From an uncultured Planctomycetaceae bacterium (GTDB taxonomy: Bacteria > Planctomycetota > Planctomycetia > Planctomycetales > Planctomycetaceae): DNA of 64,000 nt. Both the position numbers and the translations under genes were made by a program. This document shows, one piece after another, positions 1-64,000 of the stretch. Location: the NCBI GenBank assembly GCA_963813715.1, contig CAWFAK010000009.1:384001-448000 (forward strand). The letters run 5' to 3'. Position 1 is the stretch's first letter. Every line of letters begins with the position of its first letter. The notes below the pieces were generated by a model. That model saw only the letters and a program-made list of their open reading frames with translations, did no database searches and had not been told where the DNA came from.

Positions 1-1240
1 GTGTTCGGTCACGATCCGTTCGCGCAAATTCATCGGCGGCTTACCGAACTCGAGATCGATAGTGTTCCGGGGCTGCCCCCGTTCCATGGCGGTGCGGCCG
101 GTCTGTTGTCGTACGAGCTGGGGACCGCGTTCGAGCGGATTCCTCGCGCGAAGCACGATGAATTCCGGTTGCCGGACCTGGCCGTCGGACTTTACGACTG
201 GGTCATCGCCTGGGACCAACGTGAGCGTCGGGCGTGGATTGTGTCGCAAGGCTTTCCCGCGACCAGTCCCCCGGAGCGCGAACGACGAGCCCGGCAGCGT
301 CTCGACTTTGTGCGGAGTCGTTTGGCGTCTCCCGCTGCGGCCCGACCCGTCTCTTCTTCGGCCGCCGCTTTGCCCGTTCACGCTCTGGCACCCCAGTTTC
401 CGGCCCCCGGCCTCGATGGGCTGACCAGCAATTTTTCGCGCGAAGCCTACATCCGGGCCGTCGAGCGGACGATCGAGTGGATCTTCGCCGGCGACATCTT
501 TCAGGCGAACCTCTCGCAACGGTTGCTGTACCCGGCACACGTCGATCCGATCACGCTGGCCGGGAAACTGCGCTCGATGTAATCCGGCGCCCTTCGGCGG
601 CGTGTTTCTCTTCGACGACTGGGCCCTGGTCAGCGCTTCGCCCGAGCGATTCGTGCAGGTGCGGGGAGCGGAGGTCGAAACGCGGCCGATCAAGGGCACG
701 CGGCGGCGGCCGCCCACTCCCGAGGCGGACCTCTTCACGCGGGACGAGCTGCGAGAGAGCCAGAAGGACCAGGCGGAAAACGTGATGATCGTGGACCTCC
801 TGCGAAACGATCTCTCGCGAGTCTGTGCGCCCGGCTCGATCCGCGTGCCCCAACTCTGCAGCGTGGAAACGTACGAGACTGTCCAGCACCTCGTCTCCGA
901 AGTCCGCGGCCGACTGGAGGAGAAACGCACCGTCTGGGACTTGTGGCGGGCCGTGTTCCCGGGAGGATCGATCACCGGCGCGCCGAAAGTGCGGGCAATG
1001 GAGATCATCGCCGAATTGGAGCCGACGGTCCGCGGGCCGTATTGCGGGAGCCTGTTCTACGTCGGCTATGACGGCTCGTGCGACAGCAGCATCTTGATTC
1101 GCACGTTTGTCTGTCGGCGGGGGTGGATTGCCTGCGGTGTGGGGGGCGGCATCGTTGCCGATTCCGATCCGGCCGCCGAATATGAAGAGACGCTGCACAA
1201 AGCAGCCGGCATGCTGCGGGCACTGGGCCCGCTCAAGTGA
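1..1240 (+). CDS. pabB: Aminodeoxychorismate synthase component I / anthranilate synthase component I family; 5'-truncated by the window edge, apparent 1-nt insertion near 580
   Basis: ORFs 1..582 and 602..1240 join: [65 protein letters not shown]. Removing one base near 580 restores RSMNPAPFGG. Confidence 0.88.
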
Positions 1241-1246
1241 GCGGCG

Positions 1247-1915
1247 ATGATCCTGCTGATCGATAACTACGACAGCTTCGTCTACAACCTGGCGCGCTAT
1301 TTGCGCGAAATGGGCTGCTTGACGCAGGTCGTCCGCAACGACGCCTTGTCTCTGGACGACGTTCGGAAGCTGTCACCCCGGGCCATCGTCATTTCCCCCG
1401 GCCCCTGTAGCCCGGCAGAAGCCGGCATCTCGGTCGAGCTCGTGCAGGCGTTCGCCGATCGCATCCCCATTTTGGGCGTCTGTTTGGGACATCAAGCCAT
1501 CGGCGCCGCGCTCGGTGGCGAGGTCGCCCGCGCGCCCGCGCCGGTTCACGGGATACGCTGCCGCATCAACCACGACAGCACCGGACTGTTCGCCGACCTG
1601 CCAACACCGCTGTGGGCGGGCCGTTATCACTCGCTGTGCGTGGTCGAACAGAGTCTGCCCGAGTCGCTCCTTGTCACGGCCCGCAGCGATGATGGCGTGG
1701 TGATGGGGGTGGCCCACACGTCACTGCCAGTGTTCGGCGTGCAGTTTCACCCCGAATCGGTCCTGACGCAATCGGGCCACCAGCTGTTGTCGAATTTTCT
1801 GGCGGCGGCCGGCGTGCCGCACACGGTGCCGCCGATTGGCGATTATCAACCCGCGGCGGAACAGAGCGACGCCTATGTGATACCCGCGAACGCCGTGACC
1901 CCAATCACGTGGTGA
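1247..1915 (+). CDS. pabA: Glutamine amidotransferase, ADC/anthranilate synthase component II
   Basis: MILLIDNYDSFVYN, ISPGP, GVCLGHQ, RYHSL, QFHPES; starts 7 nt after component I. Confidence 0.92.
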   Translation: MILLIDNYDSFVYNLARYLREMGCLTQVVRNDALSLDDVRKLSPRAIVISPGPCSPAEAGISVELVQAFADRIPILGVCLGHQAIGAALGGEVARAPAPVHGIRCRINHDSTGLFADLPTPLWAGRYHSLCVVEQSLPESLLVTARSDDGVVMGVAHTSLPVFGVQFHPESVLTQSGHQLLSNFLAAAGVPHTVPPIGDYQPAAEQSDAYVIPANAVTPITW

Positions 1916-1922
1916 CTCGTCG

Positions 1923-2783
1923 TTAAATTGCCGGCGCGCCGACTGCGTGCGGCAGGCCCGTCTCGATGGTCGGAAAACGCCAGACGTCGCCCAGCTCGGA
2001 CTTCACTCGCGCGTTCGAGCAACGCTTGTTCAAACCGGCGGCCCGGCTCGCGTTTGCCTCGAACTGAAAGACCGGCTCGCTCGCGCCGACCAGCCGGGCG
2101 AGTAGCGAGTAATACTCCCGCCGCCGGACCGGGCGATCGTCCGTGACCAGGTAGGTGGGCTCAATCGTCTCGCGCCGAGCCAGTCGGTTGATAATGGCCG
2201 CGCCGTCGTCGACGTGGATCAGATTCAAGTAGCCGTCCGGGTTGGCATTAATCGGCTCGCCGCTCCGCACAGCTTCGATGCGACGCAGCAAGCGTCCCGG
2301 GCCATAGATGCCTGAAAAACGCAGGACCGTCGCGACTCCGACAGGGCACACTTGGCGCACGGTCGCCTCCGCGGCCAGCACGATCTGCCCGTCTTCGGTC
2401 TGTGGGGAAGTCGACGAGGTCTCGTCGACCACCTCGCCGGCGTCTTGCCCGTAGACGCTGGTGCTGGAGACGTAGAGCAACCGCCCGACGTTCGGGGTGA
2501 TCTGTTGTAGAACCTCGGACAGCCCCCGGACACAGACGTCTCGTTTGGATGCAGTCGCGTGACGATCGTAGCCGACGGCGTAGAGTGTGACGTCAGCCGA
2601 CGGAAGCGTCCGCAACGTCTCGGGAAGAAGCACGTCGCCGACAATCGGCTCGATTCCCTGCTCGGCCAAAGCCGCGGCGTTTGCCGGCGAGCGGGTGAGG
2701 GCGCTGACCTGCATTCCTTCGCGAAGCCAGAGTGCCGCGACGCGTCGACCCAGATACCCGCAGCCGATCACGAGGGCCCGCAT
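1923..2783 (-). CDS. NAD-dependent epimerase/dehydratase (atypical SDR)
   Basis: Start MRALVIGCGYLG at ATG 2783, which overlaps the upstream stop; YVSSTSVYG, LRFSGIYGPGR, NLIHVDD. Confidence 0.85.
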   Translation of the reverse strand: MRALVIGCGYLGRRVAALWLREGMQVSALTRSPANAAALAEQGIEPIVGDVLLPETLRTLPSADVTLYAVGYDRHATASKRDVCVRGLSEVLQQITPNVGRLLYVSSTSVYGQDAGEVVDETSSTSPQTEDGQIVLAAEATVRQVCPVGVATVLRFSGIYGPGRLLRRIEAVRSGEPINANPDGYLNLIHVDDGAAIINRLARRETIEPTYLVTDDRPVRRREYYSLLARLVGASEPVFQFEANASRAAGLNKRCSNARVKSELGDVWRFPTIETGLPHAVGAPAI

Positions 2784-3551
2784 CAGCGCCCCAACGGTTC
2801 GAGGAATTGCCGCGAGGCCTGCATCACGTATTGCTCCGCCCCGCCGAAGCCGATCGCCCGATAGCCTTCGTTCTGCGCCCATTTGGCCTCGTCGACGCTG
2901 CCGACGGGAAAACCGGCAGCGACGCCGTGCCGCTGGCAGGCGCGCAGTACCTTCTGCGCCGCCTCCAGCACGCGCGGATGTTGCCGCCGGCCGGGCACCT
3001 CGTAGGCCATCGCCAGGTCGCCGGTGCCGACCCAAAGCACGTCGATACCGCAGGGGGCGATTTCTTCGATGGCCTCCACCCCTTCGGGGTCTTCGATCAA
3101 GGCCAACAGCAGAACCGTGTCGTTGATCGTCGAGAAGTATTCGTCCAGCGGCACGCGCCCCCAGAATGTGCCGCGTCCCGGTCCGAAGCCGCGATTACCC
3201 AACGGCGGATAAAGGGCGGCCGAACGCAGCCGCTTCGCGTCGGCAGCGATTGCGGCAGTGCGGCAACAAGATGCCCTGCGCTCCAAGGTCGAGGGCGTGC
3301 ATCACCGCCTCGGGATCATCGTTGCGGAGCACGCGGACGATCGGCACCGTGTCGCCAGCAAAGCAGCCCTGCACCAGTCGATCGATGGTCGTGGCGTCGG
3401 CTGTGCCATGCTCGCCGTCGAGCAGCACGAAGTCAAAACCGGCGTAGCCGAGCAGCTCGCACAGCCCGGGCTCCGGCAAACGCACCGAGCTGGTCAGCAG
3501 AGTGTCGCCCGCGTTGAGGCGTTCCTTGGCCCGATTGCGACGAACTTGCAC
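2783..3551 (-). CDS. HpcH/HpaI class II aldolase family; frameshift near 3230-3260
   Basis: ORF 3195..3551 has GFDFVLLDGEHG and ALDLGAQGILLPH; ORF 2783..3286 has YPPLGNRGFG, IEDPEGV, WVGTGDL. Confidence 0.85.
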
Positions 3552-3589
3552 GTTTCTCGAACTCCGTTTGCTGCGGTCGCGTTTGACGG

Positions 3590-4102
3590 CTATCGAGTCT
3601 GGTTGATGGCGGGTGCCAACTCGCCCGCGGCGTGCAAAACCGTTTCCAATCCACTCACGAGCCGCTCGACGACCGGACCCTCGGGCGGCACCTGCCGAAT
3701 AATCTGGACGTGTCCGCTGGCGAGCGTCTCGTGCAGCTCTCGAACCCGACTCAACATTGCCTGGCGAAAATCTGCAAGCTCCGCCGGATCCAGATCATGC
3801 CGGAGCAGCACCGCAGCGTCCGGCTCATCCTCGCGAGTGAGCTGTGCCAGCCCGCCACCTTGCGTGCGAAAGAGCCGACCATCGACGACGGCCCGCCGCA
3901 AACGACCCTGGTCATCGAACTGGTAGTAGGGATCGTCACCCCAATAGACTGTCAGGAAGCCATTCGGGCGGAAACCGGCGACGATCGTTGGTGAGCCAGC
4001 CGGCGTTAGCAGCTCGACCCGTTCGGTGAGCGCAACGGCCTCCCGCATCGGGTCTCCGGAATTCGCGTTTCGATCTCGGGGATTTGCGTGGTCGCGGCGC
4101 AT
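3590..4102 (-). CDS. Conserved hypothetical protein; start uncertain
   Basis: 170-aa ORF with protein-like composition (MREAVALTERVEL, DPYYQFDDQGRLRRA), co-oriented with the aldolase. Confidence 0.65.
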   Translation of the reverse strand: MRRDHANPRDRNANSGDPMREAVALTERVELLTPAGSPTIVAGFRPNGFLTVYWGDDPYYQFDDQGRLRRAVVDGRLFRTQGGGLAQLTREDEPDAAVLLRHDLDPAELADFRQAMLSRVRELHETLASGHVQIIRQVPPEGPVVERLVSGLETVLHAAGELAPAINQTR

Positions 4103-4502
4103 CGTTCCGAAATTTTAGTACCAGTGTCGGCAGAATCCCACGAATCGCCGGAATCCCCGACGCGAGCAGGGTTCCCTGTTGACAAACGTATCGCCTTACT
4201 TCACCTTGTTCGATTACCGGCGGCCTTTCGTGGCCGAGAAGGCTGGGTCTGGAATACGGCCCCAGCCGGAATACAGTCGCCGAACCGTCGTTTCTGACGG
4301 CCGTTCGATCACTAAATCTTGCAGGGATAGTCATTTACAGAAATTCTGGCCTCGCCGGCTTTACCGGTACGGCGGCCCAAAAGATGCTCGGTAAATGACG
4401 GGCGGAACAAGACCGCTGCGGGCCAATCATCGCGGGATGACTTACAATGGAGGGTGCGTCGGCTAAGGGGAAGAGCCTCGCTGCGCCACGCGGAGTTCGT
4501 GA

Positions 4503-5666
4503 ATGTCGACCGCCATGTGGAAGCCCGCCGGTCCAATGTCCTCAGCGGAATTTCAAACCGTTGATTCGGACCGGCTTGCCGATATCCAGCACAAACACGC
4601 TGCGGTCAAGCAGCTCTTGGCGGCGCGGCAGCTCGACGCCATCCTGCTGCAGCGCCCGCTGAACTTTGCCTGGTTCACTTCCGGCGGCGACTGTTCGCGC
4701 GGCGGATCGTCCGACGCGTCGGCGGCTCTTTTCGTTACGCCCGAAGCGCGGGTCGTGGTCACCAGCAACGCCGAGTCGGCCCAGTTGTTCGATCGCGAGT
4801 TGCAGGGACTCGGCTTCCAGCTCAAGGAACGTCCCTGGCACGAGCCGCGAACCACCTTGATGGACGATTTGTGCCGCGGTCGCAACGTCGCCAGCGACGC
4901 ACGGTTCAACGGCACTCCCGATATCAGCACACCGCTCAAGCCGTTGCGGATGCCGCTGACCTCGATCGAGTGTCGCAAGCTTCGCGAATTGGGACCGGCG
5001 CTGGCGCACGCAGTCGAAGCCACGTGCCGCAACTGCGACGTCGGGCAAAGTGAATGCGATATCGCCGGCGAAGTCGCGCACCGCATGATCCGCCATCAGA
5101 TTTATCCCGAGCGGATCCAGGTGTGCGCCGACGGACGAGCCGGCACGTATCCGCACTGGACGTTCGGTTCCGAAACGGTGCAGCGCTCGGTGGCCGTTAC
5201 GGCGATCGGCCGCAGGGCCGGGTTGTGCCTGGGCGTTTCGCGCACGGTCTCCTTCGGCGCACCCCCGACCGAACTGCAGAACGATCACCACAAGGCCTCG
5301 CTGATTCAAGCCAGCGGCATGTTCTTCACGCAGGCGAATTTCGCCATGTTCGAGATCTGGAACCGCGTCGCGAGAATCTACGAAAAGTTCAAGTGCGACG
5401 ATTCGTGGGAGCGGACCGAGCAGGCCGAGGTCATCGGCTATGAACTGGCCGAATATCCGCTCGTGCCCCGCAGCGAATTCCAGATCACGCCGCGGATGCC
5501 CGTCTATTGGCACCCGGCCGTCGGCGCGGCAATGTCCGGCGATTCGATTCTGGTCGGCGAAGGCGAGTTCGAGGTGCTCACCCCGGCCGAAGGCTGGCCC
5601 AAGGTCAAAGTGGTCGTCAAAGGGACCACGATCTATCGGCCGGACATCCTCGTGCGGACGTCGTAG
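4503..5666 (+). CDS. M24 peptidase / creatinase-fold protein, apparently lacking the metal ligands
   Basis: Creatinase_N-like N-terminus (LDAILL..NFAWFTSG) and pita-bread-fold C-terminus (VGQSECDIAG, SRTVSFG, GDSILV..FEVLT). Confidence 0.75.
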   Translation: MSTAMWKPAGPMSSAEFQTVDSDRLADIQHKHAAVKQLLAARQLDAILLQRPLNFAWFTSGGDCSRGGSSDASAALFVTPEARVVVTSNAESAQLFDRELQGLGFQLKERPWHEPRTTLMDDLCRGRNVASDARFNGTPDISTPLKPLRMPLTSIECRKLRELGPALAHAVEATCRNCDVGQSECDIAGEVAHRMIRHQIYPERIQVCADGRAGTYPHWTFGSETVQRSVAVTAIGRRAGLCLGVSRTVSFGAPPTELQNDHHKASLIQASGMFFTQANFAMFEIWNRVARIYEKFKCDDSWERTEQAEVIGYELAEYPLVPRSEFQITPRMPVYWHPAVGAAMSGDSILVGEGEFEVLTPAEGWPKVKVVVKGTTIYRPDILVRTS

Positions 5667-5691
5667 GCATCAGAGCTCGGAAGCCTGGCGC

Positions 5692-6696
5692 TCAAACGAC
5701 TTTGGCGTTGATCCAGGGCATCATCGCCCGCAGCTCTTTGCCGACCTTTTCGATCTGGTGCTCGCGGTCGCGGCGGCGCATGGCCTGGAAGGTCGGCTGA
5801 TTTGCCTTGTTTTCGAGGATCCACTCCTTCGCGAATTGGCCGGATTGGATCTCGTGCAGGATCTTCTTCATTTCCTGCTTGGTCTCTTCGGTGACGATCC
5901 GCGGACCGCGGGTGTAGTCGCCGAACTCAGCCGTGTTGGAGACGCTGTACCGCATGTAGTTGAGGCCGCCCTGATAGAATAGGTCGACGATCAGCTTCAA
6001 TTCATGCATGCACTCGAAGAAGGCCATCTCCGGCTGATAACCGGCCTCGACGAGCGTCTCGAAGGCCGCCTTCACGAGCGCGCTCACGCCGCCGCAGAGC
6101 ACGCACTGCTCGCCGAATAGATCGGTCTCGGTTTCCTCAGCGAAAGTCGTTTCGATGACGCCGCCGCGCGTGCCGCCGATTCCCTTGGCGTAGGCTAAGC
6201 CCAATTTGCGGGCTTGGTCCGAAGCCCCCTTGCCCAGCGCGATCAGGCAGGGAACGCCGCCACCTTTGACGTACTCACTGCGAACGAGGTGCCCTGGCCC
6301 TTTGGGCGCGACGAGTGCCGAATCGACGCCTTCCGGCGGAATGACCTGGCCGAAATGGATGTTGAAGCCGTGCGAGCACAACAGCAGGTTGCCCTTCTGC
6401 AGGTTCGGGCGAATCTCGGCACGGAACAGGTCGCCCTGCACTTCGTCGGGCAGCAGGATGTTGACGATGTCGGCAGCCTTGGTCGCCTCGGCCAGTGACG
6501 CCGGTTGGAAGCCATGAGAGACGGCAAGTTCGTAGTTCGCGCTGCCCGGGCGCTGACCGATGATCACCTTGCAACCGCTGTCGCGGAGATTCTGCGCCTG
6601 AGCATGTCCCTGGCTACCGTAGCCCAAAATGGCAATCGTCTTGTTCTTGAGCAGCGACAGGTCGGCATCGTCTTCGTAATAGATTTTGGCGGGCAT
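5692..6696 (-). CDS. ilvC: Ketol-acid reductoisomerase
   Basis: [49 protein letters not shown]. Confidence 0.97.
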
Positions 6697-6756
6697 AATC
6701 GTGCCTCTGTGTGGAGGAATTGACTGCTTTTGAGGAGGGGCGAGACCGCTCGACGA

Positions 6757-7311
6757 TCAGGCGGACTCGGGCCGCTCGGCCGATTCGGGAGTCTCGACCC
6801 CCGGTCGCTCGCCGACGGGGCCGTCGACGGTAAAGGCCGCGTCGCGGAGCATGGCGATTCGGCCCGTGCGGACCATTTCCAAAATTCCGAACGGACGCAT
6901 CTGCTCGATGAACGCCTCGATCTTGCTCTCGCGGCCGGAAATTTCGACCATCACGTGCTCGGGGCTGACGTCGACGATGCGGGCCCGGAAGATCTCGCTC
7001 AGCTCCTTGATCTGCGAGCGGCTGCCGTCCTTGCTGCTGATTTTCATCAACATCAAGTCGCGCTCGACGTAATCCTTCGCGGAAAAGTCGAGCACCTTGA
7101 CGACCGTGACGATCTTCTCGAGCTGCTTGCGCACCTGGTCGAGGACCCGGTCGTTGCCGTTGACGACGAACGTGATCCGGGAAAAGCTCGGGTTTTCGGT
7201 CGCGCCGACCGCCAGGCTGTCGATGTTGAAGGCCCGAGACGCCAGCATCTGAGAAATGTGGGCCAGGACCCCGGGCTGATTCATGACCAGCGCCGAGAGA
7301 ACGTGTCGCAT
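6757..7311 (-). CDS. ilvN: Acetolactate synthase small (regulatory) subunit
   Basis: ACT domain MRHVLSALVMNQPGVL..FNIDSLAVG, QVRKQLEK, EMVRTG; directly upstream of ilvC. Confidence 0.95.
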   Translation of the reverse strand: MRHVLSALVMNQPGVLAHISQMLASRAFNIDSLAVGATENPSFSRITFVVNGNDRVLDQVRKQLEKIVTVVKVLDFSAKDYVERDLMLMKISSKDGSRSQIKELSEIFRARIVDVSPEHVMVEISGRESKIEAFIEQMRPFGILEMVRTGRIAMLRDAAFTVDGPVGERPGVETPESAERPESA

Positions 7312-7468
7312 AAAAAGCCTTCACCACTAACGGATTGACGGCCGACCCCCGGCCCGCGCCGCCTCGAAAGGGCAAGTTTAGAGGAGCCGCCGAGCCTTCA
7401 CAACCAAATGGCTCGAATCGGCTTGCGCGAGATGAAATCCGCGCGGGGGGCTGTTATCTTCTCACGAA

Positions 7469-7855
7469 ATGAACTGGTTTCGACACGCCTTTGCGCTCGA
7501 TCCCCCTGGCCCCCTCGAACCGACCGTCGAGGAACGGGAGGTGGTCGAGCGGCTTTGTCGAATTCTGGCTCGGCGGCGGATGCAGACCCCCGCGATCACT
7601 TTTTTGGAAATGTCGCGACCGCTCAACCGGGTTGCGGCGCAGGTCCTGTATTTCTTTCACCCCGTCGCCTCGCTTGCGCTGACAGGTGACGACTACAACC
7701 GGTTCGCGCAATTCCTCGAAAAGTCCGGCTCGATCGACTATTTGTGCCGGCGACTCGAGGACCTGTCCGCGAAGGCCGACGCTCGCACGACGACCTCTCT
7801 CCCCGAGCCGTCGCCCGTCGAGGACAATTCGGCCGCCGCTCCGCCGCGCGAATGA
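7469..7855 (+). CDS. Small hypothetical protein, first gene of the GlmL-like operon
   Basis: 128-aa ORF (RRRMQTPAITFLEMSRPLN) ending 10 nt before the GlmL-like start. Confidence 0.7.
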   Translation: MNWFRHAFALDPPGPLEPTVEEREVVERLCRILARRRMQTPAITFLEMSRPLNRVAAQVLYFFHPVASLALTGDDYNRFAQFLEKSGSIDYLCRRLEDLSAKADARTTTSLPEPSPVEDNSAAAPPRE

Positions 7856-7864
7856 CGCAAGCCG

Positions 7865-9668
7865 ATGGATCTCGACAAAATCAACGTCATCTTCGCGACC
7901 GACTGCGGTAGCACCACCACCAAAGCCATCCTCATCGAGAAGGTGGGCGACGGCTACCGCCAAACGTACCGCGGCGAAGCCCCCACCACCGTCGAGGAGC
8001 CGGTCGCCGACGTGACTGTCGGCGTGATCAATGCGGCGACCGAGGTGGGCGAGCTGGCCGGCCGGCGGCTGGTGAACGAGCAGGGAGAGTTGATCCGTCC
8101 GGCCCGCGGCAACGAGGGCTGCGACATCTACATCTCGACATCGAGCGCCGGCGGCGGCCTGCAGATGATGGTCGCCGGCATCGTTCGCGAAATGACCGCG
8201 GCCAGCGCCAAGCGGGCCGCGCTCGGGGCCGGGGCCATCGTCATGGACGTGATCGCCGCCAACGACAAGCGGCTCCCCCACGAGCAAATTCAGCGCATCC
8301 GCGAGCTGCGGCCCGACATGATTCTGCTCTCGGGCGGCACCGACGGTGGCAACACGGCCAAAGTGGTCGAAATCGCCGAACGGATTGCCCCGGCCCGACC
8401 GCGGCCGCGGTTCGGCACGAATTACCAGATGCCGTTGATCTACGCCGGCAATCAGGACGCGAGCGAACTCGTCCGCGACGCGCTGGGCGATAGCGTCGAG
8501 CTCTTCGTAGTCCCCAACCTGCGACCAGTGCTCGAGCGCGAAAACCTGGGGCCCGCGCGCGACCGCATTCACGATATCTTTCTCGAACACGTGATGGCCC
8601 ACGCCCCCGGCTACGACAAGCTGATTCGCTGGGCGGACGCACCCATCATGCCGACGCCCGGCGCCGTGGGCGACATTCTGCAGATGATCGCCAAGAAGGA
8701 AGGGATCAACGCGGTCGGCGTCGACATCGGCGGGGCGACCACCGACGTCTTCAGCGTCTTCTCCGGGCACGTTCAACCGCACCGTGAGCGCCAACCTGGG
8801 GATGAGCTATTCGATCTCCAACGTCTGCGCCGAAACCGGGATGGCCAACATTCTGCGGTGGGTGCACGTCGACATGAACGAGCGCACGCTCCGCAACCGG
8901 GTCAAGAACAAGATGATCCGGCCGACCACCATTCCGCAGACGCTCGAGGCGCTTATCTTCGAGCAGGCAGTCTCACGCGAGGCGCTGCGGCTGGCGTACG
9001 CACAGCACAAGGAATTCGCGACGACGCTCAAGGGCGTGCAGCAGCAGCGGACGGTCGGCGATCTGTTCAGCCAGGGGGGAGCCGGGCAGTCGATCGTCGA
9101 CAACATGGCGCTCGACCTGTTGGTGGCCTCTGGCGGCGTTCTCTCCCACGCCCCACGGATGGAACAAACGGCCGCCATGTTGATCGACGCCTTCGAACCG
9201 GAAGGCATCACCACGCTCGCCAAGGACAGCATCTTCATGATGCCCCACCTGGGAGTGCTCGCGCAGGTTCATCCGCAGGCCGCGCTCGAGGTCTTCGAGC
9301 GCGATTGCCTGGTTTACTTGGGAACGTGCGTCGCTCCGAAGGGGAACGCCTCGCCCGAAAAGAAGTGCTTCGACTATCGGCTGACCGGCCCCGGACTGAA
9401 CGAAAAAGGCGAGATCCGCGTGGGCGAAATGCGGAAGATTCCCCTGGAAGCGGGAAAGCAGGCGACGATCGTCGTCGAACCGGCCCGCGGCTTCGATTGC
9501 GGAGCCGGGCCGGGCAAGCCGGTCGAACGAGAAATTCGCGGCGGTACCGTCGGCGTCATTCTCGATGGCCGCGGTCGCCCGCTCAAATTGCCGGAACAGG
9601 AATCCGAACGACGGCAACTGCTCGGCCAATGGGTCCGAGCCCTCGATCTGTATCCCCGAGGCAGTTGA
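7865..9668 (+). CDS. Glutamate mutase L (GlmL/MutL)-family ASKHA ATPase; 1-nt insertion in GGG at 8765-8767
   Basis: Phosphate-1 motif ATDCGSTTTKA, SSAGGGL, LLSGGTDGG, MPTPGAV, phosphate-2 motif VDIGGATTDVFS. Continues in ORF 8784..9668 (RTVSANLGMSYS, VASGGVLSH, ILDGRGRP). About 600 aa when joined. Confidence 0.85.
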
Positions 9669-9683
9669 AGAAGCCTTCCACGC

Positions 9684-10808
9684 ATGGCTACGTATACGCC
9701 CGGTCTCAAAGTCGTCGGCCAGATTCGGCACAGGGTCCGCCGCATCCTGCCGATTGCCGGCAACGTGCTCGTGAAGGAGGGTGACCACGTCAATGCCGAG
9801 CAGGTCGTGGCCGAAACGTTCATGCCGGGGGACGTGACGCCGATCAATCTGTCGAACGTCCTCTCGATCACGGCCAGTGAAGTGAAAGGCAGCCTGCTCA
9901 AGGCGGAAGGTGAGCGGGTCGAGCCGGGCGAGGTTCTGGCACGCACCAATGGCATCTTCGGCCTCTTCAAAAACGAATACCGGACCAAGGTGGGAGGGAC
10001 GATCGAATCGGCCTCGGCCGTCACGGGGCAGGTGATCCTTCGCGGCAAGCCGATTCCCGTGCAGGTTCGCGCCTATCTGAGCGGGACCGTCGTCGAGGTC
10101 TTGCCCAACGAAGGTGTCGTCGTTGAGGCAGACGTTTCGCTGATCCAGGGGATTTTTGGCGTCGGGGGCGAAGCCTTCGGACCGCTCGCGCTGTCCTGCC
10201 GCGAGCCGAGCGAACGGCTCGATGCCGGGCAAATCACCGCCGAACACAAAGGCAAGATCGTCATTGGCGGCGGACGGATGACAGGCGCCGCCGTCCGTCA
10301 GGCCGTGAAAGTCGGTGCCGCAGCGCTCGTTTCCGGCGGCATCGACGACCAGGATCTCAAGGAGATTCTGGGCTACGACCTGGGCGTGGCCGTCACTGGC
10401 TCCGAGAAGATCGGCCTGACCCTGATCGTGACCGAAGGCTTTGGCGAGATCGCAATGGCCGAGCGGACGTTTCGCCTGCTGGCCTCGCGGAACGGTGCGC
10501 CGGCGGCCGTCAGCGGAGCCACGCAAATTCGCGCGGGCGTGCTGCGACCGGAAATCGCCATTCCGATTCAAAATGCAGGGGCGGCTGCGGTGCGCGACGA
10601 GGCGGCACTCGACTCGACGCTGCGGGTCGGGGCCAACGTGCGAATCATCCGCGATCCGCATTTCGGCGTGATCGGCAAGGTCGCCGCATTGCCTCACGAG
10701 CTGACGACGCTCGAGTCGGGATCCAAGGCGCGCGTGCTGGAAGTGGCCGTCGACGGGGCACAGCGGATCATCGTGCCACGTGCCAACGTAGAGCTGATTG
10801 AAACCTGA
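9684..10808 (+). CDS. Conserved hypothetical protein with barrel-sandwich-hybrid-like N-terminus and KOW/SH3-like C-terminus
   Basis: Half-lipoyl-like repeats GNVLVKEGDHV and LLKAEGERVEPGEVLA; C-terminal LRVGANVRIIRDPHFGVIGKV..VPRANVE; no TM segment seen. Confidence 0.75.
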   Translation: MATYTPGLKVVGQIRHRVRRILPIAGNVLVKEGDHVNAEQVVAETFMPGDVTPINLSNVLSITASEVKGSLLKAEGERVEPGEVLARTNGIFGLFKNEYRTKVGGTIESASAVTGQVILRGKPIPVQVRAYLSGTVVEVLPNEGVVVEADVSLIQGIFGVGGEAFGPLALSCREPSERLDAGQITAEHKGKIVIGGGRMTGAAVRQAVKVGAAALVSGGIDDQDLKEILGYDLGVAVTGSEKIGLTLIVTEGFGEIAMAERTFRLLASRNGAPAAVSGATQIRAGVLRPEIAIPIQNAGAAAVRDEAALDSTLRVGANVRIIRDPHFGVIGKVAALPHELTTLESGSKARVLEVAVDGAQRIIVPRANVELIET

Positions 10809-10856
10809 CTGATCGAGATCTGACTGACCGAGATCTGACGGGGCGAGAACCACGAT

Positions 10857-12161
10857 ATGAAAGCGAAAATCCCGCTCGCCTGCCGCGTCGGCTCACCTCG
10901 ATCCAGCTTGGCGCGGTATGCCGCGGGTGTCTTCGCGGTTGTCGTTCTCTTGGCGAACAGCCGTCGCAGCGCCTCAGCCGCTGTTCCGCCCGCGGCGCCG
11001 CGTCCACCCGCCGACATCAAGGCTGCCGACCATCCCTGGGACGACGGCACGAAGATCGACGTGACGTTTGCCCTGTCACCGGACGACCGCCCGGATGCGA
11101 AGCCCAAGATCGTCGCGTTTTACACAGTCGAGCGGTCTGGCGAGCGCGACGGCGCCTTCGAGCCGGTCGGCGCACCGCTCATCCCCGGTCAAGCCGCCTA
11201 TAAGACCGGCACCATGACCACCACCGTCGACAAGTGCCACCGCGGCGAGCCGTATTTCTTTCGCGTCCGAGCGGTCACCGCCGACGGCCGCAAATCCGCG
11301 CCCGTCGAAACGAGCGAGCCGGTCTACGGCGTCCGCCAATGGTTCGACGGCGATCATTTGTGGCTGGCAATAATCATGGCCATTGTCTGCGGCACGATCG
11401 TCGCGTGCATCGAGCTGGCGCGGCGGGGTTGGCCGGTCAAAATCCGTCGCATCGCCGGGCTCGACGCGGTCGAAGAAGCCGTGGGCCGCGCCACCGAGAT
11501 GGGTCGCACCTGCTTTTTCATCGCGGGCGTTCAGGACCTGAATGAAATGCAGACGGTGGCGGGAATCACCGTGCTGTCGCACGTCGCGAAGGTCGCCGCC
11601 GAATACGATGCTCGCCTCGAGATGCCCACGGCCCGTTCGCTGGTGATGACGACGGCCCGCGAGACGGTGCAGGCTTCGTACCTGGCGGCCGGCCGGCCCG
11701 AATCGTACGTCGAGGACAACATCTATTACGTCACCGACGAGCAGTTCGGCTTCGCCGCATTCGCGACAGGGAAAATGGTTCGCGAGAAACCGGCAGCCTG
11801 CTTTTACATGGGCTGCTTTTTCGCTGAATCATTGATGCTTGCCGAGACGGCCAACACGGTCGGGGCGATTCAAATCGCCGGCACGGCCGAGCCGGCGCAG
11901 CTCCCGTTCTTCGTTGCGGCCTGCGACTACACGCTGATCGGCGAGGAGTTTTATGCCGCGTCGGCGTACCTCTCGGGGGATCCCGATCAACTCGGCAGCC
12001 TCAAAGGCCAGGACTTCGGTAAGTTGTTCGTCACCTGTTTACTCGTGATTGGCTCGCTGCTCGCCACCGGAGTCGTACTGGCCGGTCGAGTGAATCTGCC
12101 GGCAGCCCGGTCGGCACTCTCCCAGGCGACGACCTACTTAACCGACACGATTTTGAAATAA
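10857..12161 (+). CDS. Membrane protein with fibronectin-III-like exported domain and DUF6754-like C-terminal domain
   Basis: Signal-like N-terminus; FN3-like YFFRVRAVTADGRKS; TM; IRRIAGLDAVEEAVGRATEMGR, IQIAGT..QLPFF, LIGEEFYAASAYL; C-terminal TM. Domain name is from memory. Confidence 0.75.
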   Translation: MKAKIPLACRVGSPRSSLARYAAGVFAVVVLLANSRRSASAAVPPAAPRPPADIKAADHPWDDGTKIDVTFALSPDDRPDAKPKIVAFYTVERSGERDGAFEPVGAPLIPGQAAYKTGTMTTTVDKCHRGEPYFFRVRAVTADGRKSAPVETSEPVYGVRQWFDGDHLWLAIIMAIVCGTIVACIELARRGWPVKIRRIAGLDAVEEAVGRATEMGRTCFFIAGVQDLNEMQTVAGITVLSHVAKVAAEYDARLEMPTARSLVMTTARETVQASYLAAGRPESYVEDNIYYVTDEQFGFAAFATGKMVREKPAACFYMGCFFAESLMLAETANTVGAIQIAGTAEPAQLPFFVAACDYTLIGEEFYAASAYLSGDPDQLGSLKGQDFGKLFVTCLLVIGSLLATGVVLAGRVNLPAARSALSQATTYLTDTILK

Positions 12162-12174
12162 GAGAGCGACCCGA

Positions 12175-14032
12175 ATGAAGCGGATGATTCCCTTACTGAT
12201 CGCGGCGATGGCCGGCTACGTGCTTGTCGCCTCGCGCTTCATTCCGCTCGCCGAAAAATGGGGCGAAGTCGAGGCGATCTGGTTCGACGTCCTGGCGGCC
12301 ATTGCCTTCGTGCTCGGCGGCGGGAGCCTGCTCAAGCTGCATCTGCGTCGCATCAGCGACCGCGCGACGGGCTGGGGCTATTCGGCCATAACGCTGGCCG
12401 CCTTCCTCGCCACCTTGTACGTGGGCGTTGCGAAGACGGGGGCCCGCCCCTCGCAGGAGCAGGAATTCTACGGCGAATCGTTTGCCGTCCTGAAATTGGA
12501 GGATCTCCCCGAAAGCCTGACCTATCGAGTGACCGGGAGAATCCCCGAGCGGGCGGACGACGAACCGTTGCCGCTTTCCGTGCAGCGGCAGCTCAGCCAA
12601 TCGGGCGGTGACCTCGTGTTTCACGGTTGGATTTCGGGGCAACAACAAGGCGAACTCTTGAGATTCAAGGAAGACCTGGCCTGGCAATGCGCCGTTGAAA
12701 AACTCTTTGCGACGGCTCAACCCCCCGCCGCGTTCAAGGGCAAGGTGACGTATCTCGCCGACTACTCCCAGCTCAGCTTTCGGGGATTCATGACCGACGC
12801 CGACCATGAGACGTTGCTCAAGCTCGGCATGAATGAGGCGTACGTGGCCGCCGTCGAAGCGCTGTGGAAGGCGAGCCGGGCCGAGTCGGAAGTCTCCGTC
12901 GAGTGGCTGCCTCCCGGCTTCAGCATCCCTGCCGCCCAGCGAGCGTATCTCTCGTACGACGAAGGCAAACACAAGCTGCGGATTCGCGGGCCGATGTCGG
13001 TCGCTCTTCGCGATGAGCTGGCCCGCGACCATTTCCCGCTCGTGCGTCCAACCACGGCGGAACAGCGGGCCGCCTTCCTCAACGAACTCGAATCCCACGG
13101 CGGAAAGCTGAGCGAAGTACAAGCTCGTGCCCTCGACGCGGTGCTCGCCAACGGCTGGCCGGTCGACGGCCTGCGACTCGTTTTGGACGAAGCGGGCCAT
13201 GCGCTCCCCGCAGAAAAGTCAGCCTGTGACCTCTACCAGGAGCAGCAGGCCGCCAAGGGAGTGGCTGCAGCCACTCCCAAACCGACGCCGCCGAAAGCGG
13301 AACCCGACGTGAAATTAAACGACCGCCAAAAGGCTGCGATCGATGAATTCGTCCGTGAATCGACCGAGACCGTCGACGACTTGGCCGCGCCGCTTGATGG
13401 CGGCCGGTCCATTCACGGCGCGCCAGGAGGCCTCGCTTCGGGAGTTTTTCGCGAAGGTGCCGACCGTCGGCGACCAGAAGCTCGAGGCGTGCATCGCCAT
13501 TCTCCGCGTCGGTCCGCTCCCACGGGACCAGCGCAACTTTCTCCGGGACGATTACCGTCACCAGAACCAGTGGCGGCAGACCGTGGGCGACCTCTTCGTG
13601 CGGGCGCACAAAGTGAAATATCCCTGGTCGGGTCAGTACAACTCGCCCGGCTCCTGGTTCGGCTGGGCTTACGAATACATCTTCAAGCCGTGCACGGCGA
13701 CGATGTTCGCCCTCTTGGCCTTTTACGTCGCGTCCGCCGCCTTTCGTGCCTTCAGGGCCAAGAACTTCGAGGCCCTGCTGCTTTTGGGGACGGCCTTCAT
13801 CATCCTCTTGAGCCAAACGTTCGCCGGCTATTGGCTCACCTCGTGGCTCCCCTCCGACCCGCAGCAGAATGCACTCGCGTGGCTACGAATGGAGAACCTG
13901 AAGATCCTGATCATGCGAGTCTTTGCGACGGCGGGCACCCGCGCGATCATGATCGGCATCGCGCTGGGCCTCGCCTCGACGTCGATCAAGATCATGTTGG
14001 GGCAAGACCGCTCGTACGTGGGGAGGGACTGA
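12175..14032 (+). CDS. Polytopic membrane protein with large repeat-containing soluble insert; 1-nt insertion near 13390
   Basis: Three N-terminal TMs in ORF 12175..; the C-terminal TMs (ATMFALLAFYVASAAFRAFRAKN, RAIMIGIALG) lie in ORF 13343..14032, whose stop is 4 nt before the next ATG. Confidence 0.75.
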
Positions 14033-14035
14033 CCC

Positions 14036-14902
14036 ATGCGGTTCAACTGGGACAACATCGATCGCCGCTGGATCTTCCTGATGATGCTCATCACGGTCGC
14101 GGGACCGATCATTTGGCAGCTCGCCTTCCCGGAAATTCCGACCCCCTACGCCCGCGCGGTCTTCGACGCGATTGAAGATTTGAAGCCGGGCGACAAAGTG
14201 CTCGTCGCCTTCGATTATGACCCAGCCAGCGAAGCCGAGCTGGGCCCGATGGCCACCGACTTCGTGCACCACTGCTGCGAGAAGAAGGTGAAGATGTATT
14301 TCGTTTCTCTCTGGCCGGTCGGTCCCGTCATGGTCCAGGACGCCATTCGCAACATCATCGAGGCCGACTACCCCCAGATGGTGTACGGGCAGGACTATGT
14401 CAACCTGGGCTACAAGTCGGGCTACGAGGGCGTGATTAAGGTCATCGTGACGGACCTTCGCAGCCTCTACCCAACCGATACCCGCGGCAACAGCATCGAT
14501 CAGCTTCCGATGTGCCGCGACGTCAAGAACATTCAGAGCATGAAGCTCATCGTCGACGTCAGTGCCGGCTACGCAGGGGCGAAAGAATGGGTCCAATACG
14601 CGGCCGTTCCTTACGCCGACAAGATGAAGCTTGTCAGCGGTTCGACCGGCGTGCAGTCGCCGCAGCTCTTCCCGTATCTTCCGGACCAGATGGCCGGGCT
14701 GTTGGGGGGAATCAAAGGGGCAGCGGAGTACGAAATGCTGGTCAACGAGAGGTACAGTGGCCCGACACCCGCCCCGAAGTATCAGGAAGCCCTCCGCCGG
14801 ATGGGTCCGCAGCTTTTCGCCCACCTGTTGATGATCGGCCTGATCATCGCGGGCAACGTGATCTATTTCACCCAACGCCGCCGTGAGGGCCGCTCGCGAT
14901 GA
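14036..14902 (+). CDS. Conserved hypothetical membrane protein (N- and C-terminal TM, alpha/beta core)
   Basis: DRRWIFLMM TM; VLVAFDYDPASEAEL; DYVNLGY; GLLGGIKGAAEYE; C-terminal TM. Confidence 0.8.
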   Translation: MRFNWDNIDRRWIFLMMLITVAGPIIWQLAFPEIPTPYARAVFDAIEDLKPGDKVLVAFDYDPASEAELGPMATDFVHHCCEKKVKMYFVSLWPVGPVMVQDAIRNIIEADYPQMVYGQDYVNLGYKSGYEGVIKVIVTDLRSLYPTDTRGNSIDQLPMCRDVKNIQSMKLIVDVSAGYAGAKEWVQYAAVPYADKMKLVSGSTGVQSPQLFPYLPDQMAGLLGGIKGAAEYEMLVNERYSGPTPAPKYQEALRRMGPQLFAHLLMIGLIIAGNVIYFTQRRREGRSR

Positions 14903-15774
14903 AAAACGAGACCCGGATTTGGCTCGTGATTTTTGTGTTCTTCGCCGGCTTCCTGGCGTGGCGGGTGGGTGACGCCGGCGCCAGCCGGCAGTACGTGCGG
15001 GAACTCGATGGGCGCGTCGCTCCCGCGACCCTCGGCGACTTGGTTGCGGGAACGGCGCAGTTCAGCTTTTCGCGCACGGTCGGAGTCTGGGTTGCGGCCG
15101 CCCTGACGCTCGGCATCTTTTCGTTCCTCTATCGCGATAACGCGTTCTACAAGCTGGCAGAATCCGTGCTGGTCGGCGTGTCGGCCGCCTATTGGATGGT
15201 GGTGGCATATTGGGACGTTCTGATTCCCAACCTCTTTGGCAAGCTCTGGCCATCCTGGGTGCAATCTTGGGCCATTCCGGGTCTTTCGCCGCAGCACGAC
15301 GAGTTCTGGTACGCCTACTTCGTTCCGCTCGGGTTGGGAGTCATGCTCTTGTGGAGGCTCTCGCCCCGCGGCGGCTGGATCGGCGTATGGCCCCTGGCTT
15401 TTACGATCGGTGCCACCGCCGGATTGAGGTTGGTCGGCTATTTTCAGGCCGACTTCCTCGGCCAAATCCGCAACGGCATCGTGTCGCTGGCGATTTTCAA
15501 GGACTCTCATTTTGAGTGGGAACGCTCGATCGAAAATGTGGTGCTCGTCACCGGCACCCTGGCTTGCCTGTCCTACTTCTTCTTTTCCTTCGAGCACAAA
15601 GGCGCGCTCGGTCGCATCTCTCGGGTTGGCGTGTGGGTGCTGATGATCACCTTCGGCGCCGGCTTCGGGTACACGGTGATGGGACGCATCGCTTTGTTGG
15701 CCGGCCGACTCGAATTCCTGTTTGACGATTGGCTGTGGCTGATCGATCAGAACCATACGCGCATCTGGCAGTGA
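14899..15774 (+). CDS. Conserved hypothetical polytopic membrane protein
   Basis: About 7 hydrophobic segments; LTLGIFSFLYRDNAFYK, LMITFGAGFGYTVMGR; ATGA overlap with the previous gene. Confidence 0.8.
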   Translation: MKNETRIWLVIFVFFAGFLAWRVGDAGASRQYVRELDGRVAPATLGDLVAGTAQFSFSRTVGVWVAAALTLGIFSFLYRDNAFYKLAESVLVGVSAAYWMVVAYWDVLIPNLFGKLWPSWVQSWAIPGLSPQHDEFWYAYFVPLGLGVMLLWRLSPRGGWIGVWPLAFTIGATAGLRLVGYFQADFLGQIRNGIVSLAIFKDSHFEWERSIENVVLVTGTLACLSYFFFSFEHKGALGRISRVGVWVLMITFGAGFGYTVMGRIALLAGRLEFLFDDWLWLIDQNHTRIWQ

Positions 15775-15787
15775 CGGAGTCGAAGCT

Positions 15788-16870
15788 TTGCGGCGTTTCT
15801 TCGCATTGATTCTGGCAGCCGCGGTCCTCCACTCGGCCCAGCCGACGCGGATTCTTAGCGACGAACCGCCGGTCTACCGCGAGCACCAGGATCTGCGCTA
15901 TTACCTCGACGCCCGTGGGGATCGACATCCGATCCGAACGGTTGCCGACTGGGAGATCCGTCGCGCGCACATCCTGGCGCACCTGCAGGAAGTGATGGGG
16001 CCACTGCCGCACCCGTCGCACCCGGTGTCGCTCGACGTCCGGACGCTCGAGACGGTTTCGCTCGGCCCCATCGTCCGCCGTAAAATCGACTACCACACCG
16101 ATTCACCAAAACGCCGCGTGTCAGCCTACTTGTTTGTGCCGGCCAATAGCTCGGGCCGGCACCCGGCCGTGCTGTGCCTGCACCAAACCATCCACATCGG
16201 CAAAGAGGAGCCGGCGGGCCTGGGCTCGAATCGAGACCTCCAATACGCGCTCGAATTGGCGCAGCGAGGCTACGTGACGCTGGCTCCCGACTACCCGTCG
16301 TTCGGCGAATACAAATACGACTTTCCTCCGCAGGATGGATACGTCAGCGGCACGATGAAAGCGATTTACGACAACATTCGCGCGATCGACTTGTTGCAGT
16401 CGCTGCCGGACGTCGACCCGGAACGCGTCGGCTGCATCGGCCACTCGCTGGGCGGACACAATTCGATCTTTACGGCGACGTTCGATCCGCGGATCAAGGC
16501 CGTCGTTTCCAACTGCGGCTTCACGCGGTTCCACAAGTACTACGGCGGCAAACTCAAAGGCTGGGACAGCCCGCGCTATATGCCGCGGATCGCCAGCGTT
16601 TATGGCGACAATCCGGACCGAGTTCCGTTCGATTTTCCGGAAATCATCGCGGCGCTGGCTCCGCGGGCCTTTCTGGCGAGTTCCCCACTGCACGACGACA
16701 ACTTCGAAGTGTCGGGCGTCCGGGACGTGATCGCTGCTGCCCGGCCGATCTACGCGCTCTTCGGCGTGCCGGACAACCTGGCCGCCAATTACCCGGATGC
16801 CAAGCATTCATTCCCGCCAGCGGCGCGCGAGGTGGCTTACAAGTTCTTGGATCGCCACCTCAAGCGGTAA
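15788..16870 (+). CDS. Secreted alpha/beta hydrolase (dienelactone hydrolase/esterase-like)
   Basis: Signal peptide; PAVLCLH, nucleophile elbow GHSLGG, His motif KHSF; TTG start 14 nt after the previous stop. Confidence 0.85.
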   Translation: MRRFFALILAAAVLHSAQPTRILSDEPPVYREHQDLRYYLDARGDRHPIRTVADWEIRRAHILAHLQEVMGPLPHPSHPVSLDVRTLETVSLGPIVRRKIDYHTDSPKRRVSAYLFVPANSSGRHPAVLCLHQTIHIGKEEPAGLGSNRDLQYALELAQRGYVTLAPDYPSFGEYKYDFPPQDGYVSGTMKAIYDNIRAIDLLQSLPDVDPERVGCIGHSLGGHNSIFTATFDPRIKAVVSNCGFTRFHKYYGGKLKGWDSPRYMPRIASVYGDNPDRVPFDFPEIIAALAPRAFLASSPLHDDNFEVSGVRDVIAAARPIYALFGVPDNLAANYPDAKHSFPPAAREVAYKFLDRHLKR

Positions 16871-17826
16871 GTCGCGACGAAGGATCGAAGAGCAGACCAA
16901 GGCGAAAAGACACCGCTTATTGCATGCGCGGCTCTGAAGACGGCGGCGGCATGCTGCTTAGAGCGCGTCGGCCACTTGCCGCTCGGGCGCAGGCGGGCCA
17001 TATAGCTCATCGACCGCTCCTGGAAGTCGGGGCAGTCCTTCGCCAGGCGACGGCTGATCGGCTTGGGATCCGAGTTCGTCCGCAGGTCATTCAAATATGC
17101 CAGCAGCGTGCGTTTGGCCTCGGGAGGGCCGTGCATCATGAAGTGCACCCACGCCCAGGCTTCCTGATAGTCGGAGCGGCGCATCGCGGCGTTGTCGTCG
17201 AAGTTTTCCAGCCGCTTCAGGTCCGGCTGCCAGCCCTGGGCCAGCAACATCGAGAGCTTGGTGGCATACTCGCGATTGATGCCGCCCGGCTGCGAGCCCG
17301 GGATCTCGAAGTATTCTGCCAGGCCCTCGTCGAGCCAGAGCGGCACCCGCTTCATCGCCGAATGCAAGAGGCCGTGCGTGTATTCGTGTCGCAGGTCTTC
17401 ACGCACGCTCTGTCCCCAATGCGTGTAAACCGCCAGCTCCGTTGCCGAGCCGACAAAATACGCGCTTCGCGGCGGTAGCTTGGGGTAGGTCACCGCCATG
17501 TACTTGCGATATTCAGTCTCGTTGTTGAACAGGTAGATGACGACCGGGTCGCGCTGCAACGGCAAGTCGAGCACCTTGGCTTCCTGTTCGCGGAGCGTGG
17601 TCAGCTCGCGAATCAGCTCGTGATCCTTCTGCAACTTGAAATTGCTCAAGACGAGCAATTGGTCGCGCTCGCACTTCACCTCGTACTTGACTGGCAGGCC
17701 GATCGGACGCTCGACCGATTGGCACCCCGTGAAAGCCAGCACGACCGCGATCAACAAGGCCGCGGCCCGGGCCGTCTGGCCAAGCGGATTTCCGGACGCC
17801 GTTGCAAGTGTGGACAGGCTATCCAT
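16837..17826 (-). CDS. DUF1570-like lipoprotein, gluzincin-type metallopeptidase motif
   Basis: C-terminal part of ORF 16837..18684 from MDSLSTL: lipobox-like LAFTGC, HEYTH, PLWLDEGLAEYFE, YQEAWAWVHF. Confidence 0.75.
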   Translation of the reverse strand: MDSLSTLATASGNPLGQTARAAALLIAVVLAFTGCQSVERPIGLPVKYEVKCERDQLLVLSNFKLQKDHELIRELTTLREQEAKVLDLPLQRDPVVIYLFNNETEYRKYMAVTYPKLPPRSAYFVGSATELAVYTHWGQSVREDLRHEYTHGLLHSAMKRVPLWLDEGLAEYFEIPGSQPGGINREYATKLSMLLAQGWQPDLKRLENFDDNAAMRRSDYQEAWAWVHFMMHGPPEAKRTLLAYLNDLRTNSDPKPISRRLAKDCPDFQERSMSYMARLRPSGKWPTRSKQHAAAVFRAAHAISGVFSPWSALRSFVATYRLRWRSKNL

Positions 17827-19595
17827 GCGGGGACGAGAGGCTGCGATCGCGCGCAAAGAGACTTCCATTCGGAGGCGAAGCGATCGCCCCGATATTTCTT
17901 GAGAAATCGCAGCCGGTGCGTCAGGCGCAACTCGGGAAACGCCGACAGACTGGCTTCGAGCTGTCCGAGCATGCGGTTGACGCTTCGTTGCGGCAGAAAG
18001 CGCCGGCGGACGATGCGATCTGCGCCGCCGATCTGAACCGAGCAGTCGCCGGCGTCGACGTTGACCAGGAGATCCGCGGCCGACAGGCGTCGATGGACGA
18101 GCGAAAATTCCCGCATTCGCGCCAGTTCGCCAGCCAGCATCCGCGCACTGGCGTTGATCCAGGCTTCCCGTTGCCGCGGTGAGAGACCGGGGAATTGTTG
18201 AGCCAGAAACGTCGCCGGCGTCACATTGCGGCCCGAACGCTCGACAACGAGGATTTCTCGAACTCGCGACACGGAACGCGTTTCGAGATAGAGCAGCGTT
18301 CGCGGCGTCGACACGCCTCGCCGACGCAGGGCGTGCGTCATCTCCCAGACGCGCCGCGTCGCCGACCAACCGAGTCGTGGCAAGAGATCGCGCCAGCCCA
18401 GCGGACGGGACGTTTCTCGGACCTCGCAGCGGAGGGAAGTCCCGGCTGCCCACAGGTCCACCACCGCCGCCCGAACGGAATTCGTCCGCCGCAGCCACAG
18501 GCGGACACGGTCGGCGCGGAAGAGCGTGTCGGGATTGGCACGCAACTCGAGCACCTGATCCGTTCCGAGGATCGCCAGGCCCCGACAGCGAATGCCAGGC
18601 GAGTCGCCCACGATCAGCCGACGATTGGAACGTTGCCACTTCTTGTCGTAGCGGCGCTGTTCTTGCCTGAGCGCATGTCTGCAAAACGCTTCAATCTGCC
18701 CGGCCAGTTGACGGTGCGAGCGATGCTCCGCGCGGGCAACAGTCGTGGACGAGCTACTTGTGAGCGTGGCCGCGGAATCCGCGTGGACTTCACGCAGATA
18801 AGCGTCCAAAAAACGCCAGCGGTCGGCGCGACCGGCCGTTTGAAAGAAGTTGAAGAGTCCAAACAAATCCCATCGCGCCCGTGCCGCGCGGCGAAAAATA
18901 ATGCCCCATTTGCGCCGCGGCCGCACGCCCTGCAGATCGATGAGCTTCAATCGGATCGGCGACGGGACACTCATGCAGGCCGCGTCATCCGTCACCTCGA
19001 CCAGAAGATTGGCCGGATGCAAATCGCGATGGACGAGGCCCGCCCGATGCAGCCGGCCACACAGCCTTCCGAGCGCACGGGCCAATTCGCGTCGAAACGC
19101 AGGGGTCCGAAGCGAAGCGTACTGCGGATCGCGGGCCACGCTGTCTAAGGGAATTGCTTTCTCGATCGCCGAGCTAGCGAGGAAACTGTCTCGGGCGAGC
19201 GGGCCGCGTGACTGGCAGCCGAGGGCGACGCAGGTCATCGTCTCGATGTTGGCGGCCGCCACCGCCTGCACCGCGTGGGCCTCGCGGGCAGCGGGCGTAC
19301 CGCGCAGTGTGTTTCGCAAGATTTCCCACGTGTGCGACGTCTTGAAGTGCTTGAGGAAGATGACGCCCGAGGGCAGCTCGACGCGATACACCGATCGATG
19401 CGGCCCCGATTTGACGGTCGTCACGCCATCAAGAACGCCGCTCGCGTTCCGATCGACCGTGCCACTTGAAGCCAGTGCAGACGCGTGCGGCGACGCGGAG
19501 CACAACGTCAGAAAGCCCGCGTCATACAGCTCGCGCACCACGCGTTCGTCGCCGTGCCAGGTCACGTCGCCCGGAGTGCGCGGACTCAGAGTCAT
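17751..19595 (-). CDS. Lipopolysaccharide kinase (Kdo/WaaP/InaA-like), two kinase-like domains
   Basis: VKSGPHRSVYRV, FLKHF, HRDLHPANLL, LIDL in domain 1; degenerate second copy. Start may be 19655. Confidence 0.75.
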   Translation of the reverse strand: MTLSPRTPGDVTWHGDERVVRELYDAGFLTLCSASPHASALASSGTVDRNASGVLDGVTTVKSGPHRSVYRVELPSGVIFLKHFKTSHTWEILRNTLRGTPAAREAHAVQAVAAANIETMTCVALGCQSRGPLARDSFLASSAIEKAIPLDSVARDPQYASLRTPAFRRELARALGRLCGRLHRAGLVHRDLHPANLLVEVTDDAACMSVPSPIRLKLIDLQGVRPRRKWGIIFRRAARARWDLFGLFNFFQTAGRADRWRFLDAYLREVHADSAATLTSSSSTTVARAEHRSHRQLAGQIEAFCRHALRQEQRRYDKKWQRSNRRLIVGDSPGIRCRGLAILGTDQVLELRANPDTLFRADRVRLWLRRTNSVRAAVVDLWAAGTSLRCEVRETSRPLGWRDLLPRLGWSATRRVWEMTHALRRRGVSTPRTLLYLETRSVSRVREILVVERSGRNVTPATFLAQQFPGLSPRQREAWINASARMLAGELARMREFSLVHRRLSAADLLVNVDAGDCSVQIGGADRIVRRRFLPQRSVNRMLGQLEASLSAFPELRLTHRLRFLKKYRGDRFASEWKSLCARSQPLVPAWIACPHLQRRPEIRLARRPGPRPC

Positions 19596-19713
19596 CGCGC
19601 CGTCGGCGATTGCGAGCCGGGTCTGAGATTGGTGTCGGGTCGCTGCGCGATCCATGCCACGATCTTCCGCCGGCCCGTTTGACCCGTCGCTCCCCCGCTC
19701 CGCCCCCGTCGCG

Positions 19714-20031
19714 TCAGTCGACGCGCGAGTCCTCATCGACCTTCTCGGCCTTGTCCATTTTTCGGATCAAATCGTGGAGCAGGTCGTTGTCCGGAGCGGG
19801 GATCAGATCCGTGCGCTTCTGAGCCATAAGCGAGTGGACAAGCTCCGGGTGCGCTTGCCAGTCGGTTGGCCGCCAGTTGCGGACGTCGACGTACAGATCC
19901 GAAAGGCCCGGCTGTTGCTTGGCGATCACCACCAAGCCGTCTTTCCCGTACATCACGTGATACTTGAAAGCGAACGTCATCAGCCCGGCGCCGACAATCA
20001 TTCCCATCACAAACAGGAGCAGCTTGCGCAT
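19714..20031 (-). CDS. Small single-TM hypothetical protein
   Basis: 105 aa, N-terminal hydrophobic helix, LYVDVRNW..WQAHPELV. Confidence 0.7.
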   Translation of the reverse strand: MRKLLLFVMGMIVGAGLMTFAFKYHVMYGKDGLVVIAKQQPGLSDLYVDVRNWRPTDWQAHPELVHSLMAQKRTDLIPAPDNDLLHDLIRKMDKAEKVDEDSRVD

Positions 20032-20157
20032 GAAATCCGTTTCCCCCGCAGGCGTCAGCGATCAGCCAATGGACCGGGCAAAGCGGCGGGATGATGGCAC
20101 AATCCGGGGGATGCGGCAAGACGCGTTCAGGTGCGGAAAGAGCCTGTAAAACCCGCC

Positions 20158-21141
20158 TCAGGTCTCGAAGCGATCACCGGACCGAACCGGGTTGCCGGTC
20201 AGGAATTCGGCAACCGTCATGGCCCGTTTTCCCTCCGGCTGCAGGCGGCGAATTTCAACCGCTCCGCCCGATGCCTGGACCACCATCCGCTGCTTGTCCG
20301 CGATCATAATGCTGCCCGGCGCGGCGGCCACGTCCGCGTGATCTTCGGCGGCCGCAACTTCGAGCACGATCAATCGCAGGGAGCGACCCGAACCGGAGCC
20401 AGCCCCGCCCTCCTTATCGCCCCCCATGACGAGGGTCGAGTAGGCCAGCGGCCAGGGCTGCAGGGCTCGCACCTGGCAGTCGATCTGCCGAGTGGAGCGG
20501 TTCCAATCGATCCGGCCGCTTTCCTTTTTGAGCCGGGGGCGCGGCTGGCTTGCGTCCCATCCTGCACGATGGGTTGGGCGGTCCCGTCGGCGAGTTGATC
20601 GACGACCTTCACGGCCAGCTCCGCGCCGAGACTTGCCAACCGCCCCTCCAGCTCGCCCGACGTCTCGCGCGGCCCGATGGGAGTCCGCTCGATTCCCAAG
20701 ATGGGGCCTGCGTCGAGCTTGGGCTCGATTTGGAAAATCGTCACGCCGGTCTCGGTTTCGCCCTGCAGGATGGCCGTCTGAATCGGGGCCGCGCCGCGGT
20801 ACCTGGGCAGGATCGAAGCGTGCACGTTGATCGCCCCCAGCCGCGGCACCGCCAACAGCTCGGCCGACAGGATCTGCCCGTACGCGGCCACGACGCACAA
20901 ATCGGGCACGAGGGCCGCCAAGTCGGCCACGGCTTCGGTTGTATTCGCTTTTTCGGGCTGAAAGACCGGCAGGCCCCGCTCGAGTGCCAGCTCTTTGAGT
21001 GGATTGACGTGTCGATGATGACCGCGACCGGTGCGATCGGGCTGCGTGAACAAGCCGACGACTGTGTGCTTTCCCTCGAGCAGCGCGAAAAGTCGGCAGG
21101 GCGAAGCCGCCGGTTGCCATCATGACTAAGCGAAGAGCCAC
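20158..21141 (-). CDS. fmt: Methionyl-tRNA formyltransferase; two apparent indels (~21080, ~20540)
   Basis: LVMMATGGFALPT / FTQPDR..VVAAYGQIL..NVHASILPRYRGAAPIQ / PRLKKESGRIDW..LQPEGKRAM; downstream of def. Confidence 0.9.
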   Translation of the reverse strand: MALRLVMMATGGFALPTFRAARGKAHSRRLVHAARSHRSRSSSTRQSTQRAGTRAGPAGLSARKSEYNRSRGRLGGPRARFVRRGRVRADPVGRAVGGAAAGGDQRARFDPAQVPRRGPDSDGHPAGRNRDRRDDFPNRAQARRRPHLGNRADSHRAARDVGRAGGAVGKSRRGAGREGRRSTRRRDRPTHRAGWDASQPRPRLKKESGRIDWNRSTRQIDCQVRALQPWPLAYSTLVMGGDKEGGAGSGSGRSLRLIVLEVAAAEDHADVAAAPGSIMIADKQRMVVQASGGAVEIRRLQPEGKRAMTVAEFLTGNPVRSGDRFET

Positions 21142-21228
21142 GGCTTCACTCCGCGCCGAGTGCCGGCGCTCAGCGGGACGCTTTGTCGCCGCAGGATCGG
21201 ACATTGACTGTTCCGACCGCATCCTCAG

Positions 21229-21825
21229 TCAGGACGACGCGGTGGAAACTCCGTCCGGCTCGAAGCCGCGCAACGTCCGCTCCAGGACGTCGTCGGGAGG
21301 AATTGCTCCCGAGGCCTGCTGACGGCGGAATTGGGCCTCGAAGTCCGCCAGGCGGGGCTCGAGCTCGCGCCGCGCCGTTTCGGTCATGCGGTCGATGAAC
21401 AAGACGCCGTCGATGTGGTCATTCTCGTGCTGGACGACCCGGGCCTCCAGGTCTTCGAGGTCCATCTCGAATTCCTGTCCATCGAGATCGAAGGCATTGA
21501 CCACGATCTGCTCAGACCGCCGCACCTGCCCATACAGTCCCGGGATGCTCAAACAGCCTTCTTCGCCCTCGGCGCTTCCTTTGCGGCGCACGATCTCCGG
21601 ATTGATAAAGACGTGCTCCGCAGCCGATTCCGCGGCCGACCCCGTCGCATTCATGATGAACAATCGCAACGGAACGGCGACCTGGTTGGCAGCCAGGCCA
21701 ATTCCGTTGGTGGCGTACATCAACTCGAACATCGTGCGGACCATCTGCTTGAGGTCCGCGTCGATGCGCGTAATCGGCTTGGATTTCCAGCGAAGTGCCG
21801 GGTGGGGATAGCTGACGATCTGCAT
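21229..21825 (-). CDS. def: Peptide deformylase
   Basis: GIGLAANQV, EGCLSIPG, QHENDHIDG; start MQIVSYPHP. Confidence 0.96.
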   Translation of the reverse strand: MQIVSYPHPALRWKSKPITRIDADLKQMVRTMFELMYATNGIGLAANQVAVPLRLFIMNATGSAAESAAEHVFINPEIVRRKGSAEGEEGCLSIPGLYGQVRRSEQIVVNAFDLDGQEFEMDLEDLEARVVQHENDHIDGVLFIDRMTETARRELEPRLADFEAQFRRQQASGAIPPDDVLERTLRGFEPDGVSTASS

Positions 21826-21885
21826 GACCGGATATGGAGTGTGCGCGGGAAACGGATCGGATTTCGGATTGCACGCCCGTGGAGG

Positions 21886-21914
21886 ATTATAGGACTCCTC
21901 CAAGGATGGGTCGA
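21886..21914 (-). promoter_or_regulatory. Putative sigma70 promoter of def-fmt
   Basis: Minus strand TCGACC-N17-TATAAT, about 60 nt upstream of the def ATG. Confidence 0.45.
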
Positions 21915-22079
21915 GCGAAAGCGGCGCGGCCCCAAACGGACAGCGACGACATTCGCCGGATGGCACGGCTCAGGAAGGGAGGATGCGGCCCGACAAGCCT
22001 CCTCCCTGCCTTTCGGCGAGAGCCAATGCCCCTTCCGACCCAGTGGATCCGAATCGCCCCGCGGCGGTCCGACTCCTGG

Positions 22080-22427
22080 TCAGTAGGTGCGCAGGTCGTT
22101 GGCGGCGACGGTCGGCGCGGCCGGCGACGGCGACGTCTGGGAGACCGCCGTGCCGAAGCTACCCTCGTAGAACGCGCCCTGTTGCATCACGGGTCCCTGC
22201 ACGCCACAACCCCCATTGGGGCAAGTCGAGCAAGGAGCGGGAGCAGCATAGCCTGGCTGATAACCGCAACTGCCACAGCTTGAACAAGGCGGCGGCGCGT
22301 AACCGCAGCTGCCGCAGGCGGGCGGATAACCGCAACCACCACCACAGCCATGGAACAGTCCGCAGCAACAACCGCTGGCGGTCATCAAGAGCGTGAGAGC
22401 GACGGCGAGGAGAGAGAGGCGTTTCAT
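22080..22427 (-). CDS. Small Cys/Gly/Pro-rich lipoprotein
   Basis: MKRLSLLAVALTLLMTASGC lipoprotein signal; 13 Cys in 115 aa; GGAGG-free but clean ORF. Confidence 0.75.
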   Translation of the reverse strand: MKRLSLLAVALTLLMTASGCCCGLFHGCGGGCGYPPACGSCGYAPPPCSSCGSCGYQPGYAAPAPCSTCPNGGCGVQGPVMQQGAFYEGSFGTAVSQTSPSPAAPTVAANDLRTY

Positions 22428-22942
22428 CGAAACAATCCTTTTCGGAAGGGGTCGGAAACTCGTGCCGGTGAGAACGGCAGCGATTGCCGGTCTGTTGACA
22501 GCTCGAACGAGGTCGCGAGAACGGCTGCGGGTCGACTTTGAAAAAAATCTGAGATTTCGACGGGATTGACTCAAGAAAGTCGAACGACTTGCCGAAAGGC
22601 GGGCGAACGATAGGAACTTTGTTTGGGAGCGTCAACACGAAATCTCTGAATTTCGGCAGATTTCGCCGCAGCCACGTAGCGCGTTGAGCCATGCGGGTTT
22701 AACGTCGACGCGCGAACGCAGCGTCGCGAAAACTGGACGAAGATTTTCCGACCCACCGCCAGCGTTCGCTCGCATGTTGAATGCGAAGTGACGACAACGC
22801 TGAGGGCGTCCGGTAATTCGGGTGCCACGGCTGAGACGCTGCGTCTCAGCCGTGCTCTTTCCGGTTGCTGCTGACGTCAGCGGAACCGTTGGGCCAGCTG
22901 AAACGTGGCACCCAAGCGCGGCTAAAGGAACCGCACCCGCAA

Positions 22943-23440
22943 TCACTTCGCACGCTCTCTGAGGGCGCGGAGGTGGTCGAGACGCAGGAAGCACTCGGAA
23001 CTGCTGAGGCCACTCAGGTTCAAGAAGCGGCTGCCGTGAGGAACGAGCACTACGTCGGTTTTCCCCCACTCGAAGATGTCCAGCTCTGTCGGAATTCGCT
23101 CGGTCATCCCGATTTCGCTTGTCGGCAAGAGGACGACGGTCCGCGCCGAGACGTGCCACTTGCCGGTCACTTTTCCGTGGCCACCGTTTCCGCAGTGGGC
23201 GTCGTGCCAGAGAGCGACATAAGTTCCGTTGGAATTAAGAGTCAGCCGAGTGCCCAAATAGTCGTAGGTGCCAGGGAATTTGGCCGGTTCGATCCGCGGC
23301 ATCGGTTGGTGGCGAGGCGTACATTGGGTGATGAAGTCTTTTCCCAAGGTCTCCTCAATCGAACACCAGACGAGCATCGAGCCGGCGAAAAGCACACCGC
23401 CAAGCAGGTAGAACCAGGCGTGCGTGGTCATGAAACTCAT
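22943..23440 (-). CDS. Hypothetical exported protein, possible small beta-barrel
   Basis: N-terminal hydrophobic stretch, then GTY..LTLNSNGTY..GKW pattern. Confidence 0.55.
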   Translation of the reverse strand: MSFMTTHAWFYLLGGVLFAGSMLVWCSIEETLGKDFITQCTPRHQPMPRIEPAKFPGTYDYLGTRLTLNSNGTYVALWHDAHCGNGGHGKVTGKWHVSARTVVLLPTSEIGMTERIPTELDIFEWGKTDVVLVPHGSRFLNLSGLSSSECFLRLDHLRALRERAK

Positions 23441-23650
23441 TCTAGACAAACGCCTCCTGCCGATCCGACAAATCGCAGTCCGACCGAGGCAAGGCCATAC
23501 GGAATAATTCGGGACGGGAGCCCCACTCAACTGCCCTTGGCCGGAAAAGTCGGCCGCCGCTATACTTCGCCGCGCTTTCGATTGGGGTTGGAGCGCCGCG
23601 GTGGAACCGCTCGCCTTCCAACACGAACGCCATTAACGCTGCAGGGAGGC

Positions 23651-24592
23651 ATGAACGTGGAACGTCTTTTGGTTGTCGGAATTGACACGGTCGTCGGTGC
23701 GAACCTGGCGACTCATCTGGCTGACAAATTCCACGTCATCGGCTTAAGCAGTAGCGAAGAAATCTCCATCGAAGGCTGCGAGACAGCCATGTTGCCGCTT
23801 GCCGACGCCGCGACGACTCGGCAAGCTGTCGCCGTCCATCGCCCGGACCACATCGTGCTCTGCCAGGCGGCCGGCGATTCGTCGTGGCACAGAGCCGCCG
23901 CATCCGACTTCCGCACCGCGGCCCAAGCAACACTGCATTGGATCGAAGCCGCCCATGCCGCCGGCAAGCGGCTCACCCTCATCTCGTCCGACGCCGTCTT
24001 CACCGGCCCCTGGATGTTCCACACTGAGAGCTGCGACTCGTTCTGCCAGGCCGAGGAAGCCCAAACGCTCCGGGCGCTGGAAGACGCGACACTCAACAAT
24101 TCGGCGAGCGCGCTCGTCGTTCGCACGCATGCGTACGGCTGGAGTCCGCGGCTCGACGGCGGCTGGATCGACGGCCTGTTGGCCGCCCTGGAAGGGGACC
24201 AGGCACCGATTTTCGATTGCGTGGCTTATGCCACCCCGATCCTGGCAACCGACCTGGCCGACGTGCTCGTCGCGGCGTGGAATGCCGGCATGAGCGGCCT
24301 GTACCACGTTGCCGGCGCCGAACGCACCAATCCCCATTGCTTCGCCTGCGCGTTGGCCCGAGTGTTCGACCTCGCGCCGCCGCAAGCCGTTTGTCTCGCG
24401 CCGACCGCCAGCCCACCGGCCGGCTTCGCCCGCGGCGAGGCTTCGCTGCACACGCGTTCGATCCGCAAGGCCCTGGGAATCGGCCTACCGATGGTCGTCG
24501 AGGGACTCGAACGACTCCGTGCGCAGCACGACGAAGGTTTTGATCGCCGCTTCAGCCGCGGCAAAGGCTTCGCCGCAAGCAAGGTCGCGTAG
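23651..24592 (+). CDS. RmlD-like (dTDP-4-dehydrorhamnose reductase-fold) SDR protein, degenerate
   Basis: GGGAGG RBS before ATG 23651; RPDHIVLC, ISSDAVFTG, LVVRT, TPILATDLA, GLYHVAG. Confidence 0.75.
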   Translation: MNVERLLVVGIDTVVGANLATHLADKFHVIGLSSSEEISIEGCETAMLPLADAATTRQAVAVHRPDHIVLCQAAGDSSWHRAAASDFRTAAQATLHWIEAAHAAGKRLTLISSDAVFTGPWMFHTESCDSFCQAEEAQTLRALEDATLNNSASALVVRTHAYGWSPRLDGGWIDGLLAALEGDQAPIFDCVAYATPILATDLADVLVAAWNAGMSGLYHVAGAERTNPHCFACALARVFDLAPPQAVCLAPTASPPAGFARGEASLHTRSIRKALGIGLPMVVEGLERLRAQHDEGFDRRFSRGKGFAASKVA

Positions 24593-25149
24593 CTCGGACG
24601 GAATGAGTCGCCGCAGCGCACGTTGTGTCTGCCACGATGCGGCCACAAATTCGGCAGACACAGTCTGCCCTGCACAGCGTTCAACGCTTGGGACAGGTGG
24701 TCGACGCGCACGGTGTGCCGGCGTCCGCTCGCGGCGGATTTGTCACATCAACGGTACCCCGCCGCTCCCTCCCCACACTCGATGCGCGGGCCCCGAACTT
24801 TCGGCGCGGCACGTTGGGTTTGCATCTTCGGAGCCCTCGGAACAACCGGTAGATTCTCGCAGCGTCTGGAAAGATGGACGGTAAAAACGGATTCGCGGGT
24901 GGTGCGATTTTGCAGCCGTGACGATCCTCATAAACGCCAATTGTCAACAAATTCTGACAGACGATGACGGGCCGCTGCCCCGGTCGCCTCCCCCGCGATC
25001 GCGTCGGCCCGATGCCCTGCTGCGGCTGACCCCACAGCCCGCGGGGCCCAACGGCTTGCGGGCAGCGGCTGAGGCATGTGGCGGAGCTCGGGAGTGACGC
25101 TCCGCAATGGCGCAACAAGTTTGGCCGACCGTGGATAAGGAGTCCTGCG

Positions 25150-25398
25150 ATGCTTGTTTTGTCCCGCCAGCGCGACGAGAGCATCATCATCGGCGACAAT
25201 ATTATCATTACGATCGTCGATATCCGCGGCGATAAAGTCCGGCTGGGCATCGAAGCCCCCACCGAAATTCCGGTGCACCGGCAGGAAGTTTATGAGGCCA
25301 TTCAGCGCGAAAACGCGAAGGCCCAAGAGGACGGCCGCCCCCCCCGGCGCCCCGCTCCCAAAGAGAAAGAAAAGACAAAGGGGACTGCGGGCAACTAG
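25150..25398 (+). CDS. csrA: Carbon storage regulator CsrA
   Basis: [41 protein letters not shown]. Confidence 0.96.
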
Positions 25399-25629
25399 GG
25401 CAGACCTTGCGGCGGCCTGAAACTCGTCGCCGCCGACTCAGCCGTTGCATCGCCCGCCTCTCACGGAATCGAGCTCAATTCCGAAGTTTGCCAAGGCGGA
25501 AAAACAGCGGGTCGAAAAGATTAAAACACGGTCTCCTAAAAAAAACGGCTCAATTCTGCGGTCCCCCTGCCGACGCTCCCCGCTCAATCTCTGCAGCTGA
25601 CCCGAGCCTCGGGAGCACCGTACTTTCCC

Positions 25630-25657
25630 TAAAGCCGTTCCGGCCTTGGGCCGATAG
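25630..25657 (+). promoter_or_regulatory. Putative sigma28 (FliA) promoter of flagellin
   Basis: TAAA-N16-GCCGATAG versus consensus TAAA-N15-GCCGATAA, about 290 nt upstream of flagellin. Confidence 0.6.
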
Positions 25658-25945
25658 AAGCATTCCAGGGGAGACCGCACATCCACGCCGCGCCCAGGAG
25701 CGTGGAGTGCCACGGACCTCGACACGGGCGTAGGTGCCCGATTGCTACGCCCGACCCTGACTGAGGGAACGCCGCCCTCGACTAGCGCAGCAATCGAACG
25801 TACCTCAGCGTCGCAAACGCCCGGAGCGAAAGCGCGGGAACCAAGGGAACGAAAAACCACCAAATCACGCATTCACCATTTCTAACCAGCTCGAGGTCCG
25901 TCGGGGGCGGAAGCGGTTAGCGGGTGTGAAAAAGGGCAATGTTCG

Positions 25946-27769
25946 ATGACAACGATTAATACAAACGTCGCATCATTAATTGCGTTGAACAACTTGAACA
26001 ACAGCAACACTTCGTTGCAGACGTCGCTCACCCGCTTGTCGACCGGTTTGCAAATCAACAGCGGTGCCGACAACCCCGCCGGACTGGTCGCGACCAATAT
26101 CCTTGGCTCGCAGATCGCCTCGATCAATCAGTCGATCACCAACAGCAACCGCGCCAACGACGTGCTTTCCACGGCCGACGCCGGCCTGGGGCAGATCAGC
26201 GGACTGCTCGACCAGATCCGCAGCCTCGTGCAGGCCGGACTGAACAGCGGTGCCTTGTCCACGACGGAACTTGACGCCGACCAGAACCAGATCGACCAGG
26301 CCCTCGACGCGATCAATGAAATCTCGGCCAACACCACGTTCGCCGGCGACCAGCTCATCGACGGCAGCAAGGCCTACACGACGCAGGTGTCCTCCGCCGA
26401 CGCCCCCAAGCTCAACAGCTACCAGATCAACAGCGCCGTCTTTTCCGGCAACTCGACTGTGCCGGTCACCGCGCAGGTCAAGACCGCGGCAACCCAGGGC
26501 CAGCTGTTCTATAACTTCGTCAACGGCGGCCTCGCCAGCAACACGACCATCGAAGTCGCCGGGGCCAACGGGACGAACGTTGTCTTCCTCGGCCAGGGCA
26601 GCAGCCTCTCCGACGTCAAGTCGGCGGTCAACGCAGTGTCGAGTGTCACGGGCGTCGACGCCACCGCGACGGGCGCCGTCTACGGCACGACGACCTTCGG
26701 CACCGCCGGTTCCAACAACGGGCTGCAGTTCACCGATATCCGGACCAAGACGTCGAACCCCGGCGAAGGCGTCAATCCCCAAACGTTGAGCGTTTCGTTC
26801 GCCGCAGCCAGCGACACGCAAACGCTCTCCGTCAGCAGCGCCTCGACCGCCACGACATTGAGCCTGACAGTCACCCTGGGCACCAACGCTACGGGCACGG
26901 TCACCTCGACGGCGAGCGATGTCAAGGCCCTCATCGACAGCAGCGCGAACAGCAGCGGCTTCGTCGCGGTTACCCTCGAAGGTAGCGGCGCCGGACTGGT
27001 CAAGGCCGGGCAAGCTGCTCAGAACGTGACGACCGGTGCTGCAAACGGCTCGCTGACGTTCCAGAGCCAGGACTTCGGATCGTCGCAGTTCGTCGGCATC
27101 AACGTGCTGCAGGGAACCTTGGCCACCACGGCCGGTTCGCTCGGCGGCGCCTCGTCCAGCCGCAGCACGGGTTCGGACATCATCGCCACGATCAACGGCC
27201 AGACAGCGGTCGGCAACGGCCTGACCGCGTCGGTGACCGGAACTGCGCTCGACGCTTCGGTGACCTTCAACCAGGCGGACAACGTCGCTAACACTTCGGC
27301 GACGATCACTGTGACTGGCGGCGGCTCGGTCTTCCAGATCGGGCAGAATGCCAACGTGGCCGGCCAGATCAACATCGGGTTGCCGGCCGTCAACACGGCG
27401 GAACTCGGCGGTAGCGCGGGCAAGCTGTTCCAGCTGGGCTCGGGCGGTGGACTCAGCCTGCTCGACGTCGGCCCGACCGTCCAGGGTTCGCAGCTGGTGT
27501 CGATCGTCGACGACGCGATCAATCAGGTCTCGACGCTCAGCGGCACGATCGGTGCTCTGCAGTCCAACGTCATCGACACCAATATCGCGACGTTGAATAG
27601 TGCTTTGGAGAACGTCTCCCAAGCCAACTCGGACATCGCCGACACGAACTTCGCCCAGGAAACCTCGAACCTGGCGCGGGCCCAAGTCCTCGAGCAATCG
27701 GGTATCTCGGTGCTCTCGATTGCAAACCAGACTCCGCAGAATGTCCTGAAGCTGCTCCAAAATGCCTAA
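25946..27769 (+). CDS. fliC: Flagellin
   Basis: INTNVASL..RLSTGLQINSGADNPAG N-terminus; IADTNFAQETSNLARAQVLEQSG..PQNVLKLL C-terminus. Confidence 0.95.
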   Translation: MTTINTNVASLIALNNLNNSNTSLQTSLTRLSTGLQINSGADNPAGLVATNILGSQIASINQSITNSNRANDVLSTADAGLGQISGLLDQIRSLVQAGLNSGALSTTELDADQNQIDQALDAINEISANTTFAGDQLIDGSKAYTTQVSSADAPKLNSYQINSAVFSGNSTVPVTAQVKTAATQGQLFYNFVNGGLASNTTIEVAGANGTNVVFLGQGSSLSDVKSAVNAVSSVTGVDATATGAVYGTTTFGTAGSNNGLQFTDIRTKTSNPGEGVNPQTLSVSFAAASDTQTLSVSSASTATTLSLTVTLGTNATGTVTSTASDVKALIDSSANSSGFVAVTLEGSGAGLVKAGQAAQNVTTGAANGSLTFQSQDFGSSQFVGINVLQGTLATTAGSLGGASSSRSTGSDIIATINGQTAVGNGLTASVTGTALDASVTFNQADNVANTSATITVTGGGSVFQIGQNANVAGQINIGLPAVNTAELGGSAGKLFQLGSGGGLSLLDVGPTVQGSQLVSIVDDAINQVSTLSGTIGALQSNVIDTNIATLNSALENVSQANSDIADTNFAQETSNLARAQVLEQSGISVLSIANQTPQNVLKLLQNA

Positions 27770-27793
27770 CGCGATCGGTTCCTGAAAGATTCC

Positions 27794-27840
27794 GAATCGG
27801 CGTCGCCGGCCCAATAAGCTGGCGACGCCGATTCTTTTTT
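27794..27840 (+). terminator. Rho-independent terminator after flagellin
   Basis: 14-bp perfect stem GAATCGGCGTCGCC / GGCGACGCCGATTC followed by TTTTTT. Confidence 0.9.
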
Positions 27841-27946
27841 GCGGGTGCCCTCGCCCCGCCGAACTGCGTCATGTCGATGGCAGGGCGATCGGCCTAACTA
27901 ACGGCCACCCAGAGAGTTCTGACGCCTCGGCCTGCACCGGTCCCAA

Positions 27947-27975
27947 TTGACCACCCCGGCGAGTGGGGATATACT
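27947..27975 (+). promoter_or_regulatory. Putative sigma70 promoter of the kdsD operon
   Basis: TTGACC-N17-TATACT, 40 nt before ATG 28016. Confidence 0.6.
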
Positions 27976-28015
27976 CCGCCTCCCTGTCCCAGCACCCCCG
28001 TCAAGGACGACGCGA

Positions 28016-29110
28016 ATGGGTTCTGTCGCTGAGCGTGCCGTCATTCCGTTCGGCGAGTTCGAGCTGCTTCGCGAAGCTCGGGAGATCATTGACGACGAGG
28101 CCCGCGCGCTCCTGCGTGTGTCGGCCGGGCTGGACAAAGAGTTTTGTTGCGCCGTCGATCTGCTCGCTCAGTGTGCCGGCTGCGTCGTCGTCACCGGAAT
28201 GGGCAAAGCCGGGCTGATCGGCCGCAAAATCGCGGCCACGCTCTCGTCGACCGGCACCCGGGCTCACTTTCTACATCCGGCCGAAGCCGTTCACGGCGAC
28301 CTGGGTTGCCTGGCAACAGACGACGTATTGGTCGTGCTTTCCAACAGCGGCGAGACCGACGAAGTCTGTCGCATCTTGCCGAGCGTCACCCGCTTCGGCA
28401 TTCCCATCGTCGCGATCACCGCCAGTCGTGGCAGCACGGTGGGCCGGGCAGCCCGGGCCACGATCGAGCTGGGACGGCTGCGCGAGGCAGGACCGCACTC
28501 ACTGGCTCCCACCACTACGACCACGGCCATGCTCGCCGTCGGCGACGCGCTGGCTCTCGTGATCGGCCGGCGGAAGGGATTCACGCCACAGCAATTCGCC
28601 CTCTATCACAACGGCGGCAGTTTGGGAGCGATGCTGAAGTCGGTGGGAGAAGTCATGCGGACCGGCGGGCAGCTGCGGGTCGCCGCAGAGACCAAGTCGA
28701 TTCGCAACGTCTTCGCCGAATCGTCGCGGCCCGGTCGTCGAACCGGCGCCGTGATCCTGGTCGACGATGAAGGCCGCCTTTCGGGCCTGTTCACCGACAG
28801 CGATCTGGCACGGATGCTCGAACGGCGGCAAGACGGGCTGCTCGACCGGCCGATCGCCGAGTCGATGACCCGCCACCCGCTGACGGTCGGACCCGATGCC
28901 CTGCTTTCCGAAGCCATAGAAATCCTCTCGCACAATCGCATCAGCGAGCTGCCCGTTGTCGACGTCGACGGACGGCCGCTGGGAATTTTGGATGTGACCG
29001 ACGTCGTGGGCACGGGACTGGTCGAGACTCCGACGCTCGGCGACGCGACCCCTTCATCCCTGTCTCCTTCTCGTCCTCGTCCGCTGAGACGCCCTGGCAG
29101 ACGCCTGCCT
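28016..29110 (+). CDS. kdsD: Arabinose-5-phosphate isomerase KpsF/GutQ (SIS + 2 CBS); true stop probably lost to an indel, end approximate
   Basis: TGMGKAGLIGRKIAATLSSTGT, HPAEAVHGDLG, SNSGET, APTTTTTAML, GLFTDSDL. Homology ends near 29020 while the ORF runs on into the next gene. Confidence 0.88.
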
Positions 29111-29168
29111 GAACGCCGCGGCATCCGCGGTTCCCCGCGCGGCGCCGATTTGGCCAACAAGAGATTTC

Positions 29169-32100
29169 ATGTCGCAATCGCGAACCAGTCCGACCGGCAG
29201 TCTGCGAAGAGACGGCTTGGCGGTTGCGCTGTTTGCCGGTTCGCCCTTCGAGCGGACAATGCTGACTCTCGGAGCCGGGCTGATTCTGTTCTTGATGTTC
29301 GTCGTTTATCGCGGGGCGATGCGCGGCCTGTGTCCCGATCGGCCGGTCAGCAGCGGCCACATCGCGCGTCAGGCGGCGGGCACGGAAGCCGAACTCTACC
29401 TGGCGAGCGCGGATCAGAAGACGCGGCAGGCCCTCAAGTACTTGCCCAACACCTGGGTGCCGACGGCCGCCCATTCCATGGCAACGGTCGACGATCGCAC
29501 CTACTGTTACTTCCAGGAATGGGTGAAAGAATCGCCGCACGTGGTCAAGTTCACTCCCTTCGCGATGATCTCGACCCGCAAAGGAGACAAGCCCGGAGAT
29601 CCCCCGTACACGGTGCTGAGCGACAAGGCCTACGTCACCTTCAAAGACGAATTCGGGCCGCTCGGCAAGAATCCGGGCCCCGTCGTGAGGGCCGGCTTGG
29701 AGGGGAACGTGGTCATCACAGGACCGAACAACCTGGTGGTTCATGGCCGCAATTTCTTCTTCCAGCGCGAAGAGATGCGGATCTACTCGGACAACCCCGT
29801 CGATATCAAAGCTGACAAGCACCATGCGACCGCCAAGGGCATTCAGATCGAGCTCATCGCGGAGCACCAAGGGCGCAGTGACGAGGCGCTGTCCATCTCG
29901 GGCGTCAGTAGCGTCAAGTTGCTGCAAAACGTCGACATGACCCTGGTCTCCACCGGCGACTCGCAGGCCGGTCCCATGCCGGCCATGGCAAAATCGAACG
30001 ACAAAAGTCCGAAAATCGTCCGCACACACTGCGACGGCAGTTTTGTGTTCTACGTCGAATCGCGGATCGGCAACTTCGAGCGCAACGTCCGTATCCGCCG
30101 CGAGTCGCTTCCCGGCAAATTCGACGCCCTATTTGCCGACGAAAGCGTCGAGATCACCTTCGAGCCCAAGAAACCGGACCCCAAGACAACCGCCGACGCC
30201 AAGGGCGCAGTTGCCAAAGCGGACGCCGCCAAGAAGTCCGGCGAAGACAAGGCGGGCGGCAACAACGTCGTCGTCGCCGAAAAAGACACGGCGGCCAAAG
30301 ACAAGAAAGACGGAGCGGTCGACGGCAAAAACACACCGCGCGGGTCGGGCGGTCTCGAGCCGAATCTCAGTTTCAAGAGCATCCATGCACAAGGCAAGGT
30401 CGTCGAGCTAACGTCCGACGTTAACGGCATGCGATCGCAAATGCGCGACTTCACCTACGACCAGACGGCCCGCGAGGCGAAGCTCGTCTGGATCCCCCGC
30501 GAGGGCGACAATACCGAGCGCACGGTCCGCGACAAGAAGGGGCAAGTGCGGAAGATCCCGGCCGCCTCCAACTGCGTCTGGGTCACGCAGCGAGGCAATG
30601 TGCTGACCTCGCAGAAGATTCAGCTCAATCACGATCCGCAGGGTGAAGTCACGCATGTGATGTGCCTGGGCGAAGGCGAAATGCAGCACGTCGAAGACAA
30701 GAACGGGCCGAGTCGACCTGGCCGCCTATTGGCACAAGGAAATGCGAAAGTATCCCGATCCGAAATCGCACGACTTCGATCGCATCGACCTGGAGGATGC
30801 GCTGATCGAACAGCCCAAACAAGACGCCGGCATCTCAGCGAACTTCATTCGTTTGTGGCTCACCAGGCAGAATCGCGGCGCGCAAACGGTCCAAGCCAAC
30901 CACCCGCACGCTGCGCGGCAACAGCCCCAGCCAGAGGGCCCGCACCTCGACCACATGCTGGCCTGGCAGAAGGTGGCGATGGTCAGCCCACAGATGGAAT
31001 GCGAGACTGACCACCTCGAAGTCTGGTTCGAAGACGCCCCCGCGCGGCCGCGGTACCGGCCGGCCACTCCGCCTCGCAAACGCAGCGATCTGGAACCGAC
31101 GTCGGACTACGTCGCCCGCGGCACTCCCCCCGTGCAGAGCTACGGCCCGGCGGCGATCCGCTTCAGCGACAACTCATCGAACGGCTTCGCACTGGCCGGC
31201 AACGCAGCCAGCGTCTCCTCGGTCGTCCCCACTTCGGTCAACGGGGCGACGTCGATCAACGCCGCGCCTTCAAACGGGGCCCTGACCACCAAGGACAGTC
31301 CCAACAATCTCTTTCCGGGAGCCGGGAACGGCGGCGACCCGTACAACCTGACCGCCGGCCGCGTGCGCGTGCATGTGCTCCAGTTTCCCGACGGTCAGCA
31401 GCCCCAGGTCGCCGACATGCTGGCCTGGGACAACGTGCAGCTGACGCAGGCCCACGGCGACGCGGCCGACCCGCTCGTCGTCAACGGCAACGTGCTCGAG
31501 GCGCACAACCAGAGCGAGCTTGACCAGGAGATGATCGTGCTGGGGCAACCGGCCCACGTCCGGGACCGCGGCGCGCACATCGAGGGTGGCCGCATCCGCT
31601 TTAATCGCGCCCGCAACACGGCCGACGTCGACGGTCCGGGACGCCTGCAATTGCCGGTTCAGAATGACCCCGAAATCGGCGAAGCCGCGCGACCCAAAAA
31701 CGGCGAGCCCGCGCAGCCGCTCGACGTCGTCTGGCATCAAAAGATGCACTTCGACGGCAAGACGGCCCACTTCTACGTCAACGTGCATACCTCGATGACC
31801 GACGCGACGTCGCAGAGCGAGATCCGCTGCCTGAACATGGACGTCACGCTCACCAAGCCTTTTTCGTTCACGCAGCAGCAGGGCCAGCAGCGTCCGCAGA
31901 ACGAGGCTGACCGCCCGGCCGTCGATACCATTTTCTGCCAGGGAGACGTCGAGTTTGAGAGCGAGGCGAAGCAGGAGGGTCATCTCGCGGAGAAACGCCG
32001 CGGCCAGTTCATGGATCTCGTCTTCCACAAGCTGACCGGCAAATGCCACGCCAGCGGCCCCGGCCAGCTCCGTGTCTGGCGGCACAACGAGCACGGGCAG

Positions 32101-32727
32101 TCGGGCATTGCCTCGGTGATGAATGTGCAATCAAACGCCCCTCCCAAGGCGCACAAGTCGAGCGCTTGGGAATTCAACCAGGTCAATTTCCAGGGCACGA
32201 TGGATGGGGACTTCAGCGACTTGATGGCCGGCCGTTCGCGGCCCAAGTCGACATCCGCGCCGAAGATTCAGCCGACTGCGGCCAGCAGCTCGATCCTGGC
32301 GACCAACGGCGCGTGGTCCACGAACTTCTATGTTCGCGTCGAAGTGATTTACGGGCCGGTCGACCTGCCAATGGAACTCGTCAGCCGCGACGACCTTTCG
32401 GAAGACTCGGGCTGCCTGCTCTGCGACTCGCTGCAGGTGACCCAGCATCCGCAAGCGGGAACGGTCCCTCAGCACATCGAAATGCTGGCGCGGGGCAATT
32501 CGCGGATCGAGGGCAAAACTTTCTGGGGCGAATCCGGCACCATCACCTACGACGGCTCGAAATCGCAGTACGTGCTGATCGGCAACAGCGCGGGATTGGC
32601 GCGGCTGTGGCGGCAGCTCAAAATCGGCGCGACCCCCAACACCAACGCGGCGTACAAGATCTATTTCAATCCGATCACGCACACGGTGAAGGAAGACGCC
32701 GCTCAGATCTTCGATATCGCGCAGTAG
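29169..32727 (+). CDS. Very large single-TM periplasmic protein, probable LptC/LptA/OstA-like beta-jellyroll repeats; indel near 30710
   Basis: ORFs 29169.. and 30742..32727 join to about 1190 aa. One N-terminal TM; repeated beta-rich motifs (LEGNVVITG, AQGKVVELTS, AWDNVQL, CQGDVEF, ARGNSRIEG); directly downstream of kdsD. Confidence 0.6.
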
Positions 32728-32763
32728 TCCCGCTCACAATCCCGAGACATTTGGCGGCGCCGG

Positions 32764-33762
32764 TTACTGCTCGTCGAGGCTCACCTGCTGCCCGTCCGAG
32801 CGCCCGCCCAAGGCCCGCCAGGTCGACAGGTCGATCGAGTTGCCGATCGTGTGGCCCGATCCGTCCATGAACAGCACGTTGACGCTCATCGGGTGATAAC
32901 TTCGCGACGTTGACGCGTACCGCACCGGTCCCGTGCAGTTGGCCGCTTCGTCCTCGCGGCACGAGCAATAGTCTCCGTCCGGAGCCGACAGCGGAGCATC
33001 CCCCGTTGCGCCGGCAATCGGCGTCACCGAGTTCGGCGTGAACGTGGTCGTGAATCCGCTCTGATACAGCAGGCCGTCCATCCACTCGGTGTGATCGAAC
33101 AGGTTCCTGAACTGACCCGCGCTGTACGCGGTGAGCGACGTTGGCGGAGCGGTCGGCGAATCGTTGCCGTTGCGCACGAGCGGCATGAAGGCTTTGACCT
33201 CGGCAAAGGCCAGCGTTTGGCTCAAGCCGTCGGTAAACCAGCTCGGCGAGGCCTTCGAGTTCGGATAGAAGGCGCCGTCGCCCCCCGTTTTCGTCGCCGG
33301 GTCGTAATACTGCCACGTGCCGCCGTTGTAACCGTAATTGGTCGGCCAGGTCGTGCCGTGCGGCTTGGCGTTGATCTCATCCGGGCAAATGTAGAGGGTC
33401 ATCTTGTCGGGCAATACGGGATTGCCGGTGAGGTAATTGTTGTTGTGTGTGTTGGCGGCCGTAAAGGCGGCGTTCTGCTCGACGTAAGGAAGCAGCCGCA
33501 CCAGGATGCCCCACAGTCCACCCGACGTCGTAGTCACGCTATTGATGCACATACTGGGCGGAAAGACACGGCACGCCTCTTGATAGTTGTGCAGCGCCAG
33601 CCCGATCTGCTTGAGATTGTTGCGACACGTCGTGCGTCGAGCGGCTTCACGCGCCCCCTGCACGGCGGGCAACAGCAGCGAGATCAACATCGAAATGATG
33701 GCGATGACGACCAGCAGTTCGATCAATGTGAAGCCGCGACGCGGTTGCGAAATCGGGAACAT
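32764..33762 (-). CDS. DUF1559-family protein with prepilin-type N-terminal cleavage motif
   Basis: [44 protein letters not shown]-terminal H-X9-DG ([12 protein letters not shown]). Confidence 0.93.
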
Positions 33763-33891
33763 GGTCAGCCTCCTCAGGTGGGAATCGACAACTGGAAAAC
33801 GGAGGAAGGCGGACGACCGCTTCCTTCCGAGCTCCCGAGGCAGGCTGGCAGAGGCTGGCTGGCCGGAGCGTGATTACTCAGCCCAATTAAT

Positions 33892-33906
33892 TGAGATTGA
33901 GTCTCA
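33892..33906. promoter_or_regulatory. Fur-family-like 7-1-7 palindrome
   Basis: TGAGATT-G-AGTCTCA (6/7 symmetric) in an AT-rich patch 130 nt upstream of the DUF1559 start. Confidence 0.5.
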
Positions 33907-34097
33907 CTTGCAACAAGTTAGCTCCGCCTACTCCCATTTGCAAGCGTTCGGCTGAAAGAAACGATCCGGATTCTGCGAAAACTGATCTTGGACGGATCAC
34001 GGTTTTGTGGCTGAATGGAGAGAGCGGATTCGGCGCGAGCGGCTTTGTGCGCATGGATGGCGCCCCGCGGCGAGACGAAAAAGCATCCCCGCGTGCC

Positions 34098-34602
34098 GGG
34101 ACCAAGTTGTCCCGCCGGGTCCGCCAGAAGTGGTCCCGCCGGGACGGGTCCCTCACAATTGATATAAGGGGGGTGGACCCACCGCTGGGAGTCCCACCGG
34201 TCAGCGGCTATCCGGCCCGGACAAGTTGTACTAAGGAGCCGCGCACGCCAGTAAGCGGTGCCTTTGCCCGGGCCGGGACACGTTCGGTTCGAGTCCAAGG
34301 TCCAAGGTCGAAAATCATCGGCTCGCAATCCTGACTTTGGACTGCGGGACTTTGGACCAACCTCGGGACGGGACACGTTGTTTCATCGAGCATACCCCCG
34401 CGAATTTCGTTCTCTCCCACACGACCGAGCTGGCTGACGTTCATCCGGCAAAGCGGGGTGGCGAGGGCGAAGAGTGGGACGGGACTCGAACGACACACCG
34501 GGCGGACAAGCGAAACGGGAGGGTGGAAAGAGATTGGCCGGTGGGTCGGGACTTCTTGATTCACTCGGTAGTTGACCCACGCCCTCTCGACCGGGACGGG
34601 AC
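34098..34602. repeat. Cluster of GGGAC/GTCCC pentamers in an intergenic region
   Basis: By eye, 11 GGGAC and 4 GTCCC in ~500 nt, including GGGACGGGAC at 34365, 34476 and 34593. Confidence 0.7.
34293..34357. repeat. Inverted heptamer tandem repeat (GTCCAAG)n ... (TTTGGAC)n, copy 1
   Basis: GTCCAAG GTCCAAG GTCGAAA ... TTTGGAC .. TTTGGAC. Confidence 0.7.
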
Positions 34603-34702
34603 ACGCGCGCGATCGGAGAACTGCGAAACCCGCCGGCGCCGCCTGGAACGTCATTCAGCCTGAGCGGCGACAGAGAGGAAGAAAACCGCCGCGCGGCGCG
34701 AT

Positions 34703-35552
34703 TCAGTTCGTCACCAACTCGCTCTTGGCCCCGGTGCCCCATTCGTGGGCCGTCATCTCGACGTTGGTCTGCGTCAGCGCTTTGTAGCTCTGCCGGGGCT
34801 GCGTGCTGTCTTTGCGTTCGAGCAGCGTCTTGACGGTCCATTTCACCAGGCCGAACGGAATCGTGGTGCCGTCACTGCGCCAGACCTCGGCTTCGTTCGT
34901 GCTCCGTTCGATGTCGCTTTCGATCGAACGTTTGGCCTTGAACTTCTGCGTTTTGATCGGGGCCGCGCATCCCGGCAGCGAGATATCCTCGCTGTCGTTG
35001 CCATTCACTTCGACGGCCTCGTAATGCATCACCGGGGCGACCAGCGGAAATACCTGCAAGGCTGCCGGCCGGCAGCGGGCTCACCTGGCCGCCGGTTTTG
35101 CGGAAACCCTTGATGACGTCGAGAAACGAGAAGGGAATCTTGCCCCCGTCGGCCAGCTGACCGACCACGCGTTCCTCCGGCACCAGCACTTTATAGATCC
35201 GCTCGCCGACAGGACCGGCCTCGATCCCCGACTCGCTCGGCTTGCCAGTGACGACCTTGATTTCGATCCACCGGCAGGGGACCTGCTTGCCACGAAAGGC
35301 GGCCGTCTCGGTGCCGACCGATTTCACTGTCAGCTGCTGAATCCATTCCATGGTGATGTCGCCTTCCGCCGCGTCGGGCCGGAACTCGACCTGCTTGACC
35401 GTCCCTTCAAAGCGCACCCAGGCGCCGTCTTGCTTGGGCAGGGTCAGGATCACACCCTGGGCGGTCGCCGATCGCAGCGAACCCAGGATCACCAACCCGG
35501 CCAGCGACAGCATCCAAACACGATTGCGACCCATGGGCTGACTCCGAGGCAT
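34703..35552 (-). CDS. Secreted hypothetical protein; frameshift near 35060
   Basis: Signal peptide (..SLRSATA-QG) in ORF 34872..35630; continues in ORF 34703..35059 (WRSDGTTIPFGLVKW..WGTGAKSEL). Confidence 0.7.
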
Positions 35553-35560
35553 TTTTTTTG

Positions 35561-35656
35561 GTCCAAAGTCCAAGGTCCAAAGTCCAGGGTCGGAAGGCGA
35601 TCCAAGTCGGCGGGACCTGAATTTCGACATTGGACCTTGGACTTTGGACCTTCAAC
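35561..35656. repeat. Inverted heptamer tandem repeat, copy 2
   Basis: GTCCAAA GTCCAAG GTCCAAA GTCCAGG GTCGGAA ... TTTCGAC ATTGGAC CTTGGAC TTTGGAC CTTCAAC. Confidence 0.8.
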
Positions 35657-35863
35657 TTTCGAGCTACTTAGAGTCTGTCACAGCGCGGGGGTCCAGGCAA
35701 GCGGCGATAGTCAGGATACCGCTTCTTGACCCGGGTAATCGGGGGACCTATTCTGAACCTCGGATGCGCCGGGGGCTGCAAATTAGCGATTGTGCCGTTT
35801 TCCCCGCGCTGTCCTTCATGGAATGAACGTCCGAACCGCGAGCTGCCGGGGAGATTTGAAACG

Positions 35864-37681
35864 ATGCGAGAATGCCGGTCCTTGGTTGTAGCGTGCTTTG
35901 CCTCCCTGTTGCTCGCTGGCACCGCGTGCCAGGCCGCGAAGGCCGACAAGGATGCCAAGAAAGAAGTCAAACCCCTCCGCTTCGGCGAGATCGAGCTGAA
36001 GGGGGCCTATCCGGAAGGGGCCGCCGCGTCGGGCCTGTTCAGCGCGAACGTCGAAACCTTGGCCGAACTGATCACCCGCATCGACAAGGCCACCGCGGAC
36101 GAGAAGATCGACGGCGTCGTGCTGAAGATCAACGGCGCGACGCTCGGCTGGGCCAAAGTCAACGAGTTGCGGCAGGCCATCGCCCATCTGCGGGCCAAAG
36201 GGAAGACGGCAATTGCCTACTTCGACTCGGCCGAGACGCACGACTATCTCTTGGCGTGCGCTTGCAACCAGATCGTGATGCCCGAATCGGGCGAATTGGC
36301 CATGCTGGGCCTCCGCGCCGAAGTCATGTTCTACAAGAACCTGCTCGACTGGCTGCACGTGAAGGCCGAGATGCTCCGCGTCGGCGAGTTCAAGTCGGCC
36401 GCCGAGCCTTTCGACCGCACCGAAATGAGCAAAGAGTTCCGGCTGGAGATGGAAGCCATCCTGGACGACTACGTGCGGCAGATCGTCGACGGCGTGGGCG
36501 AATCGCGGAAGATGCCCGGCAAGCAGGTAATGGAGATCATCGACAACGGCCCTTACTCGGCCAAGCAGGCCTATGCCCACGGTCTGATCGACCACGTCGG
36601 ATACGAGGACCAGGTCGAAGGCTTCATCAAGGCGGCCGCCCAGGACGAAAAACGTCCCGTCGAGATCACCAAGAACTACGGCAAGAAGAAGTCGGACAAC
36701 GATTTCAGCGGCTTCGCCGGCATGATGAAGATGATGAATCTGCTGATGGGAGGCGAATCGCAAAAGCGAATCGGCTCCAAGCCCAAGGTGGCGGTCGTGC
36801 ACGCGGTGGGCACCATCGTCAGCGGCAAGAGCACGGCCAGCTTCTTCGGCGGCGAGTCGCTCGGATCAGAAACGTTCATCAAAGCGATCAAGCAGGCCGC
36901 CGAGGAAAAGAGCGTCAAGGCGATCGTGCTGCGCGTCGATAGCCCCGGCGGCAGCGCACTGGCCAGCGACCTGATGTGGCGTGCTCTGCAGAAGGCGGGC
37001 AAGCCAATCGTCGTCAGCATGGGCGACGTGGCGGCCAGCGGCGGCTACTACATCTCGATGGGCGCCAATCACATCTTCGCCGAGCCAGGCACGCTCACCG
37101 GATCGATCGGCGTCGTCGGCGGCAAAGTGGCGATCGGCGGACTGTTGGACAAGGTCGGCATTACCACCAGCGTGATCAGCCGCGGCAAGAACAGCGGCAT
37201 CATGAGCATGGTCTCCGGCTTCACGCCGACCGAGCGGCTGTCGATGCAGCACATGCTCGACGAAATCTACGGCCAGTTCACCCGCAAGGCGGCCGAGGGT
37301 CGCAAGATGGAATACAGCCAGCTGGAAAAACTGGCCCGCGGCCGCGTCTACACCGGTGCGATGGCGCTCAAGCTGAACCTGGTTGACGAACTGGGCACGC
37401 TCGACGACGCCGTGCGTTATGCGGCGAAGCTCGGCGGACTGCCGGCAGGCGAAAAGATCGATCGCTGGCTGCTGCCGCCGCCGGTGAGCCCGCTCGAGGC
37501 CATTTTCGGCTCGATGGACAGCGACGCCGAGTCGTCGGTGGCACTCAATCGCGGCGTCGCGCAGGCGCTGCGTCAGTTCTCCCCCGAGCTGGCTGAGTCG
37601 CTACAGGGGGCCTGGCTCATCAATTTGCTGGCTCGTGAGCCCCGGCTGACATTGATGCCCTTCCGGATTCGCGTACACTAG
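35864..37681 (+). CDS. sppA: Signal peptide peptidase SppA (protease IV, 67K type)
   Basis: Two S49 domains: VGEFKSAAEPF, LRVDSPGGSALAS, SMGDVAASGGYY, TGSIGV, GRVYTG. Confidence 0.93.
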   Translation: MRECRSLVVACFASLLLAGTACQAAKADKDAKKEVKPLRFGEIELKGAYPEGAAASGLFSANVETLAELITRIDKATADEKIDGVVLKINGATLGWAKVNELRQAIAHLRAKGKTAIAYFDSAETHDYLLACACNQIVMPESGELAMLGLRAEVMFYKNLLDWLHVKAEMLRVGEFKSAAEPFDRTEMSKEFRLEMEAILDDYVRQIVDGVGESRKMPGKQVMEIIDNGPYSAKQAYAHGLIDHVGYEDQVEGFIKAAAQDEKRPVEITKNYGKKKSDNDFSGFAGMMKMMNLLMGGESQKRIGSKPKVAVVHAVGTIVSGKSTASFFGGESLGSETFIKAIKQAAEEKSVKAIVLRVDSPGGSALASDLMWRALQKAGKPIVVSMGDVAASGGYYISMGANHIFAEPGTLTGSIGVVGGKVAIGGLLDKVGITTSVISRGKNSGIMSMVSGFTPTERLSMQHMLDEIYGQFTRKAAEGRKMEYSQLEKLARGRVYTGAMALKLNLVDELGTLDDAVRYAAKLGGLPAGEKIDRWLLPPPVSPLEAIFGSMDSDAESSVALNRGVAQALRQFSPELAESLQGAWLINLLAREPRLTLMPFRIRVH

Positions 37682-37858
37682 ACGTCGTCGGACATCGAAT
37701 CTGCGTTTCGCGTGCACTGAGGCGAATGCGCTTTCTCGCCTCAGTGTTTCGCGAATCACGCAGGTGCCGAACACACACCGCCTCAGCGGAGCGCACCGGC
37801 TCCCCCCAGCCGGTCCCCGCGGACAACGTCCATCCCGCCTGACAGCCGAGGAGTCGGC

Positions 37859-40022
37859 ATGTTCTCGTTGCTCGGAGAGAGCGGCCGGCTGTGCGACGGC
37901 ATCAGCCGTCGCGAGCTGCTGCGAATCGGTGGGCTCAGCGCGCTGGGACTGTCGCTCCCCGACCTGCTGCGTGCGTCGCAGACCGCCGGGCCGCCCAAGG
38001 GCATCATCAACGATCCGACGTTCGGCCGCGCGAAAAACATTCTCTACATTTGGCTGCAAGGCGGCCCGCCGCAGCACGAAACCTTCGACCCTAAGCCCGA
38101 CGCGCCGATCGAAATCCGTGGCCCGTTCAAACCGATCCAGACAAATGTCCCCGGCATTCAGTTCAGCGAGCTGTTGCCGCGAATCTCCCGGATCGCCGAC
38201 AAGCTGGCCGTCGTCCGCTCGCTGCACACCGACAACGACCTGCACGATGCCAGCGGCTACGAGGTGCTCACCGGTTATCGGTACACGGGGACGAACTCAC
38301 GGCAAATCAGCCCCACCGATTGGCCCTACTTCGGCTCGGTGGTCAAGCTGCTCAAGCCGAGCCAGAAGCTACCGCCCCTGACGACGGTGTGGCTGCCCGA
38401 CATTATGCGGCTCAACGAAAACGTGACGCCCGCCGGCCAGACGGGTGGCATCTTGGGCCGGCAGTGGGATCCGGACCGATTCATCGGCGACCCCTCGCGA
38501 CCCGACTACAAGGTCGAGGGCCTCCGCGTGACGGACATCGCGCCCTTGCGACTCAACCAGCGGATCTCGCTGTTGGAACAAGTCGAGCGGCACTTCAAGT
38601 CCGAGGCGATCACTCGCAACGTCGGCCTGTACGACACGTTTCAGGGGCAGGCGTTTGACCTGCTGACATCGGGCCGCGTGCAGCGGGCCTTCAACGTGCA
38701 GGAAGAGTCGGCCAAAGTCCGCGACCGCTACACCCGCACGCAGTGGGGCCAGACGCTTCTCCTGGCCCGGCGGCTGATCGAGACGGGGGTGCGGCTCGTG
38801 CATGTCAACTGGTGCCGCGAGCCGGGCGACTCGGCCGTCGACAATCCGATGTGGGACACGCACGCACAAAATGCCGACCGCCTGGAAGACGTGCTCTGCC
38901 CACTCTTCGACACGGGCTTCACCGCCCTGATGGAAGACCTCGCGGTGCGCGGCCTGTTGCACGAAACGCTCGTCGTGGTCATCGGCGAGTTTGGTCGCAC
39001 GCCCAAGATCAACGGAGCGGGCGGGCGCGACCACTGGGGTCACGTCTTCAGTTTCGCACTGGCCGGGGCCGGGATCTGCACAGGCCAGGTTTATGGCTCG
39101 AGTGACCGCGACGGAGCATACCCCGCCCGCGACGCGGTGACTGCCGCCGACCTGACCGCCACGCTCTTTCATTCGTTGGGCATCGATCACGAATCGACGT
39201 TCCGCGACGCGGAGGGACGCGAACACCGGCTGACGCTCGGCTCGCCGATCCGCGCGCTGTTGGGTGGCGGAGTGGCAACGGCCGACCGCACCCTGCCCGA
39301 CGGCAGCGTGCTCGGCGCTTCCTTCGACACGAGTCTGTTGCTGAATCCCGACTTCGCCCAACCGACCGGTTTGTACCCGGTCGATCGCGGTTCCCGACCG
39401 AAGGGCTGGCGTGCCGCTCCGCTGCCGAGCGACGAGGATCATGGCTTCGGCGTGCGGCTGAGTCCTCGCTCCGACGCGCCGAACGCGGGCACGAAGTTCG
39501 GGGCCAAGCGCCACGCCCTGATCGGTGTCGGGACGAACGGCGGCGCCGCGACAGTCCGTGTCGCCAGGGGCGAACGGGCGATCCTCGCCCAGGAGATGCG
39601 GAACCCGCGAGCCGGCCGCTTCACTTTCACGGTTGAGGCCTGCATCGCCGGTCGGTCGCGGGCCGCCTGCGAGCTCTTTCAAAAGAACTTCGCCTGCCGG
39701 CTGGTGATCTATCGCTTCACGACACCCGACAAAAATCCGCTCCAGCGACAGGAGTTCGGCTCGCTCGCGATCGATCCGCCACTCGTCGTCGGGGACGCAC
39801 CGGCCTGCGCGACTTTCGAGTTCTCACGCGTGCTCGACGGGGCAGGTCCGGGGCAGAACTTCAGCATCGGCCTGGGCCTGGGCGTCTCGATCGAAGTCGA
39901 AAAGACGTCGGAGGGGACGTGGGAAGTCGGCGGCGCAGGCACCGGCGCCCGCCGCGCTCTACATCGCCGCCGCCCGTCTCACCTTCGCCAGCCGCACGAT
40001 CAACGACAAGGTCGTCGCCTGA
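37859..40022 (+). CDS. DUF1501-family protein with ~250-aa C-terminal extension; end probably frameshifted
   Basis: CDGISRRELL, WLQGGPPQHETFDPKP, LLARRLIETGVR, WDTH, GEFGRTPKIN..GRDHW. An alternative frame ends TINDKVVA* at 40022; the ORF track end is 40066. Confidence 0.85.
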
Positions 40023-40034
40023 TCCCGCTGTTCG

Positions 40035-40609
40035 CTCAGGGCCGTCAGGCTGCCGCCAGCGAGTGATTGCCTGCATGTCGAGCGCCGCATCGGCCGCCAT
40101 CTGCTCGCTGAGCGTGCGTTTCTGTTCCGGCGTGGCAAGCGAGAGCAGCTTCTGCAGCATGAGGGGCCGCGCGCTGCTCTTCGAATCTCCCTCGACGACT
40201 TCGCCGAGAAAGACCGTGCGATCACCAATGTCCATCCGAGTTTCGACCCGGCAGTCGAGCCAGGCCAACGCATCGCGAAGAATCGGGCTGCCGGTCGCGG
40301 CGTGTGCCGACGTCGAGACCGGCGAACTTATCGACGTCGCGGCTCGATTGCAGGCCGAACCGCCAAACCAAATCGGACTGCGATTCGTCGAGCAAGATGC
40401 ACCGCAAACGCGCCCGAGGCGTCGATCAACTTCCAGGTCGCGTGCGTCTTGGCAATGCCCGCGATCACGCGGGGCATCTCCGGGACGATGGACGCCGGCG
40501 CGACAAACGTCGCCACCAGGCCGGCCCGCTCGCCGTCGTGGGCGGCCGTCACGATCCAGACCTCGCGGTCGACCCGCTCGAACAGGCTGGCGACCTTTTT
40601 GAGGTCCAT
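40035..40609 (-). CDS. Flavin reductase (DIM6/NTAB) family; multiple indels, end approximate
   Basis: VWIVTAAHDGERAGLVAT / FGLQSSRDVDKF / GSPILRDALAWLDCRV..GDRTVFLGEV, spread over three frames. Confidence 0.8.
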
Positions 40610-40642
40610 GAAAATGGTCGCAGTGCGGCGGAGCGGTGCCGC

Positions 40643-40972
40643 TCAGTTCGCGTTGCAGTCGAACACCCGCACCTGGGCCCACGTTTCCTTGTTTTCGGCG
40701 ATGAATCGCAGGTGCGTCTCGCTAACCTGGTAATCGTCGTGGGCTTGGCGGCCGTCAAAGATGATGTGCAGCCCGACGTGGAAGTCGGTCACGTTCACCC
40801 CCCGGGTCAGGTCGGGCACGCGCGGGCCAGCCGCGAAATAAAGAATGCCCGGGGCCACCTTCAGATATTTGTGACAGTCGGCCAGCAGCTTGTCCTGTGC
40901 CGCCGGCGACGGATCCTTCAGCGTGAAATAGACCATGTGGGCGATGACGGGGCGGGTCGACGGTGCGGACAT
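40643..40972 (-). CDS. Dabb (stress-responsive alpha/beta barrel) protein
   Basis: AHMVYFTLKD..FHVGLHIIF..AHDDYQVSETH..VRVFD. Confidence 0.85.
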   Translation of the reverse strand: MSAPSTRPVIAHMVYFTLKDPSPAAQDKLLADCHKYLKVAPGILYFAAGPRVPDLTRGVNVTDFHVGLHIIFDGRQAHDDYQVSETHLRFIAENKETWAQVRVFDCNAN

Positions 40973-41361
40973 TGCGGTGTTTCCTTGCGACGGCACGGAC
41001 GAGGCTGGGCCGGCCGGACAATTTCCGGCGCTGGTCACGAGCGATTCTGACGGCGGCTCCCCGGGCCCGCAAGCAGCGGGCTCCCGGCGCGGGCGTCGGC
41101 GGACAAAAGCGACAAGTTGACACGCTTCAAACGCGCGGATTAGACTTCGAAAGGGGCCCGCCAACCGCGTGTTGCGCGCATTTTTCCGGGAATTCCGGCG
41201 GCTTTTTCTGCCAGCCGTGTGGAATCTGGCGAACGCAAAGCGGTATTAATTGAAGAGGCCGAACGGTCTGTCAGTCTTTCGCGTTTCAAATCGAGTGCCG
41301 GCCCCGCAAACTTTGATCTTTCCACCAAGGAAGCAGGCTGCGCCCCTAGGCGAGGACGAAC

Positions 41362-42224
41362 ATGAAGCGACAACCGGATTGGAAGCGCAGCTGGTGGTGC
41401 CTGGCCGCGATGCTGGCCGTGTGGGGCTACTGCTGGGCGATTGGCCCGATCGCAGTCGACGCCCAGGAGGCCAAAGGCAAGGCGGCCGCTCCGGCGCCCG
41501 CCGCCGCCCCCCTGCCGCCGCGCCGACCTCGACCTCGGAACCCGAAGCGGCTCCGCCCCCGAGCAAAAGCGTGCTCGTGTGGTTGATCGAAACGTCGGGG
41601 TGGATCGGGGCCGTCCTGCTGGTCCTCTCGATCTACTTCGTCGCCAAGATCGTGCACCTTTATTACGACATGCGGATGGAGGTCGCCGCCCCGCCCGAAA
41701 TCCTGCAGCAGTGCGAGACCCTGCTGAAGGCCAAAGACTTTATGGGCGTCTACAAGCTGGTGAAGGGGGACGACTCGTTCTTCAGCACCGTGCTGACGGC
41801 CGGCCTGGCCGAATTGCCCCAAGGCCTGGTCGAAGCCCGCGACGCCATGGAACGCGTGGGCGAAACGCTCGTTGTCGAAATGGAAACCAAGATCAGCATG
41901 CTCGCCGTCGTCGGCACGCTGGGGCCGATGATCGGTCTGTTGGGAACGCTCAAGGGCATGATCGCCAGCTTCAGCGCGATCGCCATGTCGGATACGCAGC
42001 TCAAGGCCAGCCAGGTGGCCGGCGGAATTTCCGAAGCACTCGTGCTCACCTTTGAAGGAGTCGGGCTCGCCGTGCCCGCGATCTTCTTCTTTGCCGTATT
42101 TCGCAACAAGGTCTCGTCGATCAGCACGGCCACCATGCTGGCGGCCGACGAATTTATCCGCCGCACGAACGCCCTCTTGCGAGCCAAGCCAACGACGGGG
42201 CCGATGGGGCCGACGACCGGCTGA
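41362..42224 (+). CDS. exbB: MotA/TolQ/ExbB proton channel protein; indel near 41520
   Basis: Signal peptide in ORF 41362..; TLGPMIGLLGTLKGMIASF, AGGISEALVLTFEG in ORF ..42224. Confidence 0.88.
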
Positions 42225-42305
42225 CGGAATTCCCGCGAGACGACTGCAGGCAGCCCGGCGGCGGACTGCTCCACGGTTCACGGACGATCGATTCGGAAGA
42301 TCGGT

Positions 42306-42770
42306 ATGGCTCACTCCCCCCTGGATATGTCCACGGCGCAGCCGAACCTGACGCCGCTGTTGGACATGGTCTTTCAGCTGATCACGTTCTTCATGCTCGT
42401 GATCAACTTCAAGGATGCGGCCCTCGATCAATCGCTGCAGCTTCCGGTGTTGGGATCGGCCCGCCCGCTCGACACCAAGGGGCAGGAAGACCTGCTGGTC
42501 CTCAACATCGACGCCGAGGGACGGCTGAAGGTCTACGGCGTTCCGCGGGAGGTGCAGTCCTACATCGCCGACGAAGCGCGGCAGGAAGAAGCCCGCCTCA
42601 AGACCAAGGGGACGCCGCTTAAGGCGGGCGAAGAGCTGCCGACGATGGTGGTGATCCGCGCTGACCGGACGACTCCGTTCAAACTGCTCAACGACATCAT
42701 CAAGACGTGTCAGAAGCACAACTATCGCAAGTTCGCGCTCAAGGCCATGAATCGGCGGGAGGGACCCTGA
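42306..42770 (+). CDS. exbD: ExbD/TolR family protein
   Basis: PNLTPLLDMVFQLITFFML; VVIRADRTT. Confidence 0.92.
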   Translation: MAHSPLDMSTAQPNLTPLLDMVFQLITFFMLVINFKDAALDQSLQLPVLGSARPLDTKGQEDLLVLNIDAEGRLKVYGVPREVQSYIADEARQEEARLKTKGTPLKAGEELPTMVVIRADRTTPFKLLNDIIKTCQKHNYRKFALKAMNRREGP

Positions 42771-42771
42771 C

Positions 42772-43308
42772 ATGCGTCGTCGCCGCCGCCTCTCGCGCGC
42801 CCTGACCGACGTCGAGCTGAACCTGGCATCGATGCTCGATATGGCCTTTCAGCTGCTGGCGTTTTTCATCCTCACATTTCGGCCCTCGCCGATCGAAGGA
42901 CAGCTTTCGCTGCATCTGCCGCCGGCAGTCCCGGTCACCAACGTGCAGACCGAGCGCCCCGACGTCACCGAGGCGGCCGACGCCGGCGGCACGATCGCCA
43001 AGACGCTCGAAGTCAGCGTGTTCGCCGACAACAGCGGCAACGTGTTGAAGGTGCAGGTCGGGCTGCGGACCGCTTTTCTGGGTTCGGCGGACACCGCCAA
43101 TCTCCATAAGCTCGACCAGAAGCTGCACGAGGCTTTCGCTTTCGAGGGGAGTCCGTTCGAGCAGATTGTGATCCGCGTCGCTGCGAACCTAAAGTACGAA
43201 GAGCTGATGAAAGTGATCGACGTTTGCACGCGGCAGAAAACGGCCGACGGGCAGATGCTGCACAAAATCAGCTTTGTCGAAATGTCCGGGTCCGAACAGG
43301 CCAAGTGA
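42772..43308 (+). CDS. exbD: Second ExbD/TolR family protein
   Basis: LNLASMLDMAFQLLAFFILTF. Confidence 0.88.
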   Translation: MRRRRRLSRALTDVELNLASMLDMAFQLLAFFILTFRPSPIEGQLSLHLPPAVPVTNVQTERPDVTEAADAGGTIAKTLEVSVFADNSGNVLKVQVGLRTAFLGSADTANLHKLDQKLHEAFAFEGSPFEQIVIRVAANLKYEELMKVIDVCTRQKTADGQMLHKISFVEMSGSEQAK

Positions 43309-43316
43309 GCCGAACG

Positions 43317-44309
43317 ATGCGCCGCCGACGCAGTCGCACACGAGCCTTCGGTCCGTTCGCCTCCAATCCGACGTCGGCCCTCATGCGGCTCGGCACGCTC
43401 TTGATCGTGCTGGGGCTGATTTACTCGTGGGCCAGCAAGCCCCAGTCGTGGCGCTGGCTGGAAGACAACGCCCCGGGCGCGGCCGACGGTCAGATGGCGC
43501 TGGCCGAAATGGGGCCGTCGAGCGGCGGCCCGTCAACCGAAGGCACGCCGGTCGCCAAGCCGGCTGTAGACGAAACAGTCGTCGCCGCGCCGACCGACGT
43601 CGACCCGGCCGAGCGGGAGCAGGCACAACATCTCTTCGAGGCAGTCTCGGACAAAACCGTGCTTGCCCCGGAAGAAATGGCCGCGTACTGGCGGCTAATG
43701 AAATGGACCCGCGCACAGACGTTCGCCGCGATGGACCATCGCGCGGCCCGCGACGTGCCCCGCCTGGGGCTTCTCGAACAGCCGGAACGTTATCGGGGCC
43801 ACTTGCTGCGGCTGCGGCTGCACATCCTGCGAATTCTGGATTGGGAAGCGCCGAAGAATTCGGCCGACGTGAAGCGGGTGTACGAGGCCTGGGGCTGGAC
43901 CGATCAGTCGAACTCGCTCTATGTTTGCGCGTTCACCGAACTGCCTGCCGGCATGAAAACAGGTGAGTCGCAGCACGAAGAGGGCGTCTTCGTCGGCTAC
44001 TTCCTCAAGGACCTCGGCTTCCAGGCCCTCATGCGCAATCATGCGGCCCCATTGTTGGTGGGACGGATGCAGCGCGCGGAGTCGTCTGCCCCGGCTCCGC
44101 TGGTCGCCGAGTCCGACTGGCACTGGCTGTGGATGGGAGCCCTCGTGTTTGTCGCGATCGGTTTCGTGTTCGCGTGGCTGCGTCTGCGCCGCGTTCGCCC
44201 GGCGACCGTCGCCGCTCCGACCGCAGCCGACGAAGCCGAGATGGAGGATTGGTTCCGTAGCGAAGGAACCGCCGATCCGGCCAACCCTGCCCACCATCGC
44301 GATTTGTGA
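43317..44309 (+). CDS. Hypothetical two-TM protein with periplasmic, possibly OB-fold, domain
   Basis: N- and C-terminal TMs; PERYRGHLLRL, GYFLK, APLLVG; co-oriented with exbBDD. Confidence 0.7.
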   Translation: MRRRRSRTRAFGPFASNPTSALMRLGTLLIVLGLIYSWASKPQSWRWLEDNAPGAADGQMALAEMGPSSGGPSTEGTPVAKPAVDETVVAAPTDVDPAEREQAQHLFEAVSDKTVLAPEEMAAYWRLMKWTRAQTFAAMDHRAARDVPRLGLLEQPERYRGHLLRLRLHILRILDWEAPKNSADVKRVYEAWGWTDQSNSLYVCAFTELPAGMKTGESQHEEGVFVGYFLKDLGFQALMRNHAAPLLVGRMQRAESSAPAPLVAESDWHWLWMGALVFVAIGFVFAWLRLRRVRPATVAAPTAADEAEMEDWFRSEGTADPANPAHHRDL

Positions 44310-44366
44310 CAAGTCCCGTCCGCCCCTCATTCCCTTCCACGAAGAAAACGCCGCAAAGAAAGCCCA

Positions 44367-45974
44367 ATGTCCGCCTCCGAAGTCCGTCCCACCGTCGCCG
44401 GAGTCGAAGTTCGCGGTCTTCTCTCGGCCGAAGCGTCCCGCATCCTCACACCCGCCGCGCTCGAGTTCATTGCTACGCTCGAGCGGCAGACACGCGCCAG
44501 GCGCCGTGTGCTCCTCGCTGCGCGGGCCGAGCGGCAACAAGCTCTCGACGCCGGCGAGCTGCCCGACTTTCTGTCGGAAACGGCCGCGCTGCGCCGCGAC
44601 GATTGGCAGATCGCGCCGATCCCCGCGGCGCTCGCCGATCGGCGCGTCGAAATCACCGGTCCGGTCGATCGCAAAATGATCATCAACGCGCTCAACTCGG
44701 GCGCGAACATGTTCATGGCCGACTTCGAGGACTCGCATTCCCCCACCTGGAGCGGCACGCTCGAAGGTCAGGCCAACCTGCAGGATGCGATCGCCGGCAC
44801 CATTGACTTCGTCAATCCGCAGGGGAAGGCGTATCGGCTCGCCGATAAAACGGCGACGTTGCTCGTACGTCCACGCGGCTGGCACCTGGACGAGAAGCAC
44901 ATGCTGGTCGACGGTCAGCGGATGTCGGCCAGCCTGTTCGACTTCGGCCTCTACTTCTTCCACAACGCCCGCGCCCTGGTTGCCAAGGGACGGGGGCCCT
45001 ACTTCTATCTCCCCAAAATGGAGAGCCACCGCGAGGCCCGCTTGTGGAACGACGTCTTCGTGTCGGCCCAAGAAGCGCTCGGTCTGCCACCGCGCACCAT
45101 CAAGGCGACCGTGCTGATCGAGACGATCCTGGCCTCCTTCGAGATGGACGAGATTCTTTACGAGCTGCGAGACCACATCGCCGGACTCAACTGCGGACGG
45201 TGGGACTACATCTTCAGCTTCATCAAGAAGTTTCGGAACCGGCCCGACTTTGTGCTGCCCGATCGGGCCCTCGTGACCATGACCACGCATTTCCTGCGTT
45301 CTTACTCGCGGCTTTTGATCGAGACCTGCCATCGCCGGGGGGCTCACGCGATGGGCGGCATGGCCGCGCAAATTCCCATCAAGGACAATCCGGCCGCCAA
45401 CCAGCAGGCGCTCGACAAGGTTCGGGCTGACAAGGAACGGGAAGTGAACGACGGTCACGACGGCACGTGGGTGGCGCACCCGGGCCTGGTCGGCATCGCG
45501 AAGGACGTCTTCGACGCGCGGATGGGTGCGCCGAATCAAGTCGGCCGACGTCTGCCCGAATTGAAAATCACCGCGGCCGACCTGCTGGCCGTCCCCGAAG
45601 GGTCGATCACGGCCGACGGATTGCGAGTGAACGTGGCGGTCGGCGTGCGCTATCTGGAATCGTGGCTGCGGGGCAATGGCTGCGTGCCCATCTTCAACCT
45701 GATGGAGGACGCCGCCACTGCCGAGATTTCGCGGGCCCAGATTTGGCAGTGGATTCGCCATCCGCGCGGCCAGATGAGCAATGGAACCAAGATCACGCCG
45801 GCGGTGGTGCAGGAAGTGCTCGACAGCGAGTTGGCGGCCCTGCGCGAGAAACTCGGCCCGGCCGATTACGCGCAGACGAGGTTCGACGAGGCGGGCGATT
45901 TGTTCCTGTCGGTGAGCACGACCGAAGAATTCGTCGATTTTCTGACACTGCCCGCTTACGAGCGAATCGATTGA
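44367..45974 (+). CDS. aceB: Malate synthase A
   Basis: RRVEITGP, MADFEDS, VRPRGWHL, YFYLPKME, GLNCGRWDYIFS, GHDGTWVAHP, LMEDAATAEISR. Confidence 0.97.
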   Translation: MSASEVRPTVAGVEVRGLLSAEASRILTPAALEFIATLERQTRARRRVLLAARAERQQALDAGELPDFLSETAALRRDDWQIAPIPAALADRRVEITGPVDRKMIINALNSGANMFMADFEDSHSPTWSGTLEGQANLQDAIAGTIDFVNPQGKAYRLADKTATLLVRPRGWHLDEKHMLVDGQRMSASLFDFGLYFFHNARALVAKGRGPYFYLPKMESHREARLWNDVFVSAQEALGLPPRTIKATVLIETILASFEMDEILYELRDHIAGLNCGRWDYIFSFIKKFRNRPDFVLPDRALVTMTTHFLRSYSRLLIETCHRRGAHAMGGMAAQIPIKDNPAANQQALDKVRADKEREVNDGHDGTWVAHPGLVGIAKDVFDARMGAPNQVGRRLPELKITAADLLAVPEGSITADGLRVNVAVGVRYLESWLRGNGCVPIFNLMEDAATAEISRAQIWQWIRHPRGQMSNGTKITPAVVQEVLDSELAALREKLGPADYAQTRFDEAGDLFLSVSTTEEFVDFLTLPAYERID

Positions 45975-46016
45975 CGTGAATCGATCGCCCCGCCCCCATC
46001 ACGCGGTTCGGCGCCG

Positions 46017-46445
46017 TCAGTTCTCGTCGGCGCGACGCGGCAGCGTGTGCAGAATCTTCGCCAGGTCGGACAGAGCGACCGGCTTTTTGAGCACGCGATC
46101 GAAGCCCGCCTCGTATGCCCGACGCTCGTGGTCCGAGCCTTCCCAACCGCTGACGGCAACGATGCACAAATCGCGGGACGTCTCTTCCTGGCGGGCCGCC
46201 TTCGCAAACGCATAGCCCGACATTTCGCCCGGCAGCGTGATGTCGCAGAGCACGACTTCGGGCTGAAACTCGCGTGTGGCGGCCATGCCGCTCTCGCCGT
46301 CTTCTGCCTCGCGGGCTTCGTGCCCCAGCTTGGTCAGGAGCAATTTGAGGATAGTCCGCGCGTCGCGGGAGTCGTCCACGATCAACACGCGTCGTCGGGG
46401 AGCATTAGTGCCGGCGCCGTTCGCTTCGTGGCAGAGGCCGGTCAT
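46017..46445 (-). CDS. Single-domain response regulator (receiver)
   Basis: VLIVDD, LCDITLP, AVSG, AGFD..KPV. Confidence 0.9.
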   Translation of the reverse strand: MTGLCHEANGAGTNAPRRRVLIVDDSRDARTILKLLLTKLGHEAREAEDGESGMAATREFQPEVVLCDITLPGEMSGYAFAKAARQEETSRDLCIVAVSGWEGSDHERRAYEAGFDRVLKKPVALSDLAKILHTLPRRADEN

Positions 46446-46712
46446 AAAGAAAGTCCGCTTACCTGGCTCTGAGAGATCGGGGCGTCGTGATCGGCGTTGC
46501 GATGAGGCGAAACTGATTCGCAATGCAGAGACAAATCACTCGAAGGCCGAGCCGTGTGGCTGCCCTGGCTCTCGCCTCTAATGATACCCCACGGACGCTT
46601 CAGGGGCAGGCGCCACTTCCAAGAAAAAATCGCGTGAACGAAAAGCCACGTCGCAAAATCCGCCGGAAATTACCCAAACGGCCCGGCCGCAAGAGGCGAC
46701 TTCACGCGACAT

Positions 46713-49700
46713 TCAGCTTCCGAGGGCCGTTGCTGCCAGCCGCCGCGCGGTCCGCCGCAGGATGCCGGACCAATCGCCCGACGGGCCGGACCGCCAGAGT
46801 CGCATCGACGGGTACCAGGGCGTTGCGTCGCCGTTTTGCATCCACCGCCAATCGCAGCAGAACGGCAGCAGCGTCCAGACGGGTCGTCCGAGCGCCCCCG
46901 CGAGGTGCACCGTGGAGTTGTCGACCGAGATCACCAGATCGAGCGCGGCAATCTTGGCGCAGAAATCGTCGAGGTCGCTCATTGGATCACAATCGGCGCC
47001 GTCGTCGAGGGTTACGCCGAAGCGCTGGCGGGCGATCAGGGCATCGGCGGCTGCGGGCCCGTGCTGCAGATTGACGAAGCGAACTCCGGGCACTGCGAAG
47101 AGTGGCCCCCACTCGGCGAGCGGAATCGATCGTTTGAGTTCCGTCTCGCGGTCTTTGCCCCCCTTCCAGGCAATGCCCACCTTGAACCCGCTGCCCCCGC
47201 GGCTAAGTCGTGCCCGCCACGCCGCCACCCGCGACGCGTCGGCTTGGAGATAGCCGGCCGTCGTCGGAAAGTCCTCGATGCGCCGCCGGGTGTGGCGGGG
47301 TAACGATCCGATGAACTCGACGAGCGTTTCCTCGGTCCGCGGATCGTCCTTTGCCGGCTGGGAAATCGAATTCGGTTTGGCGACGAAACGGATGGCCGGA
47401 AACGAGCGGGCAAACAGTGACACGAGCCGGGAATCGCACTCGACCGTGCAATCGCCGGCCGTTCGTGTGGAGTCTCCTAAGCACGACCCGAACATCACCT
47501 GGTCGCCGATCCCCTGCTCGGCCAGTATGTGCACGGGACGGCCGCTCCTTGATGCCCTTTCCTTGTCCGGTAAGCGGTGGTCGACGCGCGGCCCGCTTTT
47601 GAGTCGCCACTCGTATTCGTCCCAACCGTCGGCCAGCTTGCCCTGCGACAACCAGATTAACGAGCGATCGAACCGTGCCTCGGGCAATTCGGGGTTTTCG
47701 GCCAATACCCGCTCGAGGCATTCGAGGGCTTCGGGAAATCGCCGCAGGTCTTTCAAAGCCACGGCCAGGTTGACCAGGATTTTTTGGACCTCGTTAGGAG
47801 CATTGACGTCGATCGGCCGCTGCCGCGGTTCGTCGCGGTGACATGCTTCGGCCACGCCAAGGGCTTCCCGATAGCAGCGTACGGCCTCTTCGAGACGATT
47901 TTCCTCGCGGTGGGAGTTGCCGAGATTGAACCAGACGGCCGACGAGCGAGGATCAGCCGCCACAGCCGCGCGATAGGCGGCCACTGCGAGGTCGGTGCGG
48001 CCCGCCTCTTTCCACGCGGCGCCCAGATTGTTGAGCGTTTGCGCATTGCCCGGCTCGAGCGCGGCCGCCCGCCGGTAAGCGTCGATCGCCTCGGCTAGCC
48101 TGCCTGAGTCGTGAAAGTGCGTGCCCCGCGCGAAATCGCTCGCCGCCTTCGTCCGGGCGAGTTCGACGAGTTGTCCGGCGACCTCCCGTAATAGCTCGTT
48201 CCATTTCTCCTCAAGCGGACCCTCGGCGGACGAATGGCGGAGGAGCCGCATGCTCGGATACCAGGGCGTGTCGCTGCGATCGGTGAACCAGCGCCAGTCG
48301 CCGGCGAATGGAAGCAGTGTCCAGACCGGGACGTTGAGCGCTCCGGCCAGGTGCACACTCGCGTTATCGACCGAGATCACCAAGTCGAGCGCGGCGATTT
48401 GTGCGGCCGGACCGTCGAGATCGCCCAACGGGTCGGCCTCCGGCCAATCGTGTAATGCCACACCCAGCTCTCGCCGCGCCTGCTCAAGCTCCGCCGCACA
48501 GTCGCCGTACTGCAGGTTCACGAACGCGACGCCCGGAATGCGGAAGAGCGGAGCCCACTGTGCGAGCGTCGTCGAGCGACGGCGGCGCGTTGCCGGGTCC
48601 TTCCCCCCGCGCCACGCCACGCCGACGACTAGTCCGGCCCCCAATCGCTCGAACCGTTCCCGCCACTGACTGACTTGCACGGGGTCGGGAACCAGATAGC
48701 CGGAGTGTCGTGGGAACGCCTCGAAACGCGGGCGCACGCAGCCGCGGCAAAGTGCCGGCTGCGATTTGCGCATCCCACGGCGGCACGCCGGCCGCCCGCG
48801 GGTCGATTTGCCCAGTTCGGGGAAAGAATGTCGCCGACGGAAACGACCGCGAAAACAATCGCAACAGCCGCGGTTCGCACTCGATGAGGCAGCGGCCCGA
48901 GCGTGCGATCACTTCGCCGAAGCACGAGGCGAACATCACCTCGTCGCCGACTCCCTGCTCGCTGTAAACCAAAACCGTGCTGTTCGGATCGTGCCCGCCG
49001 TCCCACTCCGGCTCGCTGAATATCCGCGGCTTGCCGTTGTACCGCCAGCGCCATTCGTACTCGCGCCAGCCGCGCTCGAGGTGGCCCTGCCGTAGCAACG
49101 GCCAAAGCTCGATTGAATTGAACGATCGGCGAATCGGGTTTCAGCCGCAGGCGCGAGCGAACGCCGCCTCTGCTTGCGGAAAGTGGCCGAGGTCCTCATA
49201 GGCGTTGGCCAGATTGACGTGCGCGTCGAAGAAATCGGGCCGCAGGGAGACGGTCCGCATGAAGCAGTCGACGGCCGCCGACAGCCTGTCCCTCGTGTCT
49301 TAGCGTCAGGCCCAGGCCGTAGTGCGCGTCGGCCGAACGGGGAGCCAACTCGACGGCCCGCTCGTGGCAGCGCCGCGCTTCGCCGCATTCGTCTAAGCCG
49401 CGGAGCGCTTCCCCCAGCCCACTCCACGCCTCGCCGGAGCCCGGATCCTGCTCGATGACGCGTCGAAACTCGACGGCAGCCGCCGCAAAGTCCGACCCGT
49501 CTTTGAGCACGTTCCCCAAGTTGAGCCGAATGCCGGACGAATCGGGAGACAGCTCGATTGCCCGGCGGAGCGCGGCCAGCGCCTCGGCCGTGCGGCCCAG
49601 CGACCGATAGGCCACACCCAGATTGCTGTGGTAGGCTGCGTTCGCCTCGTCGAGCGACAAGGCCCGCCGAATTCGTTCGACGGCCGTGACATGATCACCA

Positions 49701-49865
49701 CGTTGATGGGCGATTACACCCAGCAAGTGGTGGGCGTCAGCCTCGGACGGTTCGGCTTCGAGCGCTTGCTCGATAAAGCCGGGCCGCCCGATCGAGCATC
49801 CCCCGCCGGTGATGCTCGATCCCCTCGCGCAAGAGTTGAGCTGGTTCGCCCGCGAGCACTCCCAT
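46713..49865 (-). CDS. Tandem TPR + GT9-like glycosyltransferase-domain protein; at least 4 indels
   Basis: Start MGVLAGEPAQLL at 49865; TPRs (AHHLLG, YHSNLG); two copies of EQGxGDxVMF..GxAW.GG..FVNLQ..LDLVISVDN..HLAGAL..WRW..PWYPSMRL. About 1050 aa when joined. Confidence 0.8.
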
Positions 49866-49976
49866 GCCTGGCCCCCGCCCGGCGGCCGACGTTCAAGCGT
49901 CGGCGCCGGCCTCGTGCTCCAGTTTCCCGGCTCGCTCCCGTTCGCTTCGCAAGGTTCTCTCACTGTTTCCGTCCAA

Positions 49977-52156
49977 TTATGGCGTCGCGTTCGTCGGCTT
50001 CATCACTGGAGCCGGAGAAGGCAGAACGGGCGGGATCGACGGTGACGGAGCAGGCGTGGGCGCCGGCATCATCGCCGGAGACGCAGGCGGAGCCGGCGGC
50101 GGAGCCGTTGCCGGTGCTGCCGTGGCCGCGGGCGTCGTTCCTACCGGAGCCGGCGGCACCGGAGCCCCCGCACCAGCCGGACCCGTGGCCGGTTGCGTCG
50201 ACGGCGGCTGCAGCGTCTCCACTCCCTGACGGCAGCTGATTCTCCTCGGGCTCGGTGCAGAGGAAGTTCACAGGAATCGCGTGGCTTCGCGCCCAGGCGT
50301 TGCGCACGGCGTCCTTGTAAGCTTCGGGCGTCCAGTCCGATTCGGCCAGCGTCACGTTGTGGTAATCGAGCAGCGTGCCCTTGCGGAAGTTGAGGTCCAT
50401 GATGGCCTCGGCATAGTTGACGAGGCTCGTGTAATAGCTCTGCTCGGCCGACGCCAGGTTCGATTGGGCCGTAAGCACGAACGACAGAGTCGTGGTGCCG
50501 ACCTCGTATTGATACTGGTACAGCGCGAGTTCGCGCTCGGTCGCCAGCCGTCGATTGAAGTACGACTGCGCCGTCTGGTAGTTGACGGCAACGTTCTGGA
50601 ACGCGACGGCCAATTCCTGGGCAATTTCCATCTCGTCCACGGCCAAGCCTTCGCGGGCCTTGGCAACACGGATCTCGTATTGGCGCACCTGTGACCAAGC
50701 CGCACGGAAGCCGATGGGCATCGAGAATTGGAACCCTGCCGACCACCCGGTCTGCCCGGCTTCGGCCAGCGACGCGAAGGCACTCGAATAGGGTTGTGCG
50801 AGTTGCGACTGCTGGCTGATCAGATCGTTGCCGAACGCGTTAACCTGATACGAACTGACGAAGGCGAGCTGCGGATGCACCAGGCTCTTGGCCGCCCGCA
50901 ATTGCAGTTCGAGGCTCTTGATCTGCCATTTCTGCGTGCGCAACTCAGGCCGTCGCGTGAGCGCTTCGCTGAGCGAGCTGTACCAGTCGGGAACAAATTT
51001 CGCGATGGGCGGCTCGTCGACTGGGCGAATGATCCGCCCGTCGTTGACCGGCAGACCGAGCAATCGTCGCAAACTCGTTTCGGCGTTGTAGAGATTGTTC
51101 AGCGTCGTTTCGGCCGTGGCTCGCGTGTTGTAGAGCTGATCGCGGGCCGTCGCTTCATCGACCGGCGTAAAGCCGGCGGCACCGCCGATGTCGAGCTTGG
51201 CCTTGGCCTCGCGCCATGACCGCAGTGCGCTGTTATGAGCGACGACCGCGGTGTGATAGAGGCGGTATTGCAGATACAGATTCCAATACGTGTTCTCGGT
51301 GTCGCGCAAGAGGATCAGAGCTGACAGTTCGAAGGCCCCCAAGCTGATGTCGTCGTTGATCCGCGGCGATGGCCACACCTTGGCTCACGCCCGTGACGGC
51401 CGCAAACTGGTTGTTGACCACGCCGGCGATTCGTGTGAATTCGACGCCCGACCCGGCCCACAACGGCTGCGTGTAAGACACCTTCGCGAAACCGGTGTAC
51501 GACGAGGGAAACAAGAGGCCCGGCGCGTTGACGTTGAGGTAGTTCCATGTGTCCTGAAACTGGATCTGGCCGCCGTTCGCAAAGGTTTTGGTTAAGGTGG
51601 CGTTGAAGGCGTCGGTGTTCTGCTGGAGCACGCTACCGGCTCCGGCCCCGACGTTTTGCACGGGCGAGTTGACAATGTTCTGGTTGAAGCCAAATTGGTT
51701 GGAGACGGCAAACTGCGCGTCGAAGTCCGACAGGGCCGCTTCCACACCACGCGCGCCAAACAACACGCCCGATTCCTGGATCGCCGGATCGTAGACCGAT
51801 TCGACTCCGTTGGGGTTGGTCAACAGTGCGTTGCCCGGCGTCGTGAACGAGCCGGCCGAGCGGATGATCTTGTTGTTGGCCAGCGCCAACTCCAGCGCCT
51901 GCGACAGCGTCATGTCCCAGACCTGGTCCTTCTGGCGATTGGCGATGGTGTGCGGCCCGTTGGTGGTCGTGACCTGTTCGGGGCGCTGTTCTTCCGTCGT
52001 CGGGAACTCGATCGACGTGGCCACGTCTTTGTAGTAGTCGGGGCCGTCCGAACCGAGGTAGTGCAGCTCGTCGGGTCCCTTGCGATAGAAGCAGCCGGCC
52101 AACACGACGACGGCGGCACAGACGACCAACGCGAGTTTCAGCCGCTGAAACCTCAT
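49977..52156 (-). CDS. TolC-family outer-membrane lipoprotein; indels near 51370 and 50225
   Basis: Lipobox VLAGC; MTLSQALELALANN; DTENTYWNL, ALTRRPEL, YEVGTTTL..VLTAQ; Pro/Ala-rich tail in ORF 49977..50222. Confidence 0.82.
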
Positions 52157-52641
52157 GTCTTCCCCCTTGCCCCGGCCCGTATTTGCCGCGATCTGCGATT
52201 CGATTCCCGTCGAGCCCGCCCCTGATCGCGTACGCCCGCTCTGCGGCAAACAATCCGATCGGCCGATCGCGCGGACGGCCGCGCAATCCCGACAACCCTC
52301 AGGACCGTCACAGCTAGTATCGGCCGAAGATCCGTTAGGATGTGACTGTATTCATGGTGGAGGCGGGATTTGCGACGGCGGCGGACGTTAGGGCAGTGAA
52401 GGCACGTAAGATTTGCGTTCCGAAACCGGCACAACCAGAACCGATGCACACCGCTTTGACGCCCTGTGCAAGGGCCGGAAGCTTGCGCGAATCATGAACG
52501 TCCCAAGCGGATCGCCGTTTGTTGCGGGCAAACCGGCCGCCTCGCCGCTGCTTGCAAACCCCGAATTCATTTGCTACGGTCGCGCCCGCTCCTTCGGCTT
52601 ATTTCCAGCGGATTTTTCGCGGTTTTTGAGAGGCAGTCGGC

Positions 52642-53820
<1,179 letters not shown>

Positions 53821-53830
53821 CGCTCGACGC

Positions 53831-54889
53831 GTGAGCTTCCCCCGCCACCGCGACTTGATCACCGGCCGCTCGCGCGGGCTGCTGGCAGACGCCTCGCGGG
53901 GCGGGCTGGCGTTCGCTACTCTCTTTTACGGCGCGGCGGTTCGAGCGCGTAACGCGGCCTTCGACGTCGGCGTGCTCCGAGCGCACCAGGCACCGGTCCC
54001 CGTCGTCAGCGTCGGCAACCTGACCACTGGGGGCACCGGCAAGACGCCCATTGTCGCGGCCATTGTCGAGTGGTTCACGTCGCACGGCGTGCGTCCGGCC
54101 ATCCTGAGCCGTGGCTATCGGCCGCACGCCGGCGCCGCGAACGACGAAAAGCTCGTCCTCGATCAACTCTGCCCGGGCGTGCCGCATCTGCAAGGAGCCA
54201 ATCGAGTCGAGTCCGCGGACGTCGCATGCGAGCGACACGGTGCGCAGGTGCTGGTGCTGGATGACGGCTTTCAGCACCGGCGACTGGCTCGCGACCTCGA
54301 CCTAGTGCTTATTGACGCGCTCGATCCCTGGGGTTCGGACCACCTGTTGCCTCGCGGTCTGCTCCGCGAACCTCGCTCGGCGCTACGGCGTGCCGACGCC
54401 GTGATTCTCACTCGCGCCGATCTGTGCCAACCGGAGCAAAAGGCCCGCATCATCGACGACATTCGACGCTTCGGCTCCGACGAGCCGCCGATCGAAGCCG
54501 CGTTTCGTCCGACGGGGCTAATCAACGCAGTTGGGGAGCAGGCCGCGGCCGACTCGCTCGCGACCGTGGCCGCTTTCTGCGGCATCGGCAACCCGGACGG
54601 ATTTCTCCGGACGCTCGCCGACGCAGGTCTGAAGCACGTCGCCTTTCGCCCATTTCGCGACCATCACCACTATTCGGCTGCCGACCTGGACGATCTGGCG
54701 CGCTGGGCCGTCGAACAGAATGCCGCCGCGCTCGTCACCACCCAGAAGGACCTCGTCAAGATCCCGCAGACTCGGCTCGGCGAGCTGCCGCTGTGGGCAC
54801 TCACCGTACGGGCAAAGTTCACCGCCGGCGCCGAGCGATTCTCTTCGCTCCTTCAAGACTTGGTGATGAGCAAGTCCGCGCCGAATTGA
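53831..54889 (+). CDS. lpxK: Tetraacyldisaccharide 4'-kinase
   Basis: VGNLTTGGTGKTP, LSRGY, LDDGFQH, LLPRGLLREP, AFCGIGNP, DHH, TTQKD. Confidence 0.95.
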   Translation: MSFPRHRDLITGRSRGLLADASRGGLAFATLFYGAAVRARNAAFDVGVLRAHQAPVPVVSVGNLTTGGTGKTPIVAAIVEWFTSHGVRPAILSRGYRPHAGAANDEKLVLDQLCPGVPHLQGANRVESADVACERHGAQVLVLDDGFQHRRLARDLDLVLIDALDPWGSDHLLPRGLLREPRSALRRADAVILTRADLCQPEQKARIIDDIRRFGSDEPPIEAAFRPTGLINAVGEQAAADSLATVAAFCGIGNPDGFLRTLADAGLKHVAFRPFRDHHHYSAADLDDLARWAVEQNAAALVTTQKDLVKIPQTRLGELPLWALTVRAKFTAGAERFSSLLQDLVMSKSAPN

Positions 54890-56990
54890 AGCAAATTCCA
54901 GTAATACAGAAACCAGGCGAAGCCGAGCCCAGCAAACGCGACCAGCGAGTAGTGCACGCGGCCGGAAAACCGCCAATAGCCGCGGGACCATGCGACGATC
55001 GAACCCAAGAGCGCGATGGCCGCCAGTCCGACGCACACCTGCGGAACCAGGAGCGCGTACTCCAGCTCGCGCGGCGTGCCGTAGACCACTTGTTCCGGCT
55101 CGCGCAGCCCCCACGCTAGCGCGCCCATGAAAACCAGTGCAGCCGCCGACAACAGCCAGCCGAAGAACGAAATCAGCCCGGACAGGAACGAGCGGCGGAA
55201 GCGAGTCGATTTGGTGCCGCGACGTGCGAACGCCAGCACGGGCCAAAACAAGAAACGCCGAAAGAAAGACCAGCCCGCAAGCCGCGGCGAGCCCCTGGTG
55301 ATAGCGAGGCTGGTTCACGCCCGTTTCGCGGATCATGGCCGCGGCCGGCACGTCGGCCATATAAACCTGCGAGATGTTACCCTGTTCGTCCTCGTGGAAG
55401 ATCAGCTTGCGGCGCCCATCCAGCTCGCGAAAGACGAGCGGCCCCTCGGGCACATAACGCCGCGGCTCGCCGCTGAACCCGGCCGTCAGCGTGCCATTGT
55501 CGTTGGCGTGGACGGTGAATGGCTGCAGCAACAGGACCAGCTTGGCATAAGTCGTTTCGGAATGTCGCGAGCCGCTGTATTCCCCCTCGAATCGCTTGAG
55601 CGAGGCGACGTCAGCTGTCGTCGTTCGCGAGCGCGGCTCCGGCGGGCCGGGGAAGTAGCGGTCGAGAAACGCATCGAGGACTTCTTCCCGCGCCCCGCCT
55701 GCCCGATCGGTGTTATACGACAGGAATAGGCCAACCTTCTGCTCCGGGATCATCGCAAACAGCGTATGAAACAGCAGGGTGTCGCCGCCGTGATGAAGGA
55801 TTCGCTGGCCATTCCGGTTGAGCTCCCAAAAGCCATAACACATCGCGTCGACTTTCGGGTCGTGGGCAAAAAGACGCTCTCGCATGCGACGAGCCGTCTC
55901 CGGCTTGAGGATCCGCACGTCGCCATACTTGCCGTCGTTTAAATGGGCGATCAGAAAGTGGGACATGTCGGCGGCGGAGGCGCTGATCGCTCCGGCGGGC
56001 GATAGCGGCACGTACTCGAAGCTCTCTTCTTTGAAACGGCCGTCGGACCACTTGTAGGCCTTCGATACCGTTGCCGGGAGCTTCAGTGCGTCCGGTTGCC
56101 GCGCGAGCGTGTATTTCATGCCCAGGGGAACGAGCAGCCGCTCCTCGACAACGTCTTCCCATGTTTTGCCGGCGACCGTGGCCACCGCCAACCCGGCCAG
56201 CGCGGAACCATAATTCGAGTATGACGCGACGACTCCCGGCGGCCGCACGCGGGCCGGCATGTCGCTCTTGAGGACTTCGGCCAGCGGCTTCATCTCGGCC
56301 GCGCGATGGGCAAACAGGCCGACCGGCCGATCCTCGAAGCCCGGCGTGTGCGTCATCAGGTCCTTGAGCGTGATCGGCTTGCCGAATGCCGCGGGGATTT
56401 GCACGCCGGTCCCCTTGAGATACGTATTGATGTCGGCATCAGGATCGAGTTTCCCCTCTTCGACCAGCTGCATGGCGCTCGTCCAAGTGAAGAGCTTGGT
56501 GACCGAGGCGATGCGGAACATCGTGGTTTGCGGATCGACGGGCAGCTGTTTCTCAACGTCCGCGTAGCCGTACCCCTTCGTGAAGACCAACTTGTCGCCA
56601 ACGACGACGGCCACCACAGCTCCGGCGATGTGCTTCGATTCGAGTTGCACGCGCAGTGCGCCGTCGAAGAAGGCTTCGAGATCCTCGGCATTCCCGACTG
56701 GATGGGGCTTGGCGGCCGCTTGGGCTGCCACCGTCGGCGCGCTTGCGCGGCGGCGAAACGGGCTCGACGTGCGTTGCCGGCGGAGTGGCGGACGGCTGAG
56801 CTGCGGCGGGCTTGCCGGTCGGCGGCGAATTGGACTCGGGGGCCGGCTTGTCGGCCGCTTTCACCGCCACAGCCGGTGCCGGATGGGTGGGCAGCTTTGG
56901 GGCGGGCGGCTCGGGAGCGGTTGCAGAAATTGCTGAACCGGCCGCCGCTATCAGGCTGCAAAAAATCGCGCAACAGGTGAGCGAACGCAT
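54853..56990 (-). CDS. Beta-lactamase-family serine hydrolase with C-terminal TM helices; indels near 56740 and 55250
   Basis: Signal peptide at 56990; FRIASVTK (SxxK), YSN, HGG; three C-terminal TMs, the last two in ORF 54853..55251. Confidence 0.85.
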
Positions 56991-57315
56991 CGAAGTCTGC
57001 CTTGCCAGAGATGTCTCGGGAGCGATCCCCTTCAGTTTAATAGCCGGCTGCTGAGGAATTCGATCCGCGCGGGCATTTCTTGACTTGGGCGGGCTTTACC
57101 TACGCTTCAGATTGGGCACGTCAGGCCCTCACAGACTCGGTTGACACTCTTCGGCGACAGGGGTCTAATCGTTGCCTGATAAAGCCCGATCTCGGCAGAT
57201 CTTGCGATCGCCGTGCCATGATGTTCGTCCGATGTTTCGCTGGTTCGAATCGCAGCCGGTGGGACGTGACGTTGAGCGTCGGGCTGTGTGGTTCCCGAAC
57301 CGGAGGAAATCGTCA

Positions 57316-57690
57316 ATGTTGAAGTTGTCGCTGAAGGCTGTCACGGGGTTGGCGCTGGCGCTTGCCGCGTTGGTGTGGTTGATGTCGGCCCGTCCGGCTG
57401 AAGCCCGCCCCCAATACCTGGGTGTCTGGATCAAGACGTATCCCGATGTTGCGGCAAAGAACAACGTAAAGACGGCCGTGAAGTGCAACGTCTGTCACTT
57501 CGGCGCCACGAAGAAAAACCGTAACGACTACGGCAAGGCTATTACGAAGGCCCTCGGCGAGAAGAACGTCAAGGACAAGGACAAGGTCGAAGACGCGCTG
57601 AAGACGGCCGCCAAAGAGAAAAACGCGGACGGCAAGACCTTCGATGAACTGCTCCAGGCCAACGAGCTTCCCGGTTCCAAGGAGAAGTAG
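57316..57690 (+). CDS. Small secreted monoheme c-type cytochrome
   Basis: GGAGG RBS; signal peptide ending AEA; CNVCH. Confidence 0.85.
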   Translation: MLKLSLKAVTGLALALAALVWLMSARPAEARPQYLGVWIKTYPDVAAKNNVKTAVKCNVCHFGATKKNRNDYGKAITKALGEKNVKDKDKVEDALKTAAKEKNADGKTFDELLQANELPGSKEK

Positions 57691-57768
57691 GGACCTCCAC
57701 ACAACGCCCGGTGCAGTCGCCGTCCTTTCGGACCGTGGCTCCGGCACTGTGGCGCGGCACGGATTCGC

Positions 57769-57803
57769 AGAAAGACCGCCGACTTCGGCGGTCTTTCTCT
57801 TTT
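57769..57803. terminator. Hairpin terminator between convergent genes
   Basis: 13-bp perfect stem AGAAAGACCGCCG / CGGCGGTCTTTCT followed by CTTTT. Confidence 0.75.
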
Positions 57804-57825
57804 CCAGCTGCCCAAACGCTTTGTT

Positions 57826-58581
57826 TCAGCCGCGCGCCGCACCGTTCTCCGGCGGCGGCACGTGCGGGCTGCGAAGATGAAAATCGATGACCAGCGGCAA
57901 GTGATCGGAGGCGATTCGCGCCAGCCGGCTGCGCACGATCCTCGCTTGCCGGATGGAAATGTCGCCGCGAATGAACGCCTTGTCGAGCGAACCCATGGCC
58001 AGGTACGACGGAAACGTGCGAAAGCGGGAGATCGGCGCGGTCACCTGGTGAAAGCCGTACGCCCCGAGCACGGCCTCGCCCAGCCGGTTCCGCCAATCGT
58101 TCGAGTCGCCGATCAGCAGCGTGGGCAGCGTCTCGGCCGACCGAAAAAGGGAGTGCTCCAGCACGTGTCGGACCTGCCAGCGCCGCTCCTGCTCGGCGAG
58201 TCCCAAGTGCCAGTGGACGATGTGCAAGAGCCCTTCGGGCGTCTCCAGGACAGCCAACTGGGCGCCGCGCGGCTTTCGCTCTTCGTGACGCAGCGAAATC
58301 TGATGGTGGTTGCGCAGCGGCCAGCGCGTCAGCAGCAGGTTGCCATAGCCCCCTTCCTTGAGACGCACGTTCATCTGGTACAGGGGCTGCCGATCGCCGA
58401 AATAATCGACCAAAAGCTGCGGCTGGTCGTGATAGCGTGAGCGACGAACGTTCCGATCGACTTCTTGCAGACAAACGATGTCTGGGTTGGCCGCTTCGAT
58501 GACAGCCAGGACGCGACCGAACCGGTAGCGCCGGTCGCGGCCGCCGATGCCTTTGTGAATGTTGTAACTGAGGATCCGCAT
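57826..58581 (-). CDS. Endonuclease/exonuclease/phosphatase family protein
   Basis: LSYNIHKG, CLQEVD, YGNLLL, IGDSN, LDKAF, ASDHLP. Confidence 0.92.
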   Translation of the reverse strand: MRILSYNIHKGIGGRDRRYRFGRVLAVIEAANPDIVCLQEVDRNVRRSRYHDQPQLLVDYFGDRQPLYQMNVRLKEGGYGNLLLTRWPLRNHHQISLRHEERKPRGAQLAVLETPEGLLHIVHWHLGLAEQERRWQVRHVLEHSLFRSAETLPTLLIGDSNDWRNRLGEAVLGAYGFHQVTAPISRFRTFPSYLAMGSLDKAFIRGDISIRQARIVRSRLARIASDHLPLVIDFHLRSPHVPPPENGAARG

Positions 58582-58721
58582 ACCTGTGGCTTTTTAGTCA
58601 GCTCCTCGAATGTCTCTCGCCCCTGCGGCTTTCGTTCCGTTCGTCGGCCACGCGACTCCCTCTGCGGCCCACGCTATTATGGCGAGACCAACTCCGACCG
58701 TGCTTCTTGGGAACTACAGCG

Positions 58722-59180
58722 ATGCAATTCATGGATCTCGTCGACTACGCCTCGCGCTGGCTGCATGTTTCCACGGCGATCGTGTTGGTGGGCGGGACGG
58801 TGTTCATTCGCTTCGTGCTGACGCCCAATGCCGAGCAGCTCTCTCAAAACGAGCACGACCGTCTGCGCGAGCTAGTCACGGCAACGTGGCGCAAGTTTGT
58901 CAGGGCCGGAATTCTCCTGTTTCTGTTAACGGGCCTCTACAATTACTTTGCCGTGGCGGTTCCGAAGCATCATGGCGACGGGCTGTACCACGCGTTGATG
59001 GGGACCAAGATCCTGCTGGCGTTCGGCGTCTTCTTCCTGGCGGAAGCGCTCGTGGGCCGCTCCGCCGCGTTCGCCCCCTTGCGAGCGAAGCGAAAACTTT
59101 GGCTGATGGTGCTGATCCTCTTAGCATTCGTTATCGTGGCGATCTCCAGCGTGCTCCGCGTCCGGGGCGTCGTGGTCTAA
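58722..59180 (+). CDS. Four-TM membrane protein (CopD/DUF4149-like)
   Basis: RWLHVSTAIVLVGG, LLTGLYN, YHALMGTKILLA. Confidence 0.75.
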   Translation: MQFMDLVDYASRWLHVSTAIVLVGGTVFIRFVLTPNAEQLSQNEHDRLRELVTATWRKFVRAGILLFLLTGLYNYFAVAVPKHHGDGLYHALMGTKILLAFGVFFLAEALVGRSAAFAPLRAKRKLWLMVLILLAFVIVAISSVLRVRGVVV

Positions 59181-59503
59181 GTCGCAAGAGTGAGTGCGTC
59201 GCCGCCCCTCGAACGCTTCGTCGTGATAATCCTTCTGATCGGTAGATTCCCGGCTCACCTCCGGCGGTGATTCGCCGAATTCCGCGGACGACCGCGCGCT
59301 TTTCTGAGATCAATCGCGCGCTTTTCTGCGTCTTAATTATTTGGACTGTCTCAATTACTGGGCAGCCAACCGGACACGTCCTTGATCCCGCCCGACAAAG
59401 TCCCTCCGGACGGGCGACCAAGCCTCCGCATCCCCTGTCGTGGCACGCCCCATGCCGCCTCTCAGAAGAGTGGGGCAAAAAACGCGTGGAGCCTCGACAC
59501 CCC

Positions 59504-59531
59504 TTGACCCGATATGATACATTTGTACATT
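59504..59531 (+). promoter_or_regulatory. Possible sigma70 promoter upstream of the sigma factor
   Basis: TTGACC-N16-TACATT in an AT-rich intergenic region. Confidence 0.35.
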
Positions 59532-59771
59532 ACTCGACAGCTTGTATTTTTGAAAATTCGTTTGCATGCGAACTTTTTTGTTCAAGCTACATCTAATCCC
59601 TGCGTAATTACAGCTAGGGCCACGGAGCGTCGGTTATTGGGCTGTCCCGACGTCCGTTTGATGTCGTGGTTTTTGCAGTTCGTCATAAGTCGCAAACCGT
59701 TTGAGCCATTCAATTTGCACCTTGTGATGCTAAAGCTCAGGCGAGTCAAAGGTTAGCAATGGGGGGAGGGC

Positions 59772-61445
59772 GTGATGAAAGCTTCGCGATATTGCCACCC
59801 CGTCATGAAACAGTTGACGGATCAACAAGTCCGATACGCGCCGCGCGATGTGCGGCTGACGCAGATTCGGCGAGCTGAGCGACTGGTCCGCGAGCTCGAT
59901 CCGGGCAAGTCCTATCCGTATCACGAGATCTGTGAGCGGGTTACCACGTTTCGCCCGGAGCTGTACCCAGACCTGGTCATTCAAGGGAACGATGCGGTCC
60001 ACGATTTGCGGTGTTTTGTTGAGGATCTGTCCGACAGCACGGACCTGGACGTCTCAAACGTCGACGAGCCCGTGCTGACCGTGGACGAGATCAGTCGGCG
60101 GTTCAACGTCTCCACAAAGACGGTGGATCGATGGCGGGATCGGGGGCTGATCAGCCGCCGGTTCAAGTTCGGCAAACGGAAACGCATCGGATTTTTGAAG
60201 TCGAGCGTCGAAACGTTTGTCTCACGCCATGCCGACGAGGTGCGGCGGAGCAGCCGGTTCAGCCAGCTGTCGCCGTGGGAGCGGGAAGAAATCGTAGAGC
60301 GGGCTCGACGGTTGGCTCGGTACGGCGGATGTCCGTCCGAGGTTGCCCGTCGATTGGCACGAAAACTGAGACGTTCACCCGAGACGATTCGTTACACGCT
60401 CAAAAATCACGATCGCGAGCACCCGGAGAGCGCCGTGTTCCCCTTTGCTTCGACACCGTTGTCCGATGAGCAGAAGAAGGAAATCTACCGGAGCAGCCGT
60501 CGAGGCGTTCCGGCCGCTCGGCTAGCGCGCACATATTGTCGCACGAAGGCGAGCGTTTACCGCATTATCTCGGAAATGCGGGCACACCGTCTGATCGACC
60601 AGCCGGTCGAGTTCATGGACAGCCCCGAGTTCCACAAGCCGCACGCGGAAGCGATGATCCTCGGTCCGCCGCCGGAGACGAGCCGGTTCGAAGGGCGCGT
60701 CAAGGCACCGCCGGGACTGCCTCCGTACCTGGCCAGTCTGTACTCGATTCCGCTGTTGACCCGCGAGCAGGAGGCCTACTACTTCCGGAAGATGAACTTC
60801 CTCAAGTTCAAGGCATCGCGCCTGCGGGACAAGCTCAACAAGGCGCGGCCGCACACGAAGGACATGGACGCGATCGAGGGCTTGCTGGACCAAGCCGTGG
60901 AGATCAAGAACTTCCTGATCCGCAGCAACCTGCGGCTGGTGGTCTCGATCGCCAAACGGCACATCAAGCCGACGAGCAACTTCTTCGAGATGGTCAGCGA
61001 CGGGAACATGTCCTTGATTCGGGCAATCGAGAAATTCGATTACACGAAGGGGAACAAGTTCTCGACCTACGCCACGTGGGCCATCATGAAGAACTTTGCC
61101 CGGTCGATCCCGGCCGAGCACAGCCTGCTTGAGCGGTTTCGCACGGGTAAGGACGAGGTCTTCCAGCATTCGACCGAGCACCGGGGCGATCAGTTCCGCG
61201 AGGAGTTGGTCAACCAGCGGCAGCGGCAGATGATCCTGGAAATCCTCGATCAGCTCGACAATCGGGAGAAGGACATCATCATGTTCCGCTACGGCCTCAC
61301 GCAGGGGACGGAGCCGCAAACGCTCGAACAGGTGGGCTCGAAACTGGGCGTCACCAAGGAGCGAATCCGTCAGCTGGAAGCACGGGCGCTGCGGAAGCTG
61401 CGAAAGATCGCCCAAGACGACAAGTTGGAGATCCCGGGCGAATAA
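59772..61445 (+). CDS. Sigma70-family sigma factor with long N-terminal multi-HTH extension
   Basis: Region 1.2 ([11 protein letters not shown]), region 2 ([27 protein letters not shown]), region 4 ([16 protein letters not shown]). Confidence 0.92.
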
Positions 61446-61680
61446 TGCCCTTTGATCGCAGGTGCTGATCCGCCAGCCCGTGGGAACGCCTGATCGCGAG
61501 CCGACCAGGCGGGAGCCCCGGTGGAAGCCGGCGGGAAGTCGCCGCGGCAAAAGGCGACGATTCGGCCAAACCGGCGACTGGTGCGGGCAATCTGCGACCA
61601 GCCGCCGGTTGGATTTTCTGCGGGTGGCTGCCGCTGAGAAACGCTCTCCCCAGCGGGGCTTTGGGGGCGTCCTTTCTCCC

Positions 61681-61708
61681 TTGCAACACACATGTTGCAT
61701 GCTATATT
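61681..61708 (+). promoter_or_regulatory. Putative sigma70 promoter of the tRNA-tuf operon
   Basis: TTGCAA-N16-TATATT with extended -10 TG, 28 nt before the first tRNA. Confidence 0.55.
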
Positions 61709-61735
61709 GAGCAGCTTGTCGCAGGAGCCAGGCCC

Positions 61736-61808
61736 GCTAGCGTAGCTCAATTGGTAGAGCCCCGGTTTTGTAAACCGGTGGTTGTGGGTTCAAGTCCCTC
61801 CGCTAGCT
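61736..61808 (+). tRNA. tRNA-Thr(TGT)
   Basis: GCTAGCG acceptor stem, anticodon arm CCGGT-TT TGT AA-ACCGG, GGTTCAAGTCC T-arm; no encoded CCA. Confidence 0.95.
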
Positions 61809-61946
61809 TCGGGACGATTCAGGCGATCTTCGCTCCAGCAGGCCCCCATTTAATTTGTGATCGTTCAGGTTTTGTGATCGTTCAGGGAGGCGCAACGCAA
61901 CGAACGGGCGATCGGTTCGCTGGAAGTTGGTCACATGCAGGTTACT

Positions 61947-62028
61947 GGGGGAATTCCCGAGCGGTCAAAGGGGCCAGACTGTAAATCTGGTGGCATAGCC
62001 TTCGAAGGTTCGAATCCTTCTTCCCCCA
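61947..62028 (+). tRNA. tRNA-Tyr(GTA)
   Basis: GGGGGAA/TTCCCCC acceptor stem, CCAGA-CT GTA AA-TCTGG, long variable arm. Confidence 0.95.
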
Positions 62029-62237
62029 CTGCGTGGCGGGTGAGCCGCGCGATCCAGCGAAGAAGTTGCCAAGAACCTGAGGGGGGCCGGCGCGGACAAG
62101 ACGACGTCGAACAGGGCGTAGGGAGACGTTGGCATGCCGAGTCGAGCCAAAGCCGGTTGTCAGAGTGTCATTCATCGTCAGGGTGTCATTCCGGGAAATG
62201 TCCTCGCGTGGAGTGTCGTTGACGGGGGGAGAACATC

Positions 62238-62308
<71 letters not shown>

Positions 62309-62336
62309 TTCCAGCGGAGGTGAAGACCGTTTGGTT

Positions 62337-62412
<76 letters not shown>

Positions 62413-62544
62413 GGCGGCGGAGTTCTCCGCCGTCCGCCTCGCAGGCGTCACGCGAAGTTTGATCATCGGTCTACAATTAATCGGTAAACAATCAATCGGG
62501 TTTTGCAGTTGTAAACAGGTTGAAGAGAGGGAAAAGGACGAGAC

Positions 62545-63742
<1,198 letters not shown>

Positions 63743-63833
63743 AAGATTCGATCGATTGAATTAAGGAACGGCTCAGCGGGGGCTTTAGCTCCCGCGAGCC
63801 GCTCTTTCGTTGGGTTCCAAAAGAGGTGTCGTC

Positions 63834-63989
63834 GTGCCTCGCGAGTATGTCTGGTTGGAATGCACCGAAACCGGGATGCGAAACTATCGCGTTCCGAAAG
63901 AGACTCGGGGCACGGAGCGTCTCGAGCTGATGAAATACTGCCCGAAGCTGCGTCGCCACACGCTGCACAAAGAATCAAGGAAGAAGTAG
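63834..63989 (+). CDS. rpmG: 50S ribosomal protein L33; not in the ORF track, 51 aa
   Basis: Hand translation from GTG: MPREYVWLECTETGMRNYRVPKETRGTERLELMKYCPKLRRHTLHKESRKK*; GAGGTG RBS; follows tuf. Confidence 0.93.
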   Translation: MPREYVWLECTETGMRNYRVPKETRGTERLELMKYCPKLRRHTLHKESRKK

Positions 63990-64000
63990 AGATTCCCGGT

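Follow-up and report, generated by a model that had tools for sequence, protein, structure and literature searches.

An operon of a PF13941-family ATPase and four membrane proteins is a candidate ATP-driven membrane machine

The window analysed here, a 64,000-nt stretch of a contig from an uncultured Planctomycetaceae bacterium, carries at positions 7469–16870 eight genes in one orientation, separated by gaps of 9, 15, 48, 13, 3, −4 and 13 nt. A sequence-only reading of this DNA had described a tight, co-oriented operon with an ATGA overlap (the −4) around an orphan GlmL-type ATPase, and the layout agrees:

Gene 1, 7469..7855, + strand: small soluble protein, 128 aa; no family matched in Pfam or NCBIfam
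Gene 2, 7865..9668, + strand: ATPase of the ASKHA fold, about 597 aa, a long member of PF13941 (GlmL/MutL-like)
Gene 3, 9684..10808, + strand: soluble partner, 374 aa, with barrel-sandwich hybrid domains, a central alpha/beta domain and a C-terminal KOW
Gene 4, 10857..12161, + strand: 434 aa; an FN3 domain at the N-terminus, then a Rossmann-like DUF6754 domain, probably in the cytoplasm, with a membrane helix on either side
Gene 5, 12175..14032, + strand: polytopic membrane protein of 618 aa with about six hydrophobic segments
Gene 6, 14036..14902, + strand: 288 aa; two membrane helices flanking a Rossmann-like domain that probably lies outside; the second helix has a near-invariant His and a near-invariant Asn
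Gene 7, 14899..15774, + strand: membrane protein of 291 aa, polytopic, in which N81, E88, T259, R263 and R270 are invariant
Gene 8, 15788..16870, + strand: alpha/beta hydrolase (Pfam); passenger outside the conserved system

In Pfam, the two pieces of gene 2 each match PF13941 (MutL), gene 4 matches DUF6754 (E 2e-117), gene 8 an alpha/beta hydrolase and gene 3, weakly, Biotin_lipoyl and KOW; genes 1, 5, 6 and 7 have zero Pfam matches. The indels suspected in the earlier reading are one-base insertions in gene 2 (at about 8763–8768) and gene 5 (at about 13390–13391). Because both genes are unbroken in a 92%-identical relative (L024; 597 and 618 aa) and both extra bases are missing from the contigs of 4/4 sequencing runs, the frameshifts are assembly errors.

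Gene 1 was seen in 42 of 54 loci centred on DUF6754, counting those that contain it or offer space for it. Gene 8, previously counted as an operon member, does adjoin gene 7 here, but it follows gene 7 in only 1 of 46 loci with room, that one being L024, the closest relative; it is a passenger and is dropped from the system. Many relatives carry an extra 2-TM gene upstream, which is absent from the window. Contigs from two RNA libraries span most of the operon, although such coverage does not show transcription. Promoter and terminator scans gave results at chance level, and we found no riboswitch in the window and no Rfam element in 20/20 upstream regions.

That genes 1–7 form one system is, in our estimate, highly probable (roughly 85%). 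Among 301 genomes of the phylum, which are related rather than independent samples, 77 contain both PF13941 and DUF6754, 7 just one of the two (DUF6754 in 3, all fragmented assemblies; PF13941 in 4) and 217 neither, in line with the expected co-occurrence of the membrane genes with this ATPase clade. Gene 6 and DUF6754 mark an identical set of 80 genomes, and the set is present in 15 of the 16 other genomes sampled from the host's family. In three genomes assembled as single contigs (G042, G141 and G031) the genes lie in separate blocks 0.3–3.2 Mb apart, yet those searched for (genes 2, 4 and 6) are all retained. L024 is 72–75% identical in gene 2 and 52–64% in gene 6 to copies from Marinimicrobia and Acidobacteriota, compared with 56–63% and 30–37% for several other planctomycete families, and all six of its large proteins are nearer to the former copies than to the latter. 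Judged by these identities, the set crosses phyla as a unit. Because bacteria keep, lose and swap these genes together, they point to an undescribed ATP-driven membrane machine.

The gene 6 family comprises 4494 representatives at 50% identity; in an Acidobacteriota-centred sample, DUF6754 is patchy (5/151 genomes). One genome (G200) has genes 1–3, with genes 4 and 6 not found. Oligopeptide ABC parts adjoin the module at L117, L118, L129 and L045-type loci, a point in favour of transport. Twelve genomes of one family (f33) have the system, with hydrazine-synthase-type genes in 4/4 tested; anammox bacteria are autotrophs, and the presence of the system in such anammox-type genomes speaks against a role in plain peptide feeding. 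None of the seven proteins (0/7) matched known anti-phage systems in PADLOC 2.0 at E ≤ 0.01, and in open-licence PMC and bioRxiv literature we found nothing on the function of DUF6754 or PF13941.

Gene 2 contains the actin/hexokinase-type motifs named in the sequence-only reading, DCGSTTTK and DIGGATTD, conserved in 39 aligned relatives at 39/39 everywhere except C14 (37/39); GGTDGG and SGGVLSH (adenosine-type) are likewise present and conserved. With what we take to be its phosphate-1, phosphate-2 and adenosine motifs all conserved, gene 2 belongs to the ASKHA ATPases, and its pieces score 301 and 112 bits on PF13941 against a gathering cut-off of 27 bits. It thus shares its Pfam family and ASKHA motifs with GlmL/MutL (PF13941, NF040745, TIGR01319), an accessory protein of the B12-dependent glutamate (methylaspartate) mutase, and with Or-4 (NF040744). 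A figure legend calls MutL/GlmL a chaperone for mutase reactivation (PMC4682846). However, an intact relative (P0001) reaches 234.9 bits on the GlmL equivalog NF040745, whose cut-off is 475, whereas a glmE-adjacent control (L144) reaches 502.9. On NF040744 the score is 205 against a cut-off of 600, with the aminomutase-adjacent control (L145) also under it at 409; the gene 2 type scores under all three NCBIfam cut-offs (NF040745, TIGR01319 and NF040744). The glmE-adjacent copy is 30% identical to the gene 2 type over 493 columns, and the gene 2 type differs in having about 120 additional C-terminal residues, a fixed partner in gene 3, which is found beside none of the short copies in L144–L149, and membrane genes instead of mutase genes as travelling companions. 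In a quick tree (56 rows, long-branch warnings, 2/5 short copies dropped by a coverage filter), mutase-adjacent GlmL lies on a branch separate from the long gene 2 type.

Could gene 2 still be an ordinary reactivase for a B12 enzyme encoded elsewhere, the membrane genes being unrelated neighbours? Its membership of PF13941 would fit, as would the eutB and methylmalonyl-CoA mutase genes located elsewhere in the host genome, but four complete carrier genomes lack both of these, and the score of the gene 2 type on the GlmL profile is less than half that of the glmE-adjacent control. Further, glmE is missing in 75 of the 76 other genomes with both PF13941 and DUF6754 and was not found in the host genome (G000, 83% complete), and PF09043 (aminomutase link) is absent from 79/80 genomes and present in 1/80; PF13941 adjoins glmE in 3 of the 4 PF13941-only genomes. 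PF02286 (B12 dehydratase target) was unmatched in 5/5 genomes, in a search whose control also gave no signal. The reactivase reading is largely refuted already and we consider it very improbable; the separation of this ATPase from mutase-linked GlmL, proposed earlier, stands. On this sequence evidence, the name ‘GlmL’, after a vitamin-B12 enzyme helper, is wrong for the gene 2 ATPase.

DdrA/GdrA, the diol/glycerol dehydratase reactivase, is an ASKHA ATPase that remodels a partner complex and has a swivelling domain. Gene 3 weakly matches the RraA fold (E 0.15 only), and for DdrA no chain matched either profile at E ≤ 1; in contrast to DdrA/GdrA, no co-occurring B12 enzyme target was found for the gene 2 system.

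The earlier description of gene 3 as barrel-sandwich and KOW-like is supported by its family: although weak on gene 3 itself, matches at E ≤ 0.05 occur in 50 (Biotin_lipoyl), 33 (RnfC_N) and 22 (KOW) of 67 members, and 12/67 match a barrel-sandwich like the NqrA N-terminus. All longer gene 3 relatives (49/49) are fusions of genes 2 and 3; no ATPase–membrane fusion was found among these 49 or among 120 listed of 1277 longer gene 4 forms. The barrel-sandwich hybrid domains resemble the N-termini of RnfC and NqrA, and Rnf/Nqr are likewise encoded in multi-subunit membrane operons, but the operon here is without flavin or Fe–S families and its membrane subunits show no Rnf/Nqr match in Pfam or NCBIfam. 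Gene 3 has no conserved cysteines. Divergent gene 2+3 pairs with no membrane genes nearby also exist.

For gene 4, the DUF6754 match and the titin FN3 matches of its profile (E 4e-18) corroborate its assignment as an FN3 plus DUF6754 membrane protein. DUF6754 is predicted to be a Rossmann-like domain between two membrane helices and, from positive-inside counts, probably faces the cytoplasm; gene 6 probably carries a similar domain outside. Gene 5 has a ~390-aa insert here, against ~230 aa in total in most relatives, and three database proteins are natural fusions of genes 6 and 7. Predicted membrane helices hold conserved polar residues in gene 4 (D386 and K389, 95/95), gene 6 (H263, 123/124; N274, 124/124) and gene 7 (the five residues listed above, 62/62). 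The models of genes 4 and 6 have an identical order of helices and strands. Ancient paralogy of the two remains a lead, with a profile probability of 2–4% on membrane helices alone and domain-only scores within shuffled controls. A profile comparison of genes 5 and 7 gave no match, and the clusters hit in Atlas searches were all either unnamed or DUF6754. Foldseek found no match at E ≤ 0.001 for the gene 4 or gene 6+7 model, which in itself shows no new fold; the latter model is that of a fusion (P0007) with gene 6 rows partly misaligned onto its gene 7 half, leaving residues 200–295 unreliable, and its fold search covered residues 34–206 only. Searches of Pfam, NCBIfam and PDB sequences, and fold searches with the gene 4 and gene 6+7 models, linked no membrane subunit to a characterised transporter, and the operon has zero permease or binding-protein family matches and no ABC_tran match (genes 1–8, Pfam), as the earlier reading had maintained.

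These results go against each way in which the proposed coupling of the ATPase to a membrane complex, rather than to a mutase, could have failed, and the genomic evidence suggests such coupling. When gene 2 was paired with the DUF6754 portion of gene 4, the complex prediction gave a median of 0.50, as did one unrelated control. Our tentative proposal, for which we put the odds somewhat below even, is a primary active transporter driven by ATP that belongs to none of the ABC, P-type and rotary classes. The scheme that we infer, from physical coupling and ATP hydrolysis through to transport, its direction and its substrate, would run as follows. Genes 2 and 3 would form a cytoplasmic ATPase unit with an actin/Hsp70 (ASKHA) fold and genes 4–7 an inner-membrane unit, in which genes 5 and 7 and the helices of genes 4 and 6 would build a path lined by the conserved polar residues. 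Substrate capture would fall to the gene 6 domain on the outside, aided by the outer portions of genes 4 and 5, which vary. The ATPase would clamp and then free the cytoplasmic DUF6754 domain, switching the path between states, much as its short relatives are proposed to prise B12 enzymes open. In design, a cytoplasmic ATPase with several membrane subunits and outside domains resembles ABC/ECF importers, although the ATPase here is no ABC cassette and the subunits match no permease or binding-protein family. Tandem duplicate membrane modules occur at L104, L105, L117, L118 and L129, in four cases with just one ATPase gene next to them, which is reminiscent of transporters with several permeases. 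By contrast, neighbours of the set are mostly unrelated housekeeping genes that give no consistent substrate clue, and the many invariant polar residues of DUF6754 would equally fit an active site. The G200 gene set, the gene 2+3 pairs that lie apart from membrane genes and the absence of ATPase–membrane fusions among the forms listed also count against the proposal. More broadly, and with close to an even chance, the set may represent a new machine class, in which an ATPase from the B12-reactivase family drives a four-subunit complex of two opposite-orientation halves, the gene 4 Rossmann-like domain inside and the gene 6 one outside, serving a core envelope need common to heterotrophic planctomycetes and anammox autotrophs.

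Other functions of the same complex have to be weighed against transport. ATPase cycles might pull an outside arm on the wall or outer membrane, making the complex an envelope motor functionally analogous to Tol-Pal/TonB. Gene 4 N-termini, which range from none to >900 aa with FN3 or with long coiled or repeat regions, offer candidate arms, and at L106 and L107 genes 2 and 3 are separated by a PD40 propeller gene, while gene 7 is followed by one with an OmpA domain. These two loci come from one family only, however, gene 4 of L112, L114, L115 and L131 has no outside arm, and Pfam gives no MotA/TolQ/ExbB or TonB match for genes 4–7 or for the proteins aligned with genes 5 and 6. We consider a motor unlikely. 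Rather unlikely, too, is a membrane-bound enzyme line in which gene 2 would activate a small molecule with ATP and genes 4–7 would pass it to a lipid or export it for envelope modification. It would account for the invariant polar residues of DUF6754 and for a weak Hydantoinase_A match on gene 2 (Pfam, E 2e-4; hydantoinase/oxoprolinase relatives), and GT-B N-terminal domains head the DUF6754 fold list (LpxB, Z 10.0, rmsd 3.1, 130 aligned), but genes of a donor or acceptor pathway are not among the recurring neighbours. Moreover, the best fold match is not clear of unrelated ones: because glycosyltransferases, sirtuins and dehydrogenases are tied at Z 8.8–10.0, we take the matches as generic. 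The same tie bears on a signalling device, which we judge improbable, whose outside domains would sense, whose Rossmann-like cytoplasmic domain would report and whose ATPase would reset. Its conserved core with variable outside domains suits that role, and RCK/KTN regulatory domains appear among the fold matches (Z 8.8–9.3; KtrC, Z 9.3, rmsd 3.1, 115 aligned), yet these are level with unrelated Rossmann folds, have no sequence match to RCK/KTN behind them and come with no recurring regulator, kinase or cyclase neighbour.

We know of no dedicated transporter or membrane motor for which an ASKHA-fold ATPase is the demonstrated power source. If the machine reading is true, thousands of genes labelled ‘glutamate mutase L’ would be misannotated. 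Genes 3 and 4 are present in the cultured carriers Thalassoglobus neptunius and Planctomicrobium sp. SH661 and SH664, and the machine question is therefore testable experimentally.

Eight co-oriented genes, separated by gaps of 9, 15, 48, 13, 3, -4 and 13 nt, fill the interval that the sequence-only reading had described as a close-packed operon with one ATGA overlap, and the description holds. Features of the window discussed here are as follows.

7469-16870, genes 1 to 8, co-oriented: small soluble protein, PF13941 ATPase, soluble partner, four membrane proteins and an alpha/beta hydrolase
9891-9971, within gene 3 (residues ~70-96): GIFGxF tip closing the second barrel-sandwich hairpin
12175-14032, gene 5: carries a ~390-aa insert (about residues 87-480 of its protein, P0002) with no Pfam match
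20158-21222: formyltransferase-like gene, apparently split across two frames
61736-62409: four clustered tRNA genes

A single surplus base interrupts gene 2, and another interrupts gene 5. These breaks are assembly errors, because both genes are intact (597 and 618 aa) in the closest relative's locus (L024, DNA 92% identical to the window), both extra bases are missing from contigs of all four soil or rhizosphere runs examined, and further genes of the source assembly (G000, which holds the window at C9:384001-448000; 7.5 Mb, 83% complete) are broken in similar fashion. Single-base errors are frequent in this assembly; eutB and methylmalonyl-CoA mutase likewise lie in pieces (G000:C17:491402-492686 and C9:187331-188882). 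In 21 of 52 loci (for example, L050:5463-5894), gene 1 is preceded by a gene for a ~144-aa protein that has two hydrophobic segments and belongs to no family. The window lacks this gene; there, ilvN is the divergently oriented neighbour of gene 1.

Among the best 80 of 562 DUF6754 loci in GTDB genomes, we found gene 3 in 71/76, gene 2 in 52/62, gene 1 in 42/54, gene 5 in 67/79, gene 6 in 59/71 and gene 7 in 55/66, the denominators being loci that hold the gene or have room for it, a way of counting that tends to overestimate. The arrangement 1-7 is found repeatedly, in records of Planctomycetota, Marinimicrobia and Acidobacteriota; in more distant planctomycetes it is sometimes permuted (1-4-5-6-7-2-3) and the 4-7 block sometimes tandem-duplicated. 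The hydrolase, previously counted with the operon, lies behind gene 7 in a single locus, that of the closest relative, out of 46 that have space for it, and is therefore a passenger.

The membrane genes also co-occur with the gene 2 clade across genomes: among 301 from the phylum, DUF6754 is present in 80, PF13941 in 81 and both in 77, and gene 6 is found in the identical 80 genomes as DUF6754. The three DUF6754-only genomes comprise 410-1140 contigs; in three of the four PF13941-only genomes the gene adjoins glmE, and the fourth, G200, has genes 1-3 alone. That genome, from the anammox-type family f33, is 99% complete, and neither gene 4 nor gene 6 was found in it (genes 1-3 within G200:C11:266000-285999, L139). 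One genome, G246, is the sole sampled member of the window's family without the system. Linkage fails to explain the pattern, because the pieces are retained, although far apart, in G042, G141 and G031, each of which is assembled as a single contig. Across 58 loci, gene 2 and genes 3-7 diverge in step (Spearman 0.80-0.90 between their pairwise identities, kin not being independent). All six L024 proteins are nearer to copies from two other phyla than to those of several planctomycete families, a pattern suggestive of joint transfer. Marinimicrobia have a fusion of gene 2 to gene 3, the form also taken by all 49 of the longer gene 3 relatives, and three database proteins join gene 6 to gene 7. 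One 4+5 read-through, from a lone contig, could be artefactual. Taken together, an ATPase unit of two proteins and a membrane unit of four make up one conserved system (probability about 0.85).

Within the ATPase unit, gene 2 keeps the motifs TDxGSTTTKA, GGTDGG, VDIGGATTD and SGGVLSH in 39 relatives. PMC4682846 describes MutL/GlmL as a chaperone for reactivation of the mutase. Gene 2 is not a GlmL: a glmE-adjacent copy passes the GlmL equivalog model NF040745 (502.9 bits, cut-off 475), whereas the intact ATPase, long and accompanied by gene 3, scores 234.9 bits. Identity between the two is 30%, against a minimum of 41% between the intact ATPase and any member of the alignment set built for it. 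A quick tree, with long-branch warnings, places three short mutase-adjacent copies, beside which gene 3 was not found, apart from 53 long ones. Of the 80 other PF13941 genomes, 4 contain glmE and 1 contains PF09043. G298, alone among the glmE genomes in carrying the membrane system, encodes PF13941 three times: next to glmE, next to PF09043, and as a long copy accompanied by gene 3. The sequence-only separation from mutase-linked GlmL is thereby upheld.

Gene 3 has the barrel-sandwich and KOW character first ascribed to it, with Biotin_lipoyl matched by 50/67 members and RnfC_N by 33/67, a glycine-rich central domain and KOW at the end. Lipoyl domains carry the lipoyl/biotinyl lysine motif at the hairpin tip, where gene 3 has GIFGxF, possibly a membrane- or partner-binding finger. 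Divergent gene 2+3 pairs lie without a membrane module nearby at L132, L133 and L150-L152, and are fused at L140, L141, L153 and L154; their genomes also hold the main system, and the pairs form their own branches in the tree.

In the membrane unit, gene 4 has the expected FN3 domain and DUF6754, modelled confidently (pLDDT 95.5, pTM 0.87) as a six-stranded alpha/beta domain between two membrane helices; fold searches with it return generic Rossmann-like domains at the top (Z 8.8-10.0), none clear of the rest. Gene 6 shares this layout and element order in a weaker model (best Z 8.6, rmsd 3.7, 159 aligned). Lys/Arg counts around the first helix (gene 4, 4.5 after vs 1.8 before; gene 6, 3.6 before vs 0.9 after) would put the gene 4 domain inside and the gene 6 domain outside, an opposite orientation that we regard as a lead. 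Genes 5 and 7 encode polytopic proteins, with roughly six hydrophobic or helical stretches apiece, and their profiles gave no convincing match to PDB sequences; genes 1, 5, 6 and 7 matched no Pfam or NCBIfam family. Predicted membrane helices hold conserved polar residues in gene 4 (D386, K389), gene 5 (T126, S137, R141, R144, E149, R201; L045 numbering), gene 6 (Q259, H263, N274) and gene 7 (N81, E88, T259, R263, R270). The gene 5 insert, in which a repeated motif is visible by eye, is common to a minority of loci (L025, L026, L031, L051, L078, L085, L097, L135).

No description of the system was found in literature listings and abstract starts covering open-licence PMC and bioRxiv, nor in the passages searched of PMC10632474. 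The ATPase itself belongs to a family already known. This analysis adds the evidence that the gene breaks are errors, the removal of the hydrolase from the set, the 6+7 fusion, retention across split operons, the within-phylum mutase control, the confident DUF6754 model and the lead on opposite orientation.

The observation is confirmed, and the proposal that the ATPase serves a membrane complex rather than a mutase is supported in that both units belong to one system; coupling and transport are what we infer. The conserved polar residues suggest a path through the membrane, which the alpha/beta domains would flank, one inside and one outside, while the ATPase would remodel the cytoplasmic DUF6754 face. 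Such a path and flanking domains, together with membrane modules duplicated beside one ATPase, lead us to favour a non-ABC primary transporter, tentatively and at somewhat under even odds. An envelope motor, a minority prospect, would suit L106 and L107, two loci of one family with Tol-Pal-like company: genes 2 and 3 are separated by a PD40 propeller gene (L106:757-1791, L107:12384-13421), gene 7 is followed by an OmpA-domain gene (L106:9041-9802, L107:3509-4285), and gene 4 encodes 1160-1220 aa. That the unit is a membrane enzyme line is unlikely, and a signalling device is more doubtful again. An ordinary reactivase would have candidate clients in the eutB and methylmalonyl-CoA mutase encoded elsewhere in G000, but four complete carrier genomes hold neither, making this reading highly improbable.

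Twelve genomes of the anammox-type family carry the system too, which makes a general role in the envelope or in homeostasis no less likely than one in feeding. Oligopeptide ABC genes adjoin the module in a few loci, where ABC ATPase or family-5 binding proteins are encoded within or after it (L117:7739-9619, L118:14973-18781, L129:16555-18375, L045:3867-4766).
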